A stretch of 52,120 nt of DNA, the filler included, from Sphacelaria rigidula (Eukaryota): assembly GCA_964200075.2 (NCBI GenBank). It is 4 parts of 4 records of this genome, joined end to end, with 100 filler letters (N's around TTAATTAATTAA, not from the genome) between each part and the next. Parts side by side here need not be neighbours in the genome. Positions count along the whole stretch, not along the records: positions 1 to 12,958 come from CAXNAA020003268.1; 3 more parts are not named here. The stretch is one strand, 5' to 3'. The stretch's first letter is position 1, and each line of letters starts with the position of its first letter. Made by a program: the position numbers and the translations under genes. Shown piece after piece: positions 1-52,120 of this stretch. The notes under the pieces were generated by a model that searched no databases, was not told where the DNA came from, and was given only the letters and a program-made list of their open reading frames with translations.

Positions 1-177
1 TCCAGCAGTCCCTTTCCCTCGTCGACCGTGGAGTAGAATTTTGTGTACCCACGACATAGTCGCTCTCCACTGTTGGGTATGGTGTGAGAAAACATCCCAG
101 ATCGCTCCGAAAATTGAACCCACGGCCCAACCGTCAGAAGGTTTCGAGGTTACCAACCGAGCCACCGGGGCGACCGG
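1..177 (-). mobile_element. tRNA-derived SINE, 5' head (3' part cut by contig start)
   Basis: On the minus strand: A-box-like TGGCTCGGTTGG (153-164) and B-box-like GGTTCAATTTTCGG (107-120). The same sequence recurs at 15353-15461. Confidence 0.7.
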
Positions 178-270
178 TTTTAGTAACGCGTTCATTTCTG
201 TGTTTCGTCATCCAAAAATGTGAGATTGAGTTGTCGAAATACTGCGCTTATAGGAAAGAGTCATGCTACG

Positions 271-607
271 ATAGAGGGGATGTAATCATGCTCATGCATG
301 CCATAGTCATCAGACCATTGACCTCACATCCTACAAAGCCGGGACGGAGCACGCCGGATTTTCGCCGGACCAGGCTCGCACTTAATCACCAAGCGCGAAG
401 CGCCGTGATGTGTTCGGCGAGTCGCATGAAGGGTGGGCTACATCCTGCTAAGATTGTTCGGCCCGAAGGAAAATTGATCATCTTGCATTTGGATGACAGA
501 TGACAACCTCCAATGAGTTGCTTTATTTTCTGGTGTCACCACTTCCAGAGACAGCCACGGCTTATACGCTGCCTCATGGGTGTCTCACCATACAAGACCT
601 ACGATAG
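271..607. repeat. Dispersed ~330-bp repeat (non-autonomous TE-like), copy 1
   Basis: Aligns by eye with 37010-37335 (e.g. AATCACCAAGCGCGAAGCGCCGTGATG, GCCTCATGGGTGTCTCACC) and with a start fragment at 39045-39069. Confidence 0.8.
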
Positions 608-840
608 GGGGGGGGGGGGGGTATTTTGGGCCGTTTTCCTCCCCGAGGTTTTGTTTGAAATGTTGGTTGAAAAATCCCCACAAAAATCCNNNNNNNNNNA
701 CCACTCGAGCCGTCTCATCGGCGCGGGCGTATGTGCGCCAACAATGCCGAACTGCGGGGGGGGGGGGGGGGGGTATTTTGGGCCGTTTTCCTCCACGAAG
801 TTCTACTTGAAATCGTCGTTGAAAAATACGCTACAAAATG
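607..840. repeat. Two direct copies of polyG-TATTTTGGGCCGTTTTCCTCC... flanking a 10-N gap (690-699)
   Basis: The copies at ~607-689 and ~756-840 share G(n)TATTTTGGGCCGTTTTCCTCC...TTGAAAAAT. Confidence 0.7.
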
Positions 841-1064
841 CTCTCATGCACTTCAATGACCGTTCAGGGAATCATGGATTCACATAGTACTGGAGTCGGT
901 TTTATTCAAGCGAATACCGTAGTGTGGATCGGTGGACACTTGTGGTGTATCCTGTAGGAACGATGGCCGAAAGTCAACTCACATTAACCCAGGAACCATT
1001 CCTTCACTGTTTCGCCTTGGACGTTTTCTAACGCTGGTGACCTGTGTGATTTGCTTGCAACCAG

Positions 1065-4000
1065 GCACGGCATGATTCTCTTCGGAGACCTGGACTTCTT
1101 CACGTCTGACTGTGTCCGAAACAAGTCCGGCCAGGGACTGTGGCTAGGGTTCAAGACACTCCTGGAGGAGGGTAGTCACGTCTACAGGTACCTATTATTC
1201 TTGATGTCGCTGTCGCTACCAAACACCAAGGTATTCATGGATGTCTGTGACCGTTTCGGCCCCATTTTCCCCACCAGATACTATGGAGTGTCTGATGTAA
1301 TCTGATTATCCACCCCACTTTTGAAGGTTTCTGTGTCCTGTGAATTGAGGAGATACCAACAGCCTGTGTTTTCAAAGGCCGTGCTCTGGCGTTTCCGCCC
1401 CGTAGCTCACCGTGGGTGGCTGTGTATCGTGTCGATAAAACGTATGGCCATACACAGTGTCATAGTCATTGGGGCGACAAGTGGCTGTTGCAGCTGGGTC
1501 CAGCATCAAACTCCCGATGACTCATGAATATCCCACTCATGAATATCCCACTCCGCCGCAACACGAGCTAACTCTGGTATCCTTAAAATCTATTTTTGCC
1601 CAAGGGATGGTCTACCGGTGATCTGTGAAAAACACAAGACTTGCGCCAACCTAGTCGATCCGCCGGCGTTCGACCAAATGGCCCCGGACGGTGGATGCCT
1701 TCTACCTTGTGGCCAGAAGCTAGGATGTGAGCATCTTTGCCGACGAAGGTGCGTACGTGTGCCAAACGTGTGCCAAACATGTGTCAAGAGAACAGTAGAT
1801 GGGTAAAGTGACACGCAGAATTTTGGCACGTAGGCGGGGAGAACTATTGTACGACATCCCGTTAATTAGCCTAACCTCTCGACCGAACAATCGACCTCAG
1901 GAGCACCGTCGACGGAAAAGCACACTGTTGCCTCAATTCTGTTGTAATCACCTGCCTACAATGTTTTGGTACGGGTTGAGGGTTCGTTCATGAAGAGAAT
2001 GATGTCGAGTCAGCAAGGGTGAGCAGCTCAACGGCCAAAGGTGAACGATCGGTGTTACAGCCTCCCAATAACCTCGCATTCCATCTCTATCCCTCACGCG
2101 TTGTTCCCCACAATCAGGTGCCACCCGGGGGATGATGAAGGTCACACACGCGGTTCCGAGACCTGCGGCGTTGTCATCAACGAAATGTGTGCCAAAGGAC
2201 ACACCTCGAAGCGGAGGTGCCGAGACCCCGCGGGACTGCCTTGCCAGCCATGCGAGCGGGAGCGCCTGGCCGCGGAACGTGAGGCTGAGGAACAGGAAAA
2301 TACCAGGCGCCGCCGCGAGGAAGACCGTGAAAAGGCCGCCGCCAGGCTTGCCGCGGCAAGAAGGGCGGCCGCCAACGAACGCGAAAAGCTATCTCACGGA
2401 CTTGAGCTACTGCGACTTGAGCGGGAGACGCAGCGAGCGGAGGTGGACGCGGAGGAGGCGCGCGCCTCGGCCGGCGCGGCGCAAGCAAGGCTGACGGGGA
2501 TTCGCACGCGCGGAGACGAACAAGTCGACCCTGCCGCCGACAGAAATGTCGGCGGTCAGGCTACGAGCGGAGTTCGCGAGGATATTGAGCGTAACGCTAA
2601 AAGGAGGGAAGATGAGCTTAACGCGCGGTTTGTCGAGACAGGGAAAGCTGGAGCGGAAAACCTTACGTCCACTCGTAAGGCCGGCGTAGAAGCGCGTGTT
2701 GGCAACGACAACAACATAAGCAAAAAGCGCAAGGGTAGAAACGATGCAAGGACACGCAGAAAGCCTGCAGAAGTTGAGAACCAGGCGAACTCCTGCTCAG
2801 CCGCTGATGGCCTACCGGCATCCACTCTTCGTCTCGTGGCGCAGGCGGCCGAAAATGGCGATGCCGATGGCATCCTCAAGGCCCTTGAGGCCGTGCCGAA
2901 GGCCGAGTGGGAGCGCGCATCGCACGAACTCGCACTCGCCGTTGGCGACACGGCACTAGCATGGTTCCCCCTGTCTTATGGAGGCGGAAGGGAGCCACAG
3001 CTCGTTTCAGCCCCCACCGGCAGAACTGCTCAGGCCATAAAGATGATGTCCCAGGGACAGTGGGTAGGTGCTCGCCGTGTCCTCGCCGCCGCGTTGAAGG
3101 AAGATGAAGGCAACACTCAACCTCCAGCGGGATCGGTCAACCCACATATCATATTCGCGCTGGCCCTTTGTGATTTCAACCTAGGAGGCGCCGCCACAGC
3201 ACCTCAACTACTGAGAAAGCTTCAGGCTGCCGAGCTTGAGATATGGCCCGGGTCCACGGAAGGTGCCGCGTGCCCGGGGGCACGTGCTTTCCCACTAGCA
3301 GCGCTTGTTCGCGCCACGCTCGTAACCGCCGTGTTCGAGGACACTAACGTCCCAAATGGCAGCCCGGGCACCTTCAGCGACGCCCCTGCCGATGAAAACG
3401 GCGAGCTAGACCCGAGAGTACAAGCCTGTTCGTCGGCGATAGCGTTCATGCGGGCATCCGCACACGCTCGTCAATCCGGGGGGATAGACGGGAGAATATG
3501 GGAACAGGCTGCAGAGATGGTGGTGCGGAAGACGGGTGGGGCTCTTGCGGTTGCATTGTGGGGACCAGAAGGAGGTGGCGGAACCGGCACTGTCGACGGT
3601 GATGACAGGAAAGAGGCACTTGGGGAAAGGGTTGTGACCGAGTGGAAGAAGCTGAAGGCGCAGTGGGGTGTTACGAGTTCGGCGATGGAAGAGTTGTTGG
3701 ATATGTCCGGCCTGGACACGATTAAGCTTCGTTTTCTGAACATTGCTCAGTCCGCTGCACTTGACAAGGAGCGTGGGTACGATCTCGCGGAACGGTCGTA
3801 CAATATACGCTTGGAGGGTAACCCGGGAACAGGTGCGTTTTCGGTAGCACGAAGCATAGAAAGCATTTGCCACCAAGGGGGTGATGGAGGCGGTTTAAAA
3901 AATGAAATAGGCGAGCGTCACCCATGCCAGTGCTGCCGAGGTAGTTGGTATCAAGCATGACCATCGTCCTTGAGGACTGATTTGTGAACAAAAACAATTG

Positions 4001-7000
4001 CTGTGTAGGGAAAGAGTTCACAACAGTCGTGTTATCGAGAGATTGCGGCAGCCTTTTGAGATGAGAGGGGCAAAACCAAAACTGCACCTTGGCAAAGTTG
4101 ACTTGAGCTCGCGCCGCCCCACGTATTTTTCCTTACGGCATCGCCACTAAATCTGCCCCCTTCACCCAGGGAAAACAACTGTAGCACGACTGTACTACCT
4201 TCTCCTTAAGGAAGTCGGTGTTTTCGACCAAGCTGAGCAAAAAGCGCGGCGGGCACAGGAAGAAGCCCAAATTCGAGCTAAAAAGAAGGCTGCTGCCGCA
4301 GAGAAGGCCCGCCAAGAGGCTGAGCGGCAGGCCTACCGAAGCGCTGGCGTCCCGTACAATCCTCCACCCGCCTCCTCGTCCAATGTCGCCGCCTCCCCGG
4401 CGCCAGCGCCCGCACCCACACCAGGATCAGCGGAGGAGAAGGCCAAGAGATTTGAGGGCTTTGTAGAGACTACGGGAGCGGATCTTGCCGACAATGGGGT
4501 TGGGGGCGCAAAGAAGATGCTGGAAAAAATCAGGACTGCCGGCGGGGGGGTGTTGTTCGTGGACGAGGTGGGGACTTGTGTGAATGCTTGCGGGGGTTTT
4601 TCGTCCGCTCGACTTGATACACGTGCTTATTGTTTTGTTTTGCCGCACGGAATGTAAGTGTTAGACTGTTCAGAATACACTGTGTTTTGAACAAATGGGG
4701 GTTCCCATTTGCATATTTCTGCGTCGTCCACGGGCAATCTTGAAGAACACTAATTGGTTTTCGGATGAAGAACGAGAAGGGAGGGGGCAAGGGTGTGAGG
4801 AGTGCTGATTGGTTCACAGAACGTCATGTAGCGGCCAAAAGCAGGTCGTGCTGCACCCCAAGACACCTTAGCTTGTATAAACTACGACTATGAAGATAAC
4901 CGAGACAGCAGAACAGCGCGTCTTACGCGAGCATAATGGCAGACCTTCGTCGGCAGTCATCTTGTCAGGATACTCATGCCATTGTGATCTGTAGCCTTGA
5001 TACGTCCTTGCCACGTACCCGCCTGTCTACCAGGCATACACCCTAGAGCCCAAGGGTGGAGGTGGAGGCAAGCAGGTACTCAACTATCTCCTGGCTGAGA
5101 TTGAGAACCGAAGGGGAGAGCTGGTGGTAGCTTTTGCCGGCTACGCCAAAGACATGGAGTCACTGTTCGAGTACAACGAGGGGCTCCCTAGCAGGTTTCC
5201 AGAGACCCTGCGGTTTGCAGACTACAGTGACGCCTTGCTCCTCCATATCTTCAAGGGGCTCATGAAGAAGAAGAAGGGGCGGAGTCAGCTGAGGTTGGCG
5301 CCAGGGACCGGGGAAGGGGAGCGGTGGGCCAAGGTGGCGATCGTGCGGCTCGGCCGTCGGCGGGGTACCAGGGGATTCGGCAATGCGCGTGCGGTTCGAG
5401 TTCTGTTTGATCGAGTGCTCCAGCGGCAGACGGACCGACTCAGCAGCATCGATGGCGGCAGCAGCGCCGACGACAGCGTCAATGGAGCGAGCGCCGATGA
5501 TCGTGATCCGTTTGTTTTGACCAAGCCAGATTTGCTCGGGGTGACGGTCGCCGAGCTTGCTGACTCCGCTAGTTGGAATGAGCTGGAGAGCATGGTTGGG
5601 CTGGGACGCGTTAAGGATGCGGTGAAAGCGCTAGCCGAAGTGGTGAAGACCAATGTCATGCTTGAGGAAGAGGGAAAACTCCCCAGGGCGATCGCTCTTA
5701 ACAGATGCATGCTCGGAAATCCTGGCACCGGTGAGAATCACACACAAGGATATGTTGGCGCGGCTGCATGCGTGAATGCTTTTAGCGTACAAAATAGTGT
5801 TGTAGTACGAAGTATTAACTTTAGCTGTTTGTGAATTCAAGCGAGAACTTCTGGCCGACATTTTGCACAACGGATTAGATTCCAGCGCACGCAGCGGTTG
5901 TCGCGCAGCAATCCGAGGCACGCCGTTTAAGGTTGTTGCGCTAGATATACCACATCTCGGTCGTATTTGTCGAACGTGTTGTATCCGGAACATCCCCAGT
6001 GGAGTTGTGGACGGCATAAACAGTGGAATCACTGAAACAGCTTCTACGCACACAACGTGAACTCTTGTGTACAGTGACCTCTGGCATCGCTCTGCTTTCT
6101 GTGCTACTACCTAGGCAAAACGACCGTGGCCAAGTTGTTCGCTGGTATCCTCGCCGACCTGGGACTCCTCTCCAAGGGCGAGGTGGTGCTTAAGACCGCC
6201 TCTGACTTCGTCGGCTCAGTATTGGGCGAGAGTGAGAGCAAAACACGTAGTATTCTCAAAGCCTCTGAAGGGTGCGTCCTCGTTATCGACGAGGCGTACT
6301 CTCTCGGCGGAGGGGGATTCGGCGCGCCGGGAGGGGGAAGGGGTGGCGGCAGCGGCGGCGACCCGTACCGTGTGGCAGTGGTGGACACTTTGGTCGAGCA
6401 GGTACGTAGCACATGGATATACATCGATGGTATATGTCGCGCGCGCGTTTGTGTGTGTGGTGATCGTGCTTGGTACGAAGGGAGGCCATGAACTTCCGGC
6501 GCATATCATTTCAAAATCTACGAAGGTGAAGCTGTGATTTTCTCGAAGGTGTCCAGGTCGCGAAGCGGCGCCTTTCCACAGTGGTGGCGGATAGTCCTCT
6601 CCAGAATAGTGGAGTAATGACACTGGCATCGCCTTTTGCTAGAGTATTTCCACCCGTGACCCCGCGTATATTATTGGACGGCGGCAACAACCAGGTGCAA
6701 AACGTTCCGGGTGAGGATAGATGCGTGTTGCTGCTGGGCTACAGTGCAGAGATGGAGGACTTCATGAGGAACACCAACCCCGGCCTTGCTCGTCGCTTCG
6801 CCCTGGATAATGCCTTCGTCTTCGACGACTACACAGGTTTGTTGTGTCACCTATGAATGTGATGATGTCGCATGACAAGTCCTGAAGCGTGTGTCAGAGA
6901 GGGTGGCTTCATATTGGGAGCAGACGAGCCTATACCACGCACGTTTATGAGGTGTTGACTTGAGAATAATTCCGTTGACGCCTGTATCACATATGTTCCC

Positions 7001-10000
7001 TTCATGTTCGCGTTCCGCCGCTGTAATGCCACCTTCACCATGCGCAGGTGAGATTATATTCCTCAAAATCCGCTTTAAATCGACAACATGACGGCCTATT
7101 TCACCTGCGCCGCCCGCGCATTCATGAAACGCCGGACAAGATGCAACCATGTGTCTGAAACTAGCCCACTCAAACCACCTCCCCCCGCCTCCCTACCGTC
7201 CATCTTCTCCTGCACCCCTTCCGCCCCTCCTGACTTCATCTGTACTCCCGTTCAGACGAAGAGCTCCTGCATATATTACGTGGAAAAATTGCGCGTGAAC
7301 AGCTGACGGCGGGATTAGACGCTCTAATGACCGCCTCGGATATGCTCGCCAAGAAACGGGCGACGGCCTCGCACTTCGGCAACGGAGGGGACGTAGCCAA
7401 CTTGCTTAGCGAAGCCAAGCTTCGCAAGGAGCGTCGTCGGGGTAGTGATGGCTCCATGGCCTCGAGGCGAGTGTATGGACGTGTTGTGGAGGAGGCACAC
7501 TCCGCCCATTCCGCCATTTTGTTGGGCGATCTCTCGCCCCAACCCAACCCGTTGCTAGGATATACCAGTATAGCACTATGCATTACATTTTGTCTCCGCC
7601 CGCACAGCTGTTCAGGATGCACTTCTGGTAAGAAGAGCAGAGCAGGACGCTTTGCAGCGAAATTTGGTGTAGGGAAATTGGGCTTGAAACCAATCGAGGC
7701 TAATCTAGAACGCGGAAACTCGTGTCGAGTACTGGGTTTTTACTGTTTTTTTCTGTTGTCGATTAGATACATGACCATATTTCAAGTCTCAGATGTCAAA
7801 CTCTTCGACCCTTGGGTATATGTGTGGCCACCGACAAAATTCATCGTTTCTTTCGGTTGATGTGCGTTTCTTCAGGTTGGACCCGGAGCTCCTCCCTCAA
7901 GACTTCGACCCAGAGTATGGACAAGGCTTGCCCGACGGATCGACGCTCGCAGAAGAACTCTTCGGAGACCTCATCGGCTGCAGGGACATAAAGGCACAGC
8001 TCAGTAGAATCCGTTCCACTTTCCTCCTCGCAGAGAAGATTGGTCGGGACCCCCGTGAGGTGCGTTTTGTCGGAACAAGTACAAAGAGTGCTCACAATAC
8101 GAATGCGGATTGTACACCCGTGAACACCAGTCTCGAGCCGCTGCGTCTGCATAAGATAAGCCTCGTGGCAGTCGGTTGTCAGACGACACCTCGACCGACT
8201 CCTCACTTGCCTTCCCTCGCTTATGCCACCCACGTTACCCCACACCATTCATGATTATCGTTGCTCGCACCGGTCGGAAAGACAATAAATCTCAACTTCA
8301 GGTTCACGGGGGCCCCTGGGACAGGGAAAACGACGGTTGCCCAAAGGGTTGGTCGCATGTTCAAGAAGCTGGGAGTAATCCACTCAGACGAGGTGGTGAC
8401 ATGCTCACCCTCCGACTTTCAGACCGGGTAAGGTATTTCTTCGAGGCATATGCCCTCAGTTTTATTTTTTATTCTATATAATGCTTGTTTCTGGTAGCAC
8501 TCTTGGCAGAGTGTATGCTGGTATGTTATTTGGATAACGTTTTGTGCTCCGCCTCGGCACTTGATGAGCTATATCGCCCGTATCCCAACACCATACAATA
8601 TCCTGTTCGGCATGTTGTTCATGTCTACCCGAGAGCACACCCACCGGTGTATGAACAGCGTAACTTGAGGAGTCGAGCCTTTAAGAGTTAGCATTTTCAT
8701 TTGCTCAGCGGGGTCATATGTCGCATTTTATCCCGCTGAAACGCGTCACTTGCTCTTCCAGAACCGACCTCGTATGCATTGTGCAGTAGACACATACATG
8801 CATTTCTCATGAATTGAATATCTTGTGCGCTATGGTGAAGAACGTACGTCAGCGTATGGGAGGGGGGGCGAGGTTCGTCATGCGTTCGTCGGGTGTCGTA
8901 AGTACGAATTCACACTTCAGCAGACACCGAAACTTGTCGGCCACGCACAATAGAAACGACGCTTTAGGCTACCCTCGCCGTCTTTCGCGTTTGTTGTTAC
9001 CAATGTAGGTACGTCGGCCAGGCCGGTCTTAAGACCAAGGAAGTGATGGACAAAGCGATCGGGAAAGTGTTGTTCGTGGACGAAGCTTACGGTCTCAATC
9101 CCGGCCACGGTGGCGGCGTAGCCTCTTTTATGCACGAGGCGAGTGTCGCGATGTGTGCGCCCTGTGTTTTGCTTCTACAAGATGCCGGCCTGACGTTTTT
9201 CTTCTTTGCCCCCCTTTTCCAATGTTCATTTATCTCCTCCTCCTTTCCTTTCCTTCTTCCCATTTCTTGTACCGTCGTTTTCTCTTCTTCGTCTTCTTCC
9301 TCATGTTTTCTTCCCAATTTCAGTTTACTCTCCCCTTGTTCATGCTGTCATGTCTCGAGTTTCCTTTGGCGAGTGTTGCTATCTACCTCCCTGGGGTACG
9401 TCTATCTTGTGACCATGGCTACTTTTCCAGTGGGATAGCTTCATGTGCGACAGTGGATAAATAAGCCAACGAATTAACCTATCAGCCGTTTTTACAATAG
9501 CCACCTACTACCACGAACAGGCAGAGACAAATCACGGAAGCAGGCGACCGCTACCGGGTTACTCTCAGCACAGAAGGCATCCCAATACTATCCGCTATTT
9601 GGTTTCCTCTCAAAAGGAAAGATACACATCGCCAAAATTGTACGGCCTTCCGAATACCGTGGCGTTGTCTCGAAACGGCACGGCAACGAAGAAATGTAAC
9701 GGATGAGATGCTGACTTGCCACTTGATCCCACCCACCCCTCACGCGTCCCGGCTATGCAAAATAACACGATTTAAATCTTCGAACTCTCTAGGTTGTCGA
9801 CCAACTAGTTCAGTGCCTTACTGACGACAAATACAAGGGAAACATGGTTTGCGTCGTAGCTGGGTATGCCGCTGAAATCGACGACCTCATGGACGCAAAC
9901 CCTGGCCTGGCTAGTCGCTTCCCCGAAACCCTCCACTTCCCGAACTTCGGGGTGGAGGACTGCTGTCGGCTTCTGGAGGGTAAGCTCAAGAAGGACTTCA

Positions 10001-11536
10001 GCACAGAGCTAGCACCGAACGTGATGGCCGCGGGACCGGCAGGGGAAGGGCACGTAGCGCTAGGGGACATTCTGTTACCGCTAGTTCAGGTTCGTCCGTG
10101 AATGACTGTGATATTGCCGAAGTGAGCATGTTACCTGATAGCGGGGTATTTGCTTCGAAGTGTCCCCGATTGCTGCGCTGAGCGACGAGCCAGACACCGA
10201 TAGATGAATCGATTACAGGATGCAAGTGATAATTGCGCACAGGGATCATGAATTGTCCTTCAAACTCGACTAGTCCCTGCACGACTTTGTTACGGTACTC
10301 ACGGCGACACATCAACTCAACCATCCGGCGATGTGCGGTAATCCCCATAATGTCGAGGTTTTGTTCCGGATTTCCAACAGACTAGGCACGGAGTTCGTCG
10401 CTCTTCGCCTCTTGTGGACGAGCAACTAATGAGTAAGGTAAAAATTATGTGCGACAAACGCTACTCATTCTCCTCTGATTCAGCGAGGGTCTGACACTAT
10501 AATACTATATCAGATGTTTACTTGTTGTGCATTTCTCTGCGTTTTTCAAACGATACCCGTGGGTCTGCAGGCTCCTCGCTTCGGTAACGGGCGGACAATC
10601 ACCGATCTAGCAAAACGTGTTTTTACCGAGATCGGCGTCCGTGTCGAAAGCGGCGGAGCGGCGCAGGCGGACCCTAGGGCCTCAGCTGCCGATGTCCGGC
10701 GCTCAACCGCTGCAGTTCTCCAGCAAATGAGCCGCGTGGCGCGCGTCTCAAGCGCTTCAGCCAGCGTCAGTCGCGCGAGAGAGCCTCCTATAGCGGTCAG
10801 CAGCAACAACCAGTCGGCTCGTCCGCCTCCTGAGACAACGTCAGTGGTAACCGTCAAGACCGAAGAAAAGCAAGACGGCCATTGGCAGGACGTCAACGAT
10901 ATAGTTCAAATGGAAACCAAGGAAATCCTAGATACACCGAGCTTCGACGCCGACGACGGCTTTTTCTCGGCAGCCGACCGGCAGACGTTGAGGGCAGCAT
11001 TGTCGATCGCTGACATCGCTGAGGACAGCCCTGACATCAACGGTGGCAACTCGGATCTCCGCCGCGTACTGCTGCTACCCCAGGAGGCCGGAGGGATTGG
11101 CCTTTCCAAAGAGGAGGCGGATACTTTTATGCGAGGCGTAGACGCCGATCGCGAGGCCCTGAAGCGGGCGCTTGTGGAGGCCACAGAGGTCGAGAAAGAG
11201 GAAGAGGCCCGGATGGACGCCATGAAAAATGAGACTTCAGATGCAGCCGAAGCGATCACGACAGCGGTGGAGAGTGGCGTCGATCAAGAGACGTTGAAGT
11301 TACTTGAGGCGTTACAGAGAGCCAAAGAGGAGGCGCTCAAGAAGGCAAGGGAGGAGATGGAGCGCCAGCAAGCACTCGAGCGAGCAGCGCAAGCGGCGCT
11401 CAAGCGCATGGGTAAGTGCGTCGCCGGGTTTAGGTGGATTCGGCAGTCTGGCGGTGGGTGGAGATGCGCCGGAGGCACACACCATGTTTCCAGTGGCGAG
11501 GTGGCCGCCGAGATGGCTCGCGAGCCATCGCGTTGA
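1065..11536 (+). CDS. 5'-partial multi-exon gene: ZNFX1/UPF1-like SF1 helicase C-terminal end + NFX1-like Cys/His zinc fingers + coiled coil/helical region + three tandem CbbX/SpoVK-type AAA+ ATPase domains + C-terminal Cys/His motif
   Basis: Exons inferred from splice sites, all phase-compatible: 1065-1187, 1605-1748, 2118-3832, 4170-4567, 5034-5730, 6115-6401, 6695-6836, 7256-7466, 7876-8059, 8282-8427, 9009-9138, 9793-10089, 10571-11536 (5440 nt, ~1812 aa, stop TGA). Motifs: RHGMILFGD (end of helicase motif VI region); PDGGCLLPCGQKLGCEHLCRRRCH (NFX1-like); Walker A GNPGTGKT, GNPGTGKT, GAPGTGKT; Walker B VLFVDE, VLVIDE, VLFVDE; GLPSRF, GLARRF, GLASRF; FGNAR, FGNGG, FGNGR; C-terminal MGKCVAGFRW...WRCAGGTH. 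Confidence 0.9.
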
Positions 11537-11761
11537 GATAAGGCGGTCGGTATCATGCTTGCTGGTCATCTCGTGGATACATGGAAAACGATGGTCGCGA
11601 GCAGCTGCGAGAAAATCACCGCTAGACGCGCGATTGGTTAGATGGAAGTGTCGACTTTCACGTAGTACCAACAAGCAATGTATCATATGCAGAGATGAGT
11701 TAATTTTCAAGTTGCGGCTTGCCATAGCGTCAGTTTGCGTGATAGCATTTGGGCATGGCAG

Positions 11762-11788
11762 TATATATATATATATATATATATATAT
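11762..11788. repeat. (TA)n microsatellite
   Basis: Directly visible. Confidence 0.9.
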
Positions 11789-12958
11789 GGCGATGACGTG
11801 GGGTTTGCAAGGGCGAACCTGCATCCAAAAAAGGGGGGGGGGATGAGCAAGGGCGGGAGAGGCGGGGAAACAACTCTTCAGCAAGTAAGGAAGACAGGAA
11901 GACGAAGAAAAACGAGTCAGGGTACAAACCCAGAAATACAAAGGGACGCGAAATATGGTGTCGATCAGATGAAAGGCACCGAGACCGGTTGGAAATTCCA
12001 AGGACAAAGTGGAGGCGAGGCATTCAAGTACCGTGGCTTTGTGTTTATTGAAAGGGTGGTGGGCTCTGGGAAAGACAACAACACTTGACTTGTGGGTAAA
12101 TATGGCATTATTCATCGCTTCCATGATTTTGACATACAGTGGTTGAATGTCATACCGGCTGGTCGGATCCCCGTGCGTCGCTCTGGTAGCATGGCGAAGG
12201 AGGGCTCACAGCTACAGAAAAGGATCCATATCACACGCGTTGTCGTTGATTTAGGATGGTATGTCGCACCCGGTGCTTTTCGGGGTACATCTCCGGTACA
12301 CAACCACGACTTCGCTGGAGCCTACCCTCCGGGTAGATATGATTGAATTTATGTGGTACGTGAACGCTGGATATCGTTACTGGGATTGCGATACGGAGAT
12401 CGTAGTGCCTGCAGGTCACCTGGGCTTGATATTACGTACAAATGATTATATAATATTCGTCCGCGAGGCAGAAAAACTCTTTTGGGCCCGGACTCGAAAC
12501 TTCCTTCGAAGAGAGAGATTGAGCTGGAGACGTCGTTTCTCAGCTGAGTGCAAGCCAGCCCATACAGCGATATCCTGCTGTCGTGTAGTCAGCGCGATAT
12601 ACTTTGATGCCCACTGCAAAACCCATGGGAGGGTGTTTCGAAGGCATCCCCCTAGAACGTATGCACTCATTCGCATTTGTATACAACTTTTCTATCAGCA
12701 ACCAATAAAAATGCAACCAAAGCCATATCACTGTACCACGCATATTGTAAACGTCTGATGGCCGCCGTGCGGACCTTTAGCAACCACCGTTGGCATCTAC
12801 TCCCGTACTACGGTAGTTTGCAGCTGAAGATACTTTCTACGATAGCCCCCCCCCCCCCTTCTGGTCCGGCGAGAACCCAGCGTGCTCCGTCCCGGCTTTG
12901 TAGGGGCGGATCCCCGATGGGGTTGGCGTTGGTTGGCGATGACGCTGTAAAACACGCC

Positions 12959-13058
12959 NNNNNNNNNNNNNNNNNNNNNNNNNNNNNNNNNNNNNNNNNN
13001 NNTTAATTAATTAANNNNNNNNNNNNNNNNNNNNNNNNNNNNNNNNNNNNNNNNNNNN
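12959..13058. other. Artificial contig linker N44-TTAATTAATTAA-N44
   Basis: Identical 100-nt spacer occurs three times, with stops in all six frames. Confidence 0.97.
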
Positions 13059-14130
13059 CCCCTTCCCAATCTCTTTTTTCATATAAAGGGTTTGTGTTCT
13101 TAAAACGGCGGGAGGTGGGACCGATGAGTGTTTTTTTTTTTTCCGTGAACCAGCCTGTATGTGAAACCCCGAACGATACATTCAGCGGATGATGACGATT
13201 TTTGGTGCGGACATTCTCTGGAGCACGGGGGAACAATCGATACCATCACCACTACCTAATTCGTGATCTATCTTGAGATATGGCGCACATAATGTTCTAT
13301 ACTAAAAATCAACATATTACGAGCAGAGGCACTAGATGCCCCAAATCTGGATGTCGCGTCTCAGTTTTTGAGAGTTGTGCTACGAAATTTGGTGTGGAGA
13401 ACCGCTAGTGCATAATAAAATCCAGTAAACACCTCATTACCTTTTATTCGATGTTTTTCTTTGCGTGTTTAGGGGAGTTTTGAGGAGAAATGAACACTGC
13501 TCTTAGGCATTATCTCATATTTTTAGTTTAATTTTTAGAATTGTGATTTGAAACTTAGCATGGTTTAGGGTGTTTTAGTATGGGCCTTCATTTTTTTTGG
13601 GGGGGGGGAAGAGGTTTGGGCGTTCTCGAAAAAAATGGTCGTTACCATACTAAAACACCCTGAACCAGCTAAAAAAAAATCAAAACCAACCTGATCCATT
13701 TTTCGTGGTTCATCAGGACCTAGCGAGGTCCCACACAAAGTTTCAACACACAAAAACCAAACGTGGGCCGGTAAACGGCCTGCAAAATACTCTTCCGAAT
13801 TCCCACCGGGTCGGCTTTTTTAAAAGACGAACTTGCAGTTTTTTTACTTGGAGTTGGACCCTGAAATTCGGTACGGACAATCAACAGGGCATAATAGATT
13901 TTTTTGCCGGGTCCCGAAGATTTTTTTCTTCTTCATGGGTTCAGGGCAATGATCAGTTTCAGGTTTTAGTAAAATGCCGCTAAATCACGAAAAGTATATT
14001 TGAGACCCGGCACAATTATTTTTTTATGCCCTGTTGATTGTCCATACAAATTTCCAGTGTCCAACTCTACCTAACGAATTGCGAATCCGCCTGCAAACTA
14101 CACATCTGCTTCTCGGCTGGCTCAGATCGT

Positions 14131-14154
14131 AGCAGCAGCAGCAGCAGCAGCAGC
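14131..14154. repeat. (AGC)n microsatellite
   Basis: Directly visible. Confidence 0.85.
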
Positions 14155-14788
14155 GTACATGCTGCCACTATGCTTTCTTGTGTACGAGTTTCTCTACGCT
14201 TTACAGGGAGCTCCAGACCCAGTCAAACATTTGAGTGCCTGTAGGTGTGACGTGCTTGCGCACACACTGCCAAGAGGAGTCTGCGTATACTGGGAAATCT
14301 GGATGATGAAGCATCATTACTCAGCATCGGCCAAGATCACCTACAGAGAGACTTGCAGCACACAGACCGGAAGGTACTGTGCCTTCACTACAAATCGCCC
14401 AGACGTGAAAAGAAAAAGGAAAAATAAGATAAGGGCGTGCCATGTATCGTCTCATGTGATTCTGGAGTAGACGCCAAGTGAAGATGCGCATGTTCACTGC
14501 AGCATAACGACCCCCCACCCCACCCGAGTACAGGACAGCACACTCAAGACTACATTCACATATGGCGACACGTTATTTTCGTGTTTGAGAATAGCAGATT
14601 GAAATGACCACGTCGGAGCAAAGTGTGCAGCCACGAGTTCGTTTGTTGATTCTGACACGGACACCACACGCTTACGTACCAGCCACTGGGCGGGGGTACT
14701 GGATGCTCTCTTGTCACACCACCACGCGCCAGATTTGCAAGATGGGGCCACGCAATTGAATCGTACAAGGTGACGTCGTACAACCCAC

Positions 14789-17700
14789 CTTTCCTCGTGA
14801 TAGTCGCTCGTGCAACCGCGTCCTGGGCGATCTAGGCAAATCAATCGCACCCCTCGCGCTCGCGCCGCTTCGTCGAAAAGTATCGACATATATCGATGAG
14901 AGTCTACCCCCAGCATCAAGAACGCCTGCAACCATTGCAATTATGGATGGCAACAACCGGATTCAAGAAAAAAAATGTTTGCGGTACGGCGTAACAGTGA
15001 CGAAATGACTGCAGATATGGATATGGAGATGAGAGCGAGGGCGAGAGAGAGAGAGGGTGGGTGGGTGGGGAAGCAAATACAGGATAGGTTGAGTGGGTTG
15101 TGATGAACGACCCTACATGGGCCGCTGCAAGTGTGTGAAAAACAAGTGCTCTAGTGCATAGTCGTTTTATCGCCCGTGGCCTGCTGCGGCTCCTGACGTT
15201 GTGTAGTCGTCCCATTCATTCTGGACGCCGGTTTACACCTTTTGGTATATGTGGGCGCACCAGCCGGGGTCACACAGGAGGAAGGACAACACAGGAGTAT
15301 TTTTTTGTTTTTTTTGTTTTTAGTACTACACCTTCCTTCTGCNNNNNNNNNNATAGTCGCTCTCCACTGTTGGGCATGGTCTGAGAAAAAATCCCCGATC
15401 GCTCCGAGATTCGAACCCACGATCCATCCGTCAGAAGGTTTCGAGGTACCGGGGCGACCGGGATGCAAATGCATTGCCGTGGAGAATGACGATATTGTCG
15501 ACGAGGAAGGCCATAACAGGACACTCAGGTGCTAAATACTGTCGTGCGTTTTTTCTTCACCAACAGGATCGCAGCAACCTAAAATAGCATGGTTGAACAG
15601 CCAACTTGGGGTTTCGTTGCGGTCTAGCTTGTGGTTGTACAACACTTGTAGCGAACAGGATAGCTGAGCCCTGCACGCTTACGTATCCCACTACATGTAG
15701 CGTTGCCGTTGACGCTTACAACAAGAAGTCGACTGGGTTTGTGTGACGTGAGTTGACGCGGTGCGGGAGTGCCGACCCAATCCGCGAGACCAAAATGAAA
15801 GGCGCGTACCGGGGGGAACATGGGTTGATCCCTTGAGACACTCATCCCGAGGAAGGGGAGGGGTTCAAGGTGTGAGGGAAAAAAAAAGCAGAGATACATA
15901 CAGATTGCAGAGCAGCAACTACTGGTGACGTGCAAACATTACCACGAGAGGGTACGAGCTATGTGCGTGGCAACGGACTAGCGGTCCCGGACCCCCTTGT
16001 TTGCACGAAGGCGTTGTCTCTTCCGCGAAAACAACGATTCCGAACCCCCGGCAGGGCAAAAAAAAGAAGGGCGTGCTGGCGCGTGGGTGCTCGAGGGGTC
16101 AACTGACCCTTACAGTGGTCAGTTGTGCAAGTGGCCTTCTCTTGGCCCGGCTATTATGGGGTCCGGGACAATTGTTCTGATGATCGTCGACACAACGCCT
16201 ACATAGAAAGAGGGGAACAGGGGAGTCTGGGCCAGCCGAGCCGTTGCCACCCCACAGACACATACATTTATATATCCGTGTCATCGTGAATGTGCTGTTC
16301 AAGCACAGTATCGCATACAGTACAAAGTACGAGTACAGAGTACAGAGTACAGGACAATACCGTGCGTTGATGTTGGCTGGGTGGAGACCACCATGATGAG
16401 CGGTGACCGTGCCACCACCGCATGTGGTATGGCATGTACGAAGACCTTTTACATGCCGTAGCCTATACGGTGCGCGAGTCTTCGCACACAACTTCAGCCC
16501 GCGTGTGCTCAGTCATGAACATAAGTTGCTACATTCGCCGTACTGCAAAAATTGAAGAAAAAAATGCACTTCTGCTTGATTTAGCACCCGAGGGGAATAA
16601 AAGGATCCTGAAGGCGTGCAGTTGTCATATTCCAAACGTCCGCCGGACCGCCAGGAAGTATTCTCGAAACAGAAAGCATTCGGTGCTGTAAAAGATCAGT
16701 GATACACACGAGTCAGCCAGGGTTTGAAAACCGAGGCATATATCGTATCGTGTCATCGGGGGTGGGTGGTCGCAAACAGAGACCAGCCACTCAGCGACAG
16801 TGTAAGGGTGTGAATAGGCGTTGTTGAAGTTCAGCCCGTTGTGCTATCCCACATGAAGGTCGGGGGCCCAGAGGATTGACCATTTGACTGCCTACGCTTC
16901 TGGTTCCAAGACTTTTTTCTCCGGCAGGCCCGCCAGATATCGGAGGATGCTTTTTGTGGGTCTACGAGCTGGGCTAGCCTAGAAGCAGATCTGTAGGTTG
17001 CAGGCCCGTTTTCACGTCAATTTTGAGAGATGGATATTCAAATTTGATACGGAGAATCGCGAGGGCATAGCAATAAAAAGAAATGGTGGAACTTATTTTT
17101 TCATGAGTGAAGGGCAAAAATCATGCGCCAGATTTCAGTAAAATGTCCATAACTCATGAAAAAAAACTTTCGGTCCCATAATTTTTTGTTTCATTACGCC
17201 CTATAATAGCGATTCTCCGAACCAAATTTGAAAGTCCAACTCTCGAAAATGAGGTAAGAGCGGGCGATTCAGGAGTTCGGCCGATCGAAAATCGAAACAA
17301 TATTCGCAGGCCATTTACCAATCCAGATTTTGGTAATCGTGCTATGAAATTTTGTGTGGGAGATCGCTAGGACCTACGCAATAAAAAATTGGGACGCGTC
17401 GTTTTTTTTAATTCGTTGACATTTTAGTGTAGTATAGACGCCGGCCAGTAGTTTTGCACTATTTTCTATTTTCCAAAAATACTCAATATTGAAGTGCTGG
17501 ATGTAAATAGGCGTGGTGTTACTTCAGCAAGCGTGGTGCCGAGCCCAAGTTGACAATGTGCGATTATCGGCAATCTGGATGGGGACCGCGGTCAAAGAGT
17601 TGCGAGGCGACCTCGACGATGGAAGATGGGGGGAGTTTTCTGTTCTGCATTCGCACATTTTTCCCCACGCGTTTTATTTAGTTGTTGTTTGGAAAGTCGC

Positions 17701-18393
17701 ACTACTTGTTGGCATCGCGATGCAAGGCTTCATTTCCACTTTGAAAAATGGACACCTCCGACTGCTTCTTTCATGCACTTCGGCGCACGCGCAGCCCTGA
17801 TGCTGCACAAAACACGGCGGCACCGCACCGTCGATCCGACAATGCTGTTCTTGGAGGTAATGGTGGTGATATTGGGTGCATGCAGCGTTGCTTTCGACAG
17901 CGTGAGATGGAATGTGGAATGTAACATGTGGATCAAAATCCTCTTTTCACTAGGAGACTGTCGTTTTCCCATTTTTCGACGAGAGAATGAAAAGCCGATG
18001 GAAGGTTTGCAAACCAACCGCATCCATCCTCAGAAGCGCACCTCCAACCTCCTTCTTAAAAACGCACCTAAGCAACGCGCGTGAGCCCGACCACGCTGTA
18101 CCATATTCCCTCCCTAAATTTTTTTTAAGCTATTATAGTGGCCAACTGTATCGATCTGGTCGCACTGCTGCCATTTACAAGCACCGTTGTAAACTCACCA
18201 CCAAGCCCTCAGGATCTCCAACTTCCGCGTAGCTCACAACTCTCGGAGTCCGGAGGCAGGTGCACCCTGTCAATGCCATTGTACGATTCATCCTCGCCTC
18301 TGAAAGCCGTTTCCGCGTGTCCTCTGTGCTGACTTCTGGGGGCGGCGCCGCCGTCTCCCCCAACCCCCCTATCCCGCTAGAAAATACATCCAT
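14789..18393 (-). CDS. Alpha/beta-hydrolase fold protein, 5' exons only (3'-partial)
   Basis: Exon 18393-18199 (MDVF...RVVSYAEVGDPEGLV, donor GTGAGT) splices in phase 0 to exon 14925-14789 (AFLMLGVDSHRYMSILFDEAARARGVRLICLDRPGRGCTSD, donor GTGGGT). This matches the N-terminal Abhydrolase pattern SYAExGDPxG...RLIxxDRPGxGxS. Downstream exons were not found; the start codon is uncertain. Confidence 0.8.
15198..15461 (-). mobile_element. tRNA-derived SINE copy (spans 10-N gap 15343-15352), intronic
   Basis: B-box GGGTTCGAATCTCGG on the minus strand. The head matches 1-177; the body (GCCGGGGTCACACAGGA...) matches 27114-27336 and 34966-35124. Confidence 0.75.
17004..17265. repeat. Imperfect inverted repeat (MITE/foldback-like) in hydrolase intron
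   Basis: Arms 17004-17108 and 17152-17265 are reverse complements (GAGAG.TGGA..TTCAAATTTG.T.CGGAGAATCGC ... TTTTTTCATGAGT). Confidence 0.7.
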
Positions 18394-20583
18394 TCCCAAG
18401 TCACAACAGTATAGCGTTCAGCAGTATTCCCTGCGTGTGAAGGTCACGACTGCGTGCAAGTTGACAACAGCAACAAAGCAAAAAGTGGAGTTCGAAGCGT
18501 GGACCACACCAGATACACAAGTGCGTGAAGGGTGCGGCACAGCCAATAGCGCTAAGGATCTGAAATTGGAATCCATTTCAGACCAGTTGCTGAGCGCCAG
18601 TTGTGCTGAATCGCGGCAAAAGCTACACGCTACAATAGAGCAAAAGCGATAAATTGGTGCGTTCAGCGCGAAGTTCGTTGGTTGCGCCTGGTTCAGTGCC
18701 TGCCGACAAGGTTCACAGGTAAGCAGCTCAGTTGCAATGCAAGGTGCTGGATCGGAGCACGCGTCAAGCCACTTTTAACTGCTGTAAGCCGTACTGGAGT
18801 ACTGAATACAGTTTGCTGTACTGTAACTGCTCGGTACTGCACTCGCAGTTCACATAACAGTACAGTAGCGCAGTACACGACATGAGCCGGCGGCACAACA
18901 ACACAGCACAACAACAGTACAAGAATGCAACAGCACAACACTGTACTGTAGTGCAGACACAATCAAGGCATGAAGAACAACCGACAGTATAGACGACAGC
19001 AGTGTGTGAACACAATCCGATAGGATTTCAAATAATATTCCGAATATCTGGCTTCAGACACAATACGAGTACTCGTGGTCATGTAACGGATACTTTATGG
19101 GCGAGAGCAATAGTGAAAACACGAACACATGGAGCAGAGGGTTCTGCTTTATTGCGACATGCACCCACACTCAATAAGCGGTGTTTACTAGTCATTTTTC
19201 TCTCCCTCCGATCTGCGCACTTGTATTGCAGCTCTACGAGAAAGGATATACCAGGAGAGCTCGCCGGTCACCGGTGCAGGGCGCCAGGACAAACACGAAA
19301 ACACCAAGAGGCATAGAGGCAGTTCCACTGCTCCTACAATACTCACGATCAGATATTTTGATTGTTGCAGCTGCTACAGCGGTGAGTGTCGGGTTGGATT
19401 TTAGTCACCTTTAGACGCTCCAGATCCCTGAAGATCAGCAGACCTATGAACCTTAACAGCAGTGTTATCGTAAGCAGCTGAATTACCAGAAGCTCAAAGC
19501 ATACCGAAACCAGCTAGGCCATAGTGCAGCACAGACAGCAGGGTACACTCAGGCAGGGTCAACAGACCATGCTCCTTGTTCCACATTGAGAAAAAAATGC
19601 CATTTTCCAGCATGGGCAGCGTTTGCAACGTTATATACCGATTTCCGCCAAGCGTTTTCTTGGGGTGCGTCCTTGAGTTATCGATTCATATCAGCGTATA
19701 CATATGCGCTTGTATTATAAAAATTTGATCCACCAGACTTCCTATCTTTTTTGTTTCATGTACGCTTCTCTGGCTACAGTACAATAGTAGAGACTTTCCA
19801 TAATCTGGACTCCGGGTCTGAGCATAGTCAGGGTAGACGGAGCGAGGGCCGTAGGATCATCGATGCGTTCTTGGTGGCCCTAGGTCGAGAGTGCCGAGCT
19901 TGTGGTCACACGATTACGATATAGTCAACAAGAATTACAGATTCTGGTATACAGAGGCAGTGACTGAGTGCAGTTGTATTTTTCACGCAAAGGATTCTCT
20001 TGTGCAACAAATATTCAGCTACACTGTACAGTGTAGTCGACCTGCCTAACCACGGCCGACTACGTTCCAAACGCAGCGAGCACCACTGTACCAGAGGGAG
20101 CACAATTGGGACGTCAAGAGATCATCGCCGTCAAAAGCTTGATCGCCAAGTCAGAGTAAAGCTGAGACAAATACCACGGCCTTGTGCGTTCGCAAAACCC
20201 GGCGTGCAACCTGGCGCGTCGCAAGTTCGGATAATTGGCGTTTGTGTTCCGTTTCTCCGCTGCTGGCTCCAAGACTACGACTGTTCGTGAGTGTATTGCT
20301 GTGGTGCTATAGTGCACTGCCGTCCCGCGCGAGACTGGGCACGGGGCCGCAACACGTTTGCCGGGTGATACCTTTTCGGAGCTGCGGAGCCTTCATCAAA
20401 GGGACGGTGCGTTGAAGCGCCGCAGGCGAGCATCTACCATATAGAGGACACACATCTCTCGACAGAGCACAAGCGAGCGCTGAGGATCTACGGCTACCTT
20501 CCGTGAATCCAACACGGGACCTGATTATCTGTTCGCTCGGTTCCCTGGGGAAGAGGACGCCGACCGGCACGCAGCAGCGGAAG

Positions 20584-20736
20584 ATGGACTCCAGCGTACT
20601 GGTGGTAAGCTACTTCTCTGTGCCGTACATCCTGGCATTGCTGATCGTCTGTGCGGGTGTGATATTTCCCCTCGCCGTCATGGTCGCCAGGAGCAGGCGC
20701 AACCTCTTCAAGTCTCTCAGAAGAGAGGCCGAGTAA
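20584..20736 (+). CDS. Possible small single-pass membrane protein or first exon (50 aa)
   Basis: MDSSVLVVSYFSVPYILALLIVCAGVIFPLAVMVARSRRNLFKSLRREAE: a hydrophobic span followed by a basic cluster, with G/C-ending codons. No family recognised. Confidence 0.3.
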   Translation: MDSSVLVVSYFSVPYILALLIVCAGVIFPLAVMVARSRRNLFKSLRREAE

Positions 20737-23700
20737 AGAATGTACCAAGTTAGCAAAACGAGTACATATGCAAGGTCTATCTCCTGCGCTTGCTGCCGCT
20801 GGTGGCGGTGGCACAAGGGGAGCCAAGGGCGGGAAGGGGTAGTGGACGAACCAGCGCAAAACCCTTATTGTACTGCTAATCTCGGGAACCAGAACAAGGT
20901 ATGGAAATACGTCGGTTCTGCTATTGACATTCATCTACGGCACCAAACGGATGGGGAGGATTGGGGACTGGGACCGTCGAACCGAGGCGAAGAAAGGGTT
21001 GATTCGCGGACGACAGGGCTTGGCTGGCCTTGCGGGAGCGGCAACCGCTTTTTATGCTTTGCTTTCAATGGGCCCCAATTTGGGGATAAGATGTACCCTG
21101 AAGATGATGTTTTATTTCAAGTTTTCGTATGAGTGCGTGTGTTTGTGGTGTACGTTCGGAATTCGGCAACGTGGGTAGTGAGTGCATACAAACAGTCTAT
21201 CGGCGGAGTGGGATGGGATAGGTGAGCAAGCAATGTACTATTGATATGTGATGAAGCAGCACACTCACAATCTGTGTCGGGCTGGCTCTGAGACGTGGGG
21301 AGGAGGAGGTGGAGAAAGCTCGGGAAAGGGGGTGGGCTCACCCAGTCTGTACAAAGCGGCGTTGACAAGAGGGCTCGCGAATGATCTGCGAGACATGAAC
21401 GGTGAGCGAGTATTTTAGCGGTGCTCAGCAATTGTTTCTTTGTTAGATGGTGTTGCTGGTATTGATTGCGACGTCAAGAGGCAATTCAACCCAAGTATAG
21501 GCCAATAGAACGCGAAAATGTCCATGGACAGTGAGCTGATTTAAGTGAGTCAACCACACCTCATCCGCTCAGTCAGGATGTTTCTGCAGAATGTTTATCA
21601 TCACCCGAAACTTTGAAAGTCGGAAGTCGTTCGTAGCAGGAACAGGTCGTTCACAGGAGATTCTCGAGGTTCGTGTTGTAGGGGTAAGACGGAGTAAAAC
21701 CCCGTTTTTCGGACGGGGAGTGTCATTGATCGTATCTGGTCCAAAATCATGTTTCGTGGCCCGCATGTCGTCGCGCATTTTTCTCATTTATAACTCCTTG
21801 CGTTCCTCGGCACGACGTAAGGAACAACAAAAATTGGAAAAAATCAATCTTGGAATTGTTTACGATAGCGATCGCGGTTGCTTCGGCCGAGCCCTGATAT
21901 GAAACAATGAGAATCGGGGGCTGATATCTTTAGCGCCTCCGACGATCGCTTAGCCCGTAAGTCGTTCAAAATTGTGGTTCAAGCTGATTCGCGGAAGACA
22001 TCCCTAATGCAATCACAGCAGCTATCTCTCACACCGTTGTTAGGAATTAGAATTTTTCAATTTCCGGCGTGTTCCTGAAGTGAAGCCTGAGGTTGTCATT
22101 TTTCAATACATCTGTACCTCCTGTGGTTTCACCGGCTTCTTGGGGTTCCCATTCTATACGGGGGTTCCCGAAACCGATAAAACTGGGACAATCAAAATTG
22201 AAAGACACCGAGCACCTCGGGCATTTCGTAAAAAACACGCGTGTGAAATTTCATTTTTCAAGTATTGACCGCGTAAAAAATGGGTCGAACGTGAAAATAT
22301 TCCGAGACGGTGTTTCAGGCTTGTCTCCAAGGACCCCATTAATCACATTTGGTCCATTTTTCTCGTTGTTTTCAAGTTAGCAGACGAAATTTCACACGCG
22401 TGTGCCTAGGTGTAAGTCCGAAGTCACCGGTGTTGGACAATGTACAAGTTCGCTTTGTTTTTTGCATGAAAGGGGTCCTAGTCATTTCCAGCAACCAGGG
22501 ACGCCTAGAAACCGGCAAGACTGAGTGATGGGAGAAATACCCCGAGACTGGTGACCTTGGAATTCATTCACGAACGCGTCTGCAAACAACCTTCCCATCA
22601 TTTTTAAACGTGTTGCCAAGGATTAGAGAGTGCATGAAATTGTCTCAAGAATGTGGGACATGCGCTGACCAAGGATCACGAAGACACCGTCGATCTCAGG
22701 CTGCATCTAAGAATATCCACGCCACGAGTGGTTTCCTGAATCTCAATAACCGCCTTGGAAATGAAGTGATCGAGAAAACGTTGTGAGATTGTAGGGCATA
22801 TTATGGGGTTGAGGCGACGAAATGGTGTCCCTTTGGCAACAGGCGATACCATGTATGGTCCAAGCTCCCGTACGTCGTCTTACGGTGTCTTGCCATGTTT
22901 TTGTTTTGTAGACTAAGTAAGAACCGCCCTCCGCCCTCACCACAGCTTTGCACTTGATGTACACGAGTGCTTGCGCTACACACCACCAGTTCAAGAACAT
23001 GTGGCGCATCGACGAGAGCACGGCACAAAAACACTGGCCTAAGCGGTTTTCGTTGATTTATCCTCCCTTAACTCCGAGTATACCTTTTGAGATACCCTGT
23101 TTCGCACGCCCCTTGCGCCCGATTTCGACCCGGCACTGAGAAAAGAGGCACGTCATCTTGTATCCCATGTGCTGAGAAATAACTGCATATTCCGTTCGTG
23201 TTGATCTGTGTTGTGCGCGTGGAGAAAACATTGGCCGGCAAACTTTTGAGTTCCACCCGTAAATCAGCCTTTTATGAGTTTCACTCTGGGAAGTTTGTGT
23301 CGGGGACTACTCTGTCTCGATCCCCCCAAGTTTGAGATTGTACGTCAGTTGTAACGAGTCTTGTTAACCGCGAAATTTGAAAACAAACGTATTCAATCGA
23401 AACATAGCTTTCAAATGTTTACTACCTTTTTCAACAGATTTTACCTGTTCCTAGTGGATATTTCTCTCCATCGCTTTGCCAAAATACCGTCGACGTCTTC
23501 CCCTCCGGGTGAACTGTTACTCAAGTGGAGGGGGCACGTGGTGGCAGCAGTATACCTTGTTGCAATTCTAGCTGCTGGCTCGTGTTATCTTCTCGCCTGA
23601 AAACTTGGGATCGTGTGAGGTGGTCCGCCCTTCATCCATCCCTGCGACTGTGCCCCCCAAGATGCACCATGGACTTTCTTGTTCTATCCGTAACACCCGT

Positions 23701-26014
23701 CGAAAAGGCTCAAGAGGACGTCGAAACATTTGGACGCAATGCCGGCCTTTCCTCCCGCTGGAAGCCCAGTGCAAAATTGACCTGCCGCGTTTCCGTGGTT
23801 CCCGTGGTGACGAATTCACGTTTCTGCCCGTGTTGTACGATGCATAGCGGCGGAACGTTCGTGCTGGTATTAATGCTCTTGACCGTTTTGTACTATGTCA
23901 CTAACGTTTCGTTGCTGCGGCACCCTCTCCCCGCCCCAATGCACTCTCTCGCCGGCTACGCGAATTGCCTTGCCTGCTGCAGATGCTGCGTGTGGTAGTG
24001 GAGAGGTGTAACCGGCGACCGTTCGACACGCGGCAGCACACCGCTTTGCTGCAAAAGTGGAGTTAAACTGTTGTGCCACTACCACCTGATATTAGTAGCT
24101 ATGCGCCCCAGTTTAACGCTGTGCATGTGTACCCACTTCGAGCTAGGTCTCCAAAATGGGCGTGTATTTTATCTTGTTTCGTTCGACCAATTACATGTTG
24201 AGTGTCCTGGTGTTGGCCATTTGTGTGTTTTTTTTTAGTCGGACTCGGTTCACTTGGTAATCACGGTTGCGTAGCTCTGTGTGTGTTGGCGCACGATGTA
24301 AATATTCGAACCTTGTGAATCGCCATGAGCCTGTCAGTATCCATCGATCTCACACACTTTGTATTCACGTTGTGGCTATTGTGGGAATTAAATTACGTTG
24401 TGCACGAAGTAAAGGTCTGAAAGAGTTGTCACCAGAACGGGCAACATACGATCCTTCAAAGCCTACGAAGTTTCTCCGTTTTCGCGGTTTTTACAGGCGA
24501 CGAGCTGGTCTACATACAGAGCTTGAAATGGCGTCTCCTAAACATTCTCAACATCTTCGAAGAATACGTTGAACGCACACCTACTTGATCCTGATCACCA
24601 GACAAACCTAAAACCGCGGCCGCATTTGCGCTGTAAGGTACTGGTGCATCACGGAGGAACAATGTTTTCGTTAGGGTGAGGGTCTCGTGGGGATTGAGAG
24701 TGAGATTTGTTATTCGCTCTAATAACTTGACCATTTTTTCATTTTGTGAGTGCTTGTAACACTATCGTGTGCTTACGGCTACACGTCGATATCCTACTCG
24801 GGGCTATCGAAGGCTTCAGTGGCAAATTACTACAGAGCGCGTATCGGACCTCGTGGAGGGGCGTTTCGAAACTGAACATTTTTCATCCATAAATTGCTAT
24901 AAGCGCTTCTCCCTCTCGATTGTATCCTAGACTCGATCTGCCGAAAGCATTGTTAAAGGAGCAAGGATGCAATTTGGGCCCCAAATCTGTTCGTTCCATC
25001 TCCTAATATAGACAGTAATTATTCACTCCAGGATTTAAGAATTCGCAACACAGTGTTACGCAGGGGGTTAGTGTCACGTTTCCCACCACCACCCTCAAAA
25101 TGAAAACGCGACGAAGTCTAAGAAGTGTACAGGAGGTTATATAGCAACTAAAGCGATATACGGCTGTAGTATGTATCTGAAGCTACCTTCTCATTCCAGT
25201 CCGGCTCGATTCCACCCACTACAGCTCACAAACCAGCGATGGAGGATATCGCTAAAAAAAGTCCTGCTTTGTGTACAGGCGAGAAAGTCATTTTCCAACA
25301 TATCCGTCCTTCACGCGACAGAAGATTACTCACCACTGACAAACGTCACGAAGCCGAAACTCTACAGGCAGATACTACTAGACACTAGTCATCGTTCAAG
25401 CCCTGGCAGACTTCAATTGAGTGTCGAAACAGTGCAATATCTGAAGTAGATGATAACCACTTCACCCCAACTTCCAATTCTGTGACAAGGGTGTTGGCCG
25501 CCAAGAAGTGGAGGACTGGTAGGTGCGCGCTTATTCTACACAGAGCAATTCGATTTGTGTCGATAGCTGCCGTGTGCGCCGTGATATTGCCATCTCGGTG
25601 GCGGGTGTTATAACATGTGAGGTGCGGCGTGAAAACCCATCGGGTCACATGTGATATCCACATTGGGCAGGTAGTAATTGCGCCGCGTCCATTTGGTTTA
25701 CAGCGTGGGGAATATCTTCTCCCGCAAGCATACATGCAACAATTAAAATTGCCCGCCAGTGAGAAAGATGTTCCAGACATGTGCTTGTCATTATCGCTGG
25801 GGCGGCGCATGAAGCGTGCCAACGGGATCGCCGCGCAAGGTGTAAACGCACACTTGATTCATTGATTCATTGATAATCTCACATTAGCTGGTTGCTACAA
25901 TCCGGCCCGTGGTCACAGGCCGCTTCTTACAACAGACAAAATAAAAACCCGGAAAAAATTATTTTTGGAGCTTTTACGTCGTTTCACGCCCCGAAAGAGA
26001 GCTAGGCGGAATTT

Positions 26015-26114
26015 NNNNNNNNNNNNNNNNNNNNNNNNNNNNNNNNNNNNNNNNNNNNTTAATTAATTAANNNNNNNNNNNNNNNNNNNNNNNNNNNNNN
26101 NNNNNNNNNNNNNN
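26015..26114. other. Artificial contig linker N44-TTAATTAATTAA-N44
   Basis: Same 100-nt spacer. Confidence 0.97.
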
Positions 26115-27113
26115 GACTAATCAGAAGCGGGGGAATTTGATTTGTCCGCACGTTTTCGACACGAAAACATTTCGATAAGACACGGCCTTACCCATCGTTT
26201 TTTTTTTCGCCAAACTAGGGTACACCCGCCTCCTGATGCCAGCCATTCCGAGGGAATCTGGACGTCAAAGGGCTACGTTGCTGTTTGATTTGAGAGAGGG
26301 GTGAATCCGGGATCCGAAGTGTGTAATTTCCGCTGTGCTCCCGAGAACTACTAGTTAGCACGTTCCTGTGGAAACTTCTCGTTTTCCAGCCTGCAACGGC
26401 GCGATGTCCATCCGAATATCCCAGAAATTTCTGCAGGGCTTGATACCTTACGGCGGAGCTTGAAGTCGCCGTCGGTATCTGACACGACTCAGTATTGCTT
26501 TGGTGAAAACCGAAGCTCTTCTGCGTAGCATTGACAACCCATCAAATAATGTCTATCTCTTGGTGCATCACCAGCGATAGCGAGATAATGAAAACATACA
26601 CCAGTGACCTTGATAGCCAACGTGGTCGAGTGTGATAGAGCTGAGGATCAAGCCCTGCACATGTTGCAATGGAAGTTCAGGTTGTCTCGGGTATTTGCGT
26701 ATAAATGATCTTATGCCTTAGCTAACCACACCATGTTCTCCAGTGAGCGCAAGCTACTATGAACGATAGTGGTGGACATATGTCATGATATAAAATGCGG
26801 GGCACAAGGATTGACGGACAAAGATTTAGCACGAATGTAGGGTCATTATACGATTAACTGCAACTTGAGGATAGGCTAATTTTGAAACCTGGGAATCAGG
26901 GCTTTGTTCGCCAAACTCAAGGACATACACACCCTTTGTTTTTGGCGCATTGGCGCATTCGCCGATTCAACGGGGGTAGTGGGACATCAGAGGCAAGGTG
27001 TAATATCTCAGGTGTATATCCGCGAGCACCTTCAGCGAGTGTGTCTGCATATTTACTGAGGTTTGTTCATCTTGCTTGTGCCAATGGCTGTATTCGTTTC
27101 GGATCAACTGCCG

Positions 27114-27336
27114 TGTGTGCTGTGTTGTGTGTTGCCATCCCATCTACTCTGAACGCCAGTCTACACCTTTCGATACATGTGGACGCACCAGCCGGGGTCA
27201 CACAGGATGAAGGTCAACACAGGAGTTTTCTCTTTTACATCTGTTTTGGTTCTTCACCTTCTTTCTGCGGCGCTCACCTTATTTTTTTATCGCGAAAGGG
27301 GTTCAGCACTCCCGTTCTCTCGTCGACCGTGAAGTC
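27114..27336 (-). mobile_element. SINE copy, 5'-truncated
   Basis: Shares GCACCAGCCGGGGTCACACAGGA.GAAGG.CAACACAGGAGT with 15198-15342 and CTCGTCGACCGTG with positions 18-30. Confidence 0.7.
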
Positions 27337-28944
27337 ACCGTGCGACAACCAATTAATAGATCGATCAATCAACGGTAGGCGGTACGGTGATTACTGCTGC
27401 GATGCCTACCACCCCTCAACAGCAGACTTGTCTGACGTTGCTGAACGTCTACACGCGCATTCGAGTCTCACCAAGGTGGATGATCCCAGGTACTCCGGGG
27501 TTTGACGCTACTCACCTAGGATTCCAACGGCACTCTGTAGGTGAAGTCAAATCTTTGAGAAATCTCAGGAGCGCAGTTGAATAGCGGCTTAAAATCATAG
27601 TGGCCATTGAGACTGAGATCTAGTTCTTGCCGTGCTGATTCTCAACTAGTCAGTGCCCGTTGCACATGCAGTGACGGCCCGCCGTTAATAAATTCCTAAT
27701 TAAGGAACCAAGGCTACTTCTTTGAAACAACAAACAGAAATCCGCCTGGCGAGGAGTTGGTGTGACCTAGTGAACGCCACACTAACTCATACCGGGCATA
27801 AATTTATTTATACAATATTCCCGAGTTTTCATGTATCGGGTGAAGCAGGGCACGACGGGTTCCAGACTTGCGTTGAACGGAAGCTTCTGCGAAACAGGCC
27901 AATAACGTACTGGTGCTCGGAGTATTGACAAATATTAACCCATCCTTCCAAGTGCGCTATCGGTACACTCCTTCCACCGTATGCAAGGGTAAAGGTAACC
28001 AGGGCTAGATCCTAACGGTAAAACACTCTTTTTTTGCTCTCCTCACTTATAACTCCTCCCCTTTCTCAGGATGAGTCCGTGGCCTTAAGGGATTGGGCCA
28101 TCTCTCTTCCGCCTTACACTTTGGTGTTGCGGAATCGGTCAGCTCTCCCGCACCGCGCCGACCACCGTCTATGAAACTTAGCCGAAGAAGCTCCTTCCGC
28201 TACTCATTTCCCCACACTTTCAACGGCGCGAATTAGATTCCCATCTGGCGGGAACCGAACCCGCGCTTTTCCCGCCCTAACGATGTACGTTGTACCACTA
28301 CACCACCGGGGTGCAGCGACTATGAAGTTGACATCCGTTTCGACCGTTGTGAGTAAACTCGTAGATCACGACTCGCCCAGCATCGAGCACAGTTTGATGC
28401 CGCTGATAAGGTGTGATTGAGCTCAGGGAGATGAAGCAGTGTATTGTGAACGTGGTAGACACAGTCACCAAGTGGTGCCATCTAGGGCTGAGGTTTAATT
28501 CACCCCTCAACGCGCCGCTTGGCCCACTTGCGGTTCATATTCATCCGTAGTTGAACGTACTTTCCACGTCATGCCCACCACGACCTGTTCTTCAACCGAG
28601 ATCTCGAAGGGGGGGGCGCGTTCGAGTTTGAGCTCGATGCCCGATACACGAAGGTACCTTTTGCCTCGCGCTGCACTTCGGGCATACTCTGGTTTCAAGA
28701 TCGCGCTCCGGAGAATCTTGCCCCCCTTCTCGTCAAGCGCACGGGGGTTGTTTCCTCTCTAGCGGCGATTCATTCTCGACAATTCAATAATGTAAAAACA
28801 TACAGCCGGCATGCCTTCACGTGAGAGCTACTGATGCATTAGTCCCTCGCGGCACCAACTCCGTTTATATCAACAAACAACCCTTCCACCCATTCGGGAT
28901 GAATTTCGAGCTGTCGTAAAAGGGATAACGAAAAGATATCGACG

Positions 28945-31900
28945 TCACGAGGCGTTGAGCTTGACAACCATAGCTGTAATATCGTCCACAACAGCTGATA
29001 ATCCTTCCCAACGCTTTCGGGCTGTGTGAGCGAGGAGCGAGGCAGCCCCCTGTGGATCCCAGGAGTTACCGCGACCACGTGCGGCATACCCCTGCACTAT
29101 TTGAACGGCTTGACCGATCTCCGTCACGTCCCACACTCCATCTGTAGCCAAGATCAGGAACTAGGACCAGGCAAAGAGCAGGCGAGTCAACAGGGCGGTA
29201 CAAGGGACTTATATTCGAAAATTGTCCCTTTCACGATAGGAGCCATCGACGACATGGTAATTGGCAGGTCTAGTTGCGTCAGACGGTCGAACGCTGAATT
29301 GTGTCTTCCTCCATGTATCAACAATGAGTTTCATTGCCTGATGGGAACATGAACGCAAGAACATAGTATCATAATCAGCTATTGAAGAACACAAATTTAC
29401 AATGGTTGTTGATAGTTACCTCTTAAGCTGCTGAGACATAGGGGCGCGTGGAAAATGTCCTTTTATGCCACCGTTTCTCTATGGTGTCAAGGCTACCATT
29501 GGCGGTAAGGGTTTGAAGATATCACGCGTTGCTTCAACGTGCTTCCAACGACCTAGGTGACTGCTTGAGGTGACGCGAGTACATCAACATTTTGACGTTA
29601 TTTTGAACCGTTGTTGGAAAACAGAATACAACGAGGGATCTAGGTAATGAACATGTCTTCCCGTCCGTTTCACCTGGCCGTTGGAGACGACGATTTCGCG
29701 CCCGCCAGTGACGCATTGCCCAATATCTCACCAATATACGCACCTTCTTTAGTATCCATATGATCTCCTAATGCTTCCGTTCCTTTTTTTTGTTTTCTTT
29801 TTTTCTTAGAGCGTGTTTGAGTTTCGTTTTTCTTGAGTACGTCTATCATGAGACCGCGGCTGGACCCCGGGGGGGGCAGTTAAAGTGCGACAATCAATCA
29901 AAATCACTTCCCTCTTTCACCTGATCGTTCATGTCGATTTCGTGTTCCATCATCTCCGGCTCCGAGGACACCCCCGCTTGGTGCGCGATATCATCCCCGA
30001 GACTTCGACTCATCGCCAGGCCCATTATGTCTCCGCGACAACGGTACCACACGCGCGCCGGACCCATCGGAATGCGGATGGGACCGGACGGACCCGAGCC
30101 GACCACCAGATGTCGTGATCCCACCTGCGCGGGTCATTGCATGCACGGAATCACGAGGGCAACGGTATCTTCTGCGTCATCCTATTACGCCTTGCGTTCA
30201 AACTCGATTGTGCGAGTAACTTATTTTTGGGTCGTAGGGGAGGCATACGTTTACTACAAATAGACAAGAGCGTATGCCCTCAGTACGAAAACCGGCTGGG
30301 AAAAGGAAGCCATGTGAAAATGGTTTGGAACATGTTTTGAAAGTTCATCGCAACATCTCACAGCAGAAACCACTTTCATCTATCTTTGGTGGGTGCTATT
30401 TCTGTGAAATCCAGACGTCTAAGATAGAGTTCCGGGGAAGTGGACTGGAGTCTTGTCCAGGAGGGGGATATGTGATGATCTACGACAAGTGGGAATGGCA
30501 TTCATTTTTATAGGGGCAACAATGCTGCTATCTTCCGGACGCCAATTCTGGAAACGGAAACACTCAATCGTGTGAGAAGCGGCATCCATTTCTACATTAT
30601 GGTCGTTTCAGAACTTCTGGTTAACCTGCAGGTACTGTCCGTATGTCTGCTCTGACGGGGTGAGGGCTCTCGTTGAGACCAGCGGAGCACGAATTACTCA
30701 AGAGGTGCATCCACTACCCTGAATCCAATCTTGTCACCGACTACCAGTCTCATGATAAGCAGAAAGACATGGGCGTTACACGTGGATGCTGAAACCTGTT
30801 CGAGAATACCTCTGAGAGCCTAAAGTCAGGGGAACTGAAAGCGTGCCCGTAAGCCTCCAAAACGAAGCTGGGGCAACAGACGTACTATCGTTGGGGTTGG
30901 AGCGGCTGAGCGAGCTGAATGTCCCCGCGGGTAGTAGTGGAGGTTTTACCTGGCCGCCGATGGCAAGTATTCGTTGCCGCTCGTCAGGTCGATCTGGTTT
31001 GTGGTCTTCCGACAGCGGAACCGCGCAAATTTGCCCGTTCACCAGCCGTGCCAATACACATTTCGAGTCCCCTAAATTGGCGACATTGATCTGTCATGGC
31101 GACCGTGAAGCGGCGGAGATGGCAGCAGGCAGCAGGGGCGTGGGGTCGGAGAGAAGCATTGGCAGTCCATGTCGCGCGGCCACACGGAAATACGTAAGAT
31201 TTCGAGTCACGCATTGTATACCCACCGTGTACCCTTGTGGCCTTCATCTGGCTTGTGGAGATTAATTAACCTAATGCAGAATAATTTTTGGTAGATGTTA
31301 AGCGCTGGTGTGGTTCTAGGTAAAGGCATCGGTGGAGTTCCCTATACCTTGTCCACAACGAGCATGTGAGTCAGGGTGGTTCACGCACATTTTTAGAGTT
31401 TCGTCCATCTCGTTTAAATTTATCGCGCATGGGGGGGCATTTTACGCGCGTTCGAATGATTGGGTGTTGACACCATTATTTCACCCTCGCCGAGCGCTGC
31501 GCATATTACTCACGTTCCCACGCACGACTCGTGCACTCCATTCAGTACTCTTTTATCCATACTTCACATGTGGACATGTAAAACACAATCAAATGTAAAT
31601 TGAAATATGATGCTTCGCTGAGAGATGCTTATCACACACGCTCAAGTGGCGCAGTCTTAGCTTTTAAATCCCGTACGAAATAAGGTTGGACACCAGTGGG
31701 CTGATTCTACAACGGACAAACGCAATGTTTAAGCCCCCACCCCCCCCCCCCCCTCCCCTTCCGGTCTGGCAAAATGCGCACCACCCACGCTCACATGGTC
31801 CCACGTCTACAAATTTTCCGCTTCTGGATTGTTGCATCACAATAGTAAAGTGTCATATTAGGGATTTTCCATCTATTCCAACGCGGAATCTTCGTGACTT

Positions 31901-34900
31901 TATGTCAATACACGATTGCTCTCGCAGGGGAAGGTCCCGACATGCTCGCCGTCAAGCAGTAAAGCATGACCTCGCATGACCTCGCCGCGAAGGGGGTTCG
32001 ACTATAACATAAATGACGACGCCTCGACATTTCCGATCGCCATCGGGTGGTTCGTCCCCTGCACAAGATGAGTGTAGCGACCGATACCACCATTTCGCAT
32101 GATTAACACGTTTTGATAAATAATAGCTCATACAACAACAGGCGAAGTGCACTAGAGAGGCCAAACACACACACTGGATGATCCAGATCGTCGAAAGGCC
32201 GGAAGAACTTGGGATCCGGTGAGCTAAGTTTGCACACTAGGATGGACGAGTATGTAATCAATATGTATCAAGTTGATTGGGGGGTTGTTGTGGTGTAAGT
32301 ATCTCACCTTTCCCCCTTGAATAATGGCCAGCACAAGCGTTGCCCCGCTCGATGAACAATCCACACCACATGTTCGCAGGTCGTCGCACATTCTAGCTGT
32401 AGCCCTCTCGAAGCTTAGCCCGGATTCGACCACGAGTTTGGGAATAAGCTCAGCGCACCGTCGGCTAACGAGGTGGCCCAACTGACACGATAGGAGACCA
32501 GTTCGATGAGACCGGTTCGACAGATCAGTCGAGATGATGGACAAGCGCGCTGGGGTTTTGAAGCACCACTTGAGGTACCAGGATTTGCATTCACGTTACG
32601 AGAAGGTGGGTGGGTGCTGTGAACATGGTAAGGGGAATCAAGATTGGAGCAATGCTACGGTAGGGGTGCGCTTTTTGCGCGAAATCTTGTCTGGTTCAGG
32701 GGCTCCCAAAGATTCTAGATGCACAAGAACATGGGTCAGGGTACCCCCGTTTGCAGATTCATTTGGGACATTCCTAGCACGTTGGACTATTAATCCTAGC
32801 GTACTCTCACATATTTCATGAGTCGTGTTTTGGATGAGATAAAGGACTCCTGACGATTCAAACCTCAGAAAATATTTGTGCACCCCTACCGTAGCATCCC
32901 TCATCGGCTTCACCGTATGGCGGCAAAAAAGCAGTACCGTAAGCGATCGCTCATGCTTGATTTCGCGCGTAACACACGAAGCATCGTGCCTGTATGTTTA
33001 CCATGGGGGAGTTCTGACCTGCGTTATTGGTGCTCGGCCGTACGACTTTCGGCGACTACTGGATATACTTGTTGCTGGAGTTGGTTCCCCTCTAAAAGGG
33101 GCCCGAGAGGCATGGCTTACGCTCAAGGCATATACACCTACGTAAATGAGCTGGACGCTGGGTTTCTGTTGAAATGTGCTATACTAACCGCCAAATCACC
33201 GAGGAACACAATAACTGTCATGCTTGACGGCAAGAACTCAAGCAGGTATAGTGCTATGACACGCTGCGAATGGGGTAAAGTTCCATGATGCCGTCATTAC
33301 CTCCCCGTGACCATCCAGCACGACAAACAGGCGAACAGCACCCCCACCCAACTCCTCTTCCGCCGCGAAGTTATCCTGATTTTCCCAGCGGTGGTTGCCT
33401 GGTTTGTGTCCCTATGGTAATAGAGCGTACGGCCAGGAAAATATGAAGGCTAAACGACGGGATGCATGGAAATAGACTCGAGGGTCTTACAAATGTAGGC
33501 CACATTTGAAGAGCGATCGTTCAATATTTCTGACGCGTGCTGCATGGTATTGTAACGCACGATGTTATCAGGTTGCTCGAGCATGCGCGGTTGCTTCCTC
33601 TGGGTCAGCATCTACGTCTGTAGGCGACAGACGTGGCCATGATCGTGCGAAATGCTATCCCTCATGCTAACCACTACACTAGCCCTAACCCTAACCCTAA
33701 CCCTAACCCTTGGACCTGTCAGGGCAGTTCAAAATAGCGGGTCTGTTGCTTGTCGCCACATTTTTCAACGCACGACATGTCAGTGGGACGTACCATGGCG
33801 CCCGAGAGGTGCCAGTAGCACGTGCATGTGGGACTGAGAGATGCCAAAACAAACGCCACTAGAAAATCTCCGGTGCCATGACACGTCTCACTGGTACGCC
33901 TCAGGGTGGCATTGGTATCATGAGCTATCGTAGATGACTGTGGAAAAAGTTCACATCCGAAATTCGAATCTCGAGCGAAACATCGCCGGCCACACGTTTT
34001 CGTCTCGACTTGCGGAGCTGGCCTGTACACCGAGTCTTTTCCTACTTGCGTCGAATTCATACGAGCCTGAGCTTGTCCACCACGAGATTCGACGAATATC
34101 GAGCGGTTCGAAACAGAAAACGGTAAGTCAACGTAGACCACAGGACTACTGGCGTTCGGAAATAGTAAACATAGGCGTGGAGTCCCCTGAAAACGTATCA
34201 CCGGCACAGTAAATTTACCCAGCTGAGGCCTCGCTAGCTTTTCCCCCTCTTGAACCTTACGCGAGCACTACCTGCGACGGGAAGAAACAATTGTCATAAC
34301 TCTCGAGGTTCCGCTGTGCGGGCGACAGGCCAACTCGAGTATTATTCGTCAGCGCCCAAAACGATACCCCATGAACATCTACAACACAGACACAGTTGGA
34401 AACCGCGGCAACGCATCACTCGAAGCACCTGTATTGTATATGTCCCGCTGGTTGCACATCCCTCCTCCCGCACAACGAGCTCCTTGCCCCCCCCGGCGAA
34501 CTGCTGCGCCTTGGGTTGATGAAATCCCCCTCTACCCGCTGCCATGGAGCCATCCTTCCCTGCCCCCACCCCCCCCGCGCCCACACCAATCGACGGCAGT
34601 TTTCCCCCGCCCCCCGCCGATGGATCACCACCCCCAGCACCACTTCCCGCGTGCCCACGATGTCTGGCTGCTCCTCGTCGCATCCCGCGCGTAGAGTTGC
34701 CCGTGTCCAGTCTCTCACGAGACCGAGTGTATCTTTGCGGGATGCTCATCCTGCCACCTCCCCCGAACGTATCCGCTCCCAGCCCCCCGGTGCCCCCGGT
34801 CCCTGAGTTATTCAAGTGGTTGGTGACACAATTCAAGACGGTATACTATTGGATGGACGTTGAGAGGAGAGCAACTATGTCGTGGGTACACAAAATTCGA

Positions 34901-37900
34901 CTTCACGGTCGACGAGGGAAAGGAACCGCTGAACCCCCCTCACGATAAAACAACGAGGCGAGCATCGCAGAAGGAAGGTAGAGTGCTAAAACAGAATTAA
35001 AAAAAAAAAAGACTCTTGTGTTGGGCTTCCTCCTGTGTGACCCCGGCTGATGCGTCCACATATACCGAAAGGTGTAGCTATAGACTGGCGTTCAGAATAG
35101 ATAGGATGACAACGCAACATACATCAGTCAATGCGACCTACAGTTGGGTGATTGAGTTTTCTGAGTTCAATCCTCAACAGTGGTACATGACACCTACCAG
35201 TCTAGGTCGATGTAAGCAGGATTCGGACATGCGGCGCAATAAGTTTCGCAGTTTTAACTTTTCGGCGGATCGTTTTTCTTGACCGTTTTCCTGGCGTTCT
35301 CGCGAAAATATCAAGGACGTTGCTTTTTCAAAACGGGACAGTCCTGCACGCGACAACAGCACCCAAAGCAGGGGTAGTCAGAGCTCTCGTGCGGCAATCA
35401 CCGTGAAAACGCCTTCCGTTCTACTGATGAATATGCCCGTTGCTGGAGGCACTGCTGAGAAGGTGTCCAGAAAGAATCTCAATGAAAATGAGAGACGCGC
35501 GTTGATCGAGGATCTCCTCAAGGGCAGCAACAATGGGCCAATAATGCACGCCTAAGGGTGAAAAATGATGTCTGCGTATAAACCCCGGGGACATCTCCCT
35601 TCATCCCCTTTGCTCCGAGGGTCACTTGCATAATTTAACACTTCGACGCTTGTAGGACTGCTCTACAGTCATGCTAGGGCGGTCCATCCATATCAGGCTT
35701 CTATTTCGTTTTTTCCAAATCCTGCCTATATTTCGGCCCAGACTGGTAAATTCTTTCGAGCGAAGATGCCCCCGGGAAGCCCAATCAGTTCGAGATATGC
35801 CTTCAATCGTGTGCTAGAATACACAATCATACGAGAGGAAGGGGTAAGAGGTACTGCTGCAGCTTCTAAATGCATGGAGTATGATGAAAAATCGCAATAC
35901 ACTTGACGCCGGCTCTAATATGACTACTATACAGCTCAGGGCCACGATACTACACCGTCGATATCTAGTGTGTGGACAATCAAACATCACTTCGACGCGA
36001 GCGCGCAGTTTTTCGGAAACACATTCACTCTCATGCCACCGTTCATTGATTGGGGGTACCTCCTCTCCTCACACCAACGTTTCCCATATTTTTCACCGAA
36101 AGGAAGCAACGCCGTGTATCATCGGCAACTAAGATGGACATCACGTCAAACCCACCTCTCTATTGCACCTTCATGGAACTTGGTTGACCGCATCAGAACG
36201 TGACGAAAAATCTCAAGTTATAGTGTTCAGTTTCCCGCGTTTCTGCTGCCACTCTTTTCCTACATTGTACTGCACCACTTTCCTTTCTCCTGGCACCATG
36301 TGTGTTCGCACGAATGGCAGTCAAGCCCTATGATGGATAAAAGTAGAGTACTATTTCCTGCTGCGTACTTCCCAGGAACCGCCAACGAAATATGTACGTT
36401 GTGTCACCTCCATATCTGATAAATATCTACCCTCAGCTGCGAAAGCACTAGAACAATATAAGGCTTGCTTTTTTCGCCCCCCCCTTTTCCCGTGCTCTGA
36501 CTCGTTGACAGCACGAAGGGGTAGACAAGGAGCTGACGACTCAAACATCACCGTAGATAGAGTATTGTACGCCTTACCGAACATCCTTCGGCAAAACAGG
36601 AAGGGCGATTGGGCACCGGTGTTCGCTACAAGCAAGTACAGCAACGCTTACTCCCGGCGAGGATGCGTTGTCAAGGGTCCAAGAGTTGAAGCAGGTGAAA
36701 CTTGAGCACGCCCCTCTACCTCTATTACCGTTGAAGCACTCGCCTGCGCCTGTGGAGTCCCCCACCCTACCGCTACTCCCAAGTCCTTGCGACGTGCCGC
36801 TGTTCACGGTACTGTAGCTGGAGTGAGGGTTGCCGTTCCGAGATGGAGGCGCCATCGCGTTTCTTTGCGCGCCAGATAATCTGGTGCTTCTCTGAGAAGA
36901 GGAGGGGAGCCACATGCTGCCTCCGTTGCCTCCGGACGTCCCGGCAGCGCCATTGCTGTTGCTGTTGTGGTCTCCGCCACCGCCCTTCATTTTGAGATAG
37001 GATATTAGGGTAGAGGGGAGGTATACTCATGATCTTGCGTGCCGTAGTCATACGACCGTTGACCTCGCATCCCTACGAAGTCAGGACGGAGCACGTCGGT
37101 TTTTCGCCGGGCCAGGTTCGCAATCACCAAGCGCGAAGCGCCGTGATGGGCTCGGCGAGTCGCATGGGGGGTGAGCTGCATGTTACTGAGATTGTTTTGT
37201 CCGAAGCGTACTGATCATTTTCTATGTGGATGACAGCCTCGATTAAGATGCTTCATTTTCTGGTATCACCACTTGCAGAGACAACCACGGGTTACACATT
37301 GCCTCATGGGTGTCTCACCGTGAACAACTACGTAGTACGGTCATGCCCTTGGCGCGGAATTCATGATCTCTACCCCGCACAGCATAATATAGCTCAATCA
37401 CTGTCATGGCTACCACACAAAACGCAAGCGAACCGCCCGCCCCCGGTAACCTGGTTACCAAGCATGTGGTGAGTGGCGTGTTCAACAGCGTCGTCGCCAA
37501 CCGACGCCAACCCTCTAAAGGCAGGGAGATACGGGGGAGGAATATGTGCACGCGTTTCAGGCAGCTGCTAGCTACCGCTCTGATACATCTGGCGCATACA
37601 CCCCTACAAGAGGTATTGTAACTGAAGAGAGGATGGGAAGCGTTGTGGCTATCCTTGAAATCGTGGCATACGAAAATGTGCGGACTTCACCAAATGAAGC
37701 AACGCTCAACATACAGACAGGTGGTGTAATTCATGACCCGATTGATATGATATAGAAGATTTGCCCCCCCTACTCGTGATGCACGATTCACACGTAATTG
37801 AAACTTGTGCGGCCTGACGTGGTGCTGGATTTGTCGTCCGCGTGGTTTCCCCGCTCCCTGTTGAAGCCTAACTGAGAGCATTTGGAATTTGAGTGGGAAG

Positions 37901-38964
37901 GTAGGTTTCAAGGGTCGGACAAATAGTGATTCGTCTGTAAATTACTTGGTTTTAGTATGACTGATTCGACTCGTACGAATCAATCCCTAGGCTTTGTTTT
38001 CAGTGTTGCAACCCAGGTACACGCAGCCCAGACACGTGGAATGGCGCGAAAGTTGCGTAGATACCCCTTGGACAAGCGAATAACTTGTTTCTCCCTTTTG
38101 GGCAAACAGGCTGAAGAAATCGTGGATTTGGTGATCGGTAGTCGTGATGATTCGTCCCAACCGTAGTAGCTTTCCTTGACTAGCCATCCCGTAAAACGTG
38201 TTCTCTTCGGTACACTAGTTATGAGATATATTTTGCGACCCAATGTCACGCAAGAAGCACTCTTTGTGGTGAAATGGCGAAGCTCTTGTCATGTACACAG
38301 CCGAACGCTCATGGAACATTTCTTTTCAACCGTAGCGTGAGCTTGAAGCTCTCAGGTGATACCTTGCCGCCACCTATGGCTGAAACACAACGAGGGGGAA
38401 ATCGGCATGGTCGCTAATACTCGTCTCGTCAAATCATCCTTCATAAGCCTACCCGCGTCTCAAGTACAACTACATTAAGGTGCTTCCTCCAGTTTCCAAG
38501 CGTATTCTACACCGTCATATTTTTTGTCGAGAATACTCCGAACCATGCCTTGTCTCTACAAAGCATACCGTTGGCTGACACCTGCAGCTTGCAATAGACC
38601 TCTCAGCGTTGTACACACCGCATATACTCGTTTCGCGCAATAACTTAAACCACGCCATAGGTGCTACGAACTCCTTCTACTGTTGGACCCATACCTCTTT
38701 CCGCCCGTGTAAGACCGCATTTTGCGCCGTCGCATTTCGCTGCCCTCCACTGTTGATATCAACAAGGAATCGATCCCGTTCGTTCCTCGTCCTAGCGTGC
38801 GCGCCTGCCGACGAAAGGGCGAGCCCCACTCCGGCCCCTGAGGAGCCCCCGTACGCGCTGGGCACACCATCGCCCCCTGCGCTGGTGTTTGCTCGGCGTT
38901 TGTACCCTCGATTACCGTGTTTACTATGCAACCGGTGTCGATTTTGATACGGCGATGGGTACAT
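28945..38964 (-). CDS. Protein phosphatase 2C (PPM family) with long Gly/Ser-rich N-terminal extension, 8 exons, ~576 aa
   Basis: Exons 38964-38695, 36984-36744, 34802-34429, 33411-33301, 32481-32308, 31090-30950, 30124-29921, 29160-28945 (1731 nt, phases consistent). PP2C motifs: [46 protein letters not shown]. The first two exons are less certain than the catalytic exons. Confidence 0.9.
29830..29902 (+). repeat. Retroposon-like 3' end with (ATCA)n tail, copy 1
   Basis: GTACGTCTATCATGAGACC...AAGTGCGACAATCAATCAA recurs at 45900-45976. Confidence 0.6.
33683..33710. repeat. Interstitial telomere-type (CCCTAA)n, ~4.7 units, in PP2C intron
   Basis: Directly visible. Confidence 0.8.
34966..35124 (+). 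mobile_element. SINE copy (3' part), opposite orientation, in PP2C intron
   Basis: Reverse complement of the body in 15198-15342 and 27114-27336 (TCCTGTGTGACCCCGGCTG.TGCGTCCAC). Confidence 0.7.
35141..35555 (+). mobile_element. Probable Tc1/mariner-type transposon 5' fragment
   Basis: TA|CAGT start. The short frame 35427-35555 ([24 protein letters not shown]) resembles the N-terminus of plant/oomycete-type mariner transposases. Confidence 0.4.
37010..37335. repeat. Dispersed ~330-bp repeat, copy 2 (PP2C intron 1)
   Basis: Aligns with 271-607. Confidence 0.8.
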
Positions 38965-39069
38965 TCCCCCTTGTTGCGATCCGCCGCCATAAGGCTGTAT
39001 ATAGTGACGACAGGAGAGATGAGGTCCGGTGGGGCGGGCGGGGGGGAGGGGGTGTACTCATGATCATGC

Positions 39070-39169
39070 NNNNNNNNNNNNNNNNNNNNNNNNNNNNNNN
39101 NNNNNNNNNNNNNTTAATTAATTAANNNNNNNNNNNNNNNNNNNNNNNNNNNNNNNNNNNNNNNNNNNN
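39070..39169. other. Artificial contig linker N44-TTAATTAATTAA-N44
   Basis: Same 100-nt spacer. Confidence 0.97.
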
Positions 39170-39255
39170 TTTAATCACGGTGAGGTGTACGTTCTACTAG
39201 TTGAAGTCATGTTCCGCAGTTTCAATCATCTCGAGCTCAGACAGAATAGGGTGTT

Positions 39256-40105
39256 GCTATTTACGTCAACGTTGACGTACTGTGTTACATCCGCCAACGT
39301 TGACGTAATCTGTTACATCGGTCAGCGTTCAGCATCCGTCACACAAGCCCCGCATGGACATAGCAACACATGGAAAGCACTCACATAGTTCTTGCTGCTT
39401 GGCGTAGTTTTTAGCCAGCGAGGCAATGTGAGCACAGAATTCGTAAGTGACAGATGCAGGGGCTACTAACGCGTGGTTTGGCCTACACTGCACACAAATC
39501 ATAGACCTGTCACGGAATTGCCTATAGATTCCTTTACGTGATCAAAGCACAGTAGCACTGTGTTCACGCATCACCCATGTTGTACGGTGGAGACTACAGT
39601 CGGTAGAATATGTGCCGGTTGGCGTGTAAGGTATGCGGAGAAATACTCGCACACCTACATCTGTTGAGCAGATATCAATCTGTGCCCTATGCTCGAGCTA
39701 ACACCTTGTCTACCTTCCTGGTTTGTCTGGATTCTGTATCGTCTCGAGAAGCACCACCCTACCTGGGCATTGAGCAGCCTGCAGAGCTGTGCACACTTGA
39801 GAGTTATAACAAACCTCAAAACGGAGCCGGTTCCTTGAAATCCTACACGGCTTGGGGTGCGGTGCTGTGACATCTACACTGCATGGGGGTGCGGTGCTCA
39901 CTCTGCCATAAGCACGTATCTCATCCGCTACGGGTCCGTTTGCTCCGTGCGATGGCTTGGACGATAGATAGAGACTGTGTGAGTGCTTTCCATGTGTTGC
40001 TGTGTCCATGCGGGGCTTGTGTGACGGATGCTGAACGCTGACGGATGTAACAGAGTACGTCAACGTTGGCGGATGTAACAGTACGTCAACATTGACGTAA
40101 ATAGC
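39256..40105. repeat. Inverted repeat pair, ~132-bp arms, ~585-bp spacer (MITE/foldback-like)
   Basis: 39256-39389 and 39974-40105 are near-identical reverse complements with internal palindromes (TACGTCAACGTTGACGTA). Confidence 0.85.
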
Positions 40106-40319
40106 GAGACCCGACAGAATAAGGTCATCGCGGAAATAGGGTTGGGCACTGTTAGCTTCAACAGCTCGCTGCACGGGCGATGCCGCACATGGGAGAAAGC
40201 TGCATGACGCATGACATTCGTCACAGCACACGTTGCAAGCGTTTTTTGCTAAATAGATTCATGTATCAACAAGAACAGGGCGAGTTAGTGCAGATTTCTC
40301 TGGATACGGGCCCCACTCT

Positions 40320-40687
40320 GTGCGCATCGGTCTTGAAACGCACATCCTCGTCTGTTGTAAAGGAATATCATGCTGTTTGCTGCTATGGGTTCGACACTGC
40401 GTACCAACCGCGACGTTACGCCTTCGGTGGTAAAACCTGCTCCCTGCACAGCGGCAGGGTGCAGGGTGACAAAGCACACCACAGAACGCCACATCCTCAG
40501 CCTACCCCCTGTGCTGCATTGATTTCGCGCTGTCCTATGCAATTCGCCACATCATGCACGCAACCGCTTGTATCTGCGGTCAACGCGCACGCTGGATATC
40601 ATTTTGTAAAGCTCTCCGTGTTGTAGCTACAGCGTGCGTTTGCCCCGGGTTGCGCACGCAGGAGTGAAAGGCCGCCTCTGCTGCTGT
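40320..40687. repeat. Diverged ~370-bp repeat, inverted partner of 45369-45772
   Basis: For example, GCGTGCGTTTGCCCCGG (~40633) and CCGGGGCAAACGCACGC (~45408); CTGTGCTGCATTGATT and AATCAATGCAGCACAG. Confidence 0.75.
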
Positions 40688-42377
40688 CATGGCTGCCTGT
40701 ATCTTGGGCGAAAATGAAATTATTTGCGCGAAGGGCGATTATGTCCGAGCGTTCAAGATCAGCACCGTGCAAACACTGAGGGCTCGTTCGAAATCAGCCA
40801 AAGAACTGAAACATGGGACATGTCTTTTCTCACTGTACTGCAGCATAAACACACTCACTTCCGCTCTCTTGTGCTGTAGCTATCACTTTTGTGGGGTGCG
40901 TTTAGATCTTGCGAAGACGGTTTGGTCTCCGCTGAGATTGCTTCATGTGCTGTATTGTGTTCATCTCTCTGTAACCAAGCTGTAACATATTGTATCAGTC
41001 AGGACGCAGTGCTGTCTACACACTTGACTGTTGAAAAATCAAGATTTCATGTTACCCGGACTCATCACTTGCGCGATACCGAGCATTGCTGGGTAAAGGC
41101 ACGCAACCAGCACCAGTATACACATACACCGCTCGACCGGCTGGGCCAGACCCCATACTCCAATGAAAGAAGTGATGCACCGCACTGTGCGGATAAACTG
41201 CACCGCCAGGGTACTGCTTGCACCCGTCAGCATGACGGCTGCTGCCGTTGGCATCGGCGCCAGCGCTCGCGGCCACGGCAAGATTAATTTAGCAACAAGA
41301 GAAGCTGATGTATACCGTATACAGTCCGGTTTCGGGTTCCAAAATAAAACAAAAACACTGCAGAACTGCCATGTTGTCTTGTGTTCTGTGTAGTACTCTG
41401 CACTCCATATATTAGCGTCATGGTTCGAGCATTCGTCGAAACGTTCTTGTTTTTTGAAAAGTGTTCCGAAAAAACGAGTGTTTTTTGTCACAGAAATCTA
41501 ATGCCGAATTTGGAATAGCTTGACACAACAACTAATTTGAAAATTGGAATGAGCTGTTACTGCCCGTGTGAGCATCTTTCGCCTTTGATACTGCGCGTAC
41601 TGGTGTAGTGAAGGCGCTACCCTTGTCTGTATTGCACATCCTGGACGATAGATCACGTTGTCGAAACGTGTACTACGCACAGCATCGACTATTGCGTCTA
41701 CAACGAAAGACGACAGATTCCATGCTGTTCTCAGTACACTGTGACAAGCTTTTGTCCCGGGTGTGCTGTATTGCAGTACTTTTGGACGAGCAACGTCGCA
41801 CTTGATTGCTGGTATACTCAGCGACCCACCGCAGTGATGCGTTTCTTTTTCATCACAACACCATGTCGGTTTGCAAAAGCTTGTCTTCATGTGCCAGCAG
41901 CCCGTCTGTCGTTAGAAAAACGATGGGCTTCATTCACCTAAGGATATCAGTTGCTTTTCTTTCGTGTGCGGGGAAATATCGCAAGTTCCGAAATACGCAA
42001 ATATACCCTGTTGAGACCATCGTGTTTCGCTACTATCCAAAATTACATCTCAAGTCCAATAAGCAGCATACGTCCACAGCACTCCCTACCGGCGGCCTTA
42101 CATCGCGTCCATCACAGCGGATGAACCTCCGCTCTCCTATCGCACAAGAGTACAAAACATGAAAAAAAAACTCGAAAATGAGAAGCAGATGGCTCCCGCA
42201 GCAATAAAATAAGCACACGGCAAGAATTACATCAGTCGTGGTACGACACTTGCTTTACAGCATGGCATACCCTCCTACTATGTTACCAGGAACATGGGGG
42301 TATATACAGGTGTGAGGCCCCAGCTCAGATCTAGATAATATACCAACCTCCATCGCCTGAACACGGATACCAGTTCC

Positions 42378-42597
42378 CGTTTCAACCCTTAGACCGCGAG
42401 GGTAGTCCATCTGAATCACGCATACCTTTTTCAAGTGAAGTTGATGTCGGTTCAACATATGACCTACTCTCGTCGTCTGAGGGTTAACCCTTGGACTGTG
42501 AGAGTAGGTCACCTGCGGCATCGGCATTGATTTTCACTTGAAGGAAGTATGTGTGACCCAGATGGACTACCCGCAAGGCGGTCCAAGGGTGGAATCG
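42378..42597. repeat. Palindromic MITE-like hairpin (~97-bp arms) downstream of SDHAF4
   Basis: Arms 42378-42472 and 42499-42597 are imperfect reverse complements (GGGTAGTCCATCTG/CAGATGGACTACCC; TGACCTACTCTC/GAGAGTAGGTCA). A related arm lies at ~47048-47095. Confidence 0.8.
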
Positions 42598-42707
42598 CGA
42601 TGCCCATCCATTTCACAAAAAACAAAAAAATCTCATTCTAACTTAGACAGGCTGTGACCACAAAATACTCTCTTACACGCCACAATTTCAGCAGGGCATC
42701 CTAGACC

Positions 42708-42847
42708 CTAAAAGTCGGAGCATCGCCCTTTTCGCTCCCAGTCGCCGAATCGCGTTGGTTCACCTAGCACACCGCCCCGTGTTGGGCCGCCCCATTCCTT
42801 GCCTGCCGGTCCGTCCTGCAGCATCTCTTCCATTTCCTCCTCTTCCT
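42708..42847 (-). CDS. SDHAF4: Succinate dehydrogenase assembly factor 4 (Sdh8/DUF1674), terminal exon
   Basis: Acceptor TTTTATTTTGCCCGGCTCAG, then EEEEMEEMLQDGPAGKEWGGPTRGGVLGEPTRFGDWERKGRCSDF-stop, the diagnostic ExGGP...EPTR(Y/F)GDWExKGRCSDF terminus. Upstream exon(s) not identified. Confidence 0.92.
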
Positions 42848-45368
42848 CTGAGCCGGGCAAAATAAAACAAGCATTTAAATCGTCAGCTTTAGTGTACAGC
42901 TGAAACACAAAAATTGACGTGAGAATATCTGTATCCATACCTTTTACATTCAAGTAGATATCTTTTTAGGATAACTAACAACACTGTTCGCGTCGATCAA
43001 CGATGCTACCGGCAATGATTTAGTGGGGGGAACTGCACCAGTCGAGACCGTGAGCACTATCCCGAGGTTCATAGGCACCTATTTCGGCAAACCATGTTCT
43101 GAGTAAGTACAAAAGTCTTGGATGGCAGTAACGGTAAGCGGGGAAACCGTGGAAACGTGAAGAGGGCAACGGGGTCATAAAAAATTATGACTAGCGACAC
43201 CACAGTCGGTGGGATGATGTCACCACCCCAGCGGCGTCACACGTTACTATCGACACGGCCGCACGCACCAGCACATTCAACGCACACAGAAAACACACAT
43301 GCCCGAGCATTAACACCAGCGCATGATACACACGAACCATTCCGTCCCATACATCGGTGTTCAGTGTGGGCAACACCTGCCCCCATAGTATTCCATGGGC
43401 ATACGACCTCCTCTGTGCATGCAATTGAATGTCTGTTTGGGGTCTACTCCAGCGGTCGACCTTATTTTCATTGAATAAAAGCCACGAATTCCGAAGCGAT
43501 AACGATCCGAAAACTCTTCTCGCAGGGCTTGGTCTCGACATGCGTAATGCTAGGTGACTGGCTCCCTCACTTTACGGGCAGTCACTGCGCTCGAACAAGG
43601 ATCTATGCCTGCAGGGTTATCGAGGCTAGGTTTGCGTCACGTGTCGTCCCGAGAGACCCATGGGAACTGGCAGCACTGGGGTCGAGCGAACTGACGAGGG
43701 AGCAGGGAGAGAGTCCATGTTGCAATACTGTGTCCAGGCCACTCGAATGTCATGTCCAACTTCATCTGTGCGCGTATATCCTACGGAACGCCGATGCTGT
43801 AACTGGAAAAAAAAAAAAAAATGAGGGGGGGTAATGACCTAGAAAAGGTACACCTTCTCGTATTTTGCCTAAGAAAGGTACCAAAAATGATCGGAAACAC
43901 GAAAACAGCAGAACACACAATCTACACCGATTTTACTCCAAATTTTTGACGCACAATCGAAGGGCTCCTCGGCACCTGGGCCTCGAAAGAATCCAGAAGA
44001 CATGTTACTCGCGAGATATGGCCATGCGCGGGAGGACGTCTCGCCTCCAGCAACCACTTCCCCTTTCAAGCCCATATTTCGGCCAGGTATACCTGATCTA
44101 GAATTTATTTTTCAATCGTACCTTATCTGGGCCACCAGTCGGCCCAGAAAGTACCTGTCCGGGGCCATCGCTTCCCACACTGCACTCCATGCGGCACACT
44201 ACGCGCAAGGGAATCTACGCGCTTATTCCAACCATGGCGTCCACACATTCGGCTTTTTTCCCGCCCATTTCCCGTTCACGAACACGACAACCACCACACC
44301 CTCTTCTCTCTGGTAATGGTTCCCGGGTCTCTCCGCATCGACACAAGAACTAGACTCACAAACCACAACGCTTCGGTCTTTTGCGCTTGCGGAGGGTTAC
44401 GTAACATCGTGCCCTTGCGATCTGGGGCTGGTGTCATGCAGTGTTGTTCTTTTCAATGTTGTGGAAGCGGTGTTTTAAAAGGTTAGGCGTGAAGAACATC
44501 CGCACCTCGCTTGTGATGACGCCAAAACTTGGAAGATGTGTTGATTGGTACAAAAGCGAAGTCTCACAGCCGCTCGTGCATCCGCAGAAGGCGGTAAGAG
44601 CTCGGTCTGCTTTCATACTGTGGATACCCAGGGTACGAGTATTTTTTTTCATCTTCAACACTTACTGTATCATGACAAATATACTGGGTACGTCATCAAT
44701 CGGGCTTGCAGCTCGGCACGGATCCTGGCGGCGTCATCATCGATCTTCGCCCATTTAGGGATGAACACCTGGAGAAGCCCAGCAAAGAAGCAGCATGTGC
44801 GGTCCTCATATACACGAGGGTCGTGGGCCCAAGATTAACGGTCCAACAAGCTCGACATGTCAACGTTAAGCTTCTGTCGCGTGACGACTGCATTCCGCGA
44901 TGGACTATTTCCAGCGTATCCCACGACTGGGTCAAATACCCGTAGAGACAGTAGCAATGCTAGCATATCCCAAGTGCTGACAGCCTGGTAGCCGGCGAGG
45001 TGTTTATAGTAGTTTCCTTCTAGCGGTATCAACTTTGAGTGCCCGGGGGCAGACTTTGCACGTGGGTATTTTGGCGATTGCGTCACTCGCACTTTGCCGA
45101 TATGTTGCGGATTTTTTCACGATCGCACCGCCCCAAATTACTTGTGGAATGTACTACGCCCTGTGCGAAGATTTCTACAGTCAGTACGCACAGTATGGAA
45201 TCTATTGCCTGCTGTTATTTGTGTAATATTCGTACTTGTAGCTGACAACTGCACGCTACACATGGACAACAGCGGGTAAAAATCTCCACAACGTGAAATA
45301 TCACGGGTGGATTTCGCTCCCTAGCGGATGTGTTATCACACAGCTTCGTCCAAGATAAGAGCAGCCAC

Positions 45369-45772
45369 TACAGCGGTGGAGGCGGCCTTTCATTCCTGTG
45401 TGCGTCACCGGGGGCAAACGCACGCTTAGCTGCAACACGGGCAGTTGTACAAAATGTGGCGCAGCGACATAGCACGTCGCGAGGGGTGATATCGTGATAT
45501 CCGACGTACACGTTGGCCGCAGAAAAAGCGTCCGCGTTCATGTTGTGGCGAACTGCGTAAGACGACGGGGAATCAATGCAGCACAGGGATAGGCTAAGGA
45601 TGCAACATTGTGCGGTGTGCTATGTCACCCTGCTGCTATGCAGTGAGCAGGTAGTACCGCCCAAGGCGTTACTGCTGCAGTTGATATGCAACAGCGAACA
45701 CAGACAGCAAGCAGCATATTCGTATATTCTTACACTACCGCTGTAGATGTGTGTTTCAAGGGTGATGCACAC
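45369..45772. repeat. Diverged ~400-bp repeat, inverted partner of 40320-40687
   Basis: Reverse-complement similarity along its length, with a ~35-bp extra insertion. Confidence 0.75.
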
Positions 45773-45899
45773 GGGAAGGGGCAAGCATCTGGACAACTCT
45801 GCACCAACTTCGCCTCGTTCAAGCGTAAACAGACATCTCTTCAGTAAAAATCACTCGCGATGTGTGCTGCGATGGATCTTGTGTGTTTCAGTCTTGTTT

Positions 45900-45976
45900 T
45901 TTCTGGGTACGTCTATCATGAGACCACGGCTTGATCGCTGGGGGGTCAGTTCAAGTGCGACAATCAATCAAATCAA
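45900..45976 (+). repeat. Retroposon-like 3' end with (ATCA)n tail, copy 2
   Basis: Matches 29830-29902. Confidence 0.6.
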
Positions 45977-48206
45977 GTAGATCAATCAATTCTCCAAATG
46001 TATCTTTGAGAAAGACCCCTCCCGGTTCATTACCTGAAGGGGAACCAAGAACGGTAAAAAACGGTGAAGAACAGCTTCCATTCGACAGTTTCACCAACTA
46101 TTAGTGTCATGCGCATGGCCACGTCACATATTTTGATCCTTGTGGTTGGAAGTTGGAGATAACTTGGCGACCACTCCTGAAAAAAAAAAAAAACGATGTT
46201 CCGCGAGTCATCCTTCAAGATCCGGAAATTTCAGCTCGATCTTTGATGAAGATCCATCTTGGTTCATCAACAATTCTTGTCCTTCACCTCGAAGTAATTA
46301 TAAACCAGGATTTATGTCACTGTTTGTTAGGGCCTACGCTCACCTTCTTCAGGGCGTGTACATTTTTTCAAACCTCTGCTCCCTCGAGCCAGTATCGCAG
46401 CTGAAGTCACGACATACCGTCTATACACCCAAGGCTCTGCTGCGTTGGTGACATTGGGGACGAGAGCAAAAATAGTTCTCGTGCCTCCCACGACGAGGAA
46501 TCATATTGAGAAAAGCTGCCGCTTGTGCACATACACATGTAGTAGCCCAAGGCAACAAGGAACATGTGGTATACGAGCTGGGCCAGCAGTAAATCCCGCA
46601 TTCGCTTTCCACACCACAACTTTCCAAGTTTTTCAAATCAGCGCGACTTGAGCATATCGCTGTGAAGTGCAGACCAACCTGGTAACACACGGTACCGCCG
46701 CTGAACAAGGAGAAAAAAATGGAAATAAATGCACTGCAAAATATCAATGACCTCAACGACGGACGAAAAAAAAAGAAGTCTCCTATATCACTTGGATCAA
46801 AGCGGTGCGGCCGTGTCACACGAAAAGTGCGATGCCGCGCCCAATTTGAGGTATTTTTGGTCGAAACTTCATCAACGATGAATGTTTGTAGCCGAACGCC
46901 GGTACACTACGGTTCTACGCACGCGAGGAGCACACGGGATTGTCAGTCCTACTAAAGATCTGATTCTCATGGTACATGCTCAAATTAAGTGTTGTTGGTG
47001 TCAACCACGAACATTTGTAGCCCAACGGCGGTTTACTCTGCCGTAGATTTTTCAAGCGAAATTGATGCCGATTCCGCAGGTGACCTATCCTCGTAGTCAA
47101 GGAGGTAACTTGAACCGAGATGGCTCAACTATGAATTGGAGTCGGAGGTTCAAACTTTGCAGTCGGTTGTTGGGAAAGAGGTGACCATTTCCAGAGATTT
47201 TGATTTGAAGAATGAACACATGACATCGATTTCTCACGCTGGTGGGGAACCGTCACTTTCAGAGCTGGCGTGAGGACAAGGTCACGCTCCTCGAAAGAGT
47301 AATCCGATATACGTGGTGATTTCCATGGACGAAGGGAGGAATGAAGCAGGTGGCGCAGTGAAGATGAAACTGTGCTGTACTGTACCCTACTGCGCTGTAT
47401 TGTACTGCGTTGTACTGTGCTGTACGGTGTACTTCGGCTTTGTCCATCTATACAAACGACAGGCATGCACCCTCACGATTGGTCATTTGTGTTCTTTGGG
47501 CGTAATATCTACTTCAAAAATGAATGCCAATCGTGGCAGTCGAAGGATTCAGCTGTGCAACTGAAGGCAGGAAGAGGTGACGCTGTCGGAAGGTTTGGAT
47601 CCTTGGTGATACTCATGGACAGACGGAACGAACGCAACGAGGGGGGAATAGATGACGCCGTACTGCTGTACCGTGCGTTTTAGATCGGAGTTGTCTCCAT
47701 CTATACACCCACCCGCAGGGTCATCCGTGTTGCGCTGTCACACTTTTCACGAGAAAATGAATGATGAACAGACCGTGGGGGCGATGCAATGCAGCAGGGA
47801 TGTGCGTGTCATGGGTGCAGAGCTTGTGCGATGGGATCGTGTGACTCACATTCTTTCAAGATAACTCCACCGGTTTCCGCAGATATCCCCAACCCTTAGA
47901 CAGCGACCCCCCGCTGGTAGACCGAGGTAGACAATCCACTTTTTGGGCTGAGGATCATTCCTTTGTCATACCTCGAAACGCCTACTCCACGGCGGAAGGG
48001 ACCGGGGGTGCTTATGAGGCACATAGTTGTGAGGGTAAGAACACAGACGGTGGTGTGGTTGTCGACCACCTGGTTATTACGCCGCATATTTACGCTCTGC
48101 AGTCTGTAGTGTATCGTGCCGCGGCTGCACGTGCGGTCTGCAGCGTACCGGATCTTACAGTGTTGCACGTGTCGAGGACACACAGCGTCCGTTTGGGTAT
48201 CGCATC

Positions 48207-50800
48207 ATGACTACCGCCACGAACGCTCTTGCAGCACGTGCCGCGCTTATCGGCGCCGTGTCACTTGGGCGAATGGTGCTGCGAACTCAGGGCAGTACAC
48301 ATCCACTGGTTCTGTGTCGCAAGCAGTACAGGAATGAACCCTATCCCGCAGGCGTAGCAGAGGAGATGTCAGAATGTTTGCTGCCGGCGTTACACCACGC
48401 TGTGCAACGTGAAGAGAACGATGAGGAATGCCGGCGCAGCCCACTACATACAGGCTGCAAAAACTTCCGGGGGGAGGTTTATAGTGTGGCATAAGATTTT
48501 GAAGGAGGCAAGGGGTTGGACCATGACGAAACAATGACCCAACAGCGGATGTAGGCTGCGGGAGTGCATCGAGAAACAATCAACTGTATATTTAATGCTG
48601 CAGTAGCTGAGTCGGGTGCGCACCCCACGGTCGACAGTTTGCAGGGAGCGGCTAGTTATGAGGCGGAGACGGCGTCAACATGGCCCAGCATCGATGCGCT
48701 TGGGTTAGCAGCTGAAGCGTGCGACTTCAATATTTTTGTTTGGGCGAAGGAATCACGTGACCAGCTTGTGATATTTCGTGACGCCGATATGCACGGGCTG
48801 TTCATCGTCGGCAGCGATAAACCATATGTGCACTTGTGTACACAAATTCGTGCGTAGATAGCGGGGATAGAGGCCGAATACGGTCGGTATGTGGAGATCG
48901 CTAGTTTCGAGTTATTGAATATTGATTCCGATACCGCCGCCGGATTGGAGAACACGGTGAGGACTGCAGTGCAAGCTGTGGATGGGACCACCACGCCTCC
49001 GCACCCTCTGCCGCTGGCCACGGTAGGGGGGGGGGGACTCTGCTGTCGTCCACCAGCGGGGCGTGGGCCAACCTTCCCGGGATGAGGTCGAAGGCATGGT
49101 GATGTTTCCGCCACGGGACGGACGGCAACTTGCGTCGGGCGCCGTGCGGGCGGGATACGGCGCTCTCACTTCGGGGGACGCAACGACCGTTCTTACAGGA
49201 GCACGGAGTCGGTCCTCGGCGCTTCCTCGTCGCCGGCCGCTTGCACAGTTGTGCGCCAACAGCCACTACACTGTGTACCAATAGCCAAGTGGTGGCGCCT
49301 CTTCGGGGACCGAGCCAGTCGTCGTAGCAAGCTTGACAGGACGGAGTCGAGCGCAAATTGGGTGGCCTCGACTGCAGGGGGGGGGGGTGGCGATGGCAGG
49401 CACGACGGGGGTTCGGAGGTTGGGTGCTGTACCGTTGGCGCGTCCACCATCGGTAACCGCACTCGCTCGTGTGCCTGCCAGTTTTAGGCCAGCGACTCCT
49501 CGATCACCCCCCACACGGGGGCGCGCGGCCATCACCAGCGCCGGGTCGGATACACACCTGAGTTATCTCGTCCGACTCGGCTGTGTTGCTGCTGAAGATA
49601 CCGCGCCAGGTGCGGTTGTTCCCACGGTTGGAGCGGGAATCGGTGCCGGAGCAGGGAAACCCAGATGATGTATATCGCCGCAGCACGTGGGCCGCGCAGC
49701 GGCTGGTGCCGTGTCCATGGGCCGCACGGGCGCCAGCCCACACACGAGTCTCATGCATTCGATCATGATCCGACAGTCGGCGGCGACCCTCGGGGCGAGT
49801 GCTGCTGGACTCTCCGACACATCGCAGTTCGTAACGCCCCAGGGTGGGCTTCGACGACTCGTGTCCCCATCACCGCTCGTGTCCCCATCACCGCTCGTGT
49901 CCCCATCACCGCTCCGTCGCAGCGATGCTACGAGGAAGTAATCGCCTCCCTCGCCCGCCCATTCCAGCATGATAAGCCCGTCGCTCATCGTACCCGGCAT
50001 ACCGCCCACTCCCGCCGCACTCTCATACGATTTGTCGGCACAGCCCGTCGGCCGGCAATCCGTGAGGCTGTGCCCTAAAACCCTGCCGGGGTATCACCAC
50101 ATACTATGCTCGCGGAGTCGTCCATATCCACCCTGCGATCATCGCCTGGAGAGGCTGCGCCCCTGTCTCCTTTTGCGATGGCGGGATCCCGGTCGGATCA
50201 TTCTAGGGGGGGATATACACCCGCCCTCCACTGCTTGTGCCGGCAACCCACCGCCGCCGCTGGTGGTCGCCGCGCGTGGGCTCAACCACTTCCGTCCTGC
50301 AGAACCAGTCTCCCGGCCCACCGTTGCATGCGAGGCCCCCGGCCTTTGAGGCAAACCTCCAACGCCGCCGGTGTGCGGCGGCGGACGCGGCGGTGGCGGT
50401 CGCGACGTTGGCTCTGCCGCCGGGCAGCAGGCGACGTCAATGCGTTCTCCTGCCGGCAGTCCGGGTGGCGAGTTGGCTTCCATTACTCGAGAGAGATGTG
50501 CCGCCATGTCCAAGAAAGGCAAAAAGCAAGGCGAGGTGTGCTGCGCAGACGCCCGGGCTAGGTCCGCGTACTGCGTGAAGCACAAGAAGTACAGGGATCC
50601 CCCGGTTATGTCGCCCACGAGTCGAGGGCGGCGGCGCAAACGCAAATGCACTGTGGAACTTTCGATGCTCGATGATGACTTCTAGAATCCCATCGCGGAG
50701 GGCGAAGGATGTGACGACGATGGAGAAGTGGCGTTCTCCGACGGTAATCCAGAGCTCGAACATGATCTTGCGGACCTTGGCAACGCAGCAATGGGCTGAA
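48207..50800 (+). pseudogene. Decayed intronless coding region (TE- or virus-derived?) with OTU-like protease motifs and a DUF5763-like CxxxxxxGxxxGxxC...YCxxH finger
   Basis: ORFs 48207, 48564 and 48891 share one frame, separated by single stops. After a G11 run (49026-49036), ORFs 49063, 49333, 49687, 49969 and 50371 share another frame. Motifs: ECLLPALHHAV, WPSIDALGLAAEACDFNIFVW, NSHY, CAAMSKKGKKQGEVCCADARARSAYCVKH, then an acidic tract. Confidence 0.45.
49858..49914. repeat. 18-bp tandem repeat x3 (CTCGTGTCCCCATCACCG)
   Basis: Three exact copies; frame-preserving (LVSPSP)3. Confidence 0.9.
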
Positions 50801-51301
50801 AGGGTGACTACCACCGCCGGGTGCAACGTTGACCCACAGTTTGCAGAAGATATCGAAGAGGAACGGCGCCCAATATCAAGACACACCGTCCACTCGACGT
50901 CGTTACCGCCAACCCTAACAAGAATCTCACCTGGAGCGGGAGCGGAGGGTCCACCATCTCCTGTACGGTCTTGTACACCCTTTCCTCCCAGTCTTCCTTC
51001 AACTCTTCCATTTCAGCATTGAACTTCCTGACGTCTGGCGTGACCCTCGCGCCCTCCTCGGTGCTGGTTCAATGCTGAAATGGAAAGTTAAAGGAAGACT
51101 GGGAGAAAAGGGTGTACAAGACCGAACAGGAGATGGTGGGCCCTCCGCTCCCGCCCCAGGTGAGATCCTTGTTAGGGTTGGCGGTAACGACGTCGAGTGG
51201 ACGCCATATCTTGATATTAAGCGCTGCTCCTCTTCGATATCTTCCGGAAACTGTGGGTCAACGTTGCACCTGACGGTAGTGGTCACCTTTTCAGACCATT
51301 G
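50789..51301. repeat. Long inverted repeat/hairpin: ~235-bp arms, 42-nt loop
   Basis: 50789-51024 versus the reverse complement of 51067-51301: about 22 substitutions and one 1-nt indel by manual alignment (~90% identity). Confidence 0.92.
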
Positions 51302-52120
51302 TGACATTAGGGGTTCAAATTAATATTTTCTGATTGCTCTTTGTTGTTTCCCTCGGTACCTTACTTGTATCCGCAAATTCGTGTGTGGCCTCGAATGAGC
51401 TATCGCACAAGACGTGCACCCCTACCGCGCCGTAGGGGTGCAGTGTGAATCCCTGCTCGCAGACGATATGGTACGCCGCACTATCGTCGCACCTGCATGC
51501 AGAGAAAGAAGAAAGTCGGCATCACACGCGGACGTTCATCTTGCATTCCAACACTGTGTGCTGTTGTACTGCATGTGTTTCGCGCATTTTGGAATGCCGT
51601 TCCGCGATGTCCGATTGTCCCACCCCTGCCTCATTCAGGTACCGGCGCGGAATCCACCGCCGCCGCCGCTTCCTTGGCACTTCGGAGGGAAGTTCATGGG
51701 ATCGGGGATTAACGCTGTCGCCAGGTATGACGCTGCCAAAGAATGTGAATCGCGGAAGAGACAGCGGAGGCTATACGGGGGTAGTGGATCGGGGGCGGAC
51801 ACAGGATCTCCGGCGGCGGCTGTGCACGTCGAGGCAGATACGAATCTCCCGACCAGCGGAGTCGGAACGGCGGGATCGGCCGACACAGCGTCCTCCAAAG
51901 GTCCCAGCGTCGAGCGCAATGGAGTGGGGGGCGCTGGTGATACGATCGCGGCGGGGCCCGCCGGGGCGGGTGTGGACCCTGCATCGAGCGGGGCTGGCGG
52001 AGCGGACGCAACTGGTGATCCCCCGTCCCATGCAGTGGGCAAGGGATCTGGGACATGCGGTGTAGGCGGCGCCGGTGGTGCGGTCGTATCTGTAGGCGCG
52101 CGGGGGGGGGGGGGGGGGGG

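Follow-up and report, generated by a model that had tools for sequence, protein, structure and literature searches.

What kind of protein is encoded by a long spliced frame of the alga Sphacelaria rigidula (assembly GCA_964200075.2), in which the end of a helicase, a set of Cys/His fingers and three AAA+ modules appear to be joined in one chain, and what might such a chain do? The frame lies at positions 1065-11536 of the window, the term used here for the whole analysed stretch of 52,120 nucleotides, in which parts of four records are joined by filler. A first-pass annotation had described a single spliced frame of at least 1812 amino acids running from a helicase tail to a terminal Cys/His motif, and had suggested a role in innate immunity or RNA surveillance. 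The best overall explanation, to which we lean slightly, is an RNA helicase of the ZNFX1 family whose ubiquitin-ligase output has been replaced by an AAA+ remodeller.

Gene model and transcripts

The coding frame on the plus strand comprises 13 exons, giving 1812 codons and a stop codon, with no internal stop and an open 5' end, in agreement with the length first proposed:
1065-1187, plus strand: exon 1, 5' open, phase 1, covering the end of SF1 helicase motif VI (RHGMILFGD), then a post-helicase linker
1605-1748, plus strand: exon 2
2118-3832, plus strand: exon 3
4170-4567, plus strand: exon 4
5034-5730, plus strand: exon 5
6115-6401, plus strand: exon 6
6695-6836, plus strand: exon 7
7256-7466, plus strand: exon 8
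7876-8059, plus strand: exon 9
8282-8427, plus strand: exon 10
9009-9138, plus strand: exon 11
9793-10089, plus strand: exon 12
10571-11536, plus strand: exon 13, stop codon at 11534-11536
11537-11754, plus strand: minimum extent of the 3' UTR, from X2 and X8 contigs unbroken across 10568-11754

All 12 junctions are bridged by spliced contigs from runs X1, X2 and X8, which are three of the four public runs and represent two studies, and the joint of 1187 to 1605 is found in contigs of each of these runs. In the DNA run X5, none of the 12 splice joints occurs, and the locus forms an unspliced contig of 9880 bases at even depth. Read depth in introns is far below that in exons, for example 4.3 versus 417 in X1 bins. 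Two introns, 7467-7875 and 9139-9792, are of the GC-AG type, with the donor GAG/GCGAGT in both according to the contigs, relative to which a splice model from homology alone has 2 of the 12 donors wrong. Upstream, spliced contigs reach 123-339 nt beyond exon 1; a 10-N assembly gap is located at 690-699, and at the other end a repeat at 11755-11799, beyond the mapped 3' UTR, was skipped by the read layer.

Two outcomes that the first-pass annotation had named as fatal to its reading, separate transcripts and no upstream helicase, did not materialize: no break into separate genes is seen in the transcript-like contigs, whose upstream ends reach helicase motif VI. It is close to certain that these 13 exons and 1812 codons make up the 3' portion of an expressed gene, whose giant product has the ZNFX1-family architecture. 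Provided that the head resembles that of Ectocarpus, the full-length protein would measure about 3000 amino acids, with the window portion as its rear two-thirds.

Helicase end, fingers, helices and tail

Of the AAA_12 domain, the window contains no more than about 10 residues (RHGMILFGD); the helicase core, known only through orthologues and 30 nt of the upstream exon, is absent from it. The loose end of a contig before 1063 provides these 30 nt, translated manually as NRLNVAISRA of motif VI, which followed by exon 1 corresponds to NRLNVAISRARHGMIMFGD of the Ectocarpus orthologue P0001 with one residue different. The upstream-exon 30-mer has no match within the window, and P0001 residues below 1195 gave no tblastn match to the window better than E=11. 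Exon 1 is 65% identical to P0001 residues 1193-1241 (tblastn), and across exons 1-2 the identity with the ZNFX1-aligned stretch of P0001 is 64-65%. In Pfam searches, AAA_11 and AAA_12 are both present in the orthologues P0001 (625-960 and 975-1202, respectively), P0002 and P0225. Among solved structures, P0001 and P0002 match ZNFX1 best (9q9z_A, E 1.6e-78 and 3.9e-79), UPF1 being far weaker (E 3.3e-32 and 1.5e-24) and DNA2, SEN1 and IGHMBP2 also among the weaker PDB matches; judged by these searches, the orthologues stand nearer to ZNFX1 than to the other SF1 helicases. ZNFX1 is described as a helicase-E3 activated by single-stranded RNA, which binds RNA via its helicase core and polymerises, and RNAi roles are assigned to S. 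pombe Hrr1 and to ZNFX-1 of C. elegans (PMC9276528).

The elements of the frame on either side of the AAA+ modules are as follows:
1621-2253, plus strand: Cys/His finger region, model residues 47-134, about 16 Cys/His, split by intron 2 (1749-2117)
2245-2511, plus strand: long single helix of about 89 residues, candidate coiled coil 1 (AF2, exon-3 residues 43-131, pLDDT >90)
2569-2634, plus strand: second helix (AF2, exon-3 residues 151-172)
2635-2817, plus strand: low-confidence linker, probably disordered (AF2, exon-3 residues 173-233, pLDDT <50)
2824-3576, plus strand: all-alpha domain, possibly TPR-like (AF2 helices, exon-3 residues 236-486, pLDDT 85-95)
10681-11101, plus strand: Ser/Ala/Pro-rich stretch, probably disordered from composition alone
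11102-11413, plus strand: charged helical region by composition, candidate coiled coil 2, leading into the tail
11417-11482, plus strand: Cys-Cys-His knuckle CVAGFRWIRQSGGGWRCAGGTH, the terminal motif

P0001 1146-1328 aligns to ZNFX1 9q9z_A 1264-1432, fingers included and with Cys/His columns matched, and the window fingers have the same Cys/His pattern as P0001, so that by alignment NFX1-type fingers stand directly behind the helicase. The Pfam families proposed for checking in the first-pass annotation were recovered in part: AAA and AAA_lid_6 were detected in the window and AAA_11/AAA_12 in the orthologues, and zf-NF-X1 gave no score on the separate exons of the window, where intron 2 interrupts one of the fingers.

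Helix 1 resembles coiled coils such as Beclin-1 (3q8t_A; VIA Z 7.5, rmsd 2.7, 94 residues), and in the second candidate the last 20 residues are modelled as a helix at 2-21 with pLDDT of about 90 (AF2 model md0fbb5d892aa); both are predicted as single helices, and their pairing is putative. The all-alpha, Ala/Leu-rich domain (A 18%, G 12%, L 9%) may be TPR-like, which is weakly supported by its best Foldseek match, the TPR protein 2pl2_A (E 0.036, under the confidence line), and by top VIA rows that are TPR domains (Z 7.4-8.9, about 130 residues, below the caution line for helical repeats); Pfam TPR had no match in the window. This domain is conserved in algal relatives and in the Mesostigma protein P0017 (P0017 745-1087 versus query 259-571). 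The Ser/Ala/Pro-rich stretch has no homologue alignment in blastp.

The knuckle and the Fibroporia tail share 58% identity in tblastn and 67.5% in blastp. C24, G27, W30, G37, C40, G43 and H45 are invariant in a 21-row alignment of the knuckle, and among 125 homologues exceeding 1500 aa, 106 match its strict pattern. Its AF2 model contains small strands at 30-32, 38-40 and 46-47. The invariant Cys and His of the tail are 20-22 residues apart, compared with 21 for the catalytic Cys1860 and His1881 of ZNFX1, whose RZ finger is a beta-sandwich domain. RING, Miz and RZ families had no Pfam match in the window tail at E<=10, nor in P0001, P0002 and P0225 at E<=1e-3 or 1e-4; the tail profile retrieved no RNF213 or ZNFX1 chain from PDB at E<=10, and no RZ-containing chain is among the structure-search matches listed for the tail, an absence that by the tool's own guidance is not evidence against one. 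On these searches, the protein does not appear to possess a C-terminal E3 module composed of a Miz-like/Z-RING domain and an RZ finger.

The AAA+ triplet and its distribution

The domain order first described, from helicase tail to terminal Cys/His motif, is confirmed, and its three complete AAA+ modules are located as follows:
3619-5470, plus strand: AAA+ module 1, end of exon 3, exon 4 and first half of exon 5
3817-4177, plus strand: module 1 Walker A GNPGTGKT, split by intron 3
about 4223-4459, plus strand: module 1 insertion of about 70 residues, charged/Pro-Ala
4550-5039, plus strand: module 1 Walker B VLFVDE, split by intron 4
5175-5198, plus strand: module 1 NEGLPSRF
5376-5390, plus strand: module 1 lid FGNAR
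5580-7466, plus strand: AAA+ module 2, end of exon 5 and exons 6-8
5715-6122, plus strand: module 2 Walker A GNPGTGKT, split by intron 5
6204-6245, plus strand: module 2 pore loop, non-aromatic
6276-6299, plus strand: module 2 Walker B VLVIDE
6776-6799, plus strand: module 2 NPGLARRF
7375-7389, plus strand: module 2 lid FGNGG
7876-10680, plus strand: AAA+ module 3, exons 9-12 and start of exon 13
8309-8332, plus strand: module 3 Walker A GAPGTGKT
8414-9036, plus strand: module 3 pore loop DFQTGYVGQAGLKT, containing Tyr (GYVG)
9067-9090, plus strand: module 3 Walker B VLFVDE
9898-9921, plus strand: module 3 NPGLASRF
10580-10594, plus strand: module 3 lid FGNGR

All three modules possess Walker A (GxxGxGKT) and Walker B (hhhhDE). 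Pfam AAA_lid_6 matches module 1 (E 4.7e-8, window 5001-5834), and module 2 is matched by AAA (E 1.7e-7, 6078-6491) and, below the cut-off, by AAA_lid_6 (E 1.7e-4, 7234-7860), which had no match on the exon piece of module 3. In PDB searches, 5034-5729 of module 1 matched CbbX (3zuh_A, E 6.5e-15) and EccA1 (9lur_A, E 6.4e-11), 9793-10089 of module 3 matched EccA1 (E 1.5e-5) and CbbX (E 1.1e-4), and no other chain passed 1e-3 for either piece. By these matches, the modules are of the CbbX/EccA/SpoVK type. CbbX is the Rubisco activase (PDB 3syk/3syl/3zuh) and EccA1 belongs to ESX-1 (PDB 9lur); both are remodellers, with the CbbX pore loop threading the substrate. CbbX and EccA are single-module proteins that form homohexamers, and EccA carries a TPR domain ahead of AAA+.

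A motif census covered 190 long homologues, of which the 175 with exactly three recognised modules form the base. Counted for modules 1, 2 and 3 in turn, 170, 169 and 174 homologues keep the Walker B DE, while 174, 174 and 175 keep the Arg-finger motif, a near-universal retention that speaks for hydrolysis by each of the three. The lid of module 2 reads FGNGG, so the sensor-2 Arg is replaced there; Gly occupies this position in 160/175 homologues, and the Arg is retained in module 1 in 156/175. An aromatic pore residue (Y, F or W) occurs in module 3 of 120/175, the module 2 loop has Tyr in one of the 25 homologues recognised by pattern and is non-aromatic in the others, and the module 1 pore-loop pattern had no match in the 175-homologue census. 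Most family members share these module-specific pore-loop and sensor-2 states.

The end-to-end architecture is common to Ectocarpus and hundreds of fungal proteins of about 2300 aa, annotated generically as P-loop NTPases; the fungal helicase-triple-AAA fusions mentioned in the first-pass annotation do exist, in large numbers. AAA_11, AAA_12, AAA and AAA_lid_6 are all present in 120/120 best matches listed. No paper on the helicase-triple-AAA+ architecture was found in the literature; the protein represents an uncharacterised variant of the well-studied ZNFX1 family, of which such examples are already in databases. In the tree, support is 100 both for joining the window to Ectocarpus and for placing it outside the Dikarya clade; a Mesostigma protein and one further protein fall in with these two, apart from Dikarya. 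The distribution is patchy, including brown algae, one green alga, Dikarya and further lineages. In fungi the gene is not strictly single-copy and has undergone repeated lineage-specific duplications, adjacent copies included, a pattern that fits a conflict role and does not show one.

Candidate function and comparison with known systems

In the favoured explanation, a coiled coil, a TPR-like domain, the triple CbbX/EccA AAA+ part, a second helix and the Cys-Cys-His knuckle would take the place of the E3. Single-stranded RNA would be bound and tracked by the helicase, as expected from the family, and the AAA+ part would respond to this RNA event by using ATP to remodel or extract RNA-bound proteins, a step suggested by CbbX/EccA-type chemistry and the intact Walker A/B in three modules; we consider such RNA-coupled remodelling an even prospect. 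Two chains might then pair via the long helices, with three plus three modules closing a six-module ring, as the CbbX hexamers and bacterial chains with five or six modules would suggest, and this dimeric ring is proposed tentatively. Labour would be divided within the triplet, an aromatic pore loop occurring only in module 3 and the sensor-2 Arg being lost in module 2. The setting could, with about equal chances for and against, be one in which foreign or aberrant RNA is kept under surveillance or silenced, which holds for all ZNFX1-family members that have been studied, and an antiviral or innate-immunity role is plausible by family membership. The anatomy given by the first-pass annotation was right; its immune interpretation draws solely on other members of the family.

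Remodelling is not the sole possible reading, since the AAA core of RNF213 is reported to act as a switch in which ATP binding activates the output without motor work. The triplet could likewise be a nucleotide-sensing switch or oligomerisation scaffold, RNF213- or STAND-like, that gates or polymerises the helicase; the polymerisation of ZNFX1, the missing module 2 sensor-2 Arg, the lack of an aromatic pore loop in modules 1 and 2, and the resulting count of only two canonical loops among six in a putative dimer are in its favour. We consider it unlikely, however, given the hydrolysis indicated by the Walker B and Arg-finger counts above and the remodelling function of CbbX and EccA1, its nearest relatives of solved structure. 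A housekeeping factor in RNP or mRNA decay (UPF1- or Aquarius-like), with no defence or silencing role, is the least improbable of the rivals, though still improbable: the helicase is a UPF1-like SF1 enzyme, architecture and module-specific motifs are conserved from algae to fungi, and transcripts of the gene occur in runs from two studies without known infection, but the distribution is patchy rather than universal, fungal copies have been duplicated repeatedly, and ZNFX1 is nearer than UPF1 by a wide margin.

A role on DNA or chromatin, combining an SF1B DNA helicase with a remodeller of chromatin proteins, is evoked by fungal homologues named 'related to ECM32 - DNA dependent ATPase/DNA helicase B' or 'helicase required for RNAi-mediated heterochromatin assembly 1', and by the weaker matches to DNA2, SEN1 and IGHMBP2. 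Those names are automatic, however, and ZNFX1 binds RNA through the same helicase core; this role is thus given little weight. That the long frame is an artefact of several genes, misassembly or fungal contamination might be suspected from the gap at 690-699 and from the helicase exons being absent from the window, but this is largely refuted and deserves almost no credence: spliced contigs chain each exon to the next and continue into motif VI, the DNA run yields one even-depth contig, the Ectocarpus orthologue unites helicase and AAA+ in one protein, and the tree places the window with Ectocarpus and outside Dikarya.

The alga protein resembles ZNFX1 in its probable SF1 helicase core, judged from the orthologues, in the Cys/His fingers that follow motif VI directly and align residue by residue, and in a long C-terminal extension with a small Cys/His element at its end. 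Animal ZNFX1 differs in its two-part ubiquitin-ligase output behind a zinc-finger stalk, which combines a Miz-like/Z-RING domain and an RZ finger and uses Cys1860 and His1881 for catalysis, and it is without the TPR-like domain and triple AAA+ of the alga protein, whose fingers span only about 90 residues. Hrr1 and ZNFX-1 belong to the same helicase family, and one fungal fusion protein is automatically named after Hrr1. The fungal proteins, such as FIBRA_08761 of Fibroporia radiculosa and NEUTE1DRAFT_146869 of Neurospora tetrasperma, are colinear from helicase to terminal knuckle, with Fibroporia P0002 1376-2103 being 44.6% identical over the AAA+ part, module 3 included (blastp); they form a separate clade, have a shorter finger-to-AAA+ linker and lack the module 1 insertion, with a Walker A-B spacing of 56-61 versus 131-136 in the algal group. 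Hrr1 of S. pombe and ZNFX-1 of C. elegans are not known to contain AAA+ modules.

The nearest non-stramenopile relative of the TPR-like and triple-AAA+ part is P0017 of Mesostigma viride (eukprot Mesvir1), which is 52% identical over model residues 597-1544 and shares the module 1 insertion, whereas its head is an MSP (Motile_Sperm) domain without helicase and its C-terminus is different; as its AAA+ part occurs without a helicase, AAA+ activity need not depend on RNA. Bacterial tandem SpoVK/CbbX-type proteins possess the same module type, with 28-34% identity over two to three modules, but are without helicase, fingers and knuckle and have five or six modules rather than three: six Walker A motifs per chain are present in P0226-P0228 and five in P0237, P0247 and P0301, and Pfam finds five AAA and four AAA_lid_6 stretches in P0247. 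CbbX and EccA1 share with the alga protein the AAA_lid_6 subtype, the GY strand, NxGLxSRF and the FGN[AG]R lid motif, whereas the alga protein carries three differentiated modules in one chain behind a helicase.

Gene model and upstream continuation

A single transcript-supported frame joins the tail of a ZNFX1-type helicase, fingers, helices, three AAA+ modules that retain the motifs for nucleotide binding and hydrolysis, and a conserved terminal Cys-Cys-His motif, hereafter the knuckle. The window DNA is eukaryotic in type, with short exons, and recognisable pieces of one protein lie in stop-to-stop frames on the + strand between 1065 and 11536. Twelve introns were placed by homology to two guide proteins, both found via the largest exon, namely the Ectocarpus orthologue P0001 (2306 aa) and the Fibroporia homologue P0002 (2342 aa), and were then checked against public reads by comparing four runs containing the stretch with window positions 700-12900. 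None of these runs is recorded as RNA and the type of X1-X4 is guessed, so reliance was placed on spliced joints instead. Contigs skipping all 12 predicted introns were found in three of the four runs (X1 and X2 from the same study, X8 from another), whereas the DNA run X5 gave no spliced joint and presented the locus as one unspliced contig of 9880 bases.

Ten of the introns are GT-AG, as predicted from homology, while those at 7467-7875 and 9139-9792 are GC-AG with an identical donor (GAG/GCGAGT), confirmed by spliced contigs; the GT donors of the homology-only model, at 7472 and 9144, were ruled out by the contigs, being off by six bases each. In the corrected model, 13 exons hold 1812 codons followed by a stop codon, free of internal stops, in agreement with the frame length of at least 1812 aa proposed in the first-pass annotation, and a transcript-supported model with two GC-AG introns is of value for annotation. 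The 3' UTR measures at least 218 nt, with contigs reaching at least 11754, and a TA-rich simple repeat at 11755-11799 breaks contigs downstream of the gene. Further contigs cover 11909-12491 in the spliced-type runs at a depth of 310-362 and belong either to an extended 3' UTR or to the transcript of a neighbour. The adjoining 12503-12900 segment is a high-copy repeat next to the N run that starts near 12,960; its depth is very high in every run compared (for example, 159,386 in X5 versus about 64 over the gene), and many loose ends fall at 12861.

The frame starts open, position 1065 directly following an acceptor AG, and spliced contigs extend 123 to 339 letters further upstream (339 in a contig of X8) into text that matches nothing in 700-12900. 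The last 30 letters of this extension, in frame with exon 1, translate by eye to NRLNVAISRA, giving together with exon 1 the sequence NRLNVAISRARHGMILFGD, whose Ectocarpus counterpart, at the end of the AAA_12 helicase domain of P0001, is NRLNVAISRARHGMIMFGD. Because the contig extension and exon 1 match that domain end, the transcript continues upstream into SF1 helicase motif VI, which upholds the earlier proposal of a helicase upstream, with the motif VI exon itself lying outside the window. The upstream 30-mer has no match in the window with up to three mismatches allowed, and tblastn of P0001 residues 1-1194 against the window returned nothing better than E = 11. The helicase half is located either beyond the 5' end of the window or in an assembly gap of 10 N at 690-699, both flanks of which carry poly-G runs followed by near-identical text (GGG...GTATTTTGGGCCGTTTTCCTCC..., within 601-830). 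These surroundings look like a repeat at a scaffold join, and 700-785 was masked as a repeat in the read comparison. If the head is Ectocarpus-like, the model lacks about 1190 codons, and the complete protein would be near 3000 aa.

Domain content and module-specific motifs

Features of the encoded protein flanking the helical region and the AAA+ modules (gene at 1065-11536, + strand)
Model residues 1-41, + strand: helicase tail and linker, 65% identical to P0001
Model residues 47-134, + strand: fingers, about 16 Cys/His
After module 3, + strand: Ser/Ala/Pro-rich stretch of about 140 residues
After the Ser/Ala/Pro-rich stretch, + strand: charged helical region
About 20 residues before the C-terminal end, + strand: knuckle motif CVAGFRWIRQSGGGWRCAGGTH

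The identity of the fingers is indicated by the orthologue, as P0001 residues 1146-1328 align to residues 1264-1432 of the human ZNFX1 chain 9q9z_A, from motif VI through the first fingers, with matching Cys/His columns. The short Pfam model zf-NF-X1 did not score on the exon pieces, intron 2 splitting one finger; Pfam at E<=10 found no zinc-finger family in the finger pieces or the tail, and on single exons it detected AAA and AAA_lid_6 only. For exon 3, an AlphaFold2 model built from 13 sequences (mean pLDDT 70) predicts an 89-residue helix with pLDDT >90 and, after it, a further helix; some 60 residues with pLDDT <50 then lead into an all-alpha domain that spans roughly 250 residues at pLDDT 85-95. 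The best Foldseek match of this domain is the TPR protein 2pl2_A (E 0.036), and the top VIA matches are PlcR, AIPL1, APC and Sgt1 (Z 7.4-8.9 over about 130 residues). Since both tools apply a caution line to helical repeats and these values do not reach it, the modelled domain is termed TPR-like rather than TPR. The 89-residue helix matches solved coiled coils in VIA with Z values similar to those of the TPR matches.

CbbX and EccA1 are the only solved structures matched by the window's own exons (6.5e-15 and 6.4e-11, respectively, for 5034-5729; 1.1e-4 and 1.5e-5 for 9793-10089). CbbX works as a hexamer and remodels its substrate by threading the substrate's tail past the pore loop. Modules 1, 2 and 3 contain Walker A motifs GNPGTGKT, GNPGTGKT and GAPGTGKT and Walker B motifs VLFVDE, VLVIDE and VLFVDE, and each possesses the GY strand and the NxGLx[SR]RF motif. 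The lid motif reads FGNAR in module 1, FGNGG in module 2 and FGNGR in module 3, and a CbbX-like pore loop with Tyr occurs in module 3 only. In a motif census of 190 homologues of 2000-2700 aa, counts were based on the 175 with exactly three recognised modules. Of these, 170 have the Walker B DE in module 1, 169 in module 2 and 174 in module 3; the lid Arg is retained in module 1 in 156 and replaced by Gly in module 2 in 160, and the pore position of module 3 is occupied by Tyr, Phe or Trp in 120, the loop being unrecognised by the pattern in the other 55. Judged from these motif states, the non-equivalence of the modules is a family trait, and the predicted architecture and its module-specific states are conserved between algae and fungi.

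Module 1 additionally carries a charged, Pro/Ala-rich insertion of about 70 residues between Walker A and B (window about 4223-4459). Walker A-B spacing is 131-136 in the algal group, where the insertion is aligned in Ectocarpus and also seen in P0017 of Mesostigma viride and the full-architecture homologue P0225, versus 56-61 in fungal and other relatives, so that the insertion is common to exactly the algal group formed by these three and the window gene. In modules 1 and 2, Walker A is interrupted by introns 3 (3832/4170) and 5 (5730/6115), respectively, at an identical codon position (GNPGT^GKT), and module 3 has no intron at that position; the shared position could predate module duplication or reflect parallel insertion at a proto-splice site.

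At the C-terminus, the strict knuckle pattern was found in 106 of 125 homologues longer than 1500 aa. By our own reading, the 19 misses comprise nine one-residue variants (C-x-AGGH), three degenerate motifs, four truncated models and three other C-termini. A Cys, Gly, Trp, Gly, second Cys, Gly and His are invariant, in that order, in a 21-row alignment, and the AlphaFold2 fold consists of a helix, three short strands and a helix (pLDDT 89.6). The knuckle matched no Pfam family at E<=10 and had no usable match in the ESM Atlas, its PDB profile search gave a single chance-level match to threonine aldolase (E 0.22), Foldseek returned none at E<=1, and the best Z in a wide VIA search was 5.1. Its Cys-to-His spacing of 20-22 bears a purely numerical likeness to the 21 separating Cys1860 and His1881 of the ZNFX1 RZ finger, which are described as its catalytic residues (bioRxiv 10.1101/2025.09.05.674436). 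With no RZ or RNF213 match in Pfam, PDB profile, Foldseek or VIA searches, an RZ finger was dropped as the identity of the knuckle and kept as a possibility.

Relatives, distribution and descent

The best solved relative of the P0001 and P0002 helicases is ZNFX1 (E 1.6e-78 and 3.9e-79, respectively), well ahead of UPF1, Aquarius, SEN1 and DNA2. A whole-length search with P0002 gave 1245 matches at E<=1e-3 among 7999 scored candidates, the best 120 of which are all fungal, 2242-2676 aa long, with AAA_11, AAA_12, AAA and AAA_lid_6, under names such as 'P-loop containing nucleoside triphosphate hydrolase protein', 'NFX1-type zinc finger-containing protein 1' and 'CbxX/CfxQ family protein'. A search with the P0001 segment that follows the helicase gave 785 matches among 7999 candidates, including a second Ectocarpus protein, P0225 (2664 aa), many Ascomycota (Neurospora, Sordaria, Fusarium, Aspergillus), the Mesostigma protein P0017 and bacterial multi-module proteins. 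Exon 3 alone, searched against 1.84 billion representatives, gave 102 matches at E<=1e-3 and 10 at E<=1e-30, mostly exon-sized fragments. In the Mesostigma protein P0017, the helicase is absent and an N-terminal MSP (Motile_Sperm) domain precedes the TPR-like and triple-AAA+ cassette. Bacterial relatives carry five or six CbbX/SpoVK-type modules per chain of 1391-1677 aa (P0226-P0228, P0237, P0247, P0301) and may be single-chain rings; the name of one such multi-module protein assigns it to a Melioribacteraceae bacterium.

In a quick maximum-likelihood tree, built from 808 columns of the AAA+ region in 45 rows with two bacterial rows as the root, the window gene pairs with Ectocarpus (support 100); Mesostigma joins this pair next (99), followed by P0225 (95). 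A Dikarya clade of 31 rows (support 100) stands apart, with other lineages between. Because the algal group is separate from the Dikarya clade rather than nested within it, and because the module-1 insertion is confined to the algal group, a recent transfer from a fungus to a brown alga was rejected.

Fungal duplicates were compared as two copies from each of 20 species, chosen by species name from the search tables. Mycenaceae hold two old lineages, with 53-58% identity within a genome versus 72-86% to the counterpart in another species; Armillaria has a genus-level pair (80-84%), and several species have recent duplicates (78-92%), one recent pair bearing the adjacent locus tags V5O48_011177 and V5O48_011178. 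One of the 20 pairs did not align at the threshold used. The family is often duplicated in fungi. Many Agaricomycetes show two gene copies, often on contigs of equal length (e.g. P0196/P0253, P0113/P0122). No second copy was found in the window by tblastn, and no relative was found in viral contigs in two scans, one with a protein query and one with an alignment query. Elsewhere in the window, 29 stop-to-stop ORFs of at least 130 aa (11312-52120) gave no Pfam family at E<=1e-3, and GC climbs to 0.60 in the last 4 kb.

Proposed mechanism and comparison with known systems

Engagement of RNA by the helicase would be linked to an ATP-powered remodelling of the proteins that this RNA carries, with the AAA+ triplet serving as output in place of the absent ligase module, module 3 as the substrate-engaging module, and module 2 as a partly regulatory one. 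As three modules would be insufficient for a ring, bacterial relatives have five or six per chain, and two long helices flank the triplet, we tentatively regard a dimer with a 3+3 ring as the likeliest assembly. The most likely setting, at roughly even chances, would be the surveillance or silencing of foreign or aberrant RNA, since this is where all members of the helicase family studied so far act; the antiviral role suggested in the first-pass annotation would be one candidate version of it.

Several other explanations deserve consideration. Instead of a motor, the AAA+ part may be a switch or scaffold gated by nucleotide, in the manner of RNF213; the protein may have a housekeeping role as an RNP factor; or it may act on DNA or chromatin. 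In view of the contig evidence, an artefactual long frame is very unlikely. In a more speculative picture, improbable as a whole, an old eukaryotic RNA-guarding machine distinct from animal ZNFX1 would sense foreign or aberrant RNA through its helicase and, rather than attaching a ubiquitin tag, close a 3+3 ring across two chains that the coiled coils and the knuckle hold in place, stripping or unfolding RNA-bound proteins (such as viral replicase, capsid or RNP); the TPR-like and triple-AAA+ cassette would be a portable effector whose sensor head varies with the lineage, algae and fungi using a helicase and Mesostigma an MSP domain.

Hundreds of database entries with generic names already show this architecture, and a literature search, covering the papers themselves, found none describing or testing the helicase-AAA+ fusion. 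The window gene is a new, transcript-supported member in a brown-alga-type genome, and the whole family represents an unstudied variation on a well-studied type.

Innate-immunity research has lately turned its attention to ZNFX1 as an RNA-activated helicase with an unusual ubiquitin-ligase output: its helicase binds single-stranded RNA, which switches on a C-terminal ubiquitin-ligase module (bioRxiv 10.1101/2025.09.05.674436, 10.1101/2025.10.14.682297), and roles in RNAi are described for Hrr1 and worm ZNFX-1 (bioRxiv 10.1101/2025.10.14.682297; PMC9276528). The gene is part of a large sister architecture in which the helicase and first fingers are retained and three AAA+ motors stand in for the ligase. 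This architecture occurs in brown algae, at least one further lineage and hundreds of fungi, among them Neurospora, a model genus for genetics. If the coupling is true, it would constitute a second, mechanistically different eukaryotic route from RNA recognition to action. On the helicase side, the orthologues and the window's own fingers agree with the ZNFX1 family, whereas its C-terminal E3 has no counterpart detected by sequence and profile searches of the orthologues and the tail, and the AAA+ modules agree with CbbX/EccA; the best description of the protein is therefore that of a variant within the ZNFX1 family whose output module differs.
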